From Candidatus Omnitrophota bacterium (lineage in GTDB: Bacteria; Omnitrophota; Gorgyraeia; Gygaellales; Profunditerraquicolaceae): a DNA stretch of 64,000 bases. Below the pieces are notes generated by a model. It ran no database searches. It was not told the origin of the DNA and saw only the letters and a program-made list of their open reading frames with translations. The translations under genes and the position numbers were made by a program. Location of the stretch: assembly GCA_041645145.1 (NCBI GenBank), contig JBAZQO010000001.1, positions 2,327 to 66,326 of the forward strand. Reading direction: 5' to 3'. Every line of letters begins with the position of its first letter. Within the stretch, counting starts at the first letter, position 1. Shown piece after piece: positions 1 to 64,000 of this stretch.

Positions 1-1078
1 AAATGCACCTTTATACCTGACCTCTTTGTATATTCGATCATCTTTTTAGCATTAGCCAGGTTCATATCCTTTTTGCAGAGTTTTAAAACCTCGTCATTCG
101 CTGATTCAATCCCATATTTAACCGCGTATAAACCGGCACCGGCCATGGAGCGCAATAATTCTTCATCCATAAGGTCAACCCTTGCCATCGCTGCCCAGGG
201 AACTTTTATCTTTCTCTTCTTTATTTCTTCGCAAATGCCTAAAACATGGGTTTTGTCAATATTAAATGTATCGTCATCAAAATATACGGCTTTAAAATTG
301 AATTTCTCAATGAGCCAAGCCATCTCTTCAACGACATTTGCCGGATTTCTTTTCCTGTATTTATGCTCCCCATATATTACCTGCGGCCAAAGACAAAATG
401 TGCATTGGAAGGGACAACCGCGGCTTGACCACATTTGAACATTAGGGACAGGCAAGCCGGAAAAACCGTCATTATATCTGTAAATATCCGGAGCCTCCCT
501 TTGCGGATAAGGTAGGTCATCCAGGTTGCCTATTGCCGGCCTTGGTTTATTAACCACGATATTTTTATTATTTCTGTAGGCCAGGCCTAAAACGGATTTT
601 AGGTCTCTGGAGTTCTCCAACTCCTCTACTAAGCTTAATAAAGTATATTCGTACTCCCCCATCAAAATGTACTCTATATAATCATATTTACTCAAAATAT
701 CTTTTGCGTAGGTCGTGGCATGCGGGCCGCATAGAACTATTTGGGAATTTGGCCTTTTCTGCCTTATTCTATAAGCAAGCCTCATATCGTTGTAAAAAGA
801 AGGGGTTGAGATTTCTATAACTATGAGACCGGGCTTAGCCGCGTCAATTTCATCCATAACTCTTTGTTCATCCAGACCCCTGGCTATGGCATCAATTAAT
901 TTTACATCTTTATTCTTACTTTTTAAAAGAGAGGCGGCGTAGGCGAGAAAAAAGGGGAAGGGAATGTATTTAATATAATTGTTTTCTTCGGCTTCAGATG
1001 TAAAAGGCCAGCGCGAACCGGCTCTTACTCCCCAGCGATTATTTTTGCGCCAGGGAAGATTTAACAGTATTATGCGCA
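1..1078 (-). CDS. B12-binding (class B) radical SAM protein, partial (C-terminus beyond window start)
   Basis: Translating the minus strand from ATG near 1078 gives MRIILLNLPWRKNNRWGVRAGSRW..., typical of an N-terminal cobalamin-binding domain. Further on is SSRGCPFQCTFC, a CxxxCxxC radical SAM cluster motif. The frame stays open to position 1. The plus-strand track ORFs 73-438 and 246-428 are shadow ORFs inside this gene. Confidence 0.6.
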
Positions 1079-1516
1079 TTATTTCTTAAGATCCAGGTGC
1101 CTTTCAATTTGCTCAAAGAAAACCCTGATCTGTTGAATATTCTGATTCATATCTCTCGAATCACAATTCATCTGATCAAAATTATCTTTTATGGCTCCGA
1201 GCTTCTGAGCTATGGACTGAAGATTTTGAATAAGAGCTTCATCCTGGGCCTCCCCTGATTCTTTAGCCTGCCTGAATGAATTCTGGATATCCGCTTTTAT
1301 ATCAAATGTCATCTGCCCGATATTAGCAAACATTTTTATTAAAGCTGCCAAGAGCAAGCTGCCCATTAAAATCAAAAAACCATAAATAAATGCATTAATA
1401 TCCTTGAATTTGAATATCATCCATAAACTTCCGGCAGCAACACCGCAAATTGCGATGAAATAAGAAAAAAACAGCAAGATTATCGTAATCGGCATCTTGT
1501 TGGCAATCTTTATCAT
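1079..1516 (-). CDS. hypothetical small membrane protein with C-terminal coiled coil
   Basis: 145 aa. Two hydrophobic helices (ITIILLFFSYFIAICGVAAGSLW; FIYGFLILMGSLLLAALI) are followed by a charged, Q-rich helical tail. It is tightly packed between rSAM and GT2 genes on the same strand. Confidence 0.35.
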   Translation of the reverse strand: MIKIANKMPITIILLFFSYFIAICGVAAGSLWMIFKFKDINAFIYGFLILMGSLLLAALIKMFANIGQMTFDIKADIQNSFRQAKESGEAQDEALIQNLQSIAQKLGAIKDNFDQMNCDSRDMNQNIQQIRVFFEQIERHLDLKK

Positions 1517-1526
1517 CTAGTCCTCC

Positions 1527-2840
1527 TTAAGTTACAGTCATTGCCTGATCGGTTTCCCTGGCTGAGTTTTCGATTAATTTGCTTATACCGGAGAAGCGGC
1601 TTGCCAGGCTTTCTATACAAGATTTAAAATTGAGCAATAAAACCTCCAAGAACCCGCTATTGAGATTAACCTGCTGTTTTTTGATTAGCCCGCTCCAATC
1701 CTGGTGCAGTTGGGAGAGATTAAAGAATCTGTCCAATAGCCGGTCATCCCGTATTTTATAAACGGAGAAAAGTAAATGCCTGTGCAACGTTTTATTAAAC
1801 TCCCTATCACTGAATTTCATCCTCATAAAAATAGATAGGATCAGCCCCAAAGCCAAAAAATTCTGCGGAAAGGTATCTTCCTTTTGAATCAGGCTGGAAA
1901 GGTTTCTTTTTGAGCAATCAAAATGATAAAAAAAGGTTAAGTCCAGCAAAGAAAGCCAAAACGAGACCTTGGAATGCATAGCTATATTAAACTGACCCTG
2001 GCTACCGGGAAAATTAAAATAATCAAAATCCCTTAAAGAATGATGCAGGGCTATCAAAAAATCCAAATAAATTAATTTATATCTTTCATTATTCAGGTCT
2101 TCTTCTAAAAAACGGTTAGCCAATCCAATATTATCCTTGATCTTGAAAGCAAATCTTTCCGGATTTTTATAAAACCCTTCTTCCACATAAAAAGCAAAAT
2201 GCCATCTCCAGAAATTATTCAACAGTGAGAATAAATCATCTTCCCTTAAATGCCCTACGGCTGCTTGCGGCTCATAAACTAAATTATATCCGGTTTTCCT
2301 AAGACGCCTGGAAATATCCACATCTTCAAAGTTATTTCTATAGTTATCGTCGTAAAATCCTGCTGAGATCAGCGCCGCTTTGCGGAATAAAGTATTCGAA
2401 CCGAACAAAAAAGGAGGGTTGGTTTTCCGGCGCTCTCCCCAATGTTGCTGCATATGGACAGAGCGCCAAATGTCAAAGATACTAGAGGCCCCGGTTTCCA
2501 CAACTCTTCCCCCTGCTCCCGCCACATTTGACAGATTAATTCTTCCAACCAAATACTTAAGCCAATCTTTATCCGGCTTGCAATCGCTGTCTAAGGAAGC
2601 GATAAATTCGGCATCGGTATTTTTAATAGCGGTATTTCTTGCCGCTGCTAACCCCATGTTTTTAGCATGCTTAATGATCTTTACCGGATATTTCCCGGCA
2701 ATTGCAGCAGTCATATCGGTTGAGCCGTCATCAATAACCAGTATCTCATCCGCGGGCATACTCTGGTGCAACGCCCCCTCCAAACAAGCCCCCAGAGTCT
2801 TTTCTGAATTGAAGCAAGGAATACAGAGGGAGATTTTCAT
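1527..2840 (-). CDS. glycosyltransferase family 2 with long C-terminal extension
   Basis: N-terminus MKISLCIPCFNSEKTLGACLEGALHQS...ILVIDDGSTDMT is a GT2 (GT-A fold) signature including the DDG motif. Its ATG overlaps the stop of the upstream rSAM gene (2837-2840). Confidence 0.7.
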   Translation of the reverse strand: MKISLCIPCFNSEKTLGACLEGALHQSMPADEILVIDDGSTDMTAAIAGKYPVKIIKHAKNMGLAAARNTAIKNTDAEFIASLDSDCKPDKDWLKYLVGRINLSNVAGAGGRVVETGASSIFDIWRSVHMQQHWGERRKTNPPFLFGSNTLFRKAALISAGFYDDNYRNNFEDVDISRRLRKTGYNLVYEPQAAVGHLREDDLFSLLNNFWRWHFAFYVEEGFYKNPERFAFKIKDNIGLANRFLEEDLNNERYKLIYLDFLIALHHSLRDFDYFNFPGSQGQFNIAMHSKVSFWLSLLDLTFFYHFDCSKRNLSSLIQKEDTFPQNFLALGLILSIFMRMKFSDREFNKTLHRHLLFSVYKIRDDRLLDRFFNLSQLHQDWSGLIKKQQVNLNSGFLEVLLLNFKSCIESLASRFSGISKLIENSARETDQAMTVT

Positions 2841-4069
2841 AGCGAATGGATCTCTTCCCTTAATTTTCTTTTTAGCCGGCTGATCTCCGAAAGGATGATC
2901 TCTTTGTCTTCCCCGCCGCTTTCCCTTATGCGCCGGAATTTGTTAAAAATACCGGGTAGCCTCCTTTTGAGGAGGTTCGTTACCGAACCCTTGTAAGAAG
3001 AATAGAACCTGTACCTTAATTTCATTTTTATTACCTGGCTCTTTAAAAACTGCAAGGCCTTATTAGTCAGCTTTCGGTAACTGGCGATCCTTTTTACCTT
3101 TTTAGCCTTATCCAATATGTACGCTTTTGAGAATCGGCTGCCGAAAACTTCATCATAACAGCTCATCAGGCACCCGCTGCATCCGTTATTGATAATAGAA
3201 TTGATCAACTTCCTTCTTTTTTCAGACAACCATAATTCATACAGGCTTTCTTCCCTTATATTTCCAATCAGCTTATTATGCGAAGCTTCGATCCAACAAG
3301 GAAATATATCTCCGTTTGAATTAATGGGGCATGAATACCGAAGCGCGCCGCAATTATCCGGATGGAATTTCTTACCGGTTAAATATGCGGGTATTTTAAA
3401 TAAATAGTTTGCTGGATTAGTAGAAATTTTGCGTTCTTGAGAAATATCGATAAATCTGTGGATTATGTCCTCTATCTTCGGAATCTCCCGCTTATCTATT
3501 AAGAATTCACCCGCGCGTGCAGAATCCTTTAAAAAGATTGCATTAAAAGGCTGTAATCTTACGGTGGTAGCTCCGTACTCTCCAGCTATCTCTAAAACGT
3601 AAAGCAAGTCTTCATAATTATACCTTGATACAGTTGAAGCAACAGTAGTCTCTATTTTATATTTCCTGAGGTTGGCCAGGGCAGAGGCCGCTTTATCAAA
3701 ACTGCCGGGGCCCCTTAAGTAATCGTGCGTCCCCTTGGTTCCTTCTATAGAAATATTCACCACATTGGCCCCGGACGCGCTAAGCCTGGAGGCAACCTGC
3801 TCATCGATTAAACACCCGTTCGAAGTAACGCATGCGTTTAAATTATTCTTCTTTGCAAAGAAAATAAGTTCAAAAATATCCTCTCTTAATAGCGGCTCTC
3901 CTCCGCTAAAAACTACAGTCTGCGCTCCTAATCTAGAGGAGTCATTAATGACTTTTTTCCATTGATCAGTAGATAATTCCTCAATTTTTCCGCAAGGAAT
4001 ATCGCACATCCTGCATCGCAAATTACATCTATTGGTGATAGAAAATATGACTTCCTTTAGGTTAAGCAT
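2837..4069 (-). CDS. radical SAM / SPASM-domain protein (paralog 1)
   Basis: CNLRCRMC (CxxxCxxC) near the N-terminus; GGEPLLREDIFELI SAM-binding glycine-rich motif. The C-terminal Cys-rich region (CGALRYSCPINSNGDIFPC...GCSGCLMSC) is consistent with a SPASM or twitch auxiliary Fe-S domain. Confidence 0.75.
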   Translation of the reverse strand: MLNLKEVIFSITNRCNLRCRMCDIPCGKIEELSTDQWKKVINDSSRLGAQTVVFSGGEPLLREDIFELIFFAKKNNLNACVTSNGCLIDEQVASRLSASGANVVNISIEGTKGTHDYLRGPGSFDKAASALANLRKYKIETTVASTVSRYNYEDLLYVLEIAGEYGATTVRLQPFNAIFLKDSARAGEFLIDKREIPKIEDIIHRFIDISQERKISTNPANYLFKIPAYLTGKKFHPDNCGALRYSCPINSNGDIFPCWIEASHNKLIGNIREESLYELWLSEKRRKLINSIINNGCSGCLMSCYDEVFGSRFSKAYILDKAKKVKRIASYRKLTNKALQFLKSQVIKMKLRYRFYSSYKGSVTNLLKRRLPGIFNKFRRIRESGGEDKEIILSEISRLKRKLREEIHSL

Positions 4070-5205
4070 TCTTTCAGCAATTCTTCGTAATCTGTTAATT
4101 TGAATAATGCGGTAGATAATGATTCCTTTTTGCTTTTTCCATCAATATTATCTTTTTTCAGATCATAAATAAACGTATCAATAATGTTTGTCAATGAATC
4201 TGCCTTGGGATTGGCCCAGCAAGTTTGCAGGCAGGGTTTTTGACAATTCTTCATTGTTCTTCTGGCCTGATCAGCCTCCCTGGTTTTTAAACATTCCCCT
4301 AAACTCAAACCTTGGATATTTCCAAAGGCCGAGCCACAACTACGAACATTGCCGTCAGGGCCAACATTTACAAAAACAAACGGATTACATTTCCACTCTC
4401 TTTTGGTCAGTTCGCCCTTAAAATGCTTAACCCACATATACGGATCGTGAAGAAAAGCTACCAAACCATGATGTTTTTTATAATTAACTATTTTGTCAAT
4501 TTGCTGCTTTAATAACTCAATATCATTATCTTTAAGCCAAAAACGGGCTTTGGGCGAGGTATTCTGCATATCATCCTGATTAACAATAACCGGATGATAA
4601 ACTAAACACTCTGCGCCGGCTTCTTTAACAAGAAGTATGATATCAAAAAGTTCACCGACATTCTCCCTCATGATTGTAGCCCAAACTGATATTTGGGGGC
4701 CGGTCCCCAACTTACTCTTACTTTCGGCTAAATTATTAATAGCGGCTATGGCCTTATTAAAAGCCCCTTTTTGTCTTATGGCATCATGGGTCGCTTCTTC
4801 AGCTCCATCAAGTGAGATGGCGATATTCTTTAAACCGGATGATATAATCCTATCGGCTAAATCTTTAGTGATTAAAGCCCCGTTAGAAACAGCTTCTATT
4901 TTTAATCCTTTAGCGAATCCATATTCTACGATCTCAAATATATCGTTTCTTAAAAAAGCTTCTCCTCCGGTTATAACAACGGTCAAATCCCATCCCCAGG
5001 CAGCAATTTCATCAAATAGATTTTTCACTGCATCCTTATGCAATTCATAACCCTGCAAAATGTTGACTACCCCGCACATTTGGCAACGATAAGTACATTT
5101 ATGGCTAAGGCTTAAATAAATCCAAAGAGGCTTTGCCAAAGGCCTTTCCAATAACTCCGAGAAATAATACGCTAAGTCCTGCTCGAATCTTTTAATATAA
5201 CTCAT
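4057..5205 (-). CDS. radical SAM / SPASM-domain protein (paralog 2)
   Basis: CTYRCQMC; GGEAFLRNDIFEIV. C-terminal CNPFVFVNVGPDGNVRSCG...CQKPCLQTC. Overlaps its neighbour gene by 13 nt. Confidence 0.75.
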   Translation of the reverse strand: MSYIKRFEQDLAYYFSELLERPLAKPLWIYLSLSHKCTYRCQMCGVVNILQGYELHKDAVKNLFDEIAAWGWDLTVVITGGEAFLRNDIFEIVEYGFAKGLKIEAVSNGALITKDLADRIISSGLKNIAISLDGAEEATHDAIRQKGAFNKAIAAINNLAESKSKLGTGPQISVWATIMRENVGELFDIILLVKEAGAECLVYHPVIVNQDDMQNTSPKARFWLKDNDIELLKQQIDKIVNYKKHHGLVAFLHDPYMWVKHFKGELTKREWKCNPFVFVNVGPDGNVRSCGSAFGNIQGLSLGECLKTREADQARRTMKNCQKPCLQTCWANPKADSLTNIIDTFIYDLKKDNIDGKSKKESLSTALFKLTDYEELLKECLT

Positions 5206-5222
5206 AAGATAACTTTTTAAAA

Positions 5223-6512
5223 TTATGCCGCCAGTTTATAGTTTTTTAATACTTCTTTTTTAAGTATATTCAATTTATAAACCTCTAATCTTTTCTGATT
5301 AAAATTACCCAAGAAATTGGGCTTTACGCGCTTTAACAACTCATTGATACAATAATCTATCCTGGATATTATTCGTTCACGGGCATTAGCATTATCCAAG
5401 CATCCTTCTATTCCGGTAAGAAAATGTTTCACCTGCCCTGAAATATCCATGGGAAAATATACACAATCTTGAAGGCAATGAGCTTTGCATTTATTCACAG
5501 TATCTCTAATCTTTTGTGCTTGCAGCGAAAACCAAATCTGTCTTAAATTTTCTTTTTTAAAATCGCCATAGAGCCCCTTACAACTCCATAATTTACCATC
5601 GCACGTTATAACTATCCGCTTAATCCCCTCATAACATTTAAAACGCCTCCCAGGCTTTTTGCCCCTGAAATAACCAGGGATGGACTTCAATATGGCAGGG
5701 TCTGTGTATATGAGAATGTCCTTGGTTTCTTCTTTAATGTTGACTAGCTTACATATATTTTCCTCTAAAAGTGGCATCTCTTCCACCGATGGCCATAATG
5801 AATTTTTCTTACGTTCATACATGCTAACATTGCTCATCAAAACAGGCTGAAACACAACGGTATTGCATTTTTTGCTTTTGGCAAATTCAACGATCTTCAG
5901 CATATCGTTAATATTTTTATTCATGATGGTAAAATTTATGCCGATGGACGGACTGGTTACCTTCATTTTTTCTTTGTAATAATTCAATTTATCGATTGCA
6001 TCAACGGACTTAGCGAAAGAGCCTTCACCCCTTATCGCGTCATTTACTCCGGAAATACCGTCTAATGAAATAGTAACGTGGTTTAACCCCGAACCGATTA
6101 AACTTTGCGCCGCTTCATCATTGCATAATGCTCCGTTTGTAATAATATCCACCCAGGGAATACCGCTCTCCCTGGAAAATCTTATAAGCTCCGTAAGATC
6201 TCCGCGCAGCAGCGGCTCGCCTCCAGAGAAAATAAGATGTTTCACGCCTAAATCTTTTATTTGTAATATAATTTTCTTTATCTCGTCAGTATTCAACTCA
6301 TCTTCCTGCCTACCCGGAGATTTAGGTATATCGCACATAACACAGCGTAAACAACATCTATTGGTTAACGAGAAATAAACATGTTCAGGTGGCACCAGAG
6401 GATAAGAAACTATCCGGCTGGCATAGAATCCTATCATATCCTCGACTTTTATCAGTTCTCTTTCTAAGTACTTATCCATTACTGCCCTTGCCGGTAGATA
6501 TCCCAAATACAT
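5223..6512 (-). CDS. radical SAM / SPASM-domain protein (paralog 3)
   Basis: CCLRCVMC; GGEPLLRGDLTELI. C-terminal CYEGIKRIVITCDGKLWSC...CKAHCLQDC. The true start is probably an internal Met (M12 or M26), because the first 41 nt overlap the upstream gene. Confidence 0.75.
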   Translation of the reverse strand: MYLGYLPARAVMDKYLERELIKVEDMIGFYASRIVSYPLVPPEHVYFSLTNRCCLRCVMCDIPKSPGRQEDELNTDEIKKIILQIKDLGVKHLIFSGGEPLLRGDLTELIRFSRESGIPWVDIITNGALCNDEAAQSLIGSGLNHVTISLDGISGVNDAIRGEGSFAKSVDAIDKLNYYKEKMKVTSPSIGINFTIMNKNINDMLKIVEFAKSKKCNTVVFQPVLMSNVSMYERKKNSLWPSVEEMPLLEENICKLVNIKEETKDILIYTDPAILKSIPGYFRGKKPGRRFKCYEGIKRIVITCDGKLWSCKGLYGDFKKENLRQIWFSLQAQKIRDTVNKCKAHCLQDCVYFPMDISGQVKHFLTGIEGCLDNANARERIISRIDYCINELLKRVKPNFLGNFNQKRLEVYKLNILKKEVLKNYKLAA

Positions 6513-7527
6513 TCCTTAAGCTGGAAGATGATTCCCTGGAGTAACAGGATTGTAGACATAACTTTTCGCATTTTTTTGAATGCCTCCTCAATTCATGGGC
6601 CTCTTTTGATCTCCAGGCCCCTTTTAACGACATCATGTTCAAATTTCCGCATATCCCGTGGCAGGTATAAACAAGCGGTTCGTTCTTAGAAAAACATATG
6701 AATACAGTCTTAAGCCCTCCGAAACAAACCCAATCCGGTTTCTTAAGTGTGCCCTGATAATATTTAATTAATAATTCCGGGCGTGGTTCTTTTAACACAA
6801 CAATATGTTTCCATGCGGTTTTTTCTATTTTTTCAATTTGATCTCTTAATAACGGTATCTTCTCTGCGGCCACCCAGTTTTGCGGAATCTTTCTTTCCAC
6901 GAAATTGGCATTATCGCTGATCAGCGGCTGAAAGTTAATCACATCGACGTTTAGGTCATCGGCTAATTGCGCGATATCATGAAGCTGGGAAACATTTTCA
7001 TCCATAACCGTGACAGCGATACCCAATGAGAAATTCCTGCCTGCGGCCTTCTTCTTGCCAAGCAATTTAATGCCTTCAACGGTTTTAGCGAAAGTATGCT
7101 TTCCTCTGTAATAATCATTCGTATTTTCCAGGCCATCGAGCGAGAAATGGATATGGTCTAAGTTTGATCCAGCTATCCGCTCTGACATATCAGCGTCTAT
7201 AAGCACGCCGTTAGTAGTAATAATATTTCTCAATCCCTTGGCATGAGAATAATCGCATATACTAAACAGGTCTTTCCTTAAAAAAGGCTCCCCCCCTGTT
7301 AAAAGCAGCTCTTTTACCCCATAAGAAGCGGTTTCATCAACTACCCTGTATATCTGTTCGGTAGACAATTCTTCATCCGGCGGCAACAAATCAACTATAC
7401 TGCACATGCGGCACCTTAAGTTACACCTGTAACTAAGGGAGATTTGTACCACCTCCGGATGGATTAAAGGATAATTCATCTTCCGGGATAACCAATAAAA
7501 CAGGTTATTCATCATTTCTCTCCGCAA
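6472..7527 (-). CDS. radical SAM / SPASM-domain protein (paralog 4)
   Basis: CNLRCRMC; GGEPFLRKDLFSIC. C-terminal CFGGLKTVFICF...CHGICG...CEKLCLQSC. The N-terminus (FYWLSRKMNYPLIHPEVVQISLSYRC) closely parallels paralog 5. Confidence 0.75.
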   Translation of the reverse strand: MRREMMNNLFYWLSRKMNYPLIHPEVVQISLSYRCNLRCRMCSIVDLLPPDEELSTEQIYRVVDETASYGVKELLLTGGEPFLRKDLFSICDYSHAKGLRNIITTNGVLIDADMSERIAGSNLDHIHFSLDGLENTNDYYRGKHTFAKTVEGIKLLGKKKAAGRNFSLGIAVTVMDENVSQLHDIAQLADDLNVDVINFQPLISDNANFVERKIPQNWVAAEKIPLLRDQIEKIEKTAWKHIVVLKEPRPELLIKYYQGTLKKPDWVCFGGLKTVFICFSKNEPLVYTCHGICGNLNMMSLKGAWRSKEAHELRRHSKKCEKLCLQSCYSRESSSSLRNVFGISTGKGSNG

Positions 7528-7540
7528 AAACTACCCCTAA

Positions 7541-9517
7541 CTATTTCGTAGCCCAAAGAGTAATGGCCGGGCCATGTTCATGCTTCTCTTTCCCGATTAT
7601 CTCAATTGAATTAAAGCCCGCATCTCTGATTGCTGCAAGCAAATCTTCTTCAAATAACCAAAACACCCTTTTCTCCAAACCACACACAATATCATTGATA
7701 TTCTCATCAAAATATTTTCCGCGGTAAATGCGATTATTCCACCTGGTTCCTTCAGCCGGAGCGATAGGATAACTATCATTGGCGTAATGCGACCAGACAA
7801 AAAGGCTGTTGCAGAGCTGGCCAATTCGATAAAGCAGCGCAACTGGGTTATTTAGATGATATAGAACTCCTGATGCCAGGCATAAATCAAAATGACCGGA
7901 AAAAGAGCTTAACACTTCATTCGCGTCACCAAATAAAAATTCGCATTTATCTAATTTGAACGCATTCTTAACGATCAGCGCTTTCAGAAAGTTTTCTTTT
8001 CTGCCTTCGATAGAGATAACCTTTTTAGCTCCGTTCCCCTGCAGTAGAGATGAATGCATCCCTTCCAAACAACCCATATCCAGAATAGTTAACCCTTTCA
8101 GGTTTATTCTTTTTCTTATCTCATTGATCTTTGATTCAAAAGGAACGCCTGGTTTAGGCTGTCCCGAAACAGAAATCTCTTCAAACGAAAAATTACCCAC
8201 CCAATTTTGAAAAATCCCAAACCCATATAATTGGGATATTGTTAACGACCCCCTAAAAGAGTTGAGTATATTCTCTAATTTCTTTAACGTATTTACAATA
8301 TCGCTATCCGGCTCTTCAGTCTTTGAATTAAGGACCCCTCTCATTGATTGCAAAAAAAAGTATTCTTCTTTGCGAATGGTAATTTGGGCGTCCCGAGGCA
8401 AGTTTCTTATTTCTATCTCTAATTGTTCATGAATTAAACTAATGTCGTCCGATTGTGAGCGTTCTGAACAAAATTGGGTGCAGCTTTTTTTACAATTCTT
8501 GATCATTTCCCTGATTTTACCGGTATCCTCTGCATACCATAATTGTTTCAGGCTGTCTTTTTTGATATTCCCGAATGACTGTAAGCATACAAAACTCATA
8601 TCTCCCTGCGGATTTACAAAAATCCTGTTGAATCCCGCAAAACAGGTATTCTCAAATCCCTCTCCCCGGAAATGTTTGATGGTTTTCTCCGGCATGATAT
8701 CTATATGCATGAAACCTGAAAATTGTCTCTTTTTGGCAATCAAAATATCGAAAATTTGCTGCAGCCTGGGGATATCCTTTTCTTCAATCCAGAGTTCATT
8801 ATTTTCTAAAGGTGCGGGTAAATCCCCGTTATTCACCAAGGGCTGGAAGGCTATATAACAACAACCTATTTTTCTTGCCAAATCAGCCAAGGCAGGCAGT
8901 TCCTCCATATTCTTCTTCATGATCACGCTTACCATTGCAATATCCAAAACCCTATCTTCGCTATTACGGCCGCGGCCATATTTTTTTTTATAGTAATTAA
9001 GATACTCAATGGAACGCATCGCTTTCTCAAATATTCCTTCACCCCGGAAAAAATTATGCGTTTTGGGGCTTGCCCCGTCGATAGAAAAACTTATATTCCT
9101 TAATCTTGACCTTACTATTTTTTCAGCAGTCTCTTCGTTGATAAAACCACCATTAGTATTAATTGTAGTGACGATCCCAGGGCGAGCAGCGTAATCGATT
9201 AACTCAAATATGTCTTTTCGCAGGAGCGCTTCGCCTCCGGTAAAATAAATCGTCTTTATACCCATAGATAGGGCTTCATCAATAAACCTTTTAATGTCTT
9301 CTGCACCTGCTTCTTCCTGAAACCGCTGCTTCCATACATTACACATCTTACACTGAAGCTGACAACGGGACGTAACCATAAGCTGCAGCATATCAGGCTC
9401 AACCATTGCTTTATTTAATAAGCGGGAAAAATTAAACAAATAATCCCTTTTGTGCTTATTAAAAATTTCTTCCATCCTATCCACGACCATGATACTCCCC
9501 CATTCTGGAAATAACAA
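7541..9517 (-). CDS. fusion protein: N-terminal radical SAM/SPASM domain + C-terminal class I SAM-dependent methyltransferase domain
   Basis: N-terminal half: CQLQCKMC, GGEALLRKDIFELI, CFAGFNRIFVNPQGDMSFVC...CKKSCTQFC. C-terminal ~200 aa: LTILDMGCLEGMHSSLL resembles the Rossmann-fold methyltransferase motif I (hhDhGCGxG-like), followed by hydrophobic and acidic motifs. Confidence 0.65.
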   Translation of the reverse strand: MLFPEWGSIMVVDRMEEIFNKHKRDYLFNFSRLLNKAMVEPDMLQLMVTSRCQLQCKMCNVWKQRFQEEAGAEDIKRFIDEALSMGIKTIYFTGGEALLRKDIFELIDYAARPGIVTTINTNGGFINEETAEKIVRSRLRNISFSIDGASPKTHNFFRGEGIFEKAMRSIEYLNYYKKKYGRGRNSEDRVLDIAMVSVIMKKNMEELPALADLARKIGCCYIAFQPLVNNGDLPAPLENNELWIEEKDIPRLQQIFDILIAKKRQFSGFMHIDIMPEKTIKHFRGEGFENTCFAGFNRIFVNPQGDMSFVCLQSFGNIKKDSLKQLWYAEDTGKIREMIKNCKKSCTQFCSERSQSDDISLIHEQLEIEIRNLPRDAQITIRKEEYFFLQSMRGVLNSKTEEPDSDIVNTLKKLENILNSFRGSLTISQLYGFGIFQNWVGNFSFEEISVSGQPKPGVPFESKINEIRKRINLKGLTILDMGCLEGMHSSLLQGNGAKKVISIEGRKENFLKALIVKNAFKLDKCEFLFGDANEVLSSFSGHFDLCLASGVLYHLNNPVALLYRIGQLCNSLFVWSHYANDSYPIAPAEGTRWNNRIYRGKYFDENINDIVCGLEKRVFWLFEEDLLAAIRDAGFNSIEIIGKEKHEHGPAITLWATK

Positions 9518-9547
9518 TATTTCACATTAGCTTATAGGAAAAGAATA

Positions 9548-10912
9548 TTAAGAAATACCGCCCTTATAAACTCCTAAGATTTTAGCCAACCCGAATAACA
9601 TTCCTCTTCTTATTTCCCGGATCCTTGGGCTGTTCTTCCCCCTGATATACCATTCTGAGTTATTATTATAGCGGATATTCAAAGAACCCTGCTCTCTCCA
9701 TAACCGCGATTTATGCGGGATATAACAGCTGCTGACACTTACGAACTCATCAATATATTCCCGGTTATTAAATAAAAAGATCATAGTCTCTATAACGTCG
9801 CTCCATCTTTCCGCAGGATAGCCTACCATCCATAATGTATTAACCCTGATTCCGGAATCGTGAGTTCTCCGTAAAGCTTGAGAAATATGTTTTTTTAGCG
9901 GCTTGCCCATATGCGCCAGGACTCTGGCGGCCCCGCTTTCAATGCCATATGTAAAATAAATCCCGCCTGCTTTCTTTATTTTGCACAGAAATTCCTGCGA
10001 CATTTCTATCCGCGCCCGGGCCATACCTCCCCATTCAAAATTATTCTTACTGGCGATTATTTTATCCGTTAATTGCCCCAATTTCTCTAAATCTCCGTTA
10101 ATCATTAAATCGTTGCACTTAAAACGCCTGCGGCCAAAGAGCTCGCCATGCTTTATCATTTCTTCAAGGATGTTATCGGCGCTCCTCATGCGATACCTTC
10201 CCCACATAGGCGCGTCCGTACAGAATGCGCAGCTATAATTACATCCCCGGCTGAAAATAATCGGGATTTCTAATTTATTAGTATAGCGCTCGAGATCAAA
10301 TAGTTTTAGTGCAGGAGACAGGATGCTATCAACATCCAAAGGATTCGCATCCCAACCATTATCTTTGAAACCGGTGCCCGTATTAACCAATGTGCCTTCT
10401 AAGGCTAAATCCATTATGGATTCGCCACGCTCAATTATTTTCGCTATTCTACTAATGATCTTCTCGCCTTCCCCCCGGACATAAACATCAACATTGTTAT
10501 TCAACTCTCCGGATTCTATAATCTCCGTGCACAAGGGACCGCCAAATACAATACAGGCATCCTTCGCTTTCTTCTTTAATACATCCGCCAATAAATTAGC
10601 CAATATTCTGGAATGGCTGTTAACGCTTAAACCTATAATTTTTGGATCACACTCCAAAACGGTTTCTGTCCATTTTTCTACCAAATCCGAAACATTAAAA
10701 TTTCTATTTATTTTTTCTAAAGAAGCCCAGTGATCGGAATTTTCCCAGTCCCACAAAAATTGTTTATCTTTACTCTCTACGTATAGTTGAGAATTGAAAC
10801 AAAAAACAGAAACTTTATATCCGTCATTCATTAACTGGCTGGCTATATATGCTATGCCCAAAGGTGGCATATCAACTCCGTAGAGAGGAGGAAAGACCAA
10901 GGCTACATTCAT
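9548..10912 (-). CDS. B12-binding (class B) radical SAM protein
   Basis: The N-terminus MNVALVFPPLYGVDMPPLGIAYIASQL...GYKVSVF is typical of a cobalamin-binding domain. Further on is IIFSRGCNYSCAFCTD (CxxxCxxC). Its stop overlaps the next gene's start (ATGA). Confidence 0.75.
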   Translation of the reverse strand: MNVALVFPPLYGVDMPPLGIAYIASQLMNDGYKVSVFCFNSQLYVESKDKQFLWDWENSDHWASLEKINRNFNVSDLVEKWTETVLECDPKIIGLSVNSHSRILANLLADVLKKKAKDACIVFGGPLCTEIIESGELNNNVDVYVRGEGEKIISRIAKIIERGESIMDLALEGTLVNTGTGFKDNGWDANPLDVDSILSPALKLFDLERYTNKLEIPIIFSRGCNYSCAFCTDAPMWGRYRMRSADNILEEMIKHGELFGRRRFKCNDLMINGDLEKLGQLTDKIIASKNNFEWGGMARARIEMSQEFLCKIKKAGGIYFTYGIESGAARVLAHMGKPLKKHISQALRRTHDSGIRVNTLWMVGYPAERWSDVIETMIFLFNNREYIDEFVSVSSCYIPHKSRLWREQGSLNIRYNNNSEWYIRGKNSPRIREIRRGMLFGLAKILGVYKGGIS

Positions 10913-11970
10913 TTTTGCTTTCTAAAGTTATTTTTTAAGATATCCCTTAAGCTGGCTGATTCCTGCCGGGCGTGACAATCCTGAAGGCAGTAATTACGGC
11001 ATTTTTTGATTTTAACCCTTCTTTTCTTAGCCTTAAGAGAAAACCAATTATTTTTTACCGAAGGCTCTCTTCTTATATTCCCGATTTCTTCGCCGCACAT
11101 TTGGATTGAGCCGCCGGGGACTACTACAAACCTGCGATAACCTGCAAAACAAACCCAATCACCCTCACACAGATCCCTCCTGAAATATTTCTTTATTAAA
11201 TAAAAACTGGGATAGTTCAGGCCGTATCCTTTCTGTTGAAGAAGATCGATTTTATCTATCATCTCATCCAGCTTTTTTAAACGGTCACCAGTAATCCACA
11301 AATTTCCTTCACTGCTCCCAGAGTCCTGCTTATACAACTTAACATTGTTCAGGACAACAGAAGTTATATACAAGGCGTCAACCGACAAACCTTTGGCAAG
11401 ATGGAAATATTCCTCTAATTCATCAAGGTTATAATTAGATAGGGTCAATATCAATACCTTGATTAATTTCTTTTCCTCCGGGGAATTATTTAAATGCCTT
11501 ATTCCCTGCATTATTTTATCGTAAGCGCCGGGTTGGGCTCTAATTTTATCATGCGTTTTGCCTCTGGCGCCATCAAGGGATATCGTAATTACATCAAGCT
11601 TAGACTGAATTAACCTTCTTGCCACCTCTTCAGTTATCAGCGTGCCATTCGTGGTTAGAATAACGGTTAAGCCCAGCGATTTTGCATATTCTATAACATC
11701 AAAACATATCTCGCACAAAAGAGGCTCTCCTCCGCATAGATTGACTTCCTTAACCCCCCATTCGCGGCACTGATTCAGAATATCCTTAATTTCTTTAAGG
11801 GTTAATTCCTCGCTTATGTTTGCAGCCTTCCATACGCTACACATCTCGCATCTAAGATTGCATCTACTGGTAAGGGATATCTGCAGGGTATCGGGTGGAA
11901 CAAGAGGGAAATTAATCTTTCGCGACAGCCAAAATCCGAAATCCCTTTTTATTTTATCAATTTTATTCAT
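10909..11970 (-). CDS. radical SAM / SPASM-domain protein (paralog 5)
   Basis: CNLRCEMC; CGGEPLLCEICFDVI. C-terminal CFAGYRRFVVVPGGSIQMCGEEIGNI...CRNYCLQDC. Confidence 0.75.
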   Translation of the reverse strand: MNKIDKIKRDFGFWLSRKINFPLVPPDTLQISLTSRCNLRCEMCSVWKAANISEELTLKEIKDILNQCREWGVKEVNLCGGEPLLCEICFDVIEYAKSLGLTVILTTNGTLITEEVARRLIQSKLDVITISLDGARGKTHDKIRAQPGAYDKIMQGIRHLNNSPEEKKLIKVLILTLSNYNLDELEEYFHLAKGLSVDALYITSVVLNNVKLYKQDSGSSEGNLWITGDRLKKLDEMIDKIDLLQQKGYGLNYPSFYLIKKYFRRDLCEGDWVCFAGYRRFVVVPGGSIQMCGEEIGNIRREPSVKNNWFSLKAKKRRVKIKKCRNYCLQDCHARQESASLRDILKNNFRKQK

Positions 11971-11991
11971 AATCCAGCGGTAATGTTATTT

Positions 11992-13914
11992 TCAATCGCA
12001 AAAACAAGGCAAAAGACAGGGATTTTTGCACTCCCTGACCCTTTTTCTTGCCTGCACACTCTTTTCAGATTCGAAAATCTTTCTTAAGGAGTCTTTCCGG
12101 ATATTACCATAACTTTCAAAACAAGTAGCTACATCGCCGTTGTTAGCAACCAGAACCGTCTTAGCTGCATAAAGGCACTTTACATCGCCTTGGGATAAAT
12201 ACCCCCGGAAATATTTTTTTACAAGCCTGAGGTTATTCTCTGAATTACGCACAAGGAGATAATTATCTTTTTTAAATTCAAGCAATTTATCTATTACCGC
12301 ATCTAATACTGCCAGCCTCTCCTGAGGTATCCAGTATTTAGTTCCCCCCCTCCTCTCTTTCATTATTAGATTATTGGGAAGCAGGGGTTGAAACTGGATA
12401 GAATTAACATTGAGTGATTTTAAAAAAACAGCTAAGTCCAAAAGCTCTTCCAGATTCTCATTAAGAATTATAGAGATAGTGTTAAAATTTATACCTCGAC
12501 CCCTTTTCTTTAATCGGGAAAGTTTTTCCAGGGCAGCGGATGTCTTCTGGAAAGCTCCTTCGACCCCACGTATTTCATCATGAATTCCAGGGTTCAACGC
12601 GTCAAGTGAAATACTCAAAGAGAGGCTCCCCGAATTAAAATATGGCAGTAACTTATTAATAAAATATTCATTCAATATAATGCCATTAGTCAGCACGCCT
12701 ATATGGTAATTTTTTTCTTTTACAAAATCTAATATTTCAAAAATGTCCTCTCTTATAAAGGGTTCTCCGCCGGATAAAACAAATTCCCTGACTCCCCAGC
12801 CAATAGCTTCATTTATAAGATTTTTTATTTCATCCGAGGTGTACTCCCCGATTGGCTTATCTTTTCTTATTTCACAGATATTACATTTAAGATTACACCT
12901 GTGCGTAATATCCAAAATAATAACTTCCGGCTTGGGAGGATTGCTGACGGTGTTATTTTGGCCATTATTTAAGTCATTCTCCGGTATTTTTGCTGCTCTT
13001 ATATGCTCTACCGTATTACCGATTAAATAATTCACTTTATGCAACGCAAAATAAAGGAAAATTTGGAACTTTTCATATAAAGTAATGTGGGTAAGCGACC
13101 GGATTAAACGCCTGCCCAAAAGATAAGAAAAGCGCGGGATCTTGAAAAAATTTATGATTGACCCAAAAATAAAATAAGTGTTATTTTGAGTCTTTATTTC
13201 CTTTAATAGGGGGTGGTCTTTATGCACATGTTGCACCAAGTAATTCCCCCGGCCGTACATATACGCCTGTTTTAAAAATGAAATGATGTTTGTATGACAA
13301 TCGTGGAATATTTTTATATCTTGCTTATAGCTAAGCCTGCCGCCATTTTTAAAAATCCTCCAGAATAAATCTAGATCTTCACCTGCGGGAAAAGGGAACA
13401 GTTCATTGAAACCATTGACAAGATAATCTCGCTTAAAAGACACATTGCAAGTCGGGAAAAATATAGTTTCGGGCTTTCCCTTTATCTCGGTTGCTATTGC
13501 TCCGTCACTTAAAAATTGGCTAACCTTCGCCTTAATATTATGGCTGGCGACCTCAGTAGTACCCCCAATTGCTGCGATATGTTTCTCTAATCTATGCGCC
13601 TGAACCATCTGCCTGACCCAATCTTTATTCAAGATACAATCGCTATCCGTAAAACCGATTATTTCTGCAGATGCATATTTTATGCCTAAATTTCGCGCAA
13701 CAGCAGGGCCTTTGTGCTGTTGAATAAAATACCTCAAGTTAGGATTTATTTTAGAAAGCGCCTCAAGCATATCTTTAGTTCCATCATTAGAACCATCATC
13801 TATTACAATTATCTCAAAGGCATCTTTTGGATAAATCTGCGCGAATAAGGAATCGAGGCATTGTCTGAGTTTGAGCTTTCGATTATAAGTAGGAACTACT
13901 ATAGTAAAATCCAT
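11992..13914 (-). CDS. fusion protein: N-terminal GT2 glycosyltransferase + C-terminal radical SAM/SPASM domain
   Basis: N-terminus MDFTIVVPTYNRKLKLRQCLDSLFAQ...IIVIDDGSNDGT (GT2). C-terminal half: ILDITHRCNLKCNICEIR (CxxxCxxC), GGEPFIREDIFEIL, CLYAAKTVLVANNGDVATCFESYGNI...CKNPCLLPCFCD. Confidence 0.7.
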   Translation of the reverse strand: MDFTIVVPTYNRKLKLRQCLDSLFAQIYPKDAFEIIVIDDGSNDGTKDMLEALSKINPNLRYFIQQHKGPAVARNLGIKYASAEIIGFTDSDCILNKDWVRQMVQAHRLEKHIAAIGGTTEVASHNIKAKVSQFLSDGAIATEIKGKPETIFFPTCNVSFKRDYLVNGFNELFPFPAGEDLDLFWRIFKNGGRLSYKQDIKIFHDCHTNIISFLKQAYMYGRGNYLVQHVHKDHPLLKEIKTQNNTYFIFGSIINFFKIPRFSYLLGRRLIRSLTHITLYEKFQIFLYFALHKVNYLIGNTVEHIRAAKIPENDLNNGQNNTVSNPPKPEVIILDITHRCNLKCNICEIRKDKPIGEYTSDEIKNLINEAIGWGVREFVLSGGEPFIREDIFEILDFVKEKNYHIGVLTNGIILNEYFINKLLPYFNSGSLSLSISLDALNPGIHDEIRGVEGAFQKTSAALEKLSRLKKRGRGINFNTISIILNENLEELLDLAVFLKSLNVNSIQFQPLLPNNLIMKERRGGTKYWIPQERLAVLDAVIDKLLEFKKDNYLLVRNSENNLRLVKKYFRGYLSQGDVKCLYAAKTVLVANNGDVATCFESYGNIRKDSLRKIFESEKSVQARKRVRECKNPCLLPCFCD

Positions 13915-16629
13915 TTATTTATCTTGTATAGTTAGAAGACCGGAAAAATAATGATATTTGCCGGGGGAAAAATTTGTTTGCGCGGAAGAAGAGTATTGTA
14001 AAATCCTGCCGCGATGATATCTATCGGAATTTATTATTTTAAGATGCCATTGTGGATTTGATTTTTTGAGAGACAAAGAAACCCGCGGTAAATTATATAT
14101 AGGATTCTCTCTTAAGCTAATAATTCGATCGTCTTTTTTACCACTCCATAAACAATCCCAGTTATCATCAACATCATCTGCGAATTCGGGAAAGAAACCC
14201 TCTTCCTTGTCAACCAGCCATTGAGAAAATCTCTCAGAAAACATAATATTGGACTGAAGACAATCTACCTCAATTTCTTTTTCTACTTCCAGCCTGACCA
14301 TCCATTCAAATAACCCATCATCTTTAATCGCTATCTCCCATTCCTGAGACAAGGGCAGCTGGAGCCATTTGCCAACAGCTTTAATTTGCTGGCTATCTTT
14401 ATAGATAATTTTCCAAGAAGCAGAAGAAAAAGAGTCATGCCAACGCCCCTTTGAACGCATTGAGGTATAGAGGGCGATATTCTTGGTAAGCTCCTCACCG
14501 TTTTTATAAAACCTCCCGCTTCCTTTATTAAATACAAATCTGATATTTTTATCTTCGATGATATTATTAAGCTTATCAATGTCCGTTGTTTTGTTTCTAT
14601 CCAAAACAAACCGCGTCCTAAAGCATTCATATTTACCCGGGGAAAACATAACGTTTATTTCCGGCTCAACCTTTTCCAAATGTAAGAGCCTTGCTTTACT
14701 ATAATGATCGGAGTTAAAAACTTTTATAAAATTGCCTAATTTTTCGGAGAAAAACAAAGAGACCTGGGGGAGACTTCCCGTAGGATCCCTTAATCCCACT
14801 TCTCCCGTAGAAACACACCTTTGCAATAAATCTACCTCCGTATCATTAAATGTGTCGCTGAATTTCTCAGAAACAAACTTACTAAAGAAAAGCTTAAAAT
14901 CTGCGGGGAAAAAACACCTTAGGCGCTGATGTTCAATAGCGATATCCCGTTTGGCTTCAATATCAACATCCCAGGTAAAAGAAAGACCATTGCATATATT
15001 GATGCGCCATGTTTGAGAAATTCCAAGATCATCCCAGTTACCTCGGGCAATCAATATATTATCTGACTCTTTTTCTAGCGTCCAGCGAGCCAAATCTGAA
15101 GTAAACCATCTCTGCTTTGTAAAAAATGCGGAATACATATGGCCGGCCTTAGTTAAAGGGATGTTATCAAAGAATACACTTAGCCTGCCATTATCAAATA
15201 TCAATTTTAACTTTTTGTTTGAAATAATAAACTCGTTTTGTATCTTAGAGACATAATCATGAATATCGGCAATATTAACCTTTATCGCGCCTGAAAAACA
15301 GATAAACCTACTGGGCTGGTTAATTGGGTTGCTGGAGATAGGTATCGTTTTATACTGCAGTATACGTCCGGGATTCAAATAATCAGAATTTAATACGGTC
15401 CCCTGACCAAGATATCTTAAGCGGGATTGTTCAAAAAACAAAGCTGGAAGCTTACCGGAAGCAGATTCCTGCGGATATACGCCAATGCAGACACTGGGTC
15501 CATTCTTGAAAAATATGGATTTCCAGTTCTTATCCTCTTCTTTTATAACAGGAAATTCTCCTTGTTCCGAGTCAACAAACCACTGCTTATAGCCGTCAAC
15601 GAGCATAACGTTAGCGTATATCTGGTGTAATTGTATATCTGTCTCCGTTTCAATTTCTATGTCCCACTTAATCTCATAATTATCAGATACCTCTATCCTC
15701 CAAATCTGAGACAGTGCAAGATGATAAAACTTACCCGTTGCTACCAACTTACCATTTGATTCCTCAACATCCCATTCTGCCTGAGTAGAACTATACCATA
15801 CGCCGGATATTCCAAATGTCGTATAAACTCCGGGAAAAGACGTGATTAATTTACCTTCCCAATTCAACAATAGGCGGCCGTTATTGAATACAAGGCTAAG
15901 CTGTTTTCTCGCAACAATGGCTATTCCCTTCGGGCTGCCGACTGCCTGCGAATAAAAAGACGCTACCTTGGCCGTTTCTCCATCTTTAATCATCATTCCA
16001 TTTTTCAAAAATATCGTTCTTTTGCACAGTTTCTGCAGCATTGCCATATCGTGGGTAACGATGATAACTGTTTTGCCGCTTTCTCCCACTTTAAATATTT
16101 CTTTAATACATTTTTTTTGGAAATACTCATCTCCCACGGCAAGCGTATCATCTATCAGGAAAATTTCCGGCTCCATATGAATGGCTATGGCAAAAGCCAA
16201 CCGCACAAACATGCCTTGCGAATAACACTTTACCGGGGCGTCTATAAACTTGCCGATCTCGGCAAAGTCGATAATCTGCTGATACCTTTTATTAATTTCA
16301 TCGCGGCTTAAGCCAAATAATTCAGACTGTAAAAAAATATTCTCTCTTCCCGTAAGCTCCGCTTGAAAGCCCGCGCCCAATTCCAGGAGCCCCGATACGC
16401 TGCCGGAGATATTTGCCTGGCCGCGGTCAGGATTTAACATTCCGGCAATTAATTTTAAAATGGTCGACTTACCCGAACCATTCTCGCCGATAATCCCCAG
16501 CGACTCACCCCTCTCCATAGAAAAACTGATTCCCCGCAAGGCCCAGAAATTTTGCCATGAGGCCTTACCCTCAATAATAAACTTGATGCGATACATCTCC
16601 CATACATCATTAAATTTAATTATAGGCAT
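13915..16629 (-). CDS. wzt: Wzt/KpsT-type ABC transporter ATP-binding protein with ~670-aa C-terminal extension of three tandem repeat modules
   Basis: N-terminal ~235 aa: Walker A GENGSGKST, signature-like YSQGM, Walker B IFLIDD, H-loop VTHD. This is the polysaccharide-exporter ATPase family. The remaining ~670 aa form three ~220-aa repeats, each with an L.L.FNNGRL...W..L..SQ.WRI...W.V.IE...DI core and an NSD(Y/H/R)...RILQY...SPGKY(E/H)(C/Y)F tail. Confidence 0.75.
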   Translation of the reverse strand: MPIIKFNDVWEMYRIKFIIEGKASWQNFWALRGISFSMERGESLGIIGENGSGKSTILKLIAGMLNPDRGQANISGSVSGLLELGAGFQAELTGRENIFLQSELFGLSRDEINKRYQQIIDFAEIGKFIDAPVKCYSQGMFVRLAFAIAIHMEPEIFLIDDTLAVGDEYFQKKCIKEIFKVGESGKTVIIVTHDMAMLQKLCKRTIFLKNGMMIKDGETAKVASFYSQAVGSPKGIAIVARKQLSLVFNNGRLLLNWEGKLITSFPGVYTTFGISGVWYSSTQAEWDVEESNGKLVATGKFYHLALSQIWRIEVSDNYEIKWDIEIETETDIQLHQIYANVMLVDGYKQWFVDSEQGEFPVIKEEDKNWKSIFFKNGPSVCIGVYPQESASGKLPALFFEQSRLRYLGQGTVLNSDYLNPGRILQYKTIPISSNPINQPSRFICFSGAIKVNIADIHDYVSKIQNEFIISNKKLKLIFDNGRLSVFFDNIPLTKAGHMYSAFFTKQRWFTSDLARWTLEKESDNILIARGNWDDLGISQTWRINICNGLSFTWDVDIEAKRDIAIEHQRLRCFFPADFKLFFSKFVSEKFSDTFNDTEVDLLQRCVSTGEVGLRDPTGSLPQVSLFFSEKLGNFIKVFNSDHYSKARLLHLEKVEPEINVMFSPGKYECFRTRFVLDRNKTTDIDKLNNIIEDKNIRFVFNKGSGRFYKNGEELTKNIALYTSMRSKGRWHDSFSSASWKIIYKDSQQIKAVGKWLQLPLSQEWEIAIKDDGLFEWMVRLEVEKEIEVDCLQSNIMFSERFSQWLVDKEEGFFPEFADDVDDNWDCLWSGKKDDRIISLRENPIYNLPRVSLSLKKSNPQWHLKIINSDRYHRGRILQYSSSAQTNFSPGKYHYFSGLLTIQDK

Positions 16630-16630
16630 A

Positions 16631-17422
16631 TTAAATACGTTTTAAGGCGCTGGATTCAAGACAAACCGACACCGACAGCCCGATAAATAAACTGAAAAAA
16701 GCCCAACCGATAACCCCCAAGAACGTCCCGACATCCGGTATCCTGCCGTAAAGAATTATCTCCCGGTAACAGATAATAAACGGAGACATCGGATTAAAAT
16801 TAAAAGCCCACCGGAATTCAGGCGGAATCATCTCTATAGAGTAAAAAACAGGGGTGACCCAAAACCAAAACATAAGCAGGATTCCAAGCAAATGTTCCAG
16901 GTCACGGAAAAGAATGTTAATTACGCTAAATAACAAACTAATCCCGCAGGTAAAAAAATAAGTCAACAAAAATATAACCGGCAACAAAGGGGTCAGGGGG
17001 ATAATCTTGGGATTGTGGAAAGAAAATACCGGATAGACAATGCACCAACTCATAAGAAAACTCATAAAATAAGACAAGACAGAACTCAAGGGCAGTATCT
17101 CTTTCGGTAAACTGAATTGATGGAGGACGCTTTTCTGGACTAAAAGAGAGGGAGTGGCTTCGGATAGAGCCCCGGAAAAAAACATCCACGGTAAAATACC
17201 CGAAAGCACAAACAAAGCGAAATCTTTTACTCCGGTTTTAAAAACAGCGGTAAATACAAAGGTTATTACCAGCATCATGAGCAAAGGGTTTATTATCACC
17301 CAGAAAAAACCTAAAACAGAACCGGCGTATTTAGCCTTAAATTGCTTTAATGACATGCTCCATAAAGAGCGCCGGTAAGAATATATTTTCTGAATTCTTT
17401 TTATAATTAATTTTACGGGCAT
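16631..17422 (-). CDS. wzm: ABC-2 type polysaccharide exporter permease (Wzm/KpsM/TagG family)
   Basis: 263 aa with six predicted TM helices. It lies immediately downstream of the ABC ATPase, 1 nt apart, which is the typical Wzm-Wzt pair. Confidence 0.75.
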   Translation of the reverse strand: MPVKLIIKRIQKIYSYRRSLWSMSLKQFKAKYAGSVLGFFWVIINPLLMMLVITFVFTAVFKTGVKDFALFVLSGILPWMFFSGALSEATPSLLVQKSVLHQFSLPKEILPLSSVLSYFMSFLMSWCIVYPVFSFHNPKIIPLTPLLPVIFLLTYFFTCGISLLFSVINILFRDLEHLLGILLMFWFWVTPVFYSIEMIPPEFRWAFNFNPMSPFIICYREIILYGRIPDVGTFLGVIGWAFFSLFIGLSVSVCLESSALKRI

Positions 17423-17430
17423 TCCGCTCC

Positions 17431-18741
17431 CTACAGCTTAGGGCCTTTGTTCAACCTGGATATTTCATTGTCTATAAAACTTTTGCCTGAGGAAAGCTGC
17501 TTTGCTTTTTCTAAACTATTTAATGCTAAATCATGTTTATCCATTTTTTCGTATATCTTAGATATAGTAAGACGCGCCTGCCTGTAGCGGGGATACGTAG
17601 AAACCAAACCTTCTGCTATTTCCCGCGCCCTGCTTGATTCGCCGGCGCCATTTAACGCGTAGGCATAATTATTCAATAGAGCAGGATCTGCAGGTGAGTT
17701 TTTGAGTTTTTCCCGGCAATACTTTGCTTCTTGCCGGTATTCCGCAAGCGCCTGTTCACCTCTGCCCAAGTTAACATAAATATCAGCCAAGTCATTATGT
17801 AAATTGGGATAATCATTTTTTAACACCCTCACCTTATTATACTCCAATATTGCCTGATTAAACATTTTGTCATCGCGATATACACTCCCCAGGCTATAAA
17901 TATAATCCACATTATCCGGAGCCAGGCTGACTGCCTTCTGTAAATAAGGCAGCGCTTCTCTGTAACGTTCAAGGCGCATCAATAATAATCCCAGCTCATT
18001 GTAACTGGATGCGTCGTCGCTATCCAAAGATATTGTCTTTTGCGCGTAGAAAACTGCCTTCTCAATATCTCTTTTTCTAAAATAGATGTCAGAAAGCAAT
18101 CTGTAAGCATGGCGAAACTGCGGATCTATTGTGATAGATTTATTCAGGTTTATTTCGGCATTATTGTAATCCTGCCCGGAGAGATAATAATAGCCCAAGG
18201 TATAATACGCCAAGACGTTCCCCGGGCAGAAGAGAAGAACATTCTCCAGTATAGAGATCGCCTCTTTATTCTTCTGCGCCAGGTGCAACCCTGCGCTCGT
18301 GCCTAAGGCGCCGGCAAAATAGGTATCGCAGCAGTTTTTGAATGACTCCTTTATTCTTTCATCTGACGGATTTTCCTTCTGCCCCTGGAGTAAAATCCTC
18401 AGCGCTTCCGCGTAATTTCCCTCCTCATGATAGATGCGGGCTAAAGAATCATACGCCCTGGCGCAAAGAGGATTAATACCCAGCGCTTTTTTGTATTCCC
18501 GGGCTGAAGTCTGGTAATCCTTACTTTCCAAATAAAGATCTGCCAACCCTAAATGCGCCATCCAGGCTTTGGGATTAATCCTCAGAGAGTTTCTGTAAGC
18601 GGCCTCTGCTTTTTTGTAATCCCGGTGTTCAAAATAATAATTTCCCTGGTTACAAAAGAATGCCCCCAGCTTACCCCAGGCCGAGTATGCGAAGATCGCT
18701 AACAAAACCAAAAACAGTGAATATTCAATTGCCTTCTTCAT
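17431..18741 (-). CDS. TPR-repeat protein with N-terminal membrane anchor
   Basis: N-terminal hydrophobic helix (YSLFLVLLAIFAYSAWG) is followed by more than eight ~34-aa repeats with the TPR consensus (W/Y..LG..Y....Y..A...Y..AL...P). Confidence 0.7.
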   Translation of the reverse strand: MKKAIEYSLFLVLLAIFAYSAWGKLGAFFCNQGNYYFEHRDYKKAEAAYRNSLRINPKAWMAHLGLADLYLESKDYQTSAREYKKALGINPLCARAYDSLARIYHEEGNYAEALRILLQGQKENPSDERIKESFKNCCDTYFAGALGTSAGLHLAQKNKEAISILENVLLFCPGNVLAYYTLGYYYLSGQDYNNAEINLNKSITIDPQFRHAYRLLSDIYFRKRDIEKAVFYAQKTISLDSDDASSYNELGLLLMRLERYREALPYLQKAVSLAPDNVDYIYSLGSVYRDDKMFNQAILEYNKVRVLKNDYPNLHNDLADIYVNLGRGEQALAEYRQEAKYCREKLKNSPADPALLNNYAYALNGAGESSRAREIAEGLVSTYPRYRQARLTISKIYEKMDKHDLALNSLEKAKQLSSGKSFIDNEISRLNKGPKL

Positions 18742-20039
18742 AATTTGATTTCCCCGGCTGCCCTCCTGCCGTCAAGTATCGCATCCTCCATAGACATATA
18801 CTCCCAGCTTCCGTAACGGCCGCAGGCAATTATATTGTTGCGCGACAAGAATTCTTTTATTCCCGCGGTTGCCCGGGAATAATATTGATCATAAATGGGA
18901 TACCCGTATTTTATATCGTTTGTATCCAGAACCGCTATCCTGTTTTTTTTACTTAAGATCCCGGTTCTATGGAGGTCATTTAAAACCCGTTTAACAATAT
19001 TTTCCCTGTTGATAGGTTTGCTTTTTGAATATGAAACCTCCGCATATAAAGAGCTTGTACCGCCAGGAGCATTATTATGAGAAAAATTATGGAAGAATCC
19101 AACCCTGAAAAAAATGGTTTCTTTGCGCGGGAAGTACACCCAGTGCTTATTATCCTGGCAGCTTCCTTCTACGCCAAGATTCAAATTAAAAATCGAATTC
19201 CAGCGCAGCTTTTTAAGGCTGTTAATAATTTTATCAGGCAGCGGCTTAATTATCTTTATCAATTCGGGTAGAGGTATCGTCAAAATCAGGGTATCAAATC
19301 TTTCCGAACCAGCGCCTTTGATGGTTATCTCCTTTTTCTTAAGATCAATCCCGCTAACGCAACAATTCTTGGAGACATAGCCTATTTGTTTTTCAAATGC
19401 ACCAGCAAGCTGAGCGATCCCCCCTTTTCCGGGATACCAAAAAGTGGCGTTATAACCAAAACGGTCTCTGTTTTCCGCAAAGAACCCGTTAACCATATCG
19501 GCTAGGCTGGGCTGGGGAATAAATCTTTCTGACCACGGACAAGCCATCCGGCTTAAAGGAACTGTCCAGAATTTACTGTTATAAGGGATCATAAAATGCC
19601 TGGCTATGCCTTTGCCAAAGGTAGCATTTATCCATTTTAAGAAATCTGCCTGGCTATTACCTCTCCTGGGGAACTTGCCGGCCCAGATAAATTCCCATAA
19701 GCATTCCCAGGCTATTGGCCCAGGTAAGGCGCAGAGATTAGCCTGAAAGGGGTAGCGGCTAAAAATCCCGAAATTATTGACCCAGGCGCTCCTTTCATGG
19801 CGCGCCAGATTACCTTTCAATAGCCTTCTGGCCAATTGCAGCGTATAATTGTTTCTAAAATGCAGGAGGTGGCCGTCATAATCAAAAATAAAACCCTTGA
19901 TCTGCTTGGAACGGCACAGTCCGCCGACGGTGTCTTCTCTTTCAAATACGGCAGATTCTATCCCTCTTTTCTTAAGATGCCAGGCAGCGCTTAGGCCTGC
20001 CAGGCCCGCTCCTAAAATAATAATCTTCTTCTTAGCCAT
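18738..20039 (-). CDS. FAD-dependent oxidoreductase, UDP-galactopyranose mutase (Glf)-like
   Basis: N-terminal dinucleotide-binding motif IIILGAGLAGLSAAWHL...VFERED.VGG. GHLLHF... and the C-terminal ...ACGRYGSWEYMSMEDAI resemble UGM (GxHIFH...GRLAEYKYYDMHQ). Confidence 0.5.
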   Translation of the reverse strand: MAKKKIIILGAGLAGLSAAWHLKKRGIESAVFEREDTVGGLCRSKQIKGFIFDYDGHLLHFRNNYTLQLARRLLKGNLARHERSAWVNNFGIFSRYPFQANLCALPGPIAWECLWEFIWAGKFPRRGNSQADFLKWINATFGKGIARHFMIPYNSKFWTVPLSRMACPWSERFIPQPSLADMVNGFFAENRDRFGYNATFWYPGKGGIAQLAGAFEKQIGYVSKNCCVSGIDLKKKEITIKGAGSERFDTLILTIPLPELIKIIKPLPDKIINSLKKLRWNSIFNLNLGVEGSCQDNKHWVYFPRKETIFFRVGFFHNFSHNNAPGGTSSLYAEVSYSKSKPINRENIVKRVLNDLHRTGILSKKNRIAVLDTNDIKYGYPIYDQYYSRATAGIKEFLSRNNIIACGRYGSWEYMSMEDAILDGRRAAGEIKL

Positions 20040-21015
20040 TTACTTCTATCTTAATCAGTCTCTGAAATATGCCTATGCTAAATAAAAAAACCGCCATAAT
20101 GATGCCTGCTGCGGACAGATTGGTTACCCTTGTCAAAACAACACCGCAGACGGCAAAAATAGAACATAATAAATACATAATCAAAATTGTTTTGGTCCGC
20201 GAAAGCCCCAGGGCATCGATCTTTAATGCCATATGGTCATTACTTTTCTTAAAAGGCGGCCTTCTTTTGATTACCCTGAAGATAATAAGCAATATTGTAT
20301 CCATAATAGGCAGGCCGAGAATCATTACCGGGCTAAGCAGGGCAAAAACATTGTCTCTGGATGCATAATGCGTAATTAAGGCAATGCAAGAAATGAGCAT
20401 ACCCAAGAAATGGCTGCCGGAATTACCCAGATAGGCCTTGGCGGGAGGAAGGTTAAAGATTAAAAATCCGGTGCTTGAGGCGCATAAAATAAGGCTAAGG
20501 ATCTGCACATTTAAATCTGCGCTTAATAAACCTATGAGCAGGAATGCGCTACTTACAATCAAAGCCGTACCCGCGGCTAGCCCATCCATAATATCAAGCA
20601 GATTAAAGGCATTGGTCATGCCTAAAATCCAGAAAAAAGTAATTACGGCATTGCCCCAAAAACCAAAATAAATGATGTCGGTTCTTATACCAAATGAAAC
20701 TAATAAAACTGCGCAAAATGATTGGGCCAGAAATTTCTGCGTTACCGACAATTCCCTCAAATCATCTATTACGCCTAAAAATAGCACCAAGAGAGAAACG
20801 CCTGCTACCGCTAATATCTTAGTTAAAGAAAGCCCAAATACAAAAATACCTAAACACGAAGAGAAAATAAAAGACAGCCCTATTCCCGGACCCCCTGCCA
20901 AAGGAATATTCCCTACTTTAAGTATTTTATATCTTAAAGAAACTCTTGCTATTAAGAAAGTGCAAAGCAGACAGGAGATTAGGGCCGCGGTAAAGATAAT
21001 CAGGTATTTAAGCAT
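20032..21015 (-). CDS. polyprenyl-phosphate N-acetylhexosamine-1-phosphate transferase (WecA/MraY family, GT4 superfamily) - initiating glycosyltransferase
   Basis: Polytopic membrane protein of ~10 TM helices with the conserved NAFNLLDIMDGLAAG motif (N.xN.xDG.DGL) of the MraY/WecA/WbpL family. Confidence 0.75.
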   Translation of the reverse strand: MLKYLIIFTAALISCLLCTFLIARVSLRYKILKVGNIPLAGGPGIGLSFIFSSCLGIFVFGLSLTKILAVAGVSLLVLFLGVIDDLRELSVTQKFLAQSFCAVLLVSFGIRTDIIYFGFWGNAVITFFWILGMTNAFNLLDIMDGLAAGTALIVSSAFLLIGLLSADLNVQILSLILCASSTGFLIFNLPPAKAYLGNSGSHFLGMLISCIALITHYASRDNVFALLSPVMILGLPIMDTILLIIFRVIKRRPPFKKSNDHMALKIDALGLSRTKTILIMYLLCSIFAVCGVVLTRVTNLSAAGIIMAVFLFSIGIFQRLIKIEVNG

Positions 21016-22177
21016 TTTGTCCGTTTTTCCATAAATTAAAATATATTTCTTCGGTATTTTTAAGCATGTTACTTAATAAAAACTCCTCAGAATCGATGGC
21101 TATCCTGGATAGCCTTGCGAATTCATCTCTCTGCCGAGCGTCTTCTAATAGTTCCCTCACCCGGTTCCGCATGGATTGTATGTCCCCTGCCTTAATCAAA
21201 TAACCTGTTTTCCCGTTTACAACAACCTCGCCAATACCTCCGGTATCAGTAGCCACCAGCGGAACCCCCGCGGCCATTGCTTCCAAAGCAGCTATCGGCA
21301 GGCCCTCCCATCGTGAGGTAAGCACAAAAACATCCAGGCAGGATAAAATTAAAGGTATATCATTGCGCCAACCGGTTAAGATAACCGCCTCTTCCAAATT
21401 AAGTTTCTTGATCAGGGCGCAAACCTTCCTGCGCAACGCCCCATCGCCTGCGAGGATAAATCTAGTATCCGGGAAATCTTTTTTAACAGCACTGGCTAAT
21501 TTTATAAAATCCAAAGGGGATTTCTGTTTTTTAAGACAAGCAACCGTGCCTACGACTAAACCTGCCCCGGACAACCCCAGCTTTTCCCTGGCGGCAGAAG
21601 ATACAGCGCCACCCTTGAACTCCCGGGCATTTATGGCATATTTTACCAGCGCATATTTATCCCGGCTGCCGACTGCATGAGCTAATCCTTTATTTTTATC
21701 AGATTGGGAAACCACGATTATTTTGCTGGTAAAAACCGCGCATGCCTTTTCTAAAAACAGATACAAATGATACGCGACCTTATGCTGATAATCATGAAAA
21801 CTCCAACCGTGGACAGTATGGATAATAATCTTGATACCGGCCGCCTTGGCAGCCCACCTGCCCAAAATACCGGCTTTTGAGCTATGTGTATGTATAATAT
21901 CTATATTGTTATTTTTTATATAAAAATAAAGGGAAAATAAAGCCAGGGTGTCTTTAACCGGATGGATCGGGCGCTCAAGAAATCTGCAGCAGGTTAACTT
22001 TAGATTAGGAATCTTTGCCGCTGCGTCAAGCAGTAAGCCATCTTTTGCGGTAACAAGATGGGGGTTGAATCTTTCTTTGTTTAACCCTTGAATAAGGCTT
22101 AAAAGCTGCTTTTGGGCCCCGCCTAATTCCAGCTTGGTAATTACATAAAGGATATTGACTTTCCGCTCAAAGCCCAT
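21008..22177 (-). CDS. glycosyltransferase family 4 (GT-B, group 1)
   Basis: C-terminal EGLPIAALEAMAAGVPLVATDTGGIGEVVVNGKTGYL is the canonical GT4 E-x7-E region. Confidence 0.75.
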   Translation of the reverse strand: MGFERKVNILYVITKLELGGAQKQLLSLIQGLNKERFNPHLVTAKDGLLLDAAAKIPNLKLTCCRFLERPIHPVKDTLALFSLYFYIKNNNIDIIHTHSSKAGILGRWAAKAAGIKIIIHTVHGWSFHDYQHKVAYHLYLFLEKACAVFTSKIIVVSQSDKNKGLAHAVGSRDKYALVKYAINAREFKGGAVSSAAREKLGLSGAGLVVGTVACLKKQKSPLDFIKLASAVKKDFPDTRFILAGDGALRRKVCALIKKLNLEEAVILTGWRNDIPLILSCLDVFVLTSRWEGLPIAALEAMAAGVPLVATDTGGIGEVVVNGKTGYLIKAGDIQSMRNRVRELLEDARQRDEFARLSRIAIDSEEFLLSNMLKNTEEIYFNLWKNGQNA

Positions 22178-22201
22178 TTTATTATTATATTACCTTGGGA
22201 G

Positions 22202-22825
22202 TTAAACCGCAATGATATTAAGGCCGGCCAGGTCTTTGGTCAGCCCTAAGGTATCCCTAAAAATAAAGCTTTTAATTCCCAGGCTGGCGGCGCTTTCAAC
22301 CAATTCCGGCCGGTCGTCGGTGTAGAATATCTCTTCAGCTGATACACCAAGGCTTGAAATTACTTTCTGGTAAATCAGTTTGTCCGGCTTGGCCAAACCT
22401 AACTCGTAAGAAAAAAACAGCTTATGGAAGACATCAAAGACCGGAAAGTTCTTCTTCAAATATTCATAATGCAGAATGTTGATATTTGAAAGAAGCGCAG
22501 TCTGATAATCCGCTTTCAACAGGTTAAGCAGCGCATAAACCTTGCGGTTCCTTGCGCTTAAGAAGAATATATCATTCCATATGGGGACAAACGAATCATA
22601 GCTGAGTTTTAAATCAAGCATCTCTTTAACTTTAGAATAAAATTCCTGCGGGGCAATCTTTCCTTCTTCAAAGACTGCGGTTACCTGCGAATCAAAAAAG
22701 AGGTTATATATTTCAAGAGGGCTCCTCGCGCAGAAACCCGAGATCCTTTCTGCTGAGCGCTTATGGTTAAAATCCACCAGGACATTCCCCAGGTCAAACA
22801 AAACAACTTTTATCTGATCTGCCAT
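22202..22825 (-). CDS. HAD-superfamily hydrolase
   Basis: N-terminal motif I VVLFDLGNVLVDF (DxG with catalytic Asp); ~207 aa as expected for small HAD phosphatases. Confidence 0.6.
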   Translation of the reverse strand: MADQIKVVLFDLGNVLVDFNHKRSAERISGFCARSPLEIYNLFFDSQVTAVFEEGKIAPQEFYSKVKEMLDLKLSYDSFVPIWNDIFFLSARNRKVYALLNLLKADYQTALLSNINILHYEYLKKNFPVFDVFHKLFFSYELGLAKPDKLIYQKVISSLGVSAEEIFYTDDRPELVESAASLGIKSFIFRDTLGLTKDLAGLNIIAV

Positions 22826-22828
22826 TTT

Positions 22829-23800
22829 CTAATTTCCCTGCTCCTTATTCTTCCTAAATAGGTCCAGAAACCTGTCTTCATACTCCTTATAAACATTCCA
22901 TTTATCCAGTTCCGCTTTCAATACATTGGCCTTGGCTATCTCCAGCCTGCTTTCCTCAAAAAGTTTTTCGATCTTTTCTTTAACCGAACCCGGCAGTTTG
23001 GTAAGCTGGCTTAATGTTTTCTTGATCAACTCCACCTCCTCCTCACCGATAGGAGAAGATTGGCCGGGAGTGCCCAGCTTAAGAAAATCTAAAAGCTTGT
23101 TAATCTCATTCTCCATGACAAGCGCCTGCTCTTTTAACGGCTGCACATCTATCTGCATATTTAATATTTTTCCCAGGCCTTCGAGCACCGCGGCTGAAGC
23201 CTTGGGATTTTCAATCTGGATGGTATAAAGAGGAATATCCCCGAGCAGGCAGAACCCTTTTAATCCCGCTTTCTTGGCCAGGGTTAAGAATAGCCCGTTC
23301 ATCCCGCTGATCTGGCCATCCTCTAAAACGCTAAAATTATATTTCTTCAGATTTTCTTTTGTTTTCTGGTCCGTAGCCGCAAACCATACGCGCGAATCCT
23401 GCATGTGGTCGGTTGCCTGCGGCATAGAGGCAAAACTCACCACCGTCTCTACCTGGAATTTCTTAGCCAAGGTTAAAATCTCCCGGGAATACTCCTCCGC
23501 TTTGGAGAGATCAGGCTGGGCATTGCTTAAGAATATAATCAAGTCATTCTTTCCTGCCTTATTCCTCCAAAAATAGAATTTGCTCTCCGGCAATTGCGGC
23601 TTTTCCAAGATGCCGGACGCGATTACGCTGCCGGTAAGATAAAAAAATCCTTCAGCCTCTATACTGGCCAACTCCTCGGCTTTTAAATGTTCCACCAGGT
23701 AGTTGGCCGCCTTAAAAGCCACATCCCCCATCCCCGGCCAGGCCACAACCAGGTAAGGCTTCTTGAGGTGCACCCGGCGCTTGATCTTCAATGTTTCCAT
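22829..23800 (-). CDS. PAC2-family (proteasome assembly chaperone 2-like) protein
   Basis: KPYLVVAWPGMGDVAFKAANYLVEHL matches the conserved N-terminal hhh.PG.G.V...A..hL block of PAC2-family proteins. The C-terminal half is coiled-coil rich. Confidence 0.45.
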   Translation of the reverse strand: METLKIKRRVHLKKPYLVVAWPGMGDVAFKAANYLVEHLKAEELASIEAEGFFYLTGSVIASGILEKPQLPESKFYFWRNKAGKNDLIIFLSNAQPDLSKAEEYSREILTLAKKFQVETVVSFASMPQATDHMQDSRVWFAATDQKTKENLKKYNFSVLEDGQISGMNGLFLTLAKKAGLKGFCLLGDIPLYTIQIENPKASAAVLEGLGKILNMQIDVQPLKEQALVMENEINKLLDFLKLGTPGQSSPIGEEEVELIKKTLSQLTKLPGSVKEKIEKLFEESRLEIAKANVLKAELDKWNVYKEYEDRFLDLFRKNKEQGN

Positions 23801-23828
23801 TTTGTCTCCTTGTGATTTTTAAGAATTA

Positions 23829-24950
23829 TTAAAATTTGTAATTCTTAAGGAACCCGCTTAAAACCTCTGCCCCTTTATATAAATTGCTGATCCTGGCATA
23901 TTCATCCGCAACATGCGCGCAACCCTCGCTTCCAAAACCAGTAGCAACAGCCGGGATATTTCTGGCTTTAAAGAATGTAATTACGGTTGCTCCCTCCGAG
24001 CCGCTGATGCGCCCTTTAACCTTAGCCTTGCGCATCGCCGAAACCAAATGCGTAACCAACGGATGTTCAGGGTTAATATAATACGGCTCCTGGACACCCT
24101 GGATCTCAACCTTAAAATTACGGCTGTAGCGGGAGATGGTTTCTTTTAAGTTCCGCAAAATCCGCATCTGGCTTGTTCCGGGAAGGAAACGAAAATCCAG
24201 CTCAAATTCACACCAGTCGCTAACCACATTTACTTTATCCCCGCCTTTTATGGTGCCGACATTAACCGTAGGTTCCCGCAAATATTTGTTCTTTTGATAA
24301 CTTATTTTTTGATTTTTAAGGTCGGTAATTATCCTGGCTGCCATCTCTATGGCATTAACCCCCAGCCAAGGATAGGCCCCGTGCGCTTTTTTACCTTTAA
24401 TGGATACTTTTAGATGCATCAACCCTTTCTGCGTGACCACGATCTCGAAATCATCAGCATCCAGAACTACTGCCGCATCTACTTTTAAGATCAAGCGCTC
24501 CAGCAAAGGTATCAGCCCCAGGAATGAGCCACTTTCCTCATCGGCAGTAGCAGCAAAAACCAGATTATAATTAAGTTTAGCGCCCTCTTCAACCAGACTA
24601 TGGATAGCCTCCATAGCGCAGGCGACATTTCCCTTGCAATCCGTTGCCCCTAAGCCGTATATTTTATCCCCGCAAATTTTCCCCAGGAAAGGGTTGGTTT
24701 TCCAGCTTTTCCCGGCCGGGACAGTATCAAGATGCGGGGTAAGCAAAAGTGATTTAGCGGATTTACCATTAAGGACCGCAATTACATTGGCCCTTTTACT
24801 TTTAAAGCTATATGTTCTAACATCCAGGCCAAGCTTGCGCAAATACCGGGCTACAAAACCGGCTATCTTAGATTCATCGCCAGGAGGATTCTGGGAATCC
24901 AGGCTGATTAATTTCCGGATGGTTCTTATCAGGCGTTTTTTATTGACCAT
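23829..24950 (-). CDS. M20-family metallopeptidase (ArgE/DapE/acetylornithine deacetylase-like)
   Basis: HLDTVPAG and GATDCKGNVA (metal-binding His/Asp blocks of M20). ~373 aa. Confidence 0.7.
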   Translation of the reverse strand: MVNKKRLIRTIRKLISLDSQNPPGDESKIAGFVARYLRKLGLDVRTYSFKSKRANVIAVLNGKSAKSLLLTPHLDTVPAGKSWKTNPFLGKICGDKIYGLGATDCKGNVACAMEAIHSLVEEGAKLNYNLVFAATADEESGSFLGLIPLLERLILKVDAAVVLDADDFEIVVTQKGLMHLKVSIKGKKAHGAYPWLGVNAIEMAARIITDLKNQKISYQKNKYLREPTVNVGTIKGGDKVNVVSDWCEFELDFRFLPGTSQMRILRNLKETISRYSRNFKVEIQGVQEPYYINPEHPLVTHLVSAMRKAKVKGRISGSEGATVITFFKARNIPAVATGFGSEGCAHVADEYARISNLYKGAEVLSGFLKNYKF

Positions 24951-25581
24951 GGAGCGGGCAAATTACGCATTTAGGATCCTGCTTGCGGCAGTAATCCTTG
25001 CCCAACCTTACTAAAAGGGCATGGTATTCATTAAACATCTTCACGCTATTTTTAAGATTGCGCATAAAAATATCCTGCACCTGGGCGTAATCAGCTTCCT
25101 CTTTAATTAATCCGTGCCGGGAAAATATTCTTTTGGTGTAAGCATCCACCACGAATACCGGCTTATTCAAAGCATAGAGAAGGATCGAATCCGCTGTTTC
25201 CGGGCCTATTCCGTTTACCGAAAGCAAAAGCTTACGCAGTTGGCGGGGGTTAGCTTGCGACATTTTCTTAAGATCCCCCTTGTAAACCTCAAAAAAGAAC
25301 TTCAGGAACTCTTTAATCCGCCTGGCCTTAATATTATGGTAACCTGCGCTTTTAATCAGCGCGGAAATTTTAGCCGGGCTCATCCGGTAAAGTTTCTCCG
25401 GGCGCAACACTTTTTTAGCCTTAAGCCTGGCTATGGCTTTTTCCACATTCAACCAATTAGTACCCTGGGTAAGGATTGCTCCGATGATAACCTCAAAACT
25501 ATTCTCCGCAGGCCACCAGTGCTGCGGCCCAAATTTAGAATAAAGCCTGCGAAAAATAACCTTTAATTTCCGCTGCATCAA
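24940..25581 (-). CDS. HhH-GPD base-excision DNA glycosylase, endonuclease III-like with C-terminal 4Fe-4S cluster loop
   Basis: Helix-hairpin-helix GPD region LLSVNGIGPETADSILLYAL, catalytic Asp VVDAYTKRIF, and C-terminal Cys ladder CRKQDPKCVICPL. Confidence 0.65.
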   Translation of the reverse strand: MMQRKLKVIFRRLYSKFGPQHWWPAENSFEVIIGAILTQGTNWLNVEKAIARLKAKKVLRPEKLYRMSPAKISALIKSAGYHNIKARRIKEFLKFFFEVYKGDLKKMSQANPRQLRKLLLSVNGIGPETADSILLYALNKPVFVVDAYTKRIFSRHGLIKEEADYAQVQDIFMRNLKNSVKMFNEYHALLVRLGKDYCRKQDPKCVICPLHGQ

Positions 25582-27512
25582 TCAAGTTCCAGAGGGTTAT
25601 AACCGTAATAGGCAAAAATGGCATAAGCAGTCCCGGATACCGAACCGGTATACTTGCCTTTAGGGGTTCTCCAGCCATGCCCGGTATCCACAAAATCCTG
25701 CGTTGCGTACGGCAGGCAGCCTTCCCCCTGGCCCGAAGGAGAAGGGCTGGAAATAATCATATTCCCTAATTGTGCCAGGTAATTATCTGCTTTATCCCGA
25801 TAAGCAGCGGATTTAGCTGTTTGTCCTCCTTTAGAATAATAATCAGCCATAATTTTAAATGATACAGCCATCTGGGCTGTCCATTCGCTTGAGACCACCC
25901 CTCCCCGGGCAACATTGCGCTGCGGCGCAAAATCAAAACCCCGGATCTTAACTGTCTGGCCTCCCGGCCGGATAAAATCGACCTGGGCTTCGCAATTCTC
26001 CTCGACAAACTCCATTATTTTATCCGGGTCCATACCCAAGGTTTTAAGCCTTGCCGGGCCGATAGCGGCAATAGACCAGGCATAGGTATCTGTGGCAATC
26101 GTGGAATCACCTTTACCGCGCTTAACCGGCAGATCCTCCCGGCCATAAGTATTGCGCATCAGCCACCCTAATGTTTTTTCCGCGGCCCGGACATACTTTT
26201 CCTTATTGGTAACTTTAGCGAGCATCTCAAAAAAAGCATAAGCATCCAGATTATGCTCTGTGGAATACCAGCTCATCTGCGGGCCTCCGCGGATACCGCC
26301 ATCAACATCAGAATCCTGCAGCTTGATTATATTCCGGGCAATCTCTTCGGCTATCTCCAGGTAATTCCTGTCTTGGGTTTTCCGGGTATACTGGAGAATG
26401 GCAATACCCAGCCAGATATTCGGTCCGCAGTGCATGACATATTCCGCAGGGGAGCCGGTATCGGCATAATAAACATTAAAAAACCAACCGTTCTCCCTTT
26501 TGGCCTGATCGCTAAAAAAATCCAGCAGCTTCTTTGCCCGGTCATAATCACCGAAGTTATTAAAAATCTGGATCATCAGCGCCTGGTCATAAGTAAACGC
26601 CCAGCTGGCGATATCCTTGTCTCCTTCAAAACTCATTACTAAGCCCGTGCGTGGATTCTGGTGAATTTTAAGCCACTGGTACATCTTGTCCAGGTTTGCC
26701 TTTGTCAGGATTACCTTTTTACTATCCAAGCGCAGGGATTCTTCTTGAGCTGCCTTCTCGTTAATTTGCAACGCAGCCAGTTCCGCTTGAAAAAGATCCC
26801 TTTCCCTAACCAGCCTTAAAATTAAACCATTTAATTCCTTTGTCTTGTCAACGGCAGCAGGCGCCTGAACGCTCTTTGTCTGGGAGGCAGATTTAATTTG
26901 TGAAACCAGCGATTTGATCTTCTGCTGCAAAGCGCCTCTCTGCTGGGCTATCTGGTTTATCTTCTGCCTGGCAAGATCAGACTCATGCAATACGCCGACC
27001 AGCTCCTCAACGAGCATCTTATTCTTTTGGGTCAACTGTATATTTAAATAGGCGCCAAAAGCCAAAAAGAGGGTTAAGCAGGCGATAAACAAGGTTATTA
27101 CCGGTATAAACAGCTTCTTTGCCCGGGCATAACGCATAAGCATGTTATTCTCGGAGGGATTAATCTGTTCGTAGGATAAGCCGATAAGGTAGCGGTTGGG
27201 TGAGCCTGGAATTTCTTTTGTCCAGGCCACGCAGGTAAAAGCGACTATCGGGTTCCTAAATAAAGGCGCCTCTGTCTCTATGGATAATTTAACTTTTTTT
27301 TCTTTGATCAGGTTGAATAAATCGGGAGCAAGGCCGTTTACCGAAAGGCATATGCCACCGCGGCTGATACTGTTGGTAAATCCCTGCAGCCATGGCGAAA
27401 AAAACTGCGACCTATCCGGGCTTTCTAAACGGAACTGCACGGGAAAAACAGTATCCAGGCGGATATACTTTCTGCGCTCAAGGTCAAAATCAATTTTAGT
27501 TTTAAACCACAT
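25578..27512 (-). CDS. PilZ-domain membrane protein with coiled coil and C-terminal (alpha/alpha)6 glycoside-hydrolase-like domain
   Basis: N-terminus RRKYIRLDTVFPVQF...FTNSISRGGICL is the PilZ RxxxR...DxSxxG c-di-GMP-binding signature. One TM helix (LFIPVITLFIACLTLFLAFGAYL) and a ~130-aa heptad-rich segment follow. The ~370-aa C-terminal domain has recurring aromatic/Gly-rich helical hairpins resembling six-hairpin glycosidases. Confidence 0.5.
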   Translation of the reverse strand: MWFKTKIDFDLERRKYIRLDTVFPVQFRLESPDRSQFFSPWLQGFTNSISRGGICLSVNGLAPDLFNLIKEKKVKLSIETEAPLFRNPIVAFTCVAWTKEIPGSPNRYLIGLSYEQINPSENNMLMRYARAKKLFIPVITLFIACLTLFLAFGAYLNIQLTQKNKMLVEELVGVLHESDLARQKINQIAQQRGALQQKIKSLVSQIKSASQTKSVQAPAAVDKTKELNGLILRLVRERDLFQAELAALQINEKAAQEESLRLDSKKVILTKANLDKMYQWLKIHQNPRTGLVMSFEGDKDIASWAFTYDQALMIQIFNNFGDYDRAKKLLDFFSDQAKRENGWFFNVYYADTGSPAEYVMHCGPNIWLGIAILQYTRKTQDRNYLEIAEEIARNIIKLQDSDVDGGIRGGPQMSWYSTEHNLDAYAFFEMLAKVTNKEKYVRAAEKTLGWLMRNTYGREDLPVKRGKGDSTIATDTYAWSIAAIGPARLKTLGMDPDKIMEFVEENCEAQVDFIRPGGQTVKIRGFDFAPQRNVARGGVVSSEWTAQMAVSFKIMADYYSKGGQTAKSAAYRDKADNYLAQLGNMIISSPSPSGQGEGCLPYATQDFVDTGHGWRTPKGKYTGSVSGTAYAIFAYYGYNPLELD

Positions 27513-27588
27513 TTTTTCTACGGCTTAAGGGTGAATGTTACGGATTATATTTTATAACAAATGAAGTTTAATACAATGTGAATATTCC

Positions 27589-28410
27589 TTAGACAATCTC
27601 AAGGCTCAAAATATTATCTATGCGAAAGGTGCGCTCCTCTTTTTTTAAACAACAATATCCTGCAAGATACTTATGCCCCTTATCCTGTTTTATCTCTTTA
27701 GGGATAACCTGGCGCTCGGTTACTTCAGCGCTATGGGTAGAGAGGTAACGTATCTTTAATGTTGCCTTTAAATCGATGCATTCCCGGATTTTAGAGGCCT
27801 TCTGCTCGTTGAAACTTTCCAGCAAGCCGGGATTAAAAGCAAAAAGGTTGGAGAAGCCGGCAAAATCAGTTATCCCCTTGGCCTGGCAGATAGCTTTGAG
27901 TTTACCAAAAACATCCCAGGTCATCTCCACGTCGGAGAAAGCGCGGTGCTCCTGTTTTGATTTAACCCCCAGCTTATCCGCTACAAACCAAAGCGCGTAA
28001 CGGCTCAAGCCCGGTATAAGCCTTTTAGCCATAGTGAGCAGGTCAAAAACAACCATATTGTTAACCGCAGGAAGAGAGATGAGCTTAAGCTCATTATTCA
28101 AAAAACCTAAATCAAACTCCGCGTTATATGAACAAAGGCAGCTGCCCCGGATAAATTCCAAGAATTGCAGGATAACCTCTTTAGGTTCCCTGGCGCTTTG
28201 CAGCATCTGGAGAGTTATTCTATTTACCGCAAAGGCAGCTTCAGAAACAGGTTGTCCAGGATTAACCAAAGAGGAGAACGTGGCGATTCTCTCCTTGCCT
28301 TTAAACCTTAAGCCCGCTATCTCAACTATGCGGTCTCCGGTTTGCCAATTAAGCCCAGTAGTCTCAGTGTCAAATATAGTAAACTCTACATCATCAATAT
28401 CTTTATGCAT
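27589..28410 (-). CDS. DnaQ-like (DEDDh) 3'-5' exonuclease with C-terminal WYL-like domain
   Basis: Exo I FTIFDTETTGLN, Exo II SYNAEFDLGFL, Exo III H..FSDVEMT. C-terminal ~90 aa: ...KYLAGYCCLKKEERTFRIDNILSLEI resembles the WYL ligand-binding domain core. Confidence 0.6.
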   Translation of the reverse strand: MHKDIDDVEFTIFDTETTGLNWQTGDRIVEIAGLRFKGKERIATFSSLVNPGQPVSEAAFAVNRITLQMLQSAREPKEVILQFLEFIRGSCLCSYNAEFDLGFLNNELKLISLPAVNNMVVFDLLTMAKRLIPGLSRYALWFVADKLGVKSKQEHRAFSDVEMTWDVFGKLKAICQAKGITDFAGFSNLFAFNPGLLESFNEQKASKIRECIDLKATLKIRYLSTHSAEVTERQVIPKEIKQDKGHKYLAGYCCLKKEERTFRIDNILSLEIV

Positions 28411-29299
28411 TCCTGGTCACTATATAAGCGGGAATTAACCGCTCCGGGTGATATGAGAGTTTTGTTTTACGTAAATTCTCCAAGCCCGAATCATCCATAA
28501 TATTAATGTATTTATAACTCTTTAACCCTTCGCAGAACCTGCGGAAGATAAATTGCGCCAGGCCCTTGACAGAAAGGTCGGTTATCTCATAAAGCACGCA
28601 GAATGTATCATAGCTCAACCTATAGCCAAAAGTAAACCCCTTGATTTGTTTATTAACCTTAACGACAATCCCCTCAAAACCCAGCTGCCTGTAATTAGCC
28701 AGGGCGACTTTGATTACCTTACGGTTATCCTCAAGCATCCCGCAATAAATATCGTCACCGCCCTGCCCCTTACGCGCCTGTGCCCAGGAACTAAATAAGC
28801 CTAAACAATCCGCCGCGTCCGCCGGAAGCAACGCCCTTGAATCAAAATCATAATGCTTGATAAAATAATTATAAGAGGCGCGCTGGGATTTAAATTTATT
28901 TCCCCTTAATAGCGCCAAATCGCGACACACACAAAGATAATCCGGATATTTATCTTGAGCCAGATAACCTAAGGCGCGGTAATATCCCAAATCCTGCTGC
29001 CGGACATTTTCAATACGGGAGATATCTTTATTTTTATTAATACCGTCCATAATTTCAAAAGCCTGTTTTATAATTAAAGGGTTTGGCTCTTTTCCCAGCA
29101 CAGGAAGATACATGAAGCAGCCGATCTTATCGCGGAAGAATACGCAAAGGCTGTTTTGGATCAAAACCCATTGGATATCAAAGAGGGCTTTCCAGATGTA
29201 GATATCGGGAAAAGAAAACGCTGCCAGTTCGTGCCTGCCTTGGGCAAGGTATCGATTAAACAGCTTTTGGTCTTTTAAGGTTAGCTTATTCAGTTTCAT
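28403..29299 (-). CDS. DUF2156-like protein (fold related to the aminoacyl-tRNA-dependent C-terminal domain of MprF-type lysyl-phosphatidylglycerol synthases)
   Basis: The N-terminal block LTLKDQKLFNRYLAQGRHELAAFSFPDIYIWK is characteristic of the DUF2156 family. ~298 aa; overlaps the upstream gene by 8 nt. Confidence 0.4.
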   Translation of the reverse strand: MKLNKLTLKDQKLFNRYLAQGRHELAAFSFPDIYIWKALFDIQWVLIQNSLCVFFRDKIGCFMYLPVLGKEPNPLIIKQAFEIMDGINKNKDISRIENVRQQDLGYYRALGYLAQDKYPDYLCVCRDLALLRGNKFKSQRASYNYFIKHYDFDSRALLPADAADCLGLFSSWAQARKGQGGDDIYCGMLEDNRKVIKVALANYRQLGFEGIVVKVNKQIKGFTFGYRLSYDTFCVLYEITDLSVKGLAQFIFRRFCEGLKSYKYINIMDDSGLENLRKTKLSYHPERLIPAYIVTRNA

Positions 29300-29796
29300 G
29301 GGGTGAGCTTTAATTCAGCGACCTCTCTTACTTCTTCATAAGCCTGGATGATCTGCGGGTTATCTTTAAGAATTTTCAGCTGTTTTGGCGAGTTAAGGTA
29401 GGTGGAAAGATAGGTAATATAATCCTGCATCTTTGGGCTGTCTATTGTCTCGACGACATAAGGGCAGTTTAAATCAACGGTCAGAAGCACTTTGCCTTTG
29501 CGCAGATTGATCAGAAAAGGGTAGAGCTGGCATTCAAAGGGCCGCAGATTGTAAATGCGGCATTGGTTATTCGCGTTGTTAAAAAAGGGGCAAATAAATC
29601 CATCGCCGCCAGGATCAGCCACAGCTTGGATACGCCGGTCTATAGATATAGAGGCTGCGGGTATGCCTTCCCTGTCCACCAACTCCTGCATCTCCTCATC
29701 CAATAAGCATGGGCTCCACACTGAATTTGCTTCTTTAAAGCGACAGCAAGAGCGGCATTTAAGGCAAAACTCCTGCGGCACAAATTGTTTGATCAT
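29296..29796 (-). CDS. YkgJ-family putative zinc/iron-chelating CxxCxxCC protein
   Basis: N-terminal CLKCRSCCRF matches the CxxCxxCC motif of PF03692-type proteins. Additional conserved Cys at CPFF, CRIY, CQLY, CPYV. Confidence 0.5.
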   Translation of the reverse strand: MIKQFVPQEFCLKCRSCCRFKEANSVWSPCLLDEEMQELVDREGIPAASISIDRRIQAVADPGGDGFICPFFNNANNQCRIYNLRPFECQLYPFLINLRKGKVLLTVDLNCPYVVETIDSPKMQDYITYLSTYLNSPKQLKILKDNPQIIQAYEEVREVAELKLTP

Positions 29797-29929
29797 TTAA
29801 CAATGCTCCCTCGGCCACCTAAATCCACGGTTAAAATCAATAATTTATCCGCGTTCGGATGGTCATTCACCTCTTTTATCTCCCCAATCCTTAACTCTAA
29901 CTTCCTGAAATCTTCAACAGTAACCATCT
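29795..29929 (-). pseudogene. 44-codon ORF encoding only the N-terminal part of a tRNA-binding (Trbp111/CsaA/MetRS C-terminal) domain - likely gene remnant
   Basis: Minus strand has AGGAGG, 7 nt, then ATG. The ORF encodes MVTVEDFRKLELRIGEIKEVNDHPNADKLLILTVDLGGRGSIVK, which is the conserved start of the OB-fold tRNA-binding domain. It ends at a TGA overlapping the ykgJ-like ATG. It is absent from the ORF track because it is under 60 aa. Coordinates +/-2. Confidence 0.35.
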
Positions 29930-29939
29930 TAAATCCTCC

Positions 29940-31454
29940 TTAGAATTTTAATTCCGCATAAAATTCAATCTGGTAAGCGTTATTCGCCCGGCCATCCCCG
30001 CGCACAAAAGGGCTAAACAGGCTTCCCTCTGCATCATCGCGGCTTTCTTTATAAAACCTGCCCGGGAAAAAACAACCACCCAGAAAACCAACCGTCATAT
30101 GCCTGTTTATCTTATAATCAATATAAAGATCCGCTTCATATCCCAGGTCGCGGGAGAGGTATTTCCCCTGGCCGTCTAAAGTTCCCACCGGACGGTTAAA
30201 TGCCCTTAGATAATAGCCGTACAAACTTACGCAAAGCTTATCCGTAAAATTATAATCAAAGCCTATTGAAGGCATGATTAGGTTTTCAAAATCACCTGAG
30301 AAAAATGTTTTTGGCCGCGGTACTCCGTAATTCAGACCATAACCTCCACCCATCGCTACAATAGGAAGCATATCTGCATTACTGCTGCTTATTGTATCCC
30401 CCAGGTTCATGTTGGTGGGGGAAAAATAACTAAAAGCGCGGTTTTTCCCCGAAACATACAGTGCCGTCGGGTCCCCCGCCATATCCGGCGTTACTTTATT
30501 GCCCGAGCAAAGCAAGAACTGCAATTCCGGGACGAATTTTCCCAGCACATAATCCAATCCGGAATAAAACATGTATCCGGTGTGCGCGATATCTTTATAA
30601 GCGCTATCCTGGCTCTGGGCGTATCCGAAATTATGCGCTGCCTCTAACTTTAAAGAGAAATCCTCTCCCTTAAACTTCCAGGCAGTGCCAAATGTCCCCA
30701 ACAGGTCTCTTTTTATGGGCGCCGCAAAAAGATTATCCCGCTTGCCATTAGAGGTATAATCCGCCAACATGCCTACATACGGCCAAAAAGTCTGCTTACC
30801 CGCGGTGATCTTAACGTCCGTAGAGAAGAAATTAGCCGCGTTAGGTTCGTATTTCTGGCCCTGCTCATTTTCCTGTTTAATATACGGGCCTAATTGATTT
30901 TTGTAAACCAGGTCCGAGCGGCAATAATAAAGGCGCCAGAGTAAATCTTGCGTTTCTTTATACAGGGTAATCCCGTAATTTTCATAATTGCCGTTAAGAC
31001 TGAAACCATTGCCTACTTCGTAGATATACAGCCCGGCTTTAAGGCCAAAGTTACCAAATATCCGGGAATCAAACCAGAATTCTTCAATCTGCGGAAGCAG
31101 TTCTGCGTTACGGTATTTCTCAATCCTGCCCCCGGAATTAATCAGCGTGTTGTGGATAAAAATAGGCGCGCTGTAATCATAAGGGCCGTTGCGCTCAAGC
31201 TTGATAAAAAACTTGTTTCCTGAATCTTTAAAATCCGCGCTAAAAGCAAAACTGTAATCTATCCCCAGATAGGTGGTATGGTCATCTTTATTGTGGCTAT
31301 CCAGATCCGCTACGTTCTTAAAACTTACCAGGTCGGTGCGCAAATAGGTATCTAATCCCAACGCCAGATGCTCAGTATTCAGCAGTTCGTAGCTGTGTGC
31401 GCAAGGAATAAAACTCAGGGCTAAAATTAAAACAAGCCAGGATTTTCTTAACAT
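29940..31454 (-). CDS. outer-membrane beta-barrel protein (secreted, C-terminal Phe)
   Basis: Signal peptide MLRKSWLVLILALSFIPCAHS. Alternating amphipathic beta-strand pattern rich in Y/G/N, and a terminal ...YAELKF aromatic residue typical of BamA-dependent OMPs. Confidence 0.5.
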   Translation of the reverse strand: MLRKSWLVLILALSFIPCAHSYELLNTEHLALGLDTYLRTDLVSFKNVADLDSHNKDDHTTYLGIDYSFAFSADFKDSGNKFFIKLERNGPYDYSAPIFIHNTLINSGGRIEKYRNAELLPQIEEFWFDSRIFGNFGLKAGLYIYEVGNGFSLNGNYENYGITLYKETQDLLWRLYYCRSDLVYKNQLGPYIKQENEQGQKYEPNAANFFSTDVKITAGKQTFWPYVGMLADYTSNGKRDNLFAAPIKRDLLGTFGTAWKFKGEDFSLKLEAAHNFGYAQSQDSAYKDIAHTGYMFYSGLDYVLGKFVPELQFLLCSGNKVTPDMAGDPTALYVSGKNRAFSYFSPTNMNLGDTISSSNADMLPIVAMGGGYGLNYGVPRPKTFFSGDFENLIMPSIGFDYNFTDKLCVSLYGYYLRAFNRPVGTLDGQGKYLSRDLGYEADLYIDYKINRHMTVGFLGGCFFPGRFYKESRDDAEGSLFSPFVRGDGRANNAYQIEFYAELKF

Positions 31455-31540
31455 CTTCCGGATTTTGGGATACCTTCGCTTAAAGACTTAGGTTTATGCT
31501 AACACTTGCGGCGGGAAAACTCAAGGAAAACAAAATTAAG

Positions 31541-31616
31541 CGGGGCCGACGAGATTCGGACTCGCGATCTCCTCCGTGACAGGGAGGCGCTTTAAACCAG
31601 GCTAAGCTACGACCCC
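31541..31616 (-). tRNA. tRNA-Asp (anticodon GTC)
   Basis: Minus-strand cloverleaf with a 7-bp acceptor GGGGTCG/CGGCCCC containing one G-U pair. D-arm GCTT/AAGC. Anticodon arm CCTCC-CTGTCAC-GGAGG with anticodon GTC. 5-nt variable loop. T-arm GCGAG-TCCGAAT-CTCGT. Discriminator G, no encoded CCA. Confidence 0.8.
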
Positions 31617-31690
31617 CGCATTAACTAAAATTTTAGAAATTTATTATACTTTCTTTTGAATCAAAGTCCACTATTTATTTTGCAATTTAA

Positions 31691-31767
31691 TGGTGGGCGA
31701 TAGAGGACTTGAACCCCTGACCCTTTGCGTGTAAAGCAAATGCTCTAACCAACTGAGCTAATCGCCC
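31691..31767 (-). tRNA. tRNA-Val (anticodon TAC)
   Basis: Reverse complement reads GGGCGATTAGCTCAGTTGGTTAGAGC ATTTGCTTTACACGCAAAG GGTCAGGGGTTCAAGTCCTCTATCGCCCACCA. Anticodon loop TTTACAC gives TAC. Canonical GTTCAAGTC T-arm. CCA encoded. Confidence 0.85.
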
Positions 31768-31772
31768 AAAAT

Positions 31773-32231
31773 TTATAATCCGGATAGCTTCCCCAGGATA
31801 ATCAGAGTAAAAACCATTACAAAAAGCGCAACCGTTTCAGTAATACCCAAAACTGCCAGGTAATTTCCGAAACCCTTGCCAGTCTCACCCATAGCATCGC
31901 AGGCACAGGCAGCGCATTTACCTTGGAAATAAGCGGAAAGGCCTATTGCCATGCCGGCAAAAGCACCTACTCCCCAAAGATATTGCCCTTTATTGGCCAG
32001 TTCGATCATCTTGGTCATTACGATATTGCCATAAATTGTCTGCGTTAGAGGCGCACCGACCAAAGCAACCAGCAAGAATGAAGCGCTTTTATTCTGGTTG
32101 AAGTTTTTCTTCCATGCCCCTATTGCAGCCATTCCTGCTACACCTGCCCCTGCGGCAGAGCCCAAAGCTGAAAGACCAAGCACTAGCCCTAACCCCAAAT
32201 CCTTAAACTGTATTAAAGCCCCTGTTTCCAT
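31773..32231 (-). CDS. atpK: V/A-type ATP synthase proteolipid subunit K (duplicated 4-TM c subunit)
   Basis: 152 aa with four hydrophobic helices. Helix 2 carries LTQTIYG, helix 3 carries YFQG, and helix 4 carries GITETVALF with the conserved carboxylate. Confidence 0.8.
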   Translation of the reverse strand: METGALIQFKDLGLGLVLGLSALGSAAGAGVAGMAAIGAWKKNFNQNKSASFLLVALVGAPLTQTIYGNIVMTKMIELANKGQYLWGVGAFAGMAIGLSAYFQGKCAACACDAMGETGKGFGNYLAVLGITETVALFVMVFTLIILGKLSGL

Positions 32232-32314
32232 CTTAATTCTCCTTTAAATGAGCACTAAACTTACGGGGTACGAAGTCACGAAGTGAGGCGTAAGTTTATG
32301 TGCGGGAACATACT

Positions 32315-34090
32315 TTATTCTTCCTTACAAAACGGTTTATAGGCAAAACCATCCCAGACAACATTGGCGTGGCTGCAAAACTCCAGCACATTAAGCCTTA
32401 CCCCATGGACTAAAACCGACATCGGCCCCAAGATAATATTAAGTGCATGCCCACAGGCAATAATTAAAGCGGCTATAATTATAGTTAAAAAGTCGCCTTT
32501 TTTAATTATTCCGGCAGCCATGGCGTTAAAAGCATCTGCGATAGCTACGCCTGCCAAACCCACCGCAAAAAGACGGATATAGGAAACTACGTCGGTAAAG
32601 TTATTTACCAGGGTTAAAGCTATTGTACCTAAGCCTGCGCCGATTGTCTTAAATATGTTTTTTTGCGGGTTGGTAAAAAATAAAATCAAAATTAAGCCGG
32701 CTATAATCAACCAGTTTCCGAATAATGGGAAAGCATTGCTCAAAAGCAAGCTTTTGGCTAAGAAAAATACTGCCCAGATAATAAAAATCCAGCCTATATC
32801 CGCCAGGGCTGATAATGTCGGAGCCTTTAGTATTGCCCTCCAGCCATGAGCCAGAGATAGGTGTAGCGCACCAATAAAAAAACATAACGCCTGGACAAAG
32901 GCCGCATTATGCAGCGCCGGAACCAGAGGTTTTACCCCTATATCGAACAACCATTCCTGGCCAAAAAATGTTCCAGTCAATAACCCCCATATAATAGCGC
33001 AAAAACTCAGGTTATAAAAGAGAAAAAATACGCTTTTATCTTTAACTTTATATCCAATTTTCTTCTGTAGCCAAAAGTTAAGCAGCAAATAAACCGCTCC
33101 GTATCCAGCATCACCAATAAGCATGCCAAAAAAAATACTAAAAAATATAATAAAAAGCGGGCTGATATCAAGTTCACGGTACCCCGGAATAAGCTCCAGC
33201 AGTTTTAGTACCGGTTTTATAAGTGAAATCCAGGCGGGATTACGGACCAAGGTTGGTACGGCATCTTCCTCATTGGGCTCAAGGGTTAAGATTCCCCAGC
33301 CGTTTTGTTTTGCCTGCTTAACCAACATATCTTCTACATCAATTGGTATATAGCCTTTCAAATATACAATCTCATTTGCCTGCCCCATACCTTTTAAGAC
33401 AGAATAAAAATCTTTTTGATTTAAAAAGGCTTCTTCGACGGCAATAAAATCACGATTATAAACCAAATGCGCGGATAGCTCTTCTCTTATGTTTTGCATA
33501 ACCTTAGTATCTTCACTAAACTTGTTTCTCATGCCAGATAGTGATAATTTAGGTAATTCTAATTCCTTAAAACCAATCTCTATATTTTCTGTTGCCACAA
33601 CTAGACAATTTATTAATGCGCCCTGTACAGAAATCTTCTTTAATAGTATACCTGGCGGCAAACTTTTGATCTTATCCTTGGGAATCTGGTAAAATTTAAT
33701 CAGAACATTCTTTTGTTGCAGAGCCTTTATCTGGGCAGGGTCAAAATCACCCCAAGACTCCCATAAATCTATCCAGTTATTCAAGGTTACCGAATACTCC
33801 CTTAATTGATCATACCTTTTCTGTAAATCAATGACGTGGCGACAGACGGCATCCAAATCTTCTGATTTACGGATTATATGTTTTCCCGGATGTTTCTGGT
33901 TAGCCGCCGATAAAACAGACCTGGCTTGTTCAATCAGATTTAGCTTCTCGCTGATTTCATTAAGCTCAGAGCCACAAGGAATATTCTCGTGCTCAACATG
34001 AACTACCCCCAAGACACGTAAATCATCCAAAGCGCCTTGGGCATGGTTCTGCTGGATAAGCAGAAATACTTTTTTCATTTTAACAATCAT
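32315..34090 (-). CDS. atpI: V/A-type ATP synthase subunit I (a-subunit)
   Basis: 591 aa. A soluble N-terminal coiled-coil half is followed by a polytopic C-terminal half containing the conserved Arg-bearing helix (...SYIRLFAVGLAG...). Confidence 0.8.
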   Translation of the reverse strand: MIVKMKKVFLLIQQNHAQGALDDLRVLGVVHVEHENIPCGSELNEISEKLNLIEQARSVLSAANQKHPGKHIIRKSEDLDAVCRHVIDLQKRYDQLREYSVTLNNWIDLWESWGDFDPAQIKALQQKNVLIKFYQIPKDKIKSLPPGILLKKISVQGALINCLVVATENIEIGFKELELPKLSLSGMRNKFSEDTKVMQNIREELSAHLVYNRDFIAVEEAFLNQKDFYSVLKGMGQANEIVYLKGYIPIDVEDMLVKQAKQNGWGILTLEPNEEDAVPTLVRNPAWISLIKPVLKLLELIPGYRELDISPLFIIFFSIFFGMLIGDAGYGAVYLLLNFWLQKKIGYKVKDKSVFFLFYNLSFCAIIWGLLTGTFFGQEWLFDIGVKPLVPALHNAAFVQALCFFIGALHLSLAHGWRAILKAPTLSALADIGWIFIIWAVFFLAKSLLLSNAFPLFGNWLIIAGLILILFFTNPQKNIFKTIGAGLGTIALTLVNNFTDVVSYIRLFAVGLAGVAIADAFNAMAAGIIKKGDFLTIIIAALIIACGHALNIILGPMSVLVHGVRLNVLEFCSHANVVWDGFAYKPFCKEE

Positions 34091-34725
34091 GCTATCGCCT
34101 CTTCTAAAGCCAGCTCCTCAATCTTTCTTTTAGCAATTTTACAGCGGCCCACGGCATTAGCCATCTGGTCACCTATATAAATCTTAATCAACCGAATATC
34201 CTCTTCTGCCTGCGGAATTTTAACCTTTTCAAAAAGATTAACCCGTTGAGTCGTAATGCGCAGTTCATGCCGCAATATGGCAATACCTTCCTGACGCATC
34301 AAGATCTCTTTTTTTAAAATAATAGTTTCCCTAAGCGCCTCGATTGCTGCGTCAATCCATAAAGGGGTAGAGAACAAATCATATTCGCCTGTGTCAAATT
34401 CCAACGCATCAAATACAGGGATATCCACACCGGCGATATTCTTAAAATGGGTATTTGTTTTGCTTGGCAATAAAAATGGTTTCAGGTCAACTTCCGGCTG
34501 ATTGAGCAAACCAATCCAGTGGTCAATCGCCTGTCTTTTTTTAATCAGAGATTGTTTTCTTTCTTCGAGGATTAAATTCTGCTGCAGGATTTCCAGCTGC
34601 AACTGCTGTTTTTTCAATTGCAAAGTAGGTAGATAGCGCTGGAATTGTTTTAATGCATCGCGCTGCCTCTTTAATTCACCCTTAGTAAGCCTTATCTTTG
34701 CCATTATTTCTTCAGCCAGCCCCAT
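34087..34725 (-). CDS. atpD: V/A-type ATP synthase subunit D (central stalk)
   Basis: 212 aa, highly helical with long coiled coil (LQLKKQQLQLEILQQNL...). It sits between B and I as in V-type operons. Confidence 0.7.
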   Translation of the reverse strand: MGLAEEIMAKIRLTKGELKRQRDALKQFQRYLPTLQLKKQQLQLEILQQNLILEERKQSLIKKRQAIDHWIGLLNQPEVDLKPFLLPSKTNTHFKNIAGVDIPVFDALEFDTGEYDLFSTPLWIDAAIEALRETIILKKEILMRQEGIAILRHELRITTQRVNLFEKVKIPQAEEDIRLIKIYIGDQMANAVGRCKIAKRKIEELALEEAIA

Positions 34726-34775
34726 TAGAAACAGGTTACCAGAGGCAACCGTGAGGTATCTCTGATGTATTGTTT

Positions 34776-36068
34776 CTAACGGGGCCAGTACTGCTCAACA
34801 ATTGAACGCTTGATCCCGGTTTCCTCCGGGCTGAAAGAATCCGCTAAGATTTGCCAACCCAGATCTAAGGCTTTTTCCAAAGGGATATTTACTTTAAGCG
34901 ACATCATGTTCTTTTCAAAAAGCTCCCCGTATTTAAGCAGTTTCTTATCCCAGGCGCTCATCTGAAAACCCATGGATTGTTTTTCAACAGTCTGGCGATA
35001 GCTGGCAAAAAGCTGGATCATCGTATCCATAATAGCGCGGTGGTCTGGCCGGGTCTTACCGTTTACCTGCTGCTTGAGCCGGCTTAATGAACCAAACGGT
35101 TCAATAACCCCATCTTTAAGATAAAACTGGCCCTCCGTAATATAACCTGTATTATCCGGGACAGGGTGTGTTACATCATCGCCCGGCATGGTAGTTGCCG
35201 CAAGAATCGTGATCGAACCTGCCCCTTCAAAATCAACTGCCTTTTCATAACGGCTGGCCAACTGACTGTAAAGATCCCCGGGATAACCGCGGTTAGAGGG
35301 GACCTGTTCCATGGTTATGGAGATTTCTTTTAAGGCGTCGGCAAAATTGGTCATATCGCTTAACAGGACTAATACGCGTTGGCCTTTTAAAGCAAAATCC
35401 TCGGCTACTGCCAGGGCCATATCCGGCACTAAAAGGCATTCCACCACCGGATCAGAAGCGGTATGCATAAAAAATATGGAACGGCTTAAAGCCCCGTGCT
35501 GCTTTAATGTCTCCTTAAAAAATAAATAATCATCATATTTTAGGCCCATGCCGCCTAGAATAATAATGTCGATCTCGGCCTGAATAGCGATCCTGGCTAA
35601 TAGTTCATTGTAAGGCTGGCCGGCAATGGAGAAAATAGGCAGCTTCTGCGATTCCACCAAAGAATTAAATACATCGATCATGGGGATGCCGGTGCGGATC
35701 ATCTTATTAGGCACGATTCTTTTTACCGGGTTAACCGGCGGGCCGCCTATATCAATCATATTCTCGGAAAGTTCCGGGCCACGGTCTAAAGGCATACCGC
35801 TGCCGTTAAATATGCGGCCTAATAGATTCTCTCCCGTGCCTACGCGCATAGGGCGGCCTAAGAAACGCACCTTATCCCCCGTAGAAATACCCCGGCTTCC
35901 GGCAAAGACTTGCAAAGACACTTTCCTGCCGTCAATACGGATGACCTGGGCAAAGCTTGAGCCCTGGCGCACCGAGACCTGGGCGACATCATTATAACCT
36001 ACCCCTTCAGCCTCAACGGTGATCACGTCTCCGGCAATCTGAATAATATTGGTATATACCTTTTGCAT
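34776..36068 (-). CDS. atpB: V/A-type ATP synthase subunit B (regulatory)
   Basis: 430 aa. The nucleotide-binding fold lacks a full P-loop, as expected for B subunits. Conserved blocks [32 protein letters not shown]. Confidence 0.85.
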
Positions 36069-36069
36069 T

Positions 36070-37824
36070 TTATTTTTCTTCCGGGATTCTCTTCTCTTCC
36101 AGTAATATAGAGATCTCTTCTTCGGTCTGCCTAAACTCTGCGCTCATCCAGGCGCTTGAATTCCAGGTACGCAACAGCTGCCTTAATCTCTGAAAAAAGC
36201 GCAAAGCCTTTTCTTTGTCCTCTAATTTAAAGTCGCTAAGCAGTATATTATGGATAAAATCAAATATATAAACCTGCCTTTCTTGAGATGTGGCCTCATC
36301 CACCGCATCAAAAGCATTCTGCTGCAGATAAACAAAATCAAAAAACTCACCCTTAAGATACCCTATGTAATCTTTAAGTGAGATCCCTTCCTCTCCGATA
36401 ACCTTCATCATCTGGGAGATCTCATAGCTTCTGCGCAAGGCCTCATGCCCGTAATTTTCTTTTTTCTCGTCGATAAATCCCTTATATTTGCTCCAGCTGA
36501 TCAGCGGGTCGATCGCCGGATACCTGCGCGCATCGGAACGTTCGCGGGAAAGGCCGTGAAATGCCCCCACTACTTTAAGCGTGGCCTGGGTAACCGGCTC
36601 TTCGAAGTTTCCTCCGGCAGGGCTGACTGCCCCTCCGATAGTAACCGAACCGAAAGAGCCGTCATGCAACCTGACTAACCCGGCCCTTTCATAAAAAGAG
36701 GCGATGCGCGATTCAAGATAGGCAGGAAATGCCTCTTCTCCCGGAATCTCTTCTAATCTTCCGGACATCTCGCGCATGGCCTGGGCCCAGCGCGAAGTTG
36801 AATCCGCAAGCAGCAAAACATTTAAACCCATCTGGCGGTAATACTCCGCCAGTGTCACCGCGGTATAAACGCTGGATTCCCTGGCAGCAACAGGCATAGA
36901 GCTTGTATTGCAGATGATCACTGTGCGGTCAATAAGCGGTGAGTTTGTGCGCGGATCAATTATCTCAGGGAAGCTCTTAAGTGTCTCAACTACCTCTCCG
37001 GCGCGCTCGCCGCAGGCGGCAATAATCACAATATCCACCTCTGCGTGGCGGCTGGTTAGTTGCTGTAAAACGGTTTTTCCCGCGCCAAACGGCCCGGGTA
37101 TGCAATAAGTGCCTCCGCGGGCCACCGGAAACAAGGAATCAATAAGGCGCATCTTGGTTATCAGCGGCTCGCCGGGCTTTAGTTTCTCGGCATATGCCTG
37201 GATAGGAATCTTAACCGGCCAAATCTGTTGTAAAAAAACATCATGTATTCTCCCCGCGGCATTTCTAACTTGAGCAATCGATTGCTTTAAATTATACTTT
37301 CCTGGCGCAGCGACATTTGTTACCTCTAGACTACCAGAAAGCGCGAAAGGAACCATAATATAATGCTTAAAGATTTTCTCTGGGACAAAACCCAACCAAC
37401 TGCCGGCTAAAACTTTATCCCCTAGTTTTACCAAAGGAGTAAAATCCCATTGCGCTTCATCAGAAAGAGCTTCGAGATATACGCCACGTTTAAGAAAAAA
37501 ACCACATTTTTCCGCCAATGCCGGAAGAGGATTTTGCAAACCGTCAAAAATCTGACCCAACAATCCCGGGCCCAACTCAACAGAAAGCAATTCATCACTA
37601 AATTCAACTTCTTGGCCAACCCTTAAACCCGCGGTATTTTCATAAACCTGCATCTCGGCGCGATTTTCTCTTACGCGGATTACCTCTGCCTTTAAACGCT
37701 CAGCGCCATGCAAAATATAGGCAACCTCATTCTGAATAATATGGCCATCGACTTCTGCGACAACCATATTGGCATTAACTTTTACGACGCGCCCGGTTCT
37801 TTTCTTTTCCATATTAGTTTGCAA
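36070..37824 (-). CDS. atpA: V/A-type ATP synthase catalytic subunit A
   Basis: 584 aa. P-loop GPFGAGKT. N-terminal beta-barrel plus the non-homologous insert typical of A subunits. Walker B region [17 protein letters not shown]. Confidence 0.9.
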
Positions 37825-38344
37825 CTACTTGATTAAATAAACGTTCTTTATCCGTCTTTTGTGCTTTATCCCAACGCTCTAAAATCTTCAGTTTTAAAAG
37901 ATAAGTCAGAAGAAAATCAAAATCAAAATAATGGCCAAGGCTTAAAGATTCTAGAAAATTCCACCTGGCTTGATCCAGGATCTTTTCCGCTCCCAATATA
38001 GAGGTGCTTCTATAAGCAGTCATAGCTACATGGATAATATACGCCTCGGGATCATCGGGAAGACGGGTAAATTTTAAAGCATCTACCTTCTTACGCCTGG
38101 CCCGCGCGCGGGCCAATTCATTTCTTAAGCCTATCTCAAAGTTAGCCCATTTCCCCAGAATGCCTGTTGCTGCGGCGTTTAAAAAAGATGCCTCTTTATA
38201 ACAGGCATTACGCAAAAGCTCAATCTCTGTTTCCGGGATTAACCCCTTACACTTAGCAAAGAAGTCCTCTAAGCTAAAAGGCGGCCGGGAAGCAAAACTA
38301 AGCATTGGCAGGCTAGAGATCAGATATGTATAATAAGCTCCCAT
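37814..38344 (-). CDS. hypothetical protein at the subunit C/F position of the V-ATPase operon (DUF2764-like?)
   Basis: 176 aa, helical. Conserved location between atpE and atpA, which mirrors the chlamydial atpE-hypothetical-atpA arrangement. Confidence 0.4.
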   Translation of the reverse strand: MGAYYTYLISSLPMLSFASRPPFSLEDFFAKCKGLIPETEIELLRNACYKEASFLNAAATGILGKWANFEIGLRNELARARARRKKVDALKFTRLPDDPEAYIIHVAMTAYRSTSILGAEKILDQARWNFLESLSLGHYFDFDFLLTYLLKLKILERWDKAQKTDKERLFNQVVAN

Positions 38345-38947
38345 TTATTCGGATTTTAAGACCCTGTTTAGCTCAGGCCTTAAGGAGCCGGATATATACT
38401 CTGTTAAAGCCTGGGTGCTAAAATCAAAGGTGGACTTACCGGAATCAAAGCTGATCATAAACCCGCTATCAATTTCATCCGCGGACTTTAAGATTATCTG
38501 TTTTTTTGTTTCCTCCGCCAACTGCTTTAAAAATCCCTTTTCTAATTTATCCTTATCTTGCCGAGCAAGGGAAATAACAATCTGGCTGCCTAAAGAAAGC
38601 GGCGCGTTCTTAATCAAGTCCCTAATAATTCTGGTTAATTCTTCTACGGTCAAAGCCTGACGTATATTTAACTTAACCAACCTGTCCAGCATAGAATTGA
38701 TTTCTTTTCTTAAACTAATCAGTAAATCTCGGCCTGCCTGTTTTAGAGAGGCGTTGGTGGAATTATCCAGTTTTTTCGCCTCAAAGTTAGCCTGCTCAAT
38801 AATTTTCTCAGCCTGCATTTTTGCCTCAGCAATTATTCTTTGAGCCCTGGAATCTGCTTCAGCTTTTATTTGCGCAGCCTGCTTTTCAGCCGCCACTATC
38901 CCTTCCTGTTGTATCTTGGCAATCAAATCCTTAATCTCTTCTGCCAT
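38345..38947 (-). CDS. atpE: V/A-type ATP synthase subunit E (peripheral stalk)
   Basis: 200 aa. N-terminal long charged helix MAEEIKDLIAKIQQEGIVAAEKQAAQIKAEADSRAQRIIAEAKMQAEKI typical of subunit E. First gene of the V-ATPase block. Confidence 0.7.
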   Translation of the reverse strand: MAEEIKDLIAKIQQEGIVAAEKQAAQIKAEADSRAQRIIAEAKMQAEKIIEQANFEAKKLDNSTNASLKQAGRDLLISLRKEINSMLDRLVKLNIRQALTVEELTRIIRDLIKNAPLSLGSQIVISLARQDKDKLEKGFLKQLAEETKKQIILKSADEIDSGFMISFDSGKSTFDFSTQALTEYISGSLRPELNRVLKSE

Positions 38948-39626
38948 ATAAATCTCCTAAAAGTTCTTCTGTTTTCGCCAGTGGGTTATCCGCCTTTAAT
39001 ATCGGCCTGCCAATTACCAAAAAATCGCTTCCTGCTTTTACTGCCTGCTTAACGGTGGCGGTTCTTTTTTGATCATCCGCGGCAGATTTATCCGGCCGTA
39101 TCCCGGGCGTAATGATAAAAAAATCTTTTTTTATTTTCTTACGCAAAAGACCGGCCTCTTTAACTGAACAGACTATGCCGTCTAAACCGCTCTCTATGCC
39201 TTTTCTTGCTAAAACCAGCACCTCTTTGGGTTTTGCATGGCTGCTGGTTAAAACCGTGACCCCGATCAATAATGGCCTGGTTGCGTTTGTTGCCTTTGCC
39301 TCTGCTTCTGCGGAAACAACAGCAGCCTCTAGCATTTCTTTGCCTCCGGAAATATGCAAGGTAAGCATCCTGACTTTATGGCGGACTGCCGCAGCCACTG
39401 CCTGGGCTACGGTATTGGGAATATCAAAATACTTCAGGTCTAGGAAAACCTCGGCGCCTTTTTTATGGATCAATTCAATGATCTGGGGGCCGTAAGCAGT
39501 AAAAAGATGGCTGCCTACCTTATAAATCTTTATCTTTGGATAAAGCTTGTCCACAAAACCTGCGGCGCTCTCTATAGTATCTACGTCCAAAGCAAGGATA
39601 ATCTCAGGCTTTCTTAGCTCTCGCAT
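38931..39626 (-). CDS. pyrF: orotidine-5'-phosphate decarboxylase
   Basis: IILALDVDTIESAAGFVDKL...KIYKVG, FLDLKYFDIPNTV (catalytic Lys in DxKxxD), ~231 aa. Overlaps atpE start by 17 nt. Confidence 0.8.
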   Translation of the reverse strand: MRELRKPEIILALDVDTIESAAGFVDKLYPKIKIYKVGSHLFTAYGPQIIELIHKKGAEVFLDLKYFDIPNTVAQAVAAAVRHKVRMLTLHISGGKEMLEAAVVSAEAEAKATNATRPLLIGVTVLTSSHAKPKEVLVLARKGIESGLDGIVCSVKEAGLLRKKIKKDFFIITPGIRPDKSAADDQKRTATVKQAVKAGSDFLVIGRPILKADNPLAKTEELLGDLYGRRD

Positions 39627-40537
39627 GCCTTTAAACTTCCGATAAGATTGTTTAAATTATGGATATTGTTATCCGCCATATATTCCTTTAACCCGGAAAT
39701 AATCTCCAGACTTGCCCGGGGATTAATGAAGTTTGCTGTCCCTACGCTTATAGCAGTAGCGCCGGCAATAAAAAATTCCAAAGCACTTTGAATATCTATT
39801 ATACCACCTGAGCCGATAATGGGAATCTTAATTTTATTATACGCCTCCCAGACCATCTTCACTGCCACCGGCCTGATTGCCGGGCCGCTTAAGCCGCCTG
39901 ACCATGAGCCTATTTTAGGGGTGCGCTTATCTACATCAATGCTCATACCGCCAAGCGTATTAATCAAAGCCACGGCATCACTACCAGCTCTTTCGGCAGC
40001 TAAAGCGATCTCTGAAGCTGAAGTAACATTAGGAGACAGCTTGGTGATCAGGCATTTTTCCGTAAGTTTGCGCACTGCACTGACCAATGCAAAGGTATCT
40101 TTAGCATCCTGAGAGATTAGCCTCTCTTTGTGTAGGTTGGGGCATGAAATATTCAATTCAATAGCGGAAACTTCTTTTATTCTATCCAGCTGTTTAACCA
40201 GGATAGTAAATTCTCCCGGGTCGTCAACGCTGGCGATACTTACAATAACCGGGATACCCAGCTTCTTTAAGAAGGGCATTTTCTCTTTGATAAATTTATC
40301 TATTCCGGGGTTTTCCAGGCCGATAGAATTAAGCATACCGGAGGGAGTTTCGCAGGTTCGGGGAGGAAGGTTGCCTAGCCGCGGCTTAATAGTAATAGTT
40401 TTAGTAACAATAGCGCCGAGTTTTTTTAAGTCGATAAAATCCCCGAACTCTTCGGCATAACCAAAGGTTCCGGAGGCAACCATCACCGGATTCTTTAAGT
40501 CAAGCTTTCCTATTCTTACGCTTAAATCTGGCTTCAT
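39614..40537 (-). CDS. pyrD: dihydroorotate dehydrogenase catalytic subunit (class 1B)
   Basis: DLSVRIGKLDLKNPVMVASGTFGY, NISCPN (active-site Cys), GGIIDIQSALEFFIAGATAISVGTA. Confidence 0.85.
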   Translation of the reverse strand: MKPDLSVRIGKLDLKNPVMVASGTFGYAEEFGDFIDLKKLGAIVTKTITIKPRLGNLPPRTCETPSGMLNSIGLENPGIDKFIKEKMPFLKKLGIPVIVSIASVDDPGEFTILVKQLDRIKEVSAIELNISCPNLHKERLISQDAKDTFALVSAVRKLTEKCLITKLSPNVTSASEIALAAERAGSDAVALINTLGGMSIDVDKRTPKIGSWSGGLSGPAIRPVAVKMVWEAYNKIKIPIIGSGGIIDIQSALEFFIAGATAISVGTANFINPRASLEIISGLKEYMADNNIHNLNNLIGSLKACES

Positions 40538-40542
40538 CTGTT

Positions 40543-41325
40543 TTACCAGGTTAACTCCTTGCCTGAAAAAACCGGGCCATCCTTACAGACTCTTTTGTAG
40601 CCGGATTTAGTAGATACAACGCAGCCTAAACAAGCCCCGATCCCGCAGGCCATATGCTCTTCCAAGGAAAGCTGGCTATCAATATTGTTTTCGCAGGCCA
40701 TCCGGGAAACAGCCTTTAACATGGCTCCCGGGCCGCAGGCGTATATAGCTAATTGCCTGGCGCCTTGAGCCTGGCGCAGAACCTGGCCTAATAACTCTGT
40801 AACCCTGCCTTTAAATCCGGCTGAGCCGTCATCAGTGGCTATTTTTACCGCGCAACCTAAAGCTTTGAATTCTTGCAAACAAAGAATTTGCTTCTTTGTC
40901 TTAGCACCGATTAAAACCAGCGGTTTCTTTAACTTTATGCTCTCGGCCAGAAAAACCAGCGGCGCAACCCCCATGCCTCCGGCAACTAATATGGTCGCTT
41001 GTCGCTTGTCGCTTGTCGCTTGTAAATCAAAGCCGTTACCCAGCGGCCCGATAACATCTAAAAGCTCGCCCGGCTTTCTGCTTGATAAAATCTGCGTGCC
41101 TTTGCCTATAACTTCGTAAAAAAGCTTAACCTTCGGGCCTTTTGTCCCGTGGATACTGATCGGTCTTCTTAATAGCGGATCAATACTACTATTTACTTTT
41201 ATATTTACAAACTGGCCGGGCAGGGCATGCATGGCAATTAAGCCGGACTCAAACTCTAAATGCCAGTAATTATCTTTAAATCTTTTATTGGAAATTATCT
41301 TAGCTTTTATTTGTGCCTGGTTCAT
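40543..41325 (-). CDS. pyrK: dihydroorotate dehydrogenase electron-transfer subunit (FAD / 2Fe-2S)
   Basis: Ferredoxin-reductase-type FAD/NAD fold (RRPISIH, ILVAGGMGVAPL) and C-terminal cluster loop MACGIGACLGCVV. Confidence 0.8.
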   Translation of the reverse strand: MNQAQIKAKIISNKRFKDNYWHLEFESGLIAMHALPGQFVNIKVNSSIDPLLRRPISIHGTKGPKVKLFYEVIGKGTQILSSRKPGELLDVIGPLGNGFDLQATSDKRQATILVAGGMGVAPLVFLAESIKLKKPLVLIGAKTKKQILCLQEFKALGCAVKIATDDGSAGFKGRVTELLGQVLRQAQGARQLAIYACGPGAMLKAVSRMACENNIDSQLSLEEHMACGIGACLGCVVSTKSGYKRVCKDGPVFSGKELTW

Positions 41326-42016
41326 CCCTTTTATCCGTCAATTTGCTAAGCAGGGTTACGAAAATAATAAATAAAGCAAATGTAAAAAACAGCCAGAGAG
41401 ACTGCCTAAGATAAGCCGCGATGCCTTCCTGGTAGATGTCCTCCCAGGATTCCGCTAATAAAGTAAGGAAAAGAAGCGCAGAAATCGAGCCGATCTCTTT
41501 TTTAAACCAGGACAATTTTATTGGCAGATACTCACTTATATCCAGATCGATTATACTGGATAATTTCGGAAAAATGCAGGGTATCCTTCCGCGGTATTCC
41601 CGGTATGCGTCTGGGAATGCCGCCAAAAGTTTCTTTTCCTCCTTGCGGATAAGAAGTATATAGCGCATCGCAAAAACCGCGAGAAAGATAATCGCTACCC
41701 ACAATTTAAAAACTGCCAATACTACGCCTAAGCCGATGAAAAGTATACCTAGATACATGGGGTTGCGCACAACCTGATAAGGCCCGCCCTGGATTAATGC
41801 CTGGCTTTCCCGGGAATGCTCTGCCTTATATCCCCGCGCGGAAACGCGGATGATTTGTCCCAGGAAAATAAGGGAAAAACCCAGAATCTCTATATATTCC
41901 TGTATCGTGCCGCTAGCATTGTTACGAAAGAAAACACGGGGGAAAAACGCGACTATAATTGCGGCGCAGACCATAATTATCCCGTTTATTTTAAGGCGTT
42001 GTTTCATTTTTGACAC
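41300..42016 (-). CDS. isoprenylcysteine carboxyl methyltransferase (ICMT)/phospholipid methyltransferase-family membrane protein
   Basis: Polytopic membrane protein. C-terminal region VVRNPMYLGILFIGLGVVL matches the conserved SAM-binding block of the ICMT/PEMT family. Confidence 0.55.
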   Translation of the reverse strand: MSKMKQRLKINGIIMVCAAIIVAFFPRVFFRNNASGTIQEYIEILGFSLIFLGQIIRVSARGYKAEHSRESQALIQGGPYQVVRNPMYLGILFIGLGVVLAVFKLWVAIIFLAVFAMRYILLIRKEEKKLLAAFPDAYREYRGRIPCIFPKLSSIIDLDISEYLPIKLSWFKKEIGSISALLFLTLLAESWEDIYQEGIAAYLRQSLWLFFTFALFIIFVTLLSKLTDKRDEPGTNKS

Positions 42017-42804
42017 TTAGGGCAGAAATAAGTTCCTCTGCCTCCCTGGGCAATCCTTTTAACCGGGTTTCCACATACAAAACAGGGTTTACCGTCCCGG
42101 CCATAAACCTGATGAAACCGCGCATAATCCCCGGGTTTCCCTGAAACCCGCACGTAATTATCTACCGAAGAGCCCCCATGCTTAATCGCGCTGCTTAATA
42201 CCTGTTTTGTTTCCTTATACAGGGTCTCTTTTTCTTTCCCGGTTAAGCTTTGGCTGGATCTTTCCGGATTAATCTTTGCCCGGAATAAAATCTCGGCAGC
42301 ATAGAGATTACCAATGCCTGAGATAAAACCCTGCTCCATAAGCAAAGGCTTGATCTTAGTTTTCTTCTTAGAAAGCATATCCTTAAAATCTGCGGAAGTC
42401 AAATCAAAAGGTTCCGGGCCCAGGCCTTGCACAAATTTCAGCTTTTTCCAGTCGCGAACTACGCGCAGCTCGCCGAATAAACGCTGGTCATTAAAATCTA
42501 AAACTTTTCCTCCGGAAAGATGAAAAGCCACGCGGCTGTTCTTGGCTTTTCCCGGATAAACCAATTGTCCGGTCATTTTTAAATGTATTGTCAGGGCCTG
42601 GCCGTTGGATAATTCCAAAATTAACAGTTTCGCCCGGCGCAGGATATTCTTTATAGTTGCGCCTTCAAGAGACTTTTTAAATGCCGCGGGCGAAGGCTCG
42701 CGGATAACCATAGGATTATTCACGCAAACCTCGGTTATTTTTTTGCCCAGGATTACCTTTTCTAAGTCCCTTTTTATGGTTTCAACCTCTGGAAGTTCAG
42801 GCAT
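42004..42804 (-). CDS. mutM: formamidopyrimidine-DNA glycosylase
   Basis: The N-terminus MPELPEVE (catalytic Pro2/Glu3) is canonical Fpg. The H2TH region and C-terminal zinc finger CFVCGNPV...YFCPKCQ are present. Confidence 0.85.
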   Translation of the reverse strand: MPELPEVETIKRDLEKVILGKKITEVCVNNPMVIREPSPAAFKKSLEGATIKNILRRAKLLILELSNGQALTIHLKMTGQLVYPGKAKNSRVAFHLSGGKVLDFNDQRLFGELRVVRDWKKLKFVQGLGPEPFDLTSADFKDMLSKKKTKIKPLLMEQGFISGIGNLYAAEILFRAKINPERSSQSLTGKEKETLYKETKQVLSSAIKHGGSSVDNYVRVSGKPGDYARFHQVYGRDGKPCFVCGNPVKRIAQGGRGTYFCPKCQK

Positions 42805-42834
42805 AATCTTTCCCTATATTCTGGCTACTACCTG

Positions 42835-44409
42835 TTATCTGCCCTTCTTATTCTTTGTCTTATAATACTCCTGCAAAGATTTGACTCTGAGTTTTTTCTT
42901 CAGCAGCACCTCTATACCGCCGACCGTGGCAAACGCCCCGAATATGGTCGTGGTATAAGGTATGCCATACAAAATAACCTGCGAGCGGATTTTTACCTCA
43001 TCAAGCCGGGGGATCCTGCCTGAGGGTGTATTGATCACCAGCTGGATCTTACCCTCCTTCATCAGGTCCAATATGTTTGTTTTCCCCTCGGAGATCTTAG
43101 GCAAAACCTTTGCAGAAATACTGCTCTTTACTAATGCCGCGGCTGTCCCGGCTGAGGCATAGATCTTAAAACCCATATCTTTTAGCTTCTTAGCCACCAG
43201 GATAACATCCCTCTTGTCCCGGTCATGCACGGAGATAAAGACATTGCCTTTTTTGGGCAGCTTCTGGCCTGCGGCTAACTGGCTCTTTATATACGCCTGG
43301 CCAAAATCCGCGTCAATACCCATAACCTCGCCGGTAGATTTCATCTCCGGGCCAAGAATTATATCAACCCCCGGGAAACGGTTAAAAGGGAACACCGATT
43401 CTTTGATCGACACGTGTTTAGGAATAATTTCTTTGGTAAAGCCGAGCCTTTTTAATTTTCTGCCCAGCATAACCTTGGTAGCCAGCTTTGCCAAAGGCAC
43501 CCCGATCGCTTTTGAAACAAAAGGCACGGTGCGGCTGGCCCGCGGATTGACCTCTAAGACATAAACCAGGTTATCCTTTACCGCATACTGCACATTCATT
43601 AACCCCACCACATTCAATTCTTTAGCCATAGCCACGGTTGCCTGGCGGATATTCTTTAATACTTCGGAGGATAGAGTGTAGGTGGGAATGGACATGGCTG
43701 CGTCGCCGGAATGAACCCCGGCCTGCTCAATATGCTCCATTATCCCGCCGATTATAAAATCCTGGCCGTCTCCAATTAAATCAACGTCAACCTCAATAGC
43801 ATCTTCCAGGAATTTATCAACCAGGATAGGATGCTCCCCGGAAACCTCCGCTGCCTCTTTGATAAATCTTTCCAGCACGCTCTGGTCATAAACAATCTCC
43901 ATGGCCCGGCCGCCTAATACATATGAAGGCCGCACCAACACCGGATATCCAATCCTGCTGGCTATCTCCTTTGCTTCGCTAAATGTAAATGCCGTGCCGT
44001 TAACCGGCTGCAAAAGGCCAAGTTTATCCAGCATCTGCTTAAAGCGCTTGCGGTCCTCGGCAATATCAATGCTATCAGCGCTTGTCCCAAGAAGATTGAC
44101 CCCGGCCTGGCGCAAAGGAACAGCCAGGTTAAGCGGGGTCTGGCCGCCAAACTGCACGATCACGCCAAACGGCTTCTCCAACTCAATAATATTCATGATA
44201 TCTTCAAAGGTAAGCGGCTCAAAATAAAGCCGGTCCGAGGTATCATAATCAGTGGAAACTGTTTCCGGATTACAGTTGACCATAATGCTAACAGCGCCTT
44301 CCTCTTTAAGCGCGTATGCCGCATGGCAACAGCAGTAATCAAACTCAATGCCCTGGCCAATCCTGTTCGGCCCGCCTCCTAAAATAACCACCTTTTTCTT
44401 CATTATCAA
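42835..44409 (-). CDS. carB: carbamoyl-phosphate synthase large subunit, C-terminal half (split carB: second ATP-grasp + MGS-like domain)
   Basis: 524 aa starting KVVILGGGPNRIGQGIEFDYCCCHAAYALKEEG, which corresponds to the start of the second CPSase ATP-grasp repeat (~residue 550 of full-length CarB). C-terminal MGS-like domain GNVFISVHDRDK...GFKIYASAGTA. No N-terminal half is present in this window. Confidence 0.8.
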   Translation of the reverse strand: MIMKKKVVILGGGPNRIGQGIEFDYCCCHAAYALKEEGAVSIMVNCNPETVSTDYDTSDRLYFEPLTFEDIMNIIELEKPFGVIVQFGGQTPLNLAVPLRQAGVNLLGTSADSIDIAEDRKRFKQMLDKLGLLQPVNGTAFTFSEAKEIASRIGYPVLVRPSYVLGGRAMEIVYDQSVLERFIKEAAEVSGEHPILVDKFLEDAIEVDVDLIGDGQDFIIGGIMEHIEQAGVHSGDAAMSIPTYTLSSEVLKNIRQATVAMAKELNVVGLMNVQYAVKDNLVYVLEVNPRASRTVPFVSKAIGVPLAKLATKVMLGRKLKRLGFTKEIIPKHVSIKESVFPFNRFPGVDIILGPEMKSTGEVMGIDADFGQAYIKSQLAAGQKLPKKGNVFISVHDRDKRDVILVAKKLKDMGFKIYASAGTAAALVKSSISAKVLPKISEGKTNILDLMKEGKIQLVINTPSGRIPRLDEVKIRSQVILYGIPYTTTIFGAFATVGGIEVLLKKKLRVKSLQEYYKTKNKKGR

Positions 44410-44864
44410 TTATCTCCTAAGATTTTTTTGGACTGCGCAAGGGCTTCTTCGACCGTAGAAACTTTAATAACCCCCTTAATATCCCAGGAGCCTAAACTAA
44501 TCACCGGGATCCCAAACTGCAAACAATAGGCGATCTCAGAAAGCGTGCCGGCCTCACCCGGAAGGGCTATTACCAGGTCCGCAGCCTTTACCACCAGCAC
44601 ATTCCTGGCTAGCCCCATGCCTGTGGGGATAACTATATCTACAAATGCATTGGCGTCTTTCTTGTTATAACCAGGTATAATACCAATAGTTAGGCCGCCT
44701 CCAGCTTTAAATCCCTGGCAAACCGCCTTCATTGTTCCCCCTAAACCGCCAGATACAAGGATATCAACCACTTTAGCCAATTTTATGCCTAAATTATGGG
44801 CTAATTGCTCCACTTCTGCATTACAAATGCGTCCACCGATCACTGAGACTATCTTTTTTTGCAT
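44406..44864 (-). CDS. LOG-family / TIGR00725-like Rossmann-fold nucleotide-binding protein
   Basis: 152 aa. VSVIGG...VSGGLGGTMKAV...PGEAGTLSE blocks resemble the LOG/YvdD/DprA-like phosphoribohydrolase fold. Confidence 0.45.
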   Translation of the reverse strand: MQKKIVSVIGGRICNAEVEQLAHNLGIKLAKVVDILVSGGLGGTMKAVCQGFKAGGGLTIGIIPGYNKKDANAFVDIVIPTGMGLARNVLVVKAADLVIALPGEAGTLSEIAYCLQFGIPVISLGSWDIKGVIKVSTVEEALAQSKKILGDN

Positions 44865-44871
44865 ATTTTTT

Positions 44872-44943
44872 TGCGCCTGGCAGGAATTGAACCTGCACCA
44901 CCAGCTTCGGAGGCTGGTGCGCTATCCGTTGCGCTACAGGCGC
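44872..44943 (-). tRNA. tRNA-Arg (anticodon CCG)
   Basis: Reverse complement reads GCGCCTGTAGCGCAACGGATAGCGCA CCAGC CTCCGAA GCTGG TGGT GCAGGTTCAATTCCTGC CAGGCGCA. Anticodon loop CTCCGAA gives CCG. 72 nt, no encoded CCA. Confidence 0.8.
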
Positions 44944-44947
44944 ATAT

Positions 44948-46186
44948 TTAGAATAAACTTAACTGCTGCTCGCCTCTCCCCTCTTTTTTATCATCCTCAA
45001 ATATGGAGATCGTGCCATATTCGCCGTCAAAACCGGCTTTAATATTAACCTTACCTTGGCGCACCCGCAAAACTCCCTCTGCAACCTTTTTCGGCAGGCT
45101 CTTAAGTAGTTCTTCTTTTGATGCCCTAAGCAAAACCTCAAACTCTGTTCCGAACTTGGCCAGATAGCCGTGATAATCCCTTGCCACGCTTACCGAGGCC
45201 TTACCCACACCTTTTGCCTCGGCAATTATTTCCTCAAAGGGGATCAAATTCTTAAAGGGTATGGCGTTCTCCGGCTTAAAACCTTCCGGGCGGTCAGCAA
45301 GTTTTTCTACGCGATTGGCCACGCCTACTGTGACGGGTTTTCCGCATTTAGGACACCTGCCGTTATTTTGCCTGGTTTCCTCCGGCGAGAAGCGCACCCC
45401 GCAGAGGCGGTGGCCGTCAAAATGGTATTTACCTTCTTCGGGAAAGAATTCAATAGTATATAAAAATCTCTTCCTGTCCTTGGTTTTTAAAACCTCGCGG
45501 ATAGTTTGGTAATCTAATTCGCAATTAAAGACATTGGCCTCGCGGCCGATTTTAGACGGGGAATGCGAATCGCTGTTTGAGATCAAGGTGAATTTATCTA
45601 AAGCGGAAAGCCGCCAATTCATACCAGGATCCGAGCTTAATCCCGTCTCCAGCGCAAAGATTTTCGGCGTCTGTTCCTCAAAACAATCCTGGATTCTATC
45701 AAATCCTGACATAGACCCAAATAGAGAAAACCAGGGGGTCCAGATATGGCCCGGGACGATCATGCAGTTTTCGTCAATATCAAAGACAATACGCGCTAAC
45801 TCCGCCGCGTCTAAACCCAATATCGGACGGCCGTCGCTGGCCAGGTTCCCTATCCTGCTTAAACGCTCATTTATCTTGTCTACGCTTTTAAATGAAGGGC
45901 TAAAAATCAAATTATGGATACGGTATGTGCGCCCCCCCTTGGAATAAATACTGCTTACCTCGGCGGTAAGCATAAAATATATTCCTGCGTGCTTAAACAG
46001 GCCGTTTCCGCAATCCTCTAATGTATGCTTTAACTCTTCCAGCCAGAGATGATGCGTAAAATCTCCGGTGCCCATCAAAGTTATGCCTTTTAATCTCGCC
46101 CACTCTGCCAAATGCTTAATATCCATATCCCGGCTGGTTGCCCGGGAGTATTTTGAGTGGATATGAAAATCAGCGATAAATTCCAT
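44948..46186 (-). CDS. PHP-domain endonuclease Q-like protein (EndoQ family) with C-terminal zinc finger
   Basis: MEFIADFHIHSKYS (PHP metal-binding His), GTGDFTH, SNSDSHSP, IGREANVF, then GKYHFDGHRLCG...CPKCGKP zinc ribbon, ending ...LSLF. Block order matches archaeal EndoQ as far as I can recall it. Confidence 0.6.
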   Translation of the reverse strand: MEFIADFHIHSKYSRATSRDMDIKHLAEWARLKGITLMGTGDFTHHLWLEELKHTLEDCGNGLFKHAGIYFMLTAEVSSIYSKGGRTYRIHNLIFSPSFKSVDKINERLSRIGNLASDGRPILGLDAAELARIVFDIDENCMIVPGHIWTPWFSLFGSMSGFDRIQDCFEEQTPKIFALETGLSSDPGMNWRLSALDKFTLISNSDSHSPSKIGREANVFNCELDYQTIREVLKTKDRKRFLYTIEFFPEEGKYHFDGHRLCGVRFSPEETRQNNGRCPKCGKPVTVGVANRVEKLADRPEGFKPENAIPFKNLIPFEEIIAEAKGVGKASVSVARDYHGYLAKFGTEFEVLLRASKEELLKSLPKKVAEGVLRVRQGKVNIKAGFDGEYGTISIFEDDKKEGRGEQQLSLF

Positions 46187-46188
46187 GT

Positions 46189-47463
46189 TTACTTTTTATA
46201 TACTATTTTTCCGTTACAGATCGTGTAATCCACCACGCCTTTTAAAATGCGGCCAAGAAATGCGCAGTTTTTGGATTTAGAAATCAGCTCGCTTTTTCTA
46301 ACCTCCCATTCTTCTTCGCTAGAGATAACCACTATATCCGCGGCCTTACCTTCACTTAAGGTGCCTTTATCTATGCCTAAAATCCTGGCGGGATTAAGAG
46401 AGAACTTTTCAAACAGTTTCCCCCAGTCCAATACCTTAAGATGAACCAGCTCGGTTACACCCACGGCTAATTCGGTTTCTAAACCAACCACCCCGAACTC
46501 CGCGCGCTCAAACTCAATATCCTTTTCATTCTCCGTATGCGGGGCATGATCGGAAGCAATCGCGTCAATGGTCCCGTCTTTTAATCCCTGTTTTATCGCC
46601 GCGAGGTCCTCTTTGCTTCTTAAAGGTGGATTCATCTTCATATTTGTATCATACCCTAAAAGAGCATCCTCAGTAAGAGAAAAATAATGCGGGGTAGTTT
46701 CGCAGGTTACCTTAATGCCTTTTTTCTTGGCCTTAGAGATTATCTCTACTGATTCCCGGCAGCTTACATGAGCAATGTGCACTGCTGCACCGGCTTTTTC
46801 TGCCAACTCAATATCCCGCTCTATTCTTTTATACTCTGATGCATTTGATATCCCGCGCAGGCCCAAGCGCGTAGAATTAAAACCCAGGTTAATTACCCCC
46901 TTGCCGGAAAGTTTTTTATCCTCAGAATGGCAGATAGTTAAAATTCCGGCCTGGCTTGCTTTCTTAAATGCCTCCAGCATCAGCTCATCGCTATCCACTG
47001 AGCAACCATCGTCAGATATGGCATAAACCCCGCTTTTCTTTAACGCAGGGATCTCGCATAATTCTTTGCCCAGGCGTGCCTTGGTAATCGCCCCGCAGAT
47101 AAGCACATTGACTTTCGCGTCTTTTCTGATTATTCCTTTTAACAATTCAATACTCTCCGCGCAATCCATAGCCGGATTAGTATTCGGCATGGCTAAAACA
47201 GTAGTCACCCCGCCTTTGGCAGCGGCAGCTGTGGCAGTAGCCACTGTCTCTTTATCTTCTCTTCCGGGCTGGCGCAGATGCACGTGCATATCAATGATCC
47301 CCGGGGCAACAATTTTACCTGCCGCATCAATTACGCTATCTGCCTGCGCTTTAATATTTTTGGCAACCTTGGATATTTTTTTATCCTCAATTAAAATATC
47401 CAGCAGGGCGTCAATTTTTTTCGCCGGGTCAATTACCCTTCCGCCTTTAACCAGTATACTCAT
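46189..47463 (-). CDS. pyrC: dihydroorotase
   Basis: Amidohydrolase metal ligands DMHVHLRQPG, carboxylated-Lys region, AIASDHAPH. 424 aa. Start overlaps pyrB stop (4 nt). Confidence 0.8.
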   Translation of the reverse strand: MSILVKGGRVIDPAKKIDALLDILIEDKKISKVAKNIKAQADSVIDAAGKIVAPGIIDMHVHLRQPGREDKETVATATAAAAKGGVTTVLAMPNTNPAMDCAESIELLKGIIRKDAKVNVLICGAITKARLGKELCEIPALKKSGVYAISDDGCSVDSDELMLEAFKKASQAGILTICHSEDKKLSGKGVINLGFNSTRLGLRGISNASEYKRIERDIELAEKAGAAVHIAHVSCRESVEIISKAKKKGIKVTCETTPHYFSLTEDALLGYDTNMKMNPPLRSKEDLAAIKQGLKDGTIDAIASDHAPHTENEKDIEFERAEFGVVGLETELAVGVTELVHLKVLDWGKLFEKFSLNPARILGIDKGTLSEGKAADIVVISSEEEWEVRKSELISKSKNCAFLGRILKGVVDYTICNGKIVYKK

Positions 47464-48392
47464 GTTTTTGCTTCCCTTGCCTGGGCTACCAGGAATAAAA
47501 CCGCCATTCTTACGGCAATACCATTGGTTACCTGCTCTAAAATCACCGAATTTGCCCCATCCGCTACTTCGCTGGACATCTCAATCCCCCGGTTAATCGG
47601 GCCGGGGTGCATAACAACTATATCTTTTTTGGCCTTGGCTAATCTTTCTCCGGTAATCCCGAACCTCTTAAAATAATCCAGCTGCTCGGGGAATGCCGCG
47701 CCTTCATCGCGCTCAAACTGCATCCTTAAGACATTTACCGCGTCAGCGTTTTTTAAAGCCTCATCAATACTGCTGGAAGCCCTCACCCCGGTTTTTTCTA
47801 TTCCAACCGGAAGCAGCATCTCAGGTGCGCATACCGTAACATTGGCGCCTAACTTAGTCAACCCCCAGATATTAGAGCGGGCAACCCGCGAATGCGCGAT
47901 ATCACCTACGATAGTTACATTCAAGCCTTTTATTTTCCCCAGTTTTTCTTTGAGCGTAAAAATGTCCAGCAGTGCCTGGGTGGGATGCTCATGCCAGCCA
48001 TCCCCGGCATTTACCACGCTGATATCCAGCGCGCGGGCAAGCATGTTCGCCGCCCCTGAGCAGTTATGCCGCATAATAATTATATCGGCTTTTAGCGCCT
48101 GGATATTCTTCCCTGTATCAATCAAGGTCTCCCCTTTACGCACGCTGGAGGTTTCTGTTGCAATATTAATTACGTCCGCGGATAATCTTTTTGCCGCTAC
48201 TTCAAAAGAAACCCTTGTCCTGGTAGACGGCTCGTAGAAAAGATTTACCGCGGTCTTGCCGCGCAAGGCCGGGACCTTCTTGATCTCTCTTGTAGAAACC
48301 TCTTTGAAGGAATCCGCGGTATCTAAAATTAACTCAATCTCTTCTTGTGTTAAATACTCCAATCCTAAGAGATCCTTCTTTGTCCAAAACAT
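47460..48392 (-). CDS. pyrB: aspartate carbamoyltransferase catalytic subunit
   Basis: STRTR carbamoyl-phosphate motif (EPSTRTRVSFE), HPTQ, and HCLP-equivalent region. 310 aa. Confidence 0.9.
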   Translation of the reverse strand: MFWTKKDLLGLEYLTQEEIELILDTADSFKEVSTREIKKVPALRGKTAVNLFYEPSTRTRVSFEVAAKRLSADVINIATETSSVRKGETLIDTGKNIQALKADIIIMRHNCSGAANMLARALDISVVNAGDGWHEHPTQALLDIFTLKEKLGKIKGLNVTIVGDIAHSRVARSNIWGLTKLGANVTVCAPEMLLPVGIEKTGVRASSSIDEALKNADAVNVLRMQFERDEGAAFPEQLDYFKRFGITGERLAKAKKDIVVMHPGPINRGIEMSSEVADGANSVILEQVTNGIAVRMAVLFLVAQAREAKT

Positions 48393-48931
48393 TATTCCTT
48401 CTCCGCAATTAATACTTCATCACTACCATCGGATTCTTGCAAATGCACTTCCACAGATTCTTTTTTTGAAGTAGGAATATTCTTGCCTACAAAATCCGCG
48501 CGAATGGGTAACTCGCGGTGGCCGCGATCAACTAAAACTGCCAGCTGTATGGACTTAGGCCGGCCAAAATCAATTAAAGCATCTAAAGCAGCCCTGATTG
48601 TACGGCCCGTATAAAGTACATCATCAACCAACACCAGGTTTTTATTATTAATATCAAAATCTATCTCCGTCTTACGCACCAAAGGCTGGCCGCTGGCTAA
48701 AGCCAGGTCGTCACGATAAAGCGTGATATCTAACGCCCCAGTTGCAATCTCCTTGCCTTCAATCTTTTTAATGCATTCTGCCAGGCGCAAAGCGATATAA
48801 ACCCCGCGGTTCCTAATGCCTATAACGCATAACTCTGTAGTTCCCTTATTTTTCTCAATAATTTCATGCGCAATGCGCATGATCGCGCGATTAATACCTT
48901 CCTGATCTAGTATTTTAGCTTTTTCTTTCAT
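48392..48931 (-). CDS. pyrR: bifunctional pyrimidine operon regulator / uracil phosphoribosyltransferase PyrR
   Basis: PRPP-binding loop [18 protein letters not shown]-terminus [24 protein letters not shown] matches the PyrR start. The track ORF extends 30 nt further ([10 protein letters not shown]), but those codons are the attenuator poly-U tract, so the start is called at the internal ATG near 48931. Confidence 0.85.
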
Positions 48932-48942
48932 GGACTTAGGAG

Positions 48943-48974
48943 CAAAAAAAATCCGCCACATTATTTTGGCGGAT
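48943..48974 (-). terminator. PyrR-type transcription attenuator: intrinsic terminator hairpin + U8 tract in the pyrR leader
   Basis: Minus-strand RNA reads GCAUCCGCCA aaauaaug UGGCGGAU UUUUUUUU, an 8-bp GC-rich stem, 8-nt loop and U8, ending 11 nt before the pyrR ATG. Confidence 0.6.
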
Positions 48975-48984
48975 GCTTTTACAA

Positions 48985-49045
48985 TGATACAATTTTATTT
49001 TCATTTTATTTACCTTGCCAGCTTCACGGAGCCGGACTTAAAGGT
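48985..49045 (-). promoter_or_regulatory. candidate PyrR-binding anti-terminator region of the pyr leader
   Basis: The leader RNA contains AAGUCCGGCUCCGUGAAGCUGGCAAGG, with a CCGGCU/AGCUGG stem and purine-rich flank GCAAGG. This resembles PyrR binding-loop consensus elements (UCC...GAGGCU...GCAAGG) and lies upstream of the terminator. Confidence 0.35.
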
Positions 49046-49057
49046 TTATTTATTTAC

Positions 49058-49092
49058 ATAAATATAGCATCTAAAAAATAGCTTGTCAAGCC
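49058..49092 (-). promoter_or_regulatory. putative sigma70-type promoter for the pyr operon
   Basis: Minus strand has TTGACA (plus ~49085-49090), then 19 nt, then TATATT (plus ~49060-49065). Perfect -35 but the spacer is 1-2 nt longer than optimal. Confidence 0.35.
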
Positions 49093-49108
49093 ATTAATTC
49101 ACAGGCTC

Positions 49109-49138
49109 GTAGGTAACAGGCATGCCTGTTACCTACGA
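49109..49138. terminator. perfect 30-nt palindrome (13-bp stem, CATG loop)
   Basis: cgtaggtaacagg catg cctgttacctacg. The two arms are exact reverse complements. It lies between the giant-gene stop and the pyr promoter. Confidence 0.5.
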
Positions 49139-49150
49139 ATTTCGCAAATA

Positions 49151-49218
49151 AAAGGGACGCTTAATTGGAGACCTTCTTATTGGCTGATAAACCTTTGGGA
49201 AGGTTAGCGTCCCTTTTA
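49151..49218 (-). terminator. long-range stem (12 bp) enclosing an inner hairpin, immediately 3' of the giant ORF stop
   Basis: aaaagggacgct ...45 nt... agcgtccctttt. The inner part has ccttc..gaagg pairing. On the minus strand it is followed by UUAUUUG. Confidence 0.45.
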
Positions 49219-52200
49219 TTGAGCTATCAATTGTGGCTCTTTAGCGAGAACCTGCACCTTTGCTAATGCCAGTCTTAATTCATTTACCGGTTTATCCGAT
49301 TCAAGTAGAACCAGGATTTCTCTTAAAGATGATTCCGTGTAACAGGCCTTTTCTTCCTCCTGCCTTAGGATATCCGCAATGCAGGCAAGAACCTTATCTA
49401 CCTGGCTATTTGGATCTTGCAAAGACAAAAGATATTCTCTTAAGCGTTCGCAGGAGGGAGCTATGCCTGAATTTGCCATCCTCTCTATCTCCTGCCATTC
49501 TTTATCAGAAACAGGGACAGGCCCCTTCGGGGACAGTCCCTGTTTTAAAGCTTTTGATGCCGCCATCGGCTGGATAACCGTATTCTTGGACAATGACCGC
49601 ATATCAATTCCGCCGACATTTTCTTCAAGTGGGCTAGCGGTCTTAGTTTTATCATATACTGCATCATATTGCTCCAGGGTGGCACCGTTGATTCTCCGCC
49701 AATGCCAACGCTCTCCTCCATCAATAATTTCCTTTGTTGGATCCTCGTAGCCATCGAAATGTGGCGCAAATCTTCCTCCAGCTCCGGTAACAACAGGCGA
49801 GGTATAAATATCACTGAACGGTTTACCTCGTTCTTCAATCTCTTTTTTTACAACTGCTTGAATAAAATTAGCAGGTATATTGTTAATACCGGATTCGCGT
49901 AAGCTTCTTACTTCTTTTTTCTTTCTCTCAATATATTCCAACTTCAAAATTTCTCCTTCTTGTCGAATATGCGTATAGACAGCTACACTATTATTAACAA
50001 CTCCAAAATATAGTTTTCCGCCTGTTGATGGCCTAATTAAAGCCAATGCCTGGTCATATTGTTTGCCCGACAATTCTCCAAGTAGACTGATTTCAATTTC
50101 ATTGTCATTTGCGGCGATAGCAACATCTTGCCCAAGCTGTTGCTCTAGGCTAGCAGATCGATCTTGCGTGGCAACCGGCGAGCCGGCTGACTCACCGTAT
50201 ATGCGTTTCTCAGTATAATTATACTTCTGGCCATCATTTAGGCTGCCAACTTTTTCTTTTAACCTCCAGAAATCGCCATTTACCGGATTTATGATATTTT
50301 CGTAGAGATCCTTTATTTGTTCGTCATTTTGACAGGAAAAAAATGCTCTGCGATTTTTCACATATCTTGCATCGTTCCCCCAATAATACTCTAATGACAA
50401 ATATAACTTAATCAGACGGCTATAATATGCTCCTTCGGGATTTTTGGTAACATCAATGAGGCTGTTTAAGTCGGTTTTTAGTATGGCTATTTGGTTCAGG
50501 ATTACTTGCTCGCGTTGCCCCGAAGAATGAAGCCAGTTTACGACCTGGATATTTATGTCCATGTTGTCAGCCAATCCCGATATCCCCATGGAACTAACTG
50601 ATTGTTTAATTTTATCGGATAATTCGCGCTTGAACCCAAATTCCTCGCCTCGTTTTGCCCAGGGCACAGCAATATCTATATCTCTGATAGAATCTAGGGG
50701 CACCAACCCCGATTCATCCGCCAAATATCTGGCGCTGCCTACCAAGACAGCATCGCTACCTGCAGCTTCCTTCAACATAGATTCAAATAATCTTATGTTC
50801 AACCAAATGCTCCCGTCTTCTTTAGCTATAGTTAATCCGCTAACAGGAGAACTGGCGGGCTTGCCTGCAACCGGCGAGCCGGCGGATTGCTGCTGCATCC
50901 GACCAGCTATTACTTCTCCATAATTATTTTTAATCCAGGACAATATGTAATCCCTTCGATGTTTCAAGGTGTCTTGCAAATAAGTCCGGTCAACTCTGCT
51001 CATGCGTATACTATCCACTAAGGTGTTAATAGCGTCATCAGTTAGCCGTGTTTTTAAAACCGCTCCTTGTTCAATAATATCTTTTGGGGTTAGTCCATAT
51101 GCTTCATAGGCCTGGCGCATACCATAGCCTAATCTCTCAAAATTATCACCTCTTTCGAGTTCTCGAACGGGAGCCTGTGGCCCAAACAAATCTTTGTCCT
51201 TTCTTTGTCCGCGTGCACGGAAAAGTAGTGCGCCTCCATTATCTATCCTATAGAGCAACCCTCCGGAAATCAATGTATTGCGATCTATAGCGTAAGGAAT
51301 ATCCCAGTTAGCCATTAAGGTATCTGCCAAAAATCCATGGATAACCAGCTGCTTATGTGCCTCGAGAGTAGCTGTCATGTCAAGGGGCAATATCCTAGAG
51401 GCATGCCCATAGTTTCCGGCGACTTTAACGATTTTTGTTTCAGGAACAGGGATTCCGAGAACTCTGTACAACTTATTTGCCAAATCCTCTACCCAAATAT
51501 GTGACTCCTCTTCATGCTGGGCAAACTTCACATAATATGGTGAAGGACCGCTATCTGTAGGAACGGTGAATTCTGCTCCGGGATTGCTTCCTTTTTGTTC
51601 GCCTGTCTTTAGAGAATAATCCCATACTTCAACTGGAACTGAATAGTTGAAGTTTGAACGGATAGAATCATATTCATCAGCGCTGAATAATAACGTTCCT
51701 TGCAAATTATAAAGAGGAATATAAAAGCCATTTTCTACAATTGCTCTCTTGACCTTTTCCAATGTCTTATCGGGACTACGCAAGACGATTGATGCTATCT
51801 CAGTTGCTGGCATTCCTCCTAAAAGTAGCGAGTGATGAGAAGAAGGCCCATACTCTTTCCCTTCCTCCCAACATCCCTTTCCGCGATGATATACATACCA
51901 TAACTGACCATCTGACCCTAATAAACCTCTACCCCCATAACCGTTTGAAAGTGATGCGGTGATAATACGCTCCGTCTCCTGGTGCAGCCCTATAAAATCC
52001 CGCGTAAGACGGGTGAAATCTACATGGAATGGATATGAATCGGTTGTCGCTCCTTCACCCAATGCCTCTCTAGGAAGATTGCCGTTTCTAAGCACAGATT
52101 CAAGGACATCAACTGTCGAACCATGCAAATAATCTCCGTCTTGCAAACTTAATTTCTTAATGACGACTTGCCGGTTTCGTGCATCTGCTTCGGCTTTACT

Positions 52201-55200
52201 TTTCTCGTCCTGACTTGTTTCTATTGTTTGTTTTAAATAGTGCCGAAAAATCCACGGCTTATAGTCAGTTTCCAGTTCCGAAAATGGAATAGAATGAATT
52301 TGTCCAGACTCTAGCTGGGTAATCAAGGACTGATTAACAACTATGCCCTCTAATCGCGTCTTTGTGTTCGGATTGTTCTGTTTAGCCGCTATATGTTCTG
52401 CGACAATATCAGTCAAAGGAACAACTGTCCCATCTTCAAATGCTATCTCAGTTAACGGATACTCAGACGCAGCAGATCTTAATTGCGAACCAAGCCGCGT
52501 CTCAGCAAAAAGAAACAATTGCTGCCAATACGCTGTGGGCTTCGTAAATATTGATTCAATTACCTGGGCTCTAGCTACCGCATTATCATTGGAGAAAATA
52601 TCCTGCATGATAAGCATGCGGTTTTCATGTAAAGGGCCACCAACTTGCAAAAGACTAAAAAGATTTGGTGCGTATTCCGATAGAGATACGATTTCATTAA
52701 TCTTGTCTGGCCTGCGCGCCAGATATGCCAACACAGCTTTATCTAAATAAAAATCTTGATGTACGTATAACTTCCCGTTCGGCTCAAAAAGATTCATAAG
52801 CAACATCTGTACGGCTTTATTAAATAAAACATGGTGCTTCTCGTCCGCTGTCCTGTAATCCCACCTTGCTTTCAATTGATAATCAGTAGAGCCTAACCAC
52901 TTCAAGATTCCATTAGTTAACGCCTGCGATAGAAAACCCTGCGCTTGCTGGATTGTATAGAGATGATAAAAGAACGGCCGTAGGCCTTCATTCCTATTAG
53001 CGTAAAATCGCATCAAATTCTCATACGGATCTATAATAAAAATCCTATCGTAGCCTCTCGGGCTATCCTTATTGTTTTCTATTTCATAAAATAAGTGGTA
53101 CTGAAAATCGGGGGATATCTTTTTAATTTCGTAAAGCGCACTGATTATGTCGGCTTTTTGTTCATATATCCCTGGCAAAATCTTATAATGCTCAATAGAG
53201 AACAAGTATCCAAGGGGTCTCAAATCTTCTATGCATTGTACAATTTCATCTCGGTTAGCTAACATAATATACTGTTTAAGATATTCAGGATCATAGAAGC
53301 CCCCATATCCGGTTTCATAGATATCGCGGACTCTTTTAAGAAATGAAATTGTTTTTTTCAAGGCCTGAATCTTTTGTCTAGTGGAAGCGTGAGGAGGAAA
53401 ATAATCATCCCCTAAAGCGGGGATGAATAAACTAATCTCGGAGTCTGCAATACCCTCCTTTTCTATAGTAGCCAAAAACATCTGGGGTGCAAGAGCACGG
53501 ATTTTCTCCTGCAGGTAATCTGGCACATGTGTGAAACTACGCAGGACGACCTCCACAGCGGCAAAGTTATTCGGATCATCGAAGTATCGTGATTTAAAGA
53601 CGACCATGTCTAAAAGCTCTGCCTGCAACCGATGATTACGCGAAGTCCGTAAAATATCTTCCATAATTGCGTATCCTAGGCTCAAATTTACATCCTTGAG
53701 GCGCTCGAGAAGCGCCATAACAAAAAACTGTTTAGCTTCATTATATCCTCCTCTCCCATCTCTCTCCCGGAGGAAAGTTATACACATCTCTGCTAAATTT
53801 TGCTTAATTTGCTTATAAATAGGATTGTCTACAAGAGATGCGGACATTGTTCTATCCTTAACAATACCTGGCTGCATACCGATATCTTTACAGGCGCTCT
53901 CAATCGCTTCCCGCAAAGATAAAACTGTGTCTCTTCTTCCTATTTCCCAAATTGTCTCCTCTCTGCCTTCTTGATAAGCAAACATTAACTCATCAAATTT
54001 GTCTATGTTAGGAGAAAAATACCTTTTCTCAAACGCTTCTTTTAATCGTTTCCATTCAGGATTGTCAATCATCAACGCGCTATAAGTATTAGGGTGAGTG
54101 CGTACTGTCTCAATGATTTCTATTAAACCCGGGATATTTTTCTGCTTTAAGGTAATTCGTTCGCTTTCAGTCAGAGACAATATGAAATAGGTCACCCGCC
54201 CTGGGAGAAAAGGATACTCTCCTGAATAGCCCGGCTCTCTCCAAGAATTCATAATAATTAAAGGTGCCAATTCTACTTTTAATCCCGGGCTTTCTTCTGC
54301 TAACCAGAATAATCGATATCCTAAGTCGATTGATTCATTTGTATGTTCTTTTTCCTCAAGCAGATCATTAACCGTTCGCTTAGCAAGTGTTCGCTCAAGC
54401 GCATCGAACGTATAGTCGCCAAACATACTTTTGATTTTAGGGTTAGCCTTGAATGTACTCCAGCGTTGCTTGAAGCTTTCATTTATAAAATGATCTTTAA
54501 GAATTGCTTTAGGCATCAATGAGATATCCAACGGCAAATTCTCTCGGTGTTCGCTAATATGCCGTTCAACATTGGCCGTGATATTTCCTGATCCTATCCG
54601 GATAAATTCTTTTCTCATTGTATTTTGTTTAGCTTCGCTTTGGCCTAATGTGTCTCTGATTATTTCTTTTACTTGGTTCACCAAAGATATGGGTAAATTT
54701 TCCGCTTCAAGAGCATTGATAAAACTCAAGAGCAATTCATGCGCATGTTGTCTTATCAATAAATCGGTTATTCTCCCATATGCTTTATCTTGGTCGCCCC
54801 GTTGTAGACCGATCTGTCCGCCTAATTCACTTAGTTTAAAACTACACTCTCGATTTAATTCATCGAGCCTGTTATTCCGCTGGCGAACGCGATCGCTCTC
54901 TTCCTGGCTTCCCCCCCATCCACTATATATTGCGGCAATTCCTTCTCTTAGCTGTTCTCTTGCAAGCGCCAAGTACTCCTTGGCCTGCTCAGGAGTTATA
55001 TTTCCTTTTCGCTCTAACTCACGAAGCCCCGGCATTATTTTCTTATCTATCAATTCTTCATTTAATTCTGCGTATAAGCTATCATTATTTACTAAAGACT
55101 CTTCCGCCCGAGTATATTTTGCCAAAACCCCAGTTATAATGCTCTTTATTTTATCAAGATATTCCACACATTTATCGTCCATTTCGTTTTGCAACGACTC

Positions 55201-56853
55201 TGTTCTTGAGTTGAGCTGATTAATCTCATTGGCGATTTCTTGTTTCTTATTTTCTAACTGCAACTGGAGAGTATCAATTTCTGACTGCATTCGTGTTATA
55301 TTTTGCTTTGTGTCTTTTCGCATCCCCCAACTCTTGAACCAAATCAACCAGGGCTTATTTTTTTCATCACGCAAAATCTGTTTTTCCTTTTCTATATTAC
55401 CTTGGATTTCTTCTATTTTTGTTTTAGATATAAAATCTGCCTGTTCTCTTTGTTTTATCAAGATAGCTATTCTCTGTTCACGTGCTTTCTTCTCTTGTTC
55501 TAATCCTTTAATTCTTTCTTTAAGCCCAGCAATGTTTATTAGATCATTTTTAAAAACCGCTTCTATCTCTATGCCGATAGTACCTAAGGGAAAACTGGTC
55601 GACTTGGACTGTAAAGTCGCCGACGAGCTGGCGGCGGGCGGCTGCTCAACCGCAGATGAAGCTAGCTCTGTTTCCCCATCAAAAGGATTGCTTACAATAC
55701 CACCTTTAAATTTAAAGCCTAATCCATATGGCCGAATTAACGCCTTAGCATCTCTCCGCAGTACAAGTCCTTGCGTAATCGCTGAAGATACTGATGCCAA
55801 AGCAATGCCACCACTCATATAGCTCCTGATAGTCTGACCATAGGGAGTGTAGCGCGGCTCTTTAATGTTATATTCTCCTTGCTGGAAAGAAGCTTTGTAG
55901 GCATTAAAGTAAGTTGTTTTAGACCAAGAGGTTTTGGAGGTTAAACCAGTCAGGTTGTGTCTGTCTATGAGGTAGGGATATACGCCTGATTTACCGTAGA
56001 ATTTCTGTTTAAACCACTGCGCCAGGATAAGTGAATAGTAAACCTGCCTTAAGGGAGCGTATCTTTTGGAGGAATTAATTTCTTTGGTTAACTTAGGAAT
56101 AATGGTTTCTCTGATGAGTTGTGAGGAGTATTCGTTCAGAGCTTTGGAGCGCTCATCCTTGAAATTATAGGTAGATGAATCCTTAAGATAGTCTTGCTCA
56201 AGCATGACCTTCAGCGTGGCTTTGTAGATGTAAGCATTGTCAGAGCTCTCTCTGATGATGATTTCATCCGGGACTATCCATGGACGAGTGAGCGTAGGAA
56301 TGGTTATATTTTCAGAACCGTAGAGCTCTTCTGCTTTCTTGTAAAGCTTGTCCCAATAGTCTTTTCCTTCTAGAGTTTGGGGGGAGGTAAAATTAGCGGT
56401 ATCTTTCTTTAGCTGGAGGTCTGCCTCAAGCAGAATCTTTCCTACGTCAGTTTCGCCCAGTTCGCTATCTATAATGTTGTCTTCTGCATCTGGCCTTAAA
56501 TTTACCCAAAAGGCTTCATTGGGCAAGGATATGCCGATGAAAAAATAATTGAGCAGGGTTTTGGTTTCTTGTTGCAAACTCTCCTTAGGGTCAGTTCCCT
56601 TCGGGGACAGACCCTTCACAAAATCTCCTTTGTCTAGAAGCAGATTAAAGTTGTTGACGCTTGGGTCATAAGAGAGGTACCTTAAATGAAGAGGCCGGAA
56701 TCTGTCCTGAATGAAGCTATTTCGCAGGGCAAGAAAATGGCTTGAGAGATCCAACTCTCCGGCAATTTGGGCAAAGCCGGATTGCTCAAATACCATGAAA
56801 AAACATATGGCAATAGCAATGATTTTAAATAATTTACTAGATTTAATCTTCAT
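49216..56853 (-). CDS. giant secreted/surface protein (2545 aa), largely alpha-helical with coiled-coil segments; contains an atypical kinase-like motif region
   Basis: Signal peptide MKIKSSKLFKIIAIAICFFMVFEQSGFAQIA. Heptad-rich region around residues 430-560. Low-complexity linkers (PPAASSSATLQS; GESAGSPVA twice). Region ~1700-1790 HGFLADTLMANWD...LLYRIDNGGALLFRARG has the D-x4-N ... D-x-G spacing seen in protein-kinase-like folds. Confidence 0.6.
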   Translation of the reverse strand: MKIKSSKLFKIIAIAICFFMVFEQSGFAQIAGELDLSSHFLALRNSFIQDRFRPLHLRYLSYDPSVNNFNLLLDKGDFVKGLSPKGTDPKESLQQETKTLLNYFFIGISLPNEAFWVNLRPDAEDNIIDSELGETDVGKILLEADLQLKKDTANFTSPQTLEGKDYWDKLYKKAEELYGSENITIPTLTRPWIVPDEIIIRESSDNAYIYKATLKVMLEQDYLKDSSTYNFKDERSKALNEYSSQLIRETIIPKLTKEINSSKRYAPLRQVYYSLILAQWFKQKFYGKSGVYPYLIDRHNLTGLTSKTSWSKTTYFNAYKASFQQGEYNIKEPRYTPYGQTIRSYMSGGIALASVSSAITQGLVLRRDAKALIRPYGLGFKFKGGIVSNPFDGETELASSAVEQPPAASSSATLQSKSTSFPLGTIGIEIEAVFKNDLINIAGLKERIKGLEQEKKAREQRIAILIKQREQADFISKTKIEEIQGNIEKEKQILRDEKNKPWLIWFKSWGMRKDTKQNITRMQSEIDTLQLQLENKKQEIANEINQLNSRTESLQNEMDDKCVEYLDKIKSIITGVLAKYTRAEESLVNNDSLYAELNEELIDKKIMPGLRELERKGNITPEQAKEYLALAREQLREGIAAIYSGWGGSQEESDRVRQRNNRLDELNRECSFKLSELGGQIGLQRGDQDKAYGRITDLLIRQHAHELLLSFINALEAENLPISLVNQVKEIIRDTLGQSEAKQNTMRKEFIRIGSGNITANVERHISEHRENLPLDISLMPKAILKDHFINESFKQRWSTFKANPKIKSMFGDYTFDALERTLAKRTVNDLLEEKEHTNESIDLGYRLFWLAEESPGLKVELAPLIIMNSWREPGYSGEYPFLPGRVTYFILSLTESERITLKQKNIPGLIEIIETVRTHPNTYSALMIDNPEWKRLKEAFEKRYFSPNIDKFDELMFAYQEGREETIWEIGRRDTVLSLREAIESACKDIGMQPGIVKDRTMSASLVDNPIYKQIKQNLAEMCITFLRERDGRGGYNEAKQFFVMALLERLKDVNLSLGYAIMEDILRTSRNHRLQAELLDMVVFKSRYFDDPNNFAAVEVVLRSFTHVPDYLQEKIRALAPQMFLATIEKEGIADSEISLFIPALGDDYFPPHASTRQKIQALKKTISFLKRVRDIYETGYGGFYDPEYLKQYIMLANRDEIVQCIEDLRPLGYLFSIEHYKILPGIYEQKADIISALYEIKKISPDFQYHLFYEIENNKDSPRGYDRIFIIDPYENLMRFYANRNEGLRPFFYHLYTIQQAQGFLSQALTNGILKWLGSTDYQLKARWDYRTADEKHHVLFNKAVQMLLMNLFEPNGKLYVHQDFYLDKAVLAYLARRPDKINEIVSLSEYAPNLFSLLQVGGPLHENRMLIMQDIFSNDNAVARAQVIESIFTKPTAYWQQLFLFAETRLGSQLRSAASEYPLTEIAFEDGTVVPLTDIVAEHIAAKQNNPNTKTRLEGIVVNQSLITQLESGQIHSIPFSELETDYKPWIFRHYLKQTIETSQDEKSKAEADARNRQVVIKKLSLQDGDYLHGSTVDVLESVLRNGNLPREALGEGATTDSYPFHVDFTRLTRDFIGLHQETERIITASLSNGYGGRGLLGSDGQLWYVYHRGKGCWEEGKEYGPSSHHSLLLGGMPATEIASIVLRSPDKTLEKVKRAIVENGFYIPLYNLQGTLLFSADEYDSIRSNFNYSVPVEVWDYSLKTGEQKGSNPGAEFTVPTDSGPSPYYVKFAQHEEESHIWVEDLANKLYRVLGIPVPETKIVKVAGNYGHASRILPLDMTATLEAHKQLVIHGFLADTLMANWDIPYAIDRNTLISGGLLYRIDNGGALLFRARGQRKDKDLFGPQAPVRELERGDNFERLGYGMRQAYEAYGLTPKDIIEQGAVLKTRLTDDAINTLVDSIRMSRVDRTYLQDTLKHRRDYILSWIKNNYGEVIAGRMQQQSAGSPVAGKPASSPVSGLTIAKEDGSIWLNIRLFESMLKEAAGSDAVLVGSARYLADESGLVPLDSIRDIDIAVPWAKRGEEFGFKRELSDKIKQSVSSMGISGLADNMDINIQVVNWLHSSGQREQVILNQIAILKTDLNSLIDVTKNPEGAYYSRLIKLYLSLEYYWGNDARYVKNRRAFFSCQNDEQIKDLYENIINPVNGDFWRLKEKVGSLNDGQKYNYTEKRIYGESAGSPVATQDRSASLEQQLGQDVAIAANDNEIEISLLGELSGKQYDQALALIRPSTGGKLYFGVVNNSVAVYTHIRQEGEILKLEYIERKKKEVRSLRESGINNIPANFIQAVVKKEIEERGKPFSDIYTSPVVTGAGGRFAPHFDGYEDPTKEIIDGGERWHWRRINGATLEQYDAVYDKTKTASPLEENVGGIDMRSLSKNTVIQPMAASKALKQGLSPKGPVPVSDKEWQEIERMANSGIAPSCERLREYLLSLQDPNSQVDKVLACIADILRQEEEKACYTESSLREILVLLESDKPVNELRLALAKVQVLAKEPQLIAQ

Positions 56854-56896
56854 TTTTTATAAAGGTCTATCAGCCTTGGTTATATTATAAGTTTAT

Positions 56897-56924
56897 ATTA
56901 TAGGTAAGCGATTACAAGGACAAA
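56897..56924 (-). promoter_or_regulatory. putative promoter of the giant gene
   Basis: Minus strand has TTTGTC/TTGTCC, then 15-16 nt, then TATAAT (perfect -10; plus ~56897-56902), ~45 nt upstream of the ATG at 56853. Confidence 0.3.
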
Positions 56925-56948
56925 AAGGTGGTTTTGGGAAAGCGCTTG

Positions 56949-57602
56949 CTAAATGACTATTACAAATTCACCGCGGGGTTTTTGTTGCCGGAATTCTTCT
57001 AACAGAAGCTGGGGGTTAGCGCGTCTTATTTCTTCAAATTTTTTAGTCAATTCCCTGGCGCAGACTATCTCTTGTTCGCCAAAGACTTCCTTGATATCCT
57101 GGAGGGTTTTTAGAATACGGTGGCAGGATTCATAAAAAACTAAGGTGCAGCCAATCTTTTTTAGCCTTTCCAGCTGGTTTTTGCGCGCCTGAGAGCGATT
57201 CGGAAGAAACCCGGCAAAGAAAAATTCATGAGCTGGCTTCCCGGAAAGCACGAGGGCATTTATAAAAGCCGCGGCTCCCGGGATAAAAGTCATTTCCAGA
57301 TTATTTTTTATCGCCAGATTAATCAGGTTATAGCCAGGATCAAGTATGCCAGGCGTGCCGGCATCAGAAACCAAGGCAACATTTTTGCCTGCTTGCAACA
57401 GGCCGATAATATATGCGCCTTTGCTGAATCTGTTATGCTGATAAAAGCTTGTAGTAGGGGTTTTGATGCCGTAATGTTGGAGCAGGATTTTGGTATGCCG
57501 GGTATCTTCACAGGCAATTAAATCTACATTTTTTAAAACCTCGATTGCCCGCAAAGTTATATCTTTTAAATTCCCTACCGGCGTGGCGACAATATAAAAC
57601 AT
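56949..57602 (-). CDS. rsmI: 16S rRNA (cytidine1402-2'-O)-methyltransferase RsmI (tetrapyrrole-methylase fold)
   Basis: MFYIVATPVGNLKDITLRAIEVLKNVDLIACEDTRHTKILL is the canonical RsmI N-terminus. Its start abuts the glmS stop. Confidence 0.75.
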   Translation of the reverse strand: MFYIVATPVGNLKDITLRAIEVLKNVDLIACEDTRHTKILLQHYGIKTPTTSFYQHNRFSKGAYIIGLLQAGKNVALVSDAGTPGILDPGYNLINLAIKNNLEMTFIPGAAAFINALVLSGKPAHEFFFAGFLPNRSQARKNQLERLKKIGCTLVFYESCHRILKTLQDIKEVFGEQEIVCARELTKKFEEIRRANPQLLLEEFRQQKPRGEFVIVI

Positions 57603-59437
57603 TATTCCACGGTTACTGATTTAGCGAGGTTGCGCGGTTGGTCCACGTCGCATCCGCGTTTTACTGCGATATGGTATGCTAATAACTGCAGCGGCAATAC
57701 TACCAGGAGAGGAGAAAACAGCTCCTCGCATTTAGGGATATAAATTACCTCTGCGGTCAGCTCCTTGATATTAGAATCTCCATCAGTGGCAATAGCAATG
57801 ATTTTGCCGCGCCGGGAGCGGATCTCCTGGATGTTGGAAGCCATCTTTTCATATACCTTGGACTCCGGGGTAATGCAGACCACGGCGCGGTATTCATCAA
57901 TTAAAGCGATGGGGCCATGCTTCATCTCTCCGGCGGCATAACCTTCTGCCGGGATATACGAAATTTCTTTTAATTTCAGCGCCCCCTCCAAAGCTGACGG
58001 ATAATTTATATTTCTACCTAAATACAAAAATGAACCAAAATGCGAATGCCTGCGGGATAAACGGGCAATGTCATCCTGTTCTTTAAGGATCGCCGCCTGC
58101 TTCTTAGGTATACCTCTTAACTCTTCGAGTAATTTATTTATTTTATTCTGTGGGATTATATCGCGCACCTCTGCCAGATACAAGGCAAATAAATAAATCG
58201 CGGCCAGCTGCGCAGTATAGGCCTTAGTAGATGCAACCCCGATTTCCGGGCCGGCGTGGGTATACATCACCCCGTCTGATTCGCGGGTTAAGGTTGAGCC
58301 CAGGACATTACATATAGAAATTACCGAAGCGCCCAGCTTTTTCGCCTCCCTGATTCCTGCCAGAGTATCCGCGGTCTCGCCGGACTGGCTGATCGCCAAT
58401 ACCAGGGTATCCTTATCAATAAGCAGGTCCCGATAACGGAATTCGCTTGAAACATCTATATGCGTGGGTATTTTACAGAGGGATTCTAAGGCATATTTGC
58501 CTACCAGGCCCGCATGATAAGCTGTGCCGCAGGCAACGATAAAAATACTCTTTATGCTTTTCAACTTTTCAAGCGGGATATCCTGCTCCTGGAAAAGAAT
58601 GCCGTTGTCGTTTTGTATCCTCAGGCCGAGCAGGTCCTCGATGATCTTAGGCTGCTCATTAATTTCTTTGAGCATAAAATACTTATACCCCTGCTTCTGC
58701 GCCTGCTCAATATCCCAGTTGAGCCGCACTGCCTCCCTGATTACTGTCTTGCCGTTAAGATCCGTTATTTTGCAGCTGTTTTTGCTTAACACCACCACCT
58801 CGTTCTCATCCAGGAAAATTATATCTTTGGTGTGTTCAAGGATTGCCGGAGCATCCGAGGCAAGAAAATTCTCATTTTCCCCTATTCCTATTATCAAAGG
58901 GCTTCCTGAGCGAGCGCCGACCAATTTTCCTGGCTCACGCTTAGCGATAACCGCAATGGCAAAAGAACCGGTGACTAATTTCAGGGCTTTGCGCACCGCG
59001 TCTTCTAATGGAATATTTTTATAAAACTTCTCGATAAGATGCACGATGACTTCGGTATCAGTCTGGCTGCGAAAGACATGCCCCTCCTTAAGCAGCTGCG
59101 CTTTAAGGGGCTCGTAGTTTTCGATTATTCCGTTATGCACAAGCGCTATTTCATTTTCACAGTCAGTATGCGGATGGGCATTATTTTGGGTAGGCGCGCC
59201 ATGGGTAGCCCAGCGGGTATGCGCAATGCCTACTGTTCCTGCAAGGGGTTTTGATTTAAGCAATTTATCCAGGGCGCTGATCTTACCGGGAGACTTTCTG
59301 ACAGAAGGAGTGTTTTTAGCGGGGAGAATAACGGCTATACCGCTGGAATCATAACCGCGGTACTCCAGGCGCTTAAGGCCAGTCAAGAGTATTTCTTGCG
59401 CTGGCCTTTCACCGATATATCCGACTATTCCGCACAT
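57602..59437 (-). CDS. glmS: glutamine--fructose-6-phosphate aminotransferase (isomerizing)
   Basis: MCGIVGYIG catalytic Cys2 N-terminus. The start is called at this internal Met; the track ORF carries a spurious 30-codon leader. Two SIS domains and C-terminal ...SVTVE. Confidence 0.9.
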   Translation of the reverse strand: MCGIVGYIGERPAQEILLTGLKRLEYRGYDSSGIAVILPAKNTPSVRKSPGKISALDKLLKSKPLAGTVGIAHTRWATHGAPTQNNAHPHTDCENEIALVHNGIIENYEPLKAQLLKEGHVFRSQTDTEVIVHLIEKFYKNIPLEDAVRKALKLVTGSFAIAVIAKREPGKLVGARSGSPLIIGIGENENFLASDAPAILEHTKDIIFLDENEVVVLSKNSCKITDLNGKTVIREAVRLNWDIEQAQKQGYKYFMLKEINEQPKIIEDLLGLRIQNDNGILFQEQDIPLEKLKSIKSIFIVACGTAYHAGLVGKYALESLCKIPTHIDVSSEFRYRDLLIDKDTLVLAISQSGETADTLAGIREAKKLGASVISICNVLGSTLTRESDGVMYTHAGPEIGVASTKAYTAQLAAIYLFALYLAEVRDIIPQNKINKLLEELRGIPKKQAAILKEQDDIARLSRRHSHFGSFLYLGRNINYPSALEGALKLKEISYIPAEGYAAGEMKHGPIALIDEYRAVVCITPESKVYEKMASNIQEIRSRRGKIIAIATDGDSNIKELTAEVIYIPKCEELFSPLLVVLPLQLLAYHIAVKRGCDVDQPRNLAKSVTVE

Positions 59438-59579
59438 TTGAGCACACTCCTGGGCTTGCCTAACGGCAAGCCCATTTAGCGAAATCCCGACGAATGCTGC
59501 AAAATTTTGGAACAAAATTTTGCGCATCTTATGAGTCGGGAGTGGCTACCTGTAATCCCTAAAACGCCGGCAAATTTAA

Positions 59580-59654
59580 TGACCCTGACGGGATTTGAAC
59601 CCGTGTCGAGAGCTTGAAAAGCTCTTGTCCTAGACCAGGCTAGACGACAGGGTC
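59580..59654 (-). tRNA. tRNA-Glu (anticodon TTC)
   Basis: Reverse complement reads GACCCTGTCGTCTAGCCTGGTCTAGGACA AGAGC TTTTCAA GCTCT CGAC ACGGGTTCAAATCCCGT CAGGGTCA. Anticodon loop TTTTCAA gives TTC. The D-arm TCGTCTAG...GGAC is typical of tRNA-Glu. No CCA. Confidence 0.8.
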
Positions 59655-59659
59655 GGAAT

Positions 59660-62600
59660 TTACTCTTCCTCCTCGGCGATTACCGGGGCAACGCAGGAAA
59701 CCCGGTCTTTATCCTGCAGCTTAATCAACCGAACACCTTGCGCTGAACGACCGGTTTCACGGATATCCTTTATGGCGCAGCGCAAGAATATGCCATTTTG
59801 AGTAATTACCATAAGCTCATCATTGTCATTTACGGTCTTTAAATTTACTGCCTGGCCGTTCTTATCCGTAACCTTAATATTGATCACCCCTTTGCCGCCG
59901 CGGCTGGTTAAGCGATACTCATCAATGGTGGTGCGTTTTGCAAAACCCAATGCCGTAACCGTCAATATTGTAGAATCCTTTTGCGGGACAACCATATCGA
60001 TAACTTCGTCCTTTTTAGCCAGAGATATCGCGCGCACGCCATGCGCCCCCCTGCCCATATCGCGCACATTTTCCTCAGAAAATCTTATGGCCTTACCTTG
60101 CCTGGTCCCGATAAGCAGTTCCTGTTTTCCGTCGGTCATCTCCACGCCGATCAACGCGTCATCCTTATCTAAGGTAATCCCGATAATCCCGCCTTTGCGC
60201 GGATTACCATAAGCCTCTAGCTTAGTTTTCTTAATTTGCCCCAGCTTAGTCACCATGACCAAATATTTATCCGGTGAAAAATCCTTAACCGGAATAGTAG
60301 AGCTAATTTTCGCTACCTGCTCCATCTGCACCAAATTCACAATAGCCTTGCCCTTAGAGACACGGCTAGCTTGGGGTATCTCATAAACCTTTAGCCAGTG
60401 CACCTGTCCTTTATCTGTAAAAATCAAAAGGTAGTCTTTGGTAGAAGCCACAAAAAGATGTTCACTAAAATCTTCCTCTTTTAAATCCGCTCCGGTTGCC
60501 CCTGTGCCCCCGCGTTTTTGCTTACGGTATGCGCTTACCGGCAGGCGCTTAATATAGCCACCATGACTAATTGTCACCACTACATCCTCATCGGCAATTA
60601 AATCCTCAACCTCCAACTCTTCTGCTTCACCCACTATATCTGTACGCCTTTGGTCACCATATTTTTTCTTTAAATTATCCAGCTCTTCCTTAATAATCCC
60701 TTCAATTTTTTTATCCGAACCTAAGATCGCCCGGCAGATTTCAATTTTCTTTAAAAGCTCGGCATACTCCGCGTCAATTTTATCGCGCTCAAGAGCAGTT
60801 AAGCGCTGCAACTGCATTTCAAGAATTGCCTGCGACTGCAACTCCGAAAGCTCAAACTCCTTCATTAAGTTTACCTTGGCCGCCTCAACACTCTTAGAGG
60901 TCTTAATGACTTTGATAATCCGGTCAATAAACTTAAGCGCTATCTTTAAACCTTCTAAAATATGCGCGCGCCTTAAAGCCTTGTCTAATTCAAACTGGGT
61001 GCGTCGGCGGATAACAATCTTGCGATGCTCAATATAACAATCTAATACCTGGCGTAAATTTAATACCCTGGGCCGATTATCCACCAGAGCCAGCATAATA
61101 ATGCCAAATGTGGTTTCCAGTTGAGTATGTTTAAAAAGTTGATTCAAAACAATCTGGGATTCGATATCACGCTTAAGTTCAACCACAATGCGCATGCCAT
61201 CCTTATCAGATTCATCGCGGATATCAGATATGCCTTCAATTTTTTTATCATCAACCAAAGCCGCAATAGCTTCAATAAGCCCCGATTTCTGCACCTGATA
61301 AGGAATTTCAGTAATAATAATTAAATCTTTGCCATTCTTTTGATGCTCTACAGTTGCCCGGGAACGTATGAGTAATTTACCTCTTCCGGTAGTATACGCA
61401 TCTTTAATCCCCGCCTTGCCGCAGATTAATCCTCCAGTAGGAAAATCCGGCCCTTTTACATAACGCATCAGGTCCTTAATCTCTGCCTCGGGGTGATCAA
61501 GTAGATAAATAATGGCATCACAAACTTCATTTAAATTATGCGGCGGTATATTGGTGGCCATGCCCACGGCAATACCGCTTGAGCCGTTGACTAAAAGATT
61601 GGGAAGGCTCGCCGGTAAAAGTAAAGGCTCCTTTAAAGAAGAATCAAAGTTCGGACCAAAATTAACGGTTTCTTTTTCAATATCACCAAGCATCTCTTCA
61701 GAAACCGCAGCCAGGCGGGCCTCGGTATTATGACTTATGAATCCATTGGATACAAATGAGTGACATGGACTATCCACTTTAATTGAATAGACTCTTTTCT
61801 TACCGGCATCTTCTATCGAAACAATTTTATCAAAGATATATCTATTTTTTATCAAACCCTCAAACAAACTAACATCGTCTTTATCAAGAGCCCTTCTTAG
61901 CCTAGGCCAGTATTTTTCTATTTTTGGGTACCTATCGATGTTGTGTTTTTTTAGCCATTCTATGTTCCCCCAATATTTTCTCCTGCACCGTGTGCTTTTT
62001 TTACGAATATAGTCGGCGATGTAGGGAATAAAATCTGTCTTGGACATAGCCCAATCAGTTTTATTGCGATTACAAATATCTATCAGCCTTTCACGACTTT
62101 TCTTGGTAGCAAAATTTATTTGATTTTTAAATAAATCGAGATTATTGCGGCCTCTAATAAACAACCTAAAATAGTTTTTTTGCTTATGAAATCTATGCGA
62201 AGAATCGATGCCAAACATTAGCAGAAAAACTTGTAAACCTTGAATCAATTTTCCGCTGGTTGATATCAAGCTAACATCGGGGTTTCTCTTGCCAACACAA
62301 ATACTACCATCTCCCTCCGCATAACCTTTTATAAATGCAGCAACCGATTTTTTCGAGGAAGAAAAAATTATATCTGGAATGGTTTTATCATAAGCTCGCA
62401 ACTGGCGTAACCCTAGATTTTTCAAAAAATCTATAACATGCATTGAATGAATTTCTAAATAAGTACACTTCTTTTTCCCATAACCCAATGGTTTTCTTAC
62501 AAATTCATGCAGCCTGCAATCGGGGAATACTCGCTGGAAGCACGATTTAAATTCCCGTAGAAACTCTTTATCCCCATTACAGAATCCAATTTGTTCTTTG

Positions 62601-63415
62601 CTAATAGAACCTTCTGAAATTAGCGCTCCCAAAATAAAGGCCAGATCTGCATTCATAGCGCGAGGGAGTTTATGACCCTGCCTTCTGTTTCGAAGTTCTG
62701 GATAAAATTTCTTTAATAAAGGTTCCCTTGAAGGGAATAACAAACCGCTCCTGCTGACTACGACAAAATCGCCATTTTCTACATTATTCAATAGTGTCCA
62801 AACTAATTTTGGCTTTGTTCCATTGCGTTGCCACGTTAAAATAGGATGATTCAGGCTCCCGCATAAGCTAAAACCTCTAAAGGTAGTAATTTTTTTAGTT
62901 AAATGCTCTCCGGAATCAAACCATTTTGAAACATGATTTATCTTATTATTGCATGAAAGTACTCGAAAATCTGTTTTGGAATGATGGGGCAGCTCGTCTA
63001 TTCTTTGCAGTCCTTTATCTGTAACAATCAGGGCGTCGCCGGTGACGCAGTATCTCATCGCCGCAGCTGCGTCCCCGTCGACCGATCCGAAATTTCCTTG
63101 ACCATCCACGAGCGGATAGCGCAGGGAAAAATCTTGTGCCATGCGCACCAGGGTATCATAAATAGCCACATCACCATGTGGATGATACTTACCCATGGTT
63201 TCACCGACAATACGCGCACATTTCTTATAAGGCTTAGAGTGTTCGAGATTAAGCTCCTGCATTGCGTAAAGAATTCTGCGATGCACCGGCTTTAACCCGT
63301 CGCGCACATCAGGCAGGGCTCGACCGACAATTACGCTCATTGCATAATTCAAATAGGAGTCTTTAACCTCGTCCTCAATATAAACCGGAATTATTTTTTC
63401 GTTGCGTGTATACAT
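59660..63415 (-). CDS. gyrA: DNA gyrase subunit A interrupted by an in-frame intein (1251 aa precursor; ~810-aa mature GyrA)
   Basis: The N-terminus has the GyrA-box region through ...[10 protein letters not shown] (catalytic Tyr). Canonical GyrA resumes at [10 protein letters not shown].... C-terminal beta-pinwheel repeats and acidic tail are present. Confidence 0.9.
61727..63049 (-). mobile_element. GyrA intein (441 aa) with LAGLIDADG homing-endonuclease domain, inserted directly after the active-site Tyr
   Basis: Starts CVTGDALIV (Cys1, block A). Ends ...[11 protein letters not shown] (block G His-Asn), followed by extein Thr+1. Two LAGLIDADG motifs ([14 protein letters not shown]; [14 protein letters not shown]). 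Coordinates +/-2. Confidence 0.8.
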
Positions 63416-63416
63416 A

Positions 63417-64000
63417 TTAAATATCCAAATTCTTTACTTGATGCGCGTAATCTTCTATAAATTGACGGCGCGGCTCAACCTGGTCACCCATTAAAACCGT
63501 AAACATCTTATCCGCCGCAACCGCATCCTCTAAGATCACCTGTAAAATCGTTCTTTTTTCCGGATCCATAGTAGTATCCCAAAGCTGACGTGGATTCATT
63601 TCACCCAGGCCTTTGTATCTTTGGATGTGCATGCCTTTTGTCGCCACTTCTTTAATATACACCAGAACCTCTTTTAAACTAAAAACCTCTTTTGCGTCCT
63701 CTTCATTAGTAATGCGGTAAACTGCCTTTAATTTTTTCTCCCCTTCTTTAACTGTGCCGGCCTTAGGAACTATAATGCCGCTAAAATAAGTTTCAATCCC
63801 CAGGCCGAGTTTTTCAATCTTAGCTACTACCTCCTCAACCTCCTGAGATTCAAAGAGCTGCAAAACATCCTGCTCTAACCCTTTACCTTCTTGCTCAGTG
63901 AGGGCAGCAAGTTCTTTATCAGAATATAGAAAATGGTCTTTTCCATCCACTTTTACCCTATAAACTGGCATTTTTTTGGTCTTTTGGTGCCTAAAACCCA
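63417..64000 (-). CDS. gyrB: DNA gyrase subunit B, C-terminal part (5' end beyond window)
   Basis: Ends with the conserved GyrB C-terminus ...[27 protein letters not shown]...[13 protein letters not shown]. The frame stays open to position 64000. Confidence 0.85.

Follow-up and report, generated by a model that had tools for sequence, protein, structure and literature searches.

A probable full-length intein beside the catalytic tyrosine of GyrA in an Omnitrophota bacterium

The gyrA gene in a 64,000-nucleotide stretch of DNA from a Candidatus Omnitrophota bacterium (here called the window) encodes a protein of 1251 aa, in a frame uninterrupted over all 1251 codons. We asked what separates the two parts of GyrA in this protein and whether the element responsible is still moving between species. 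The parts of the gene, all on the minus strand, are as follows.

59660..63415, minus strand: gyrA precursor ORF, 1251 aa plus stop; the start lies 1 nt past the gyrB stop, as it does in intein-less relatives
63050..63415, minus strand: N-extein, GyrA residues 1-122, with the C-terminal end ...AAAAMRY
63050..63052, minus strand: Tyr122 codon, the catalytic DNA-cleaving tyrosine, matching E. coli GyrA Tyr122 (alignment to 3nuh); residue -1 of the intein
61727..63049, minus strand: intein, 441 aa, precursor residues 123-563, 51.2 kDa, pI 9.9
61724..61726, minus strand: Thr+1 codon, precursor T564, the second nucleophile; GyrA T123 once spliced
59660..61726, minus strand: C-extein, GyrA residues 123-810 plus stop codon, covering what remains of the DNA_topoisoIV domain, then the six-bladed GyrA C-terminal domain

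The first-pass annotation had described a 441-aa LAGLIDADG intein placed directly after the catalytic tyrosine. Both the length (residues 123-563 are exactly 441 aa) and the position (Y122 on E. coli Y122) were correct, and the translation confirmed the ends that it had named: Cys directly follows ...GDAAAAMRY, and ...NGFISHN is followed by TEARLAAV. Removal of the insert leaves an 810-aa GyrA that aligns without gaps to E. coli GyrA (3nuh) across the junction, with Tyr122 on Tyr122, so that the exteins restore a continuous active-site motif. The spliced length compares with 808 to 813 aa in the full-length members of the 120 closest GyrA homologues, and the window GyrA passes the plain gyrA equivalog models TIGR01063 and NF004043. 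The gene is the sole gyrA copy seen, in a conserved dnaA-dnaN-gyrB-gyrA-tRNA-Glu-glmS neighbourhood. An identical 1251-aa protein is present on a public ENA metagenome contig (ERZ27249422 k141_1008950), from an assembly possibly not independent of the window's; a stronger argument against an assembly artefact is that a 441-aa intein lies at the same gyrA codon in six other loci. Antisense ORFs in the region, such as 62981..63295 (plus strand) and 61512..61733 (plus strand), are shadows of the long minus-strand gene.

An intein at this point should carry the conserved splicing blocks, which we located as follows.

63011..63049, minus strand: splicing block A, with Cys1, the first nucleophile, invariant in 18 aligned relatives
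62831..62860, minus strand: splicing block B, with S65, N67, and H68, corresponding to T72-x-N74-H75 of the Mycobacterium xenopi (Mxe) GyrA intein; H68 is invariant
61742..61795, minus strand: splicing block F, with D426, C429, and H430
61727..61741, minus strand: splicing block G, FISHN, with penultimate H440 and terminal N441

Block A opens with Cys1, one of the three residues (Cys, Ser, or Thr) expected there. The T-x-x-H pattern of block B reads S65-L-N67-H68, with N67 nearly invariant; Ser in place of Thr is a conservative change, and 11 of the 12 environmental gyrA inteins in the alignment have it too. Blocks F and G supply D426, H430, H440, and N441, followed by Thr+1. Blocks A through G are all conserved in the alignment of the 12 gyrA inteins with Mxe, and all 15 gyrA-hosted relatives whose inteins were extracted have the insertion at the same Tyr/Thr junction. 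The insert matches the Mxe GyrA intein (1am2) with an E value of 1.3e-19 in two stretches that span both Hint halves, in agreement with the gyrA-a insertion point and mycobacterial homology that had been proposed. Hence, neither of the grounds for doubt named by the first-pass annotation, a lack of blocks B and F or a broken GyrA active-site motif, was found.

Three profile models gave scores close to their thresholds. Pfam Intein_splicing (PF14890) scored 36.9 and 38.5 bits against a gathering score of 35.8; TIGR01445 (intein N-terminal; cut-off, 24.5) scored 24.6 bits when given only the intein and 21.2 when given the full protein; and TIGR01443 (intein C-terminal) scored 16.2 bits in the full protein and 15.5 on the intein alone, with a cut-off of 15.6. 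Each thus reaches its cut-off, narrowly, in at least one context. Taken together, the Pfam, 1am2, and Foldseek E values place the assignment as an intein far beyond chance. The NCBIfam model for intein-containing GyrA (NF038098, GyrA_w_intein) aligned end to end (residues 8-1246 on model positions 2-1227 of 1232) but gave 1223.8 bits, below its cut-off of 1850. We rejected filing under this model because of the whole-protein score; the window protein is a homologue outside a narrowly trained model. We concluded that the single gyrB-gyrA operon of this Omnitrophota bacterium very probably contains a full-length class-1 intein, a member of the gyrA-a allelic family.

Between the two halves of the splicing domain lie the parts of a putative homing endonuclease.

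62114..62674, minus strand: LAGLIDADG homing-endonuclease core, approximately intein aa 126-312, with two alpha-beta-beta-alpha-beta-beta-alpha halves in the model
62600..62644, minus strand: LAGLIDADG motif 1 (block C), intein aa 136-150, with catalytic acidic E146 and then invariant G147
62363..62389, minus strand: endonuclease block D, with K222 and with P225 and I228 invariant
62300..62344, minus strand: LAGLIDADG motif 2 (block E), intein aa 236-250, with catalytic acidic D247 invariant
61841..62113, minus strand: helical region from the endonuclease core to the C-terminal Hint strands, approximately intein aa 313-403, conserved in the gyrA intein family

The two LAGLIDADG motifs that had been noticed in the translation read ...ALISE146-G147 and ...YAEGD247-G248, with G147 and D247 invariant and G248 almost so. 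Pfam LAGLIDADG_3 (PF14528) matched two stretches (E = 3e-18). An AF2 model of the intein had a pLDDT of 89.8 and a pTM of 0.91, with a single low-confidence loop (aa 355-361) inside the helical region, the last part of which is retained in the Mxe GyrA mini-intein. In the secondary structure of this model, residues 134-310 form a pseudo-dimeric alpha-beta-beta-alpha-beta-beta-alpha fold for which Foldseek found I-DmoI, PI-PfuI, and I-Tsp061I. The top Foldseek matches of the intein were TliVMA (E = 3e-24), PI-PfuI, PI-PkoII, PI-SceI, the Mxe GyrA intein (TMt, 0.82), and I-DmoI. The dN/dS ratio was 0.08 to 0.15 for the whole intein and, for the endonuclease part, 0.10 relative to L001 and 0.07 relative to L002, two of the related loci. 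The intein is under purifying selection, although at short distances the low ratios could in part reflect too little time for decay.

These features suggest how the element would work. The precursor would be translated as one 1251-aa, 142-kDa chain in which catalytic Tyr122 is bonded to intein Cys1. Splicing would begin with an N-S acyl shift at Cys1, aided by S65, N67, and H68 of block B, and proceed through transesterification onto Thr+1, cyclization of Asn441 aided by H440 and block F H430, and an O-N shift. Two products are predicted: GyrA of 810 aa and 90.5 kDa, its active site reading ...MRY-TEARL... as normal, and a free, basic protein of 51 kDa. We infer that such splicing takes place from the intact catalytic residues, the selection on the intein, and the essentiality of gyrA. 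The free intein would be a single-chain LAGLIDADG endonuclease, with E146 and D247 as catalytic residues. Its expected targets are intein-less gyrA alleles, cleaved at or close to the codons for Tyr122 and Thr123; the cut allele would then acquire the intein when it is repaired from a copy that bears one. Site-specific cleavage is likewise predicted from the conserved residues and selection, together with the discordant divergence and sharp transfer boundaries described below. The intein-less site in relatives is as follows; L006 and further relatives lacking the intein have synonymous variants of it.

Intein-less gyrA site, L004: GACGCAGCCGCGGCTATGCGTTAT, then the insertion point, then ACCGAGGCGCGCCTGGCTGCG
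Intein-less gyrA site, L004 and L005, with flanks continuing: GACGCAGCCGCGGCTATGCGTTAT, then the insertion point, then ACCGAGGCGCGCCTGGCTGCGGTT

The distribution of the intein does not follow that of its hosts. It is absent from the 120 closest Omnitrophota GyrA proteins (87 to 97% aa identity), and the window host gene is closer to that of intein-less L004 (dS, 0.96) than to that of intein-bearing L001 (dS, 1.39). The intein phylogeny conflicts with that of the host gene. The 120 intein-less relatives and this conflict mean that the intein is not the lineage marker it was first taken for; it marks horizontal transfer rather than descent. A second claim, that few bacterial phyla commonly have inteins, was likewise not supported: gyrA-a inteins occur in MAGs labelled Woesebacteria, Acidobacteriota, Hydrogenothermaceae, and Nanoarchaeota, and a survey recorded inteins in 24% of bacterial species, with GyrA inteins in Actinobacteria, Aquificae, Chloroflexi, and Proteobacteria (PMC4760082).

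We compared intein pairs in four divergent hosts, those of the window copy (WIN), L001, L008, and L009. Their inteins have 89 to 96% nucleotide identity (dS, 0.14 to 0.46), whereas their exteins have 76 to 83% identity, with dS ranging from 1.4 to saturated. Between WIN and L001, 73 of 1323 intein positions differ, compared with 413 of 2430 extein positions (Fisher P = 5e-26). The step in identity coincides with the intein boundaries. On the C side, identity falls from 0.93 to 0.72 exactly at the junction; at third positions, identity is 0.86 in the intein, compared with 0.41 over the 60 nt that open the C-extein and 0.69 over the 60 nt that close the N-extein. A co-conversion tract would extend at most ~60 nt on the N side, with none on the C side, the signal being too weak for more. 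Identity is 77% for gyrB and 71% for glmS, the flanking genes. Base composition also differs, with a GC content in the window of 36.5% in the intein and 44 to 47.5% in the exteins and, across hosts, of 34 to 37% in inteins while host exteins have 44 to 52%. The low intein dS could have been an artefact of constraint from composition, an antisense ORF, or RNA structure. We rejected this explanation, since dS values of 1.3 to 2.8 relative to L002 and L011, within the same intein family, indicate that silent sites are free to change. We concluded that distribution and divergence point to recent horizontal homing between related species.

Whether the intein is at present an active homing element, spreading among species of a phylum without genetics, is in our judgment an evenly balanced question. 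Dead endonucleases are common in natural inteins as part of the homing cycle, and the intein may be at a late stage of that cycle, still splicing but with a dead endonuclease, its copies inherited or passively moved. In favour of this reading, the intein of one relative, L010, is interrupted by an in-frame stop. We set this stop aside as evidence of decay because the intein is intact in L009, of the same site as L010 (both come from Hainich H41 samples) and otherwise identical, and because coverage is ~4x. E146, D247, and block D are all intact and invariant, and the dN/dS of the endonuclease part is ~0.10. Moreover, the inteins are nearly identical although synonymous divergence between their hosts is saturated, and the boundaries lie at the intein ends, a pattern that would require several recent site-specific invasions. 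Loss of the endonuclease is for these reasons unlikely.

Another conceivable source of the excess intein similarity is the exchange of gyrA segments between species by ordinary homologous recombination, as might follow transformation. The extein flanks of the site are highly conserved and could support recombination, and identity is slightly raised in the last 60 nt of the N-extein. However, ordinary tracts would not stop within ~60 nt of both boundaries in every pair among the four hosts, nor produce the exact drop at the C-side junction, and no such tracts are seen in the rest of gyrA, gyrB, or glmS. We consider this route improbable. Equally improbable, and more remote than active homing, is recruitment of the intein as a conditional switch, with splicing, and hence gyrase activation, responding to redox or another signal, perhaps through Cys1 and block F Cys429. 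Because the site adjoins the catalytic tyrosine, the precursor is expected to be inactive; Cys429 stands beside the block F His in 10 of 12 environmental gyrA inteins (Asp in the other two and in Mxe); and conditional splicing is documented for other replisome inteins (PMC7360933). Against such a role, most close relatives live without the intein, and its distribution and divergence are those of a selfish element. That the insert is non-functional, as an assembly chimera or a disrupted gyrA pseudogene, is scarcely credible despite the metagenomic source and the deviant GC content, given the uninterrupted frame, the same protein on the ENA contig, the six other loci, the full set of catalytic residues, and the sole gyrA copy in its conserved neighbourhood.

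A viral vector for the intein was unsupported. When IMG/VR was scanned with the intein, no close relative turned up on viral contigs. A profile scan yielded 223 distant relatives, of which the best 80 are 22 to 31% identical and mostly full-length. Phages thus carry cousins of the window intein but not the window intein. A protein search found further relatives at 27 to 29% identity (P0031, P0032, and P0033) in non-gyrase hosts that Pfam does not name.

Inteins have been familiar at this position of GyrA since the 1990s, and biotechnology makes standard use of the one from Mxe. The window intein is a well-known kind of selfish element and by itself breaks no new ground. Nevertheless, it extends the gyrA-a family, which is spread across many uncultivated lineages, to Omnitrophota, for which a literature search on inteins (Omnitrophota/Omnitrophica) found nothing relevant. 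Near-identical inteins in hosts with saturated genes illustrate, cleanly and in a natural setting, how the homing cycle looks in its invasion phase, and they make the intein a tracer of DNA flow between uncultivated species; annotators cannot use its presence as a taxonomic character within this clade. As an apparently intact, full-length enzyme, the intein is also a candidate for a new site-specific endonuclease, and the Thr+1 splicing domain is a candidate for protein engineering. If the intein is actively homing, its LAGLIDADG endonuclease would have a new specificity, aimed at the most conserved gyrA codons, and its spread would imply ongoing DNA exchange between species in groundwater and sediment populations.

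Among known systems, the mycobacterial GyrA inteins share with the window intein the host protein, the point after the catalytic Tyr, Cys1, Thr+1, and the terminal His-Asn. They include the M. xenopi mini-intein (PDB 1AM2 and 4OZ6) and the full-length inteins of M. leprae, M. kansasii, and M. gastri; the full-length forms carry LAGLIDADG endonucleases. The Mxe intein aligns with the window intein residue by residue at blocks A, B, F, and G (GTANHP versus GSLNHP in block B and, in a second stretch, VYSLRVDTADHAFITNGFVSHN in Mxe), and the two match structurally (TMt, 0.82, to 1am2). They differ in that the Mxe intein has lost its endonuclease (198 aa versus 441 aa), sequence similarity being confined to ~155 Hint residues, and in that the window has Ser rather than Thr in block B and Cys rather than Asp before the block F His. 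The host phyla also differ, Omnitrophota for the window and Actinobacteria for the mycobacterial inteins. Solved archaeal and yeast inteins, namely TliVMA/PhoVMA (7QSS, 7QSU, and 7QST), PI-PfuI (1DQ3), PI-PkoII (2CW7), and PI-SceI (1VDE and 1LWS), have the same two-domain architecture, in which a single-chain LAGLIDADG endonuclease interrupts a Hint splicing fold (Foldseek E, 3e-24 to 1e-11), and the VMA inteins are similar in sequence to the endonuclease part (E = 5e-12). However, these inteins have other host genes and target sites and just 9 to 20% identity, and the helical region at aa 313-403 is, relative to them, specific to the gyrA intein family. The window endonuclease core superposes on free-standing I-DmoI (2VS7) at 3.0 to 3.6 Å over ~194 columns, each having two LAGLIDADG helices with one catalytic acidic residue apiece; unlike the window intein, I-DmoI is intron encoded, lacks a splicing domain, and has an unrelated target.

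The gyrA gene and its immediate neighbors are arranged as follows.

59580..59654, minus strand: tRNA-Glu(UUC), directly downstream of gyrA and followed by glmS
59660..63415, minus strand: gyrA precursor, 1251 uninterrupted codons (ORF call)
61727..63049, minus strand: intein of exactly 441 aa, precursor residues 123-563
63417..63971: C-terminal fragment of gyrB (Pfam DNA_gyraseB_C)

One base separates the stop of the gyrB fragment from the gyrA start. Pfam annotation of the gyrA ORF comprised a DNA_topoisoIV domain split in two, six blades of the GyrA C-terminal domain, LAGLIDADG_3 (two stretches), and Intein_splicing. TIGR01063 and NF004043, the gyrA equivalogs of NCBIfam, were both passed, in two stretches each. 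An identical 1251-aa protein is encoded by ENA contig ERZ27249422 k141_1008950.

The insert begins with Cys directly after ...GDAAAAMRY and ends in ...NGFISHN, followed by TEARLAAV; its description in the first-pass annotation (length, Cys start, His-Asn end, Thr next) was accurate to the residue. Conceptual splicing yields an 810-aa GyrA whose alignment to GyrA proteins of solved structure runs through the junction without a gap. Since its numbering is identical to that of E. coli GyrA (3nuh), Tyr122 corresponds to the catalytic Tyr122. Hence, the proposed insertion right after the catalytic tyrosine stands: removing the intein leaves a continuous active-site motif, the lack of which had been named as grounds for rejecting this reading. 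Among GyrA proteins in the databases, the 120 nearest mostly bear the name Candidatus Omnitrophota or Omnitrophica, which places the window in an Omnitrophota genome. Their identity over the first 489 residues of the spliced protein is 87-97%, and full-length members are, with few exceptions, 808-813 aa long.

The ends of the intein (residues 2-103 and 389-441) match the Mycobacterium xenopi (Mxe) GyrA mini-intein (1am2; E=1.3e-19), and the central region matches the endonuclease portion of VMA inteins (7qsu; E=5e-12). We aligned 12 environmental gyrA inteins with the Mxe sequence, which agrees with the 1am2 match apart from the chain differences visible in it. Splicing blocks A, B, F, and G were all present, including B and F, whose absence the first-pass annotation would have counted against an intein. 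Block A starts at C1; block B reads G64-S-L-N67-H68-P (GTANHP in Mxe), with Ser instead of the usual Thr, a conservative change common to 11 of the 12 environmental inteins; block F reads VYSIKVD426-SPC-H430-SFVSNG; and block G reads FIS-H440-N441, followed by Thr+1. In the same alignment, endonuclease blocks C and E end in acidic residues 146 and 247, respectively, each followed by G, and block D reads DKTIPDIIF. An AlphaFold2 model built from 18 sequences had a mean pLDDT of 89.8 and a pTM of 0.91, with a single floppy loop at 355-361. Its top Foldseek matches in the PDB were endonuclease-bearing inteins (TliVMA, 3e-24, and then PI-PfuI, PI-PkoII, PhoVMA, and PI-SceI). After these came the Mxe GyrA intein, with a TM of 0.82 over the target, and single-chain LAGLIDADG enzymes of the I-DmoI type. 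NF038098, the NCBIfam exception model for intein-containing GyrA, aligned end to end with 1223.8 bits, below its cutoff of 1850, and generic intein models were narrowly passed (PF14890, 36.9 versus 35.8; TIGR01445, 24.6 versus 24.5). We concluded that the insert is a real intein of the gyrA-a family, as first read, and that the window GyrA is a diverged relative of the NF038098 training sequences.

Genome and metagenome scans identified six further loci in which this codon of gyrA is followed by the same 441-aa intein, all in the same gyrB-gyrA-tRNA-Glu neighborhood wherever the contig was long enough. Amino acid identity to the window intein was 96% for L008, 94% for L001, 93% for L009, 92% for L010, 78% for L011, and 71% for L002. 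We compared intein and extein (flanking GyrA) divergence by the codon-based Nei-Gojobori method, using our own script, and the two were strikingly discordant. Between the window and L001, the inteins were 94.5% identical in nucleotides (dS 0.18) and the exteins 83.0% (dS 1.39), with 73/1323 and 413/2430 differences, respectively (Fisher p=5e-26). Between the window and L008, the values were 95.9% (dS 0.14) and 77.1% (dS about 3). Across the four hosts (the window, L001, L008, and L009), inteins were 89-96% identical and exteins 76-83%. The flanking gyrB and glmS were 77% and 71% identical. The step in identity was located at the intein boundaries.

Third-codon-position identity, averages over six pairs
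N-extein, remainder: 0.54
N-extein, last 60 nt: 0.69
Intein: 0.86
C-extein, first 60 nt: 0.41

Constraint as the cause of the low intein dS was ruled out by values of 1.3-2.3 versus L002 and L011, older copies against which intein and host gene have diverged to a similar extent. The window extein is closer to gyrA of the intein-less relatives L004 and L005 (dS 0.96) than to any intein-bearing gyrA. Intein GC content is 34-37% in all copies (window, L001, L002, L008, L009, and L011), versus 44-52% for exteins; the element retains its own composition rather than that of its host. Together, the contrast in divergence, the boundary step, the extein kinship, and the GC content point to transfer of the intein alone between already diverged Omnitrophota lineages, several times and recently compared with the time since those lineages split. 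This pattern is what endonuclease-driven homing is expected to leave when co-conversion tracts are very short. The gyrA intein had also been put forward as a lineage marker, a use that does not hold up, since none of the 120 closest database GyrA proteins contains an intein or LAGLIDADG domain and copies appear to have moved between diverged lineages.

L010 (3001-4323; Hainich groundwater, ~4x coverage) has an in-frame stop at intein codon 113 (Lys113 in the window); L009 came from a replicate sample; its reading frame is intact at that position, and the two copies agree elsewhere. A sequencing error or a rare variant probably accounts for the stop, which, if real, would cut short an essential gene.

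Intein dN/dS was 0.15 versus L001 and 0.08 versus L002 (0.10 and 0.07 for the endonuclease plus linker), and both catalytic acidic endonuclease residues are intact, consistent with endonuclease function that persists or was lost only very recently. By established intein chemistry (residue roles are reviewed in PMC7765530), splicing would proceed by an N-S acyl shift at Cys1, aided by the block B His, transesterification to Thr+1, succinimide formation at Asn441, aided by H440 and H430, and an O-N shift, releasing a 90.5-kDa GyrA and a 51.2-kDa basic intein (computed pI, 9.9). With the intein bonded to the catalytic tyrosine, no activity is expected of the unspliced precursor, so that the cell would need splicing to be viable. 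The predicted target of the free intein is intein-less gyrA, cut at or close to the Tyr122/Thr123 codons.

Adjacency of gyrA and tRNA-Glu(UUC) is kept in 6/6 related loci scanned, intein-bearing or intein-less. Gene order in relatives is rpmH / dnaA-dnaN-(DciA-like)-gyrB-gyrA-tRNA-Glu-glmS; hence, the replication origin likely lies a few kilobases beyond the right-hand end of the window (past 64000). The glmS ORF (57602..59527, minus strand) is listed from an upstream ATG as 641 aa, and its relatives have 611-612 aa. The first mature residue of GlmS must be Cys. Given both the length and this requirement, the true start is probably the Met of MCGIVGY at 59440. Farther downstream lies a large ORF with two flanking genes.

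48392..48961: PyrR-like phosphoribosyltransferase gene
49216..56853, minus strand: 2545-aa ORF with an N-terminal signal-peptide-like segment (MKIKSSKLFKIIAIAICFFMVFEQSGFAQ)
56949..57602: TP_methylase gene

The 2545-aa ORF (GC, 41.5%, near that of the window) had no Pfam or NCBIfam match and no internal repeats. In the syntenic L004 and L005, the flanking genes are adjacent, 229 nt apart, so the gene was either inserted in the window lineage or lost in the others. The ENA contig that shares the window's GyrA carries this gene as well.

No close relative of the intein was found on viral contigs. Distant relatives are common there (223 tblastn-confirmed stretches); the best 80 of the 223 (L012-L091) are 22-31% identical, mostly spanning all 441 residues. 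Three proteins (P0031, P0032, and P0033) carry full-length relatives in non-gyrase hosts without a Pfam name, in the same identity range; they and the best 80 share the Hint, LAGLIDADG, and helical-linker layout. Phage genomes may be a reservoir for this wider family. A GyrA fragment, P0022, has two inteins: a mini-intein after GQGNFG (CFTADTKV...VFVHN, then SIDGD) and, 17 residues downstream, a gyrA-a LAGLIDADG intein. Hence, gyrA has a second intein site.

The gyrA-a intein family was first described in mycobacteria. In a genome survey, 24% of bacterial species had inteins, and the 50 GyrA inteins listed came from Actinobacteria, Aquificae, Chloroflexi, and Proteobacteria (PMC4760082). To these, our searches add MAGs labeled Omnitrophota, Woesebacteria, Acidobacteriota, Hydrogenothermaceae, and Nanoarchaeota; with this spread, the earlier view that bacterial inteins are uncommon outside a few phyla does not hold. 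No paper in the searched literature linked inteins with Omnitrophota, and public pipelines already annotate these proteins as "DNA gyrase subunit A", with the Pfam domains of the intein. The intein will not surprise specialists, save for an unusually clean signature of recent interspecies homing in an uncultivated phylum.
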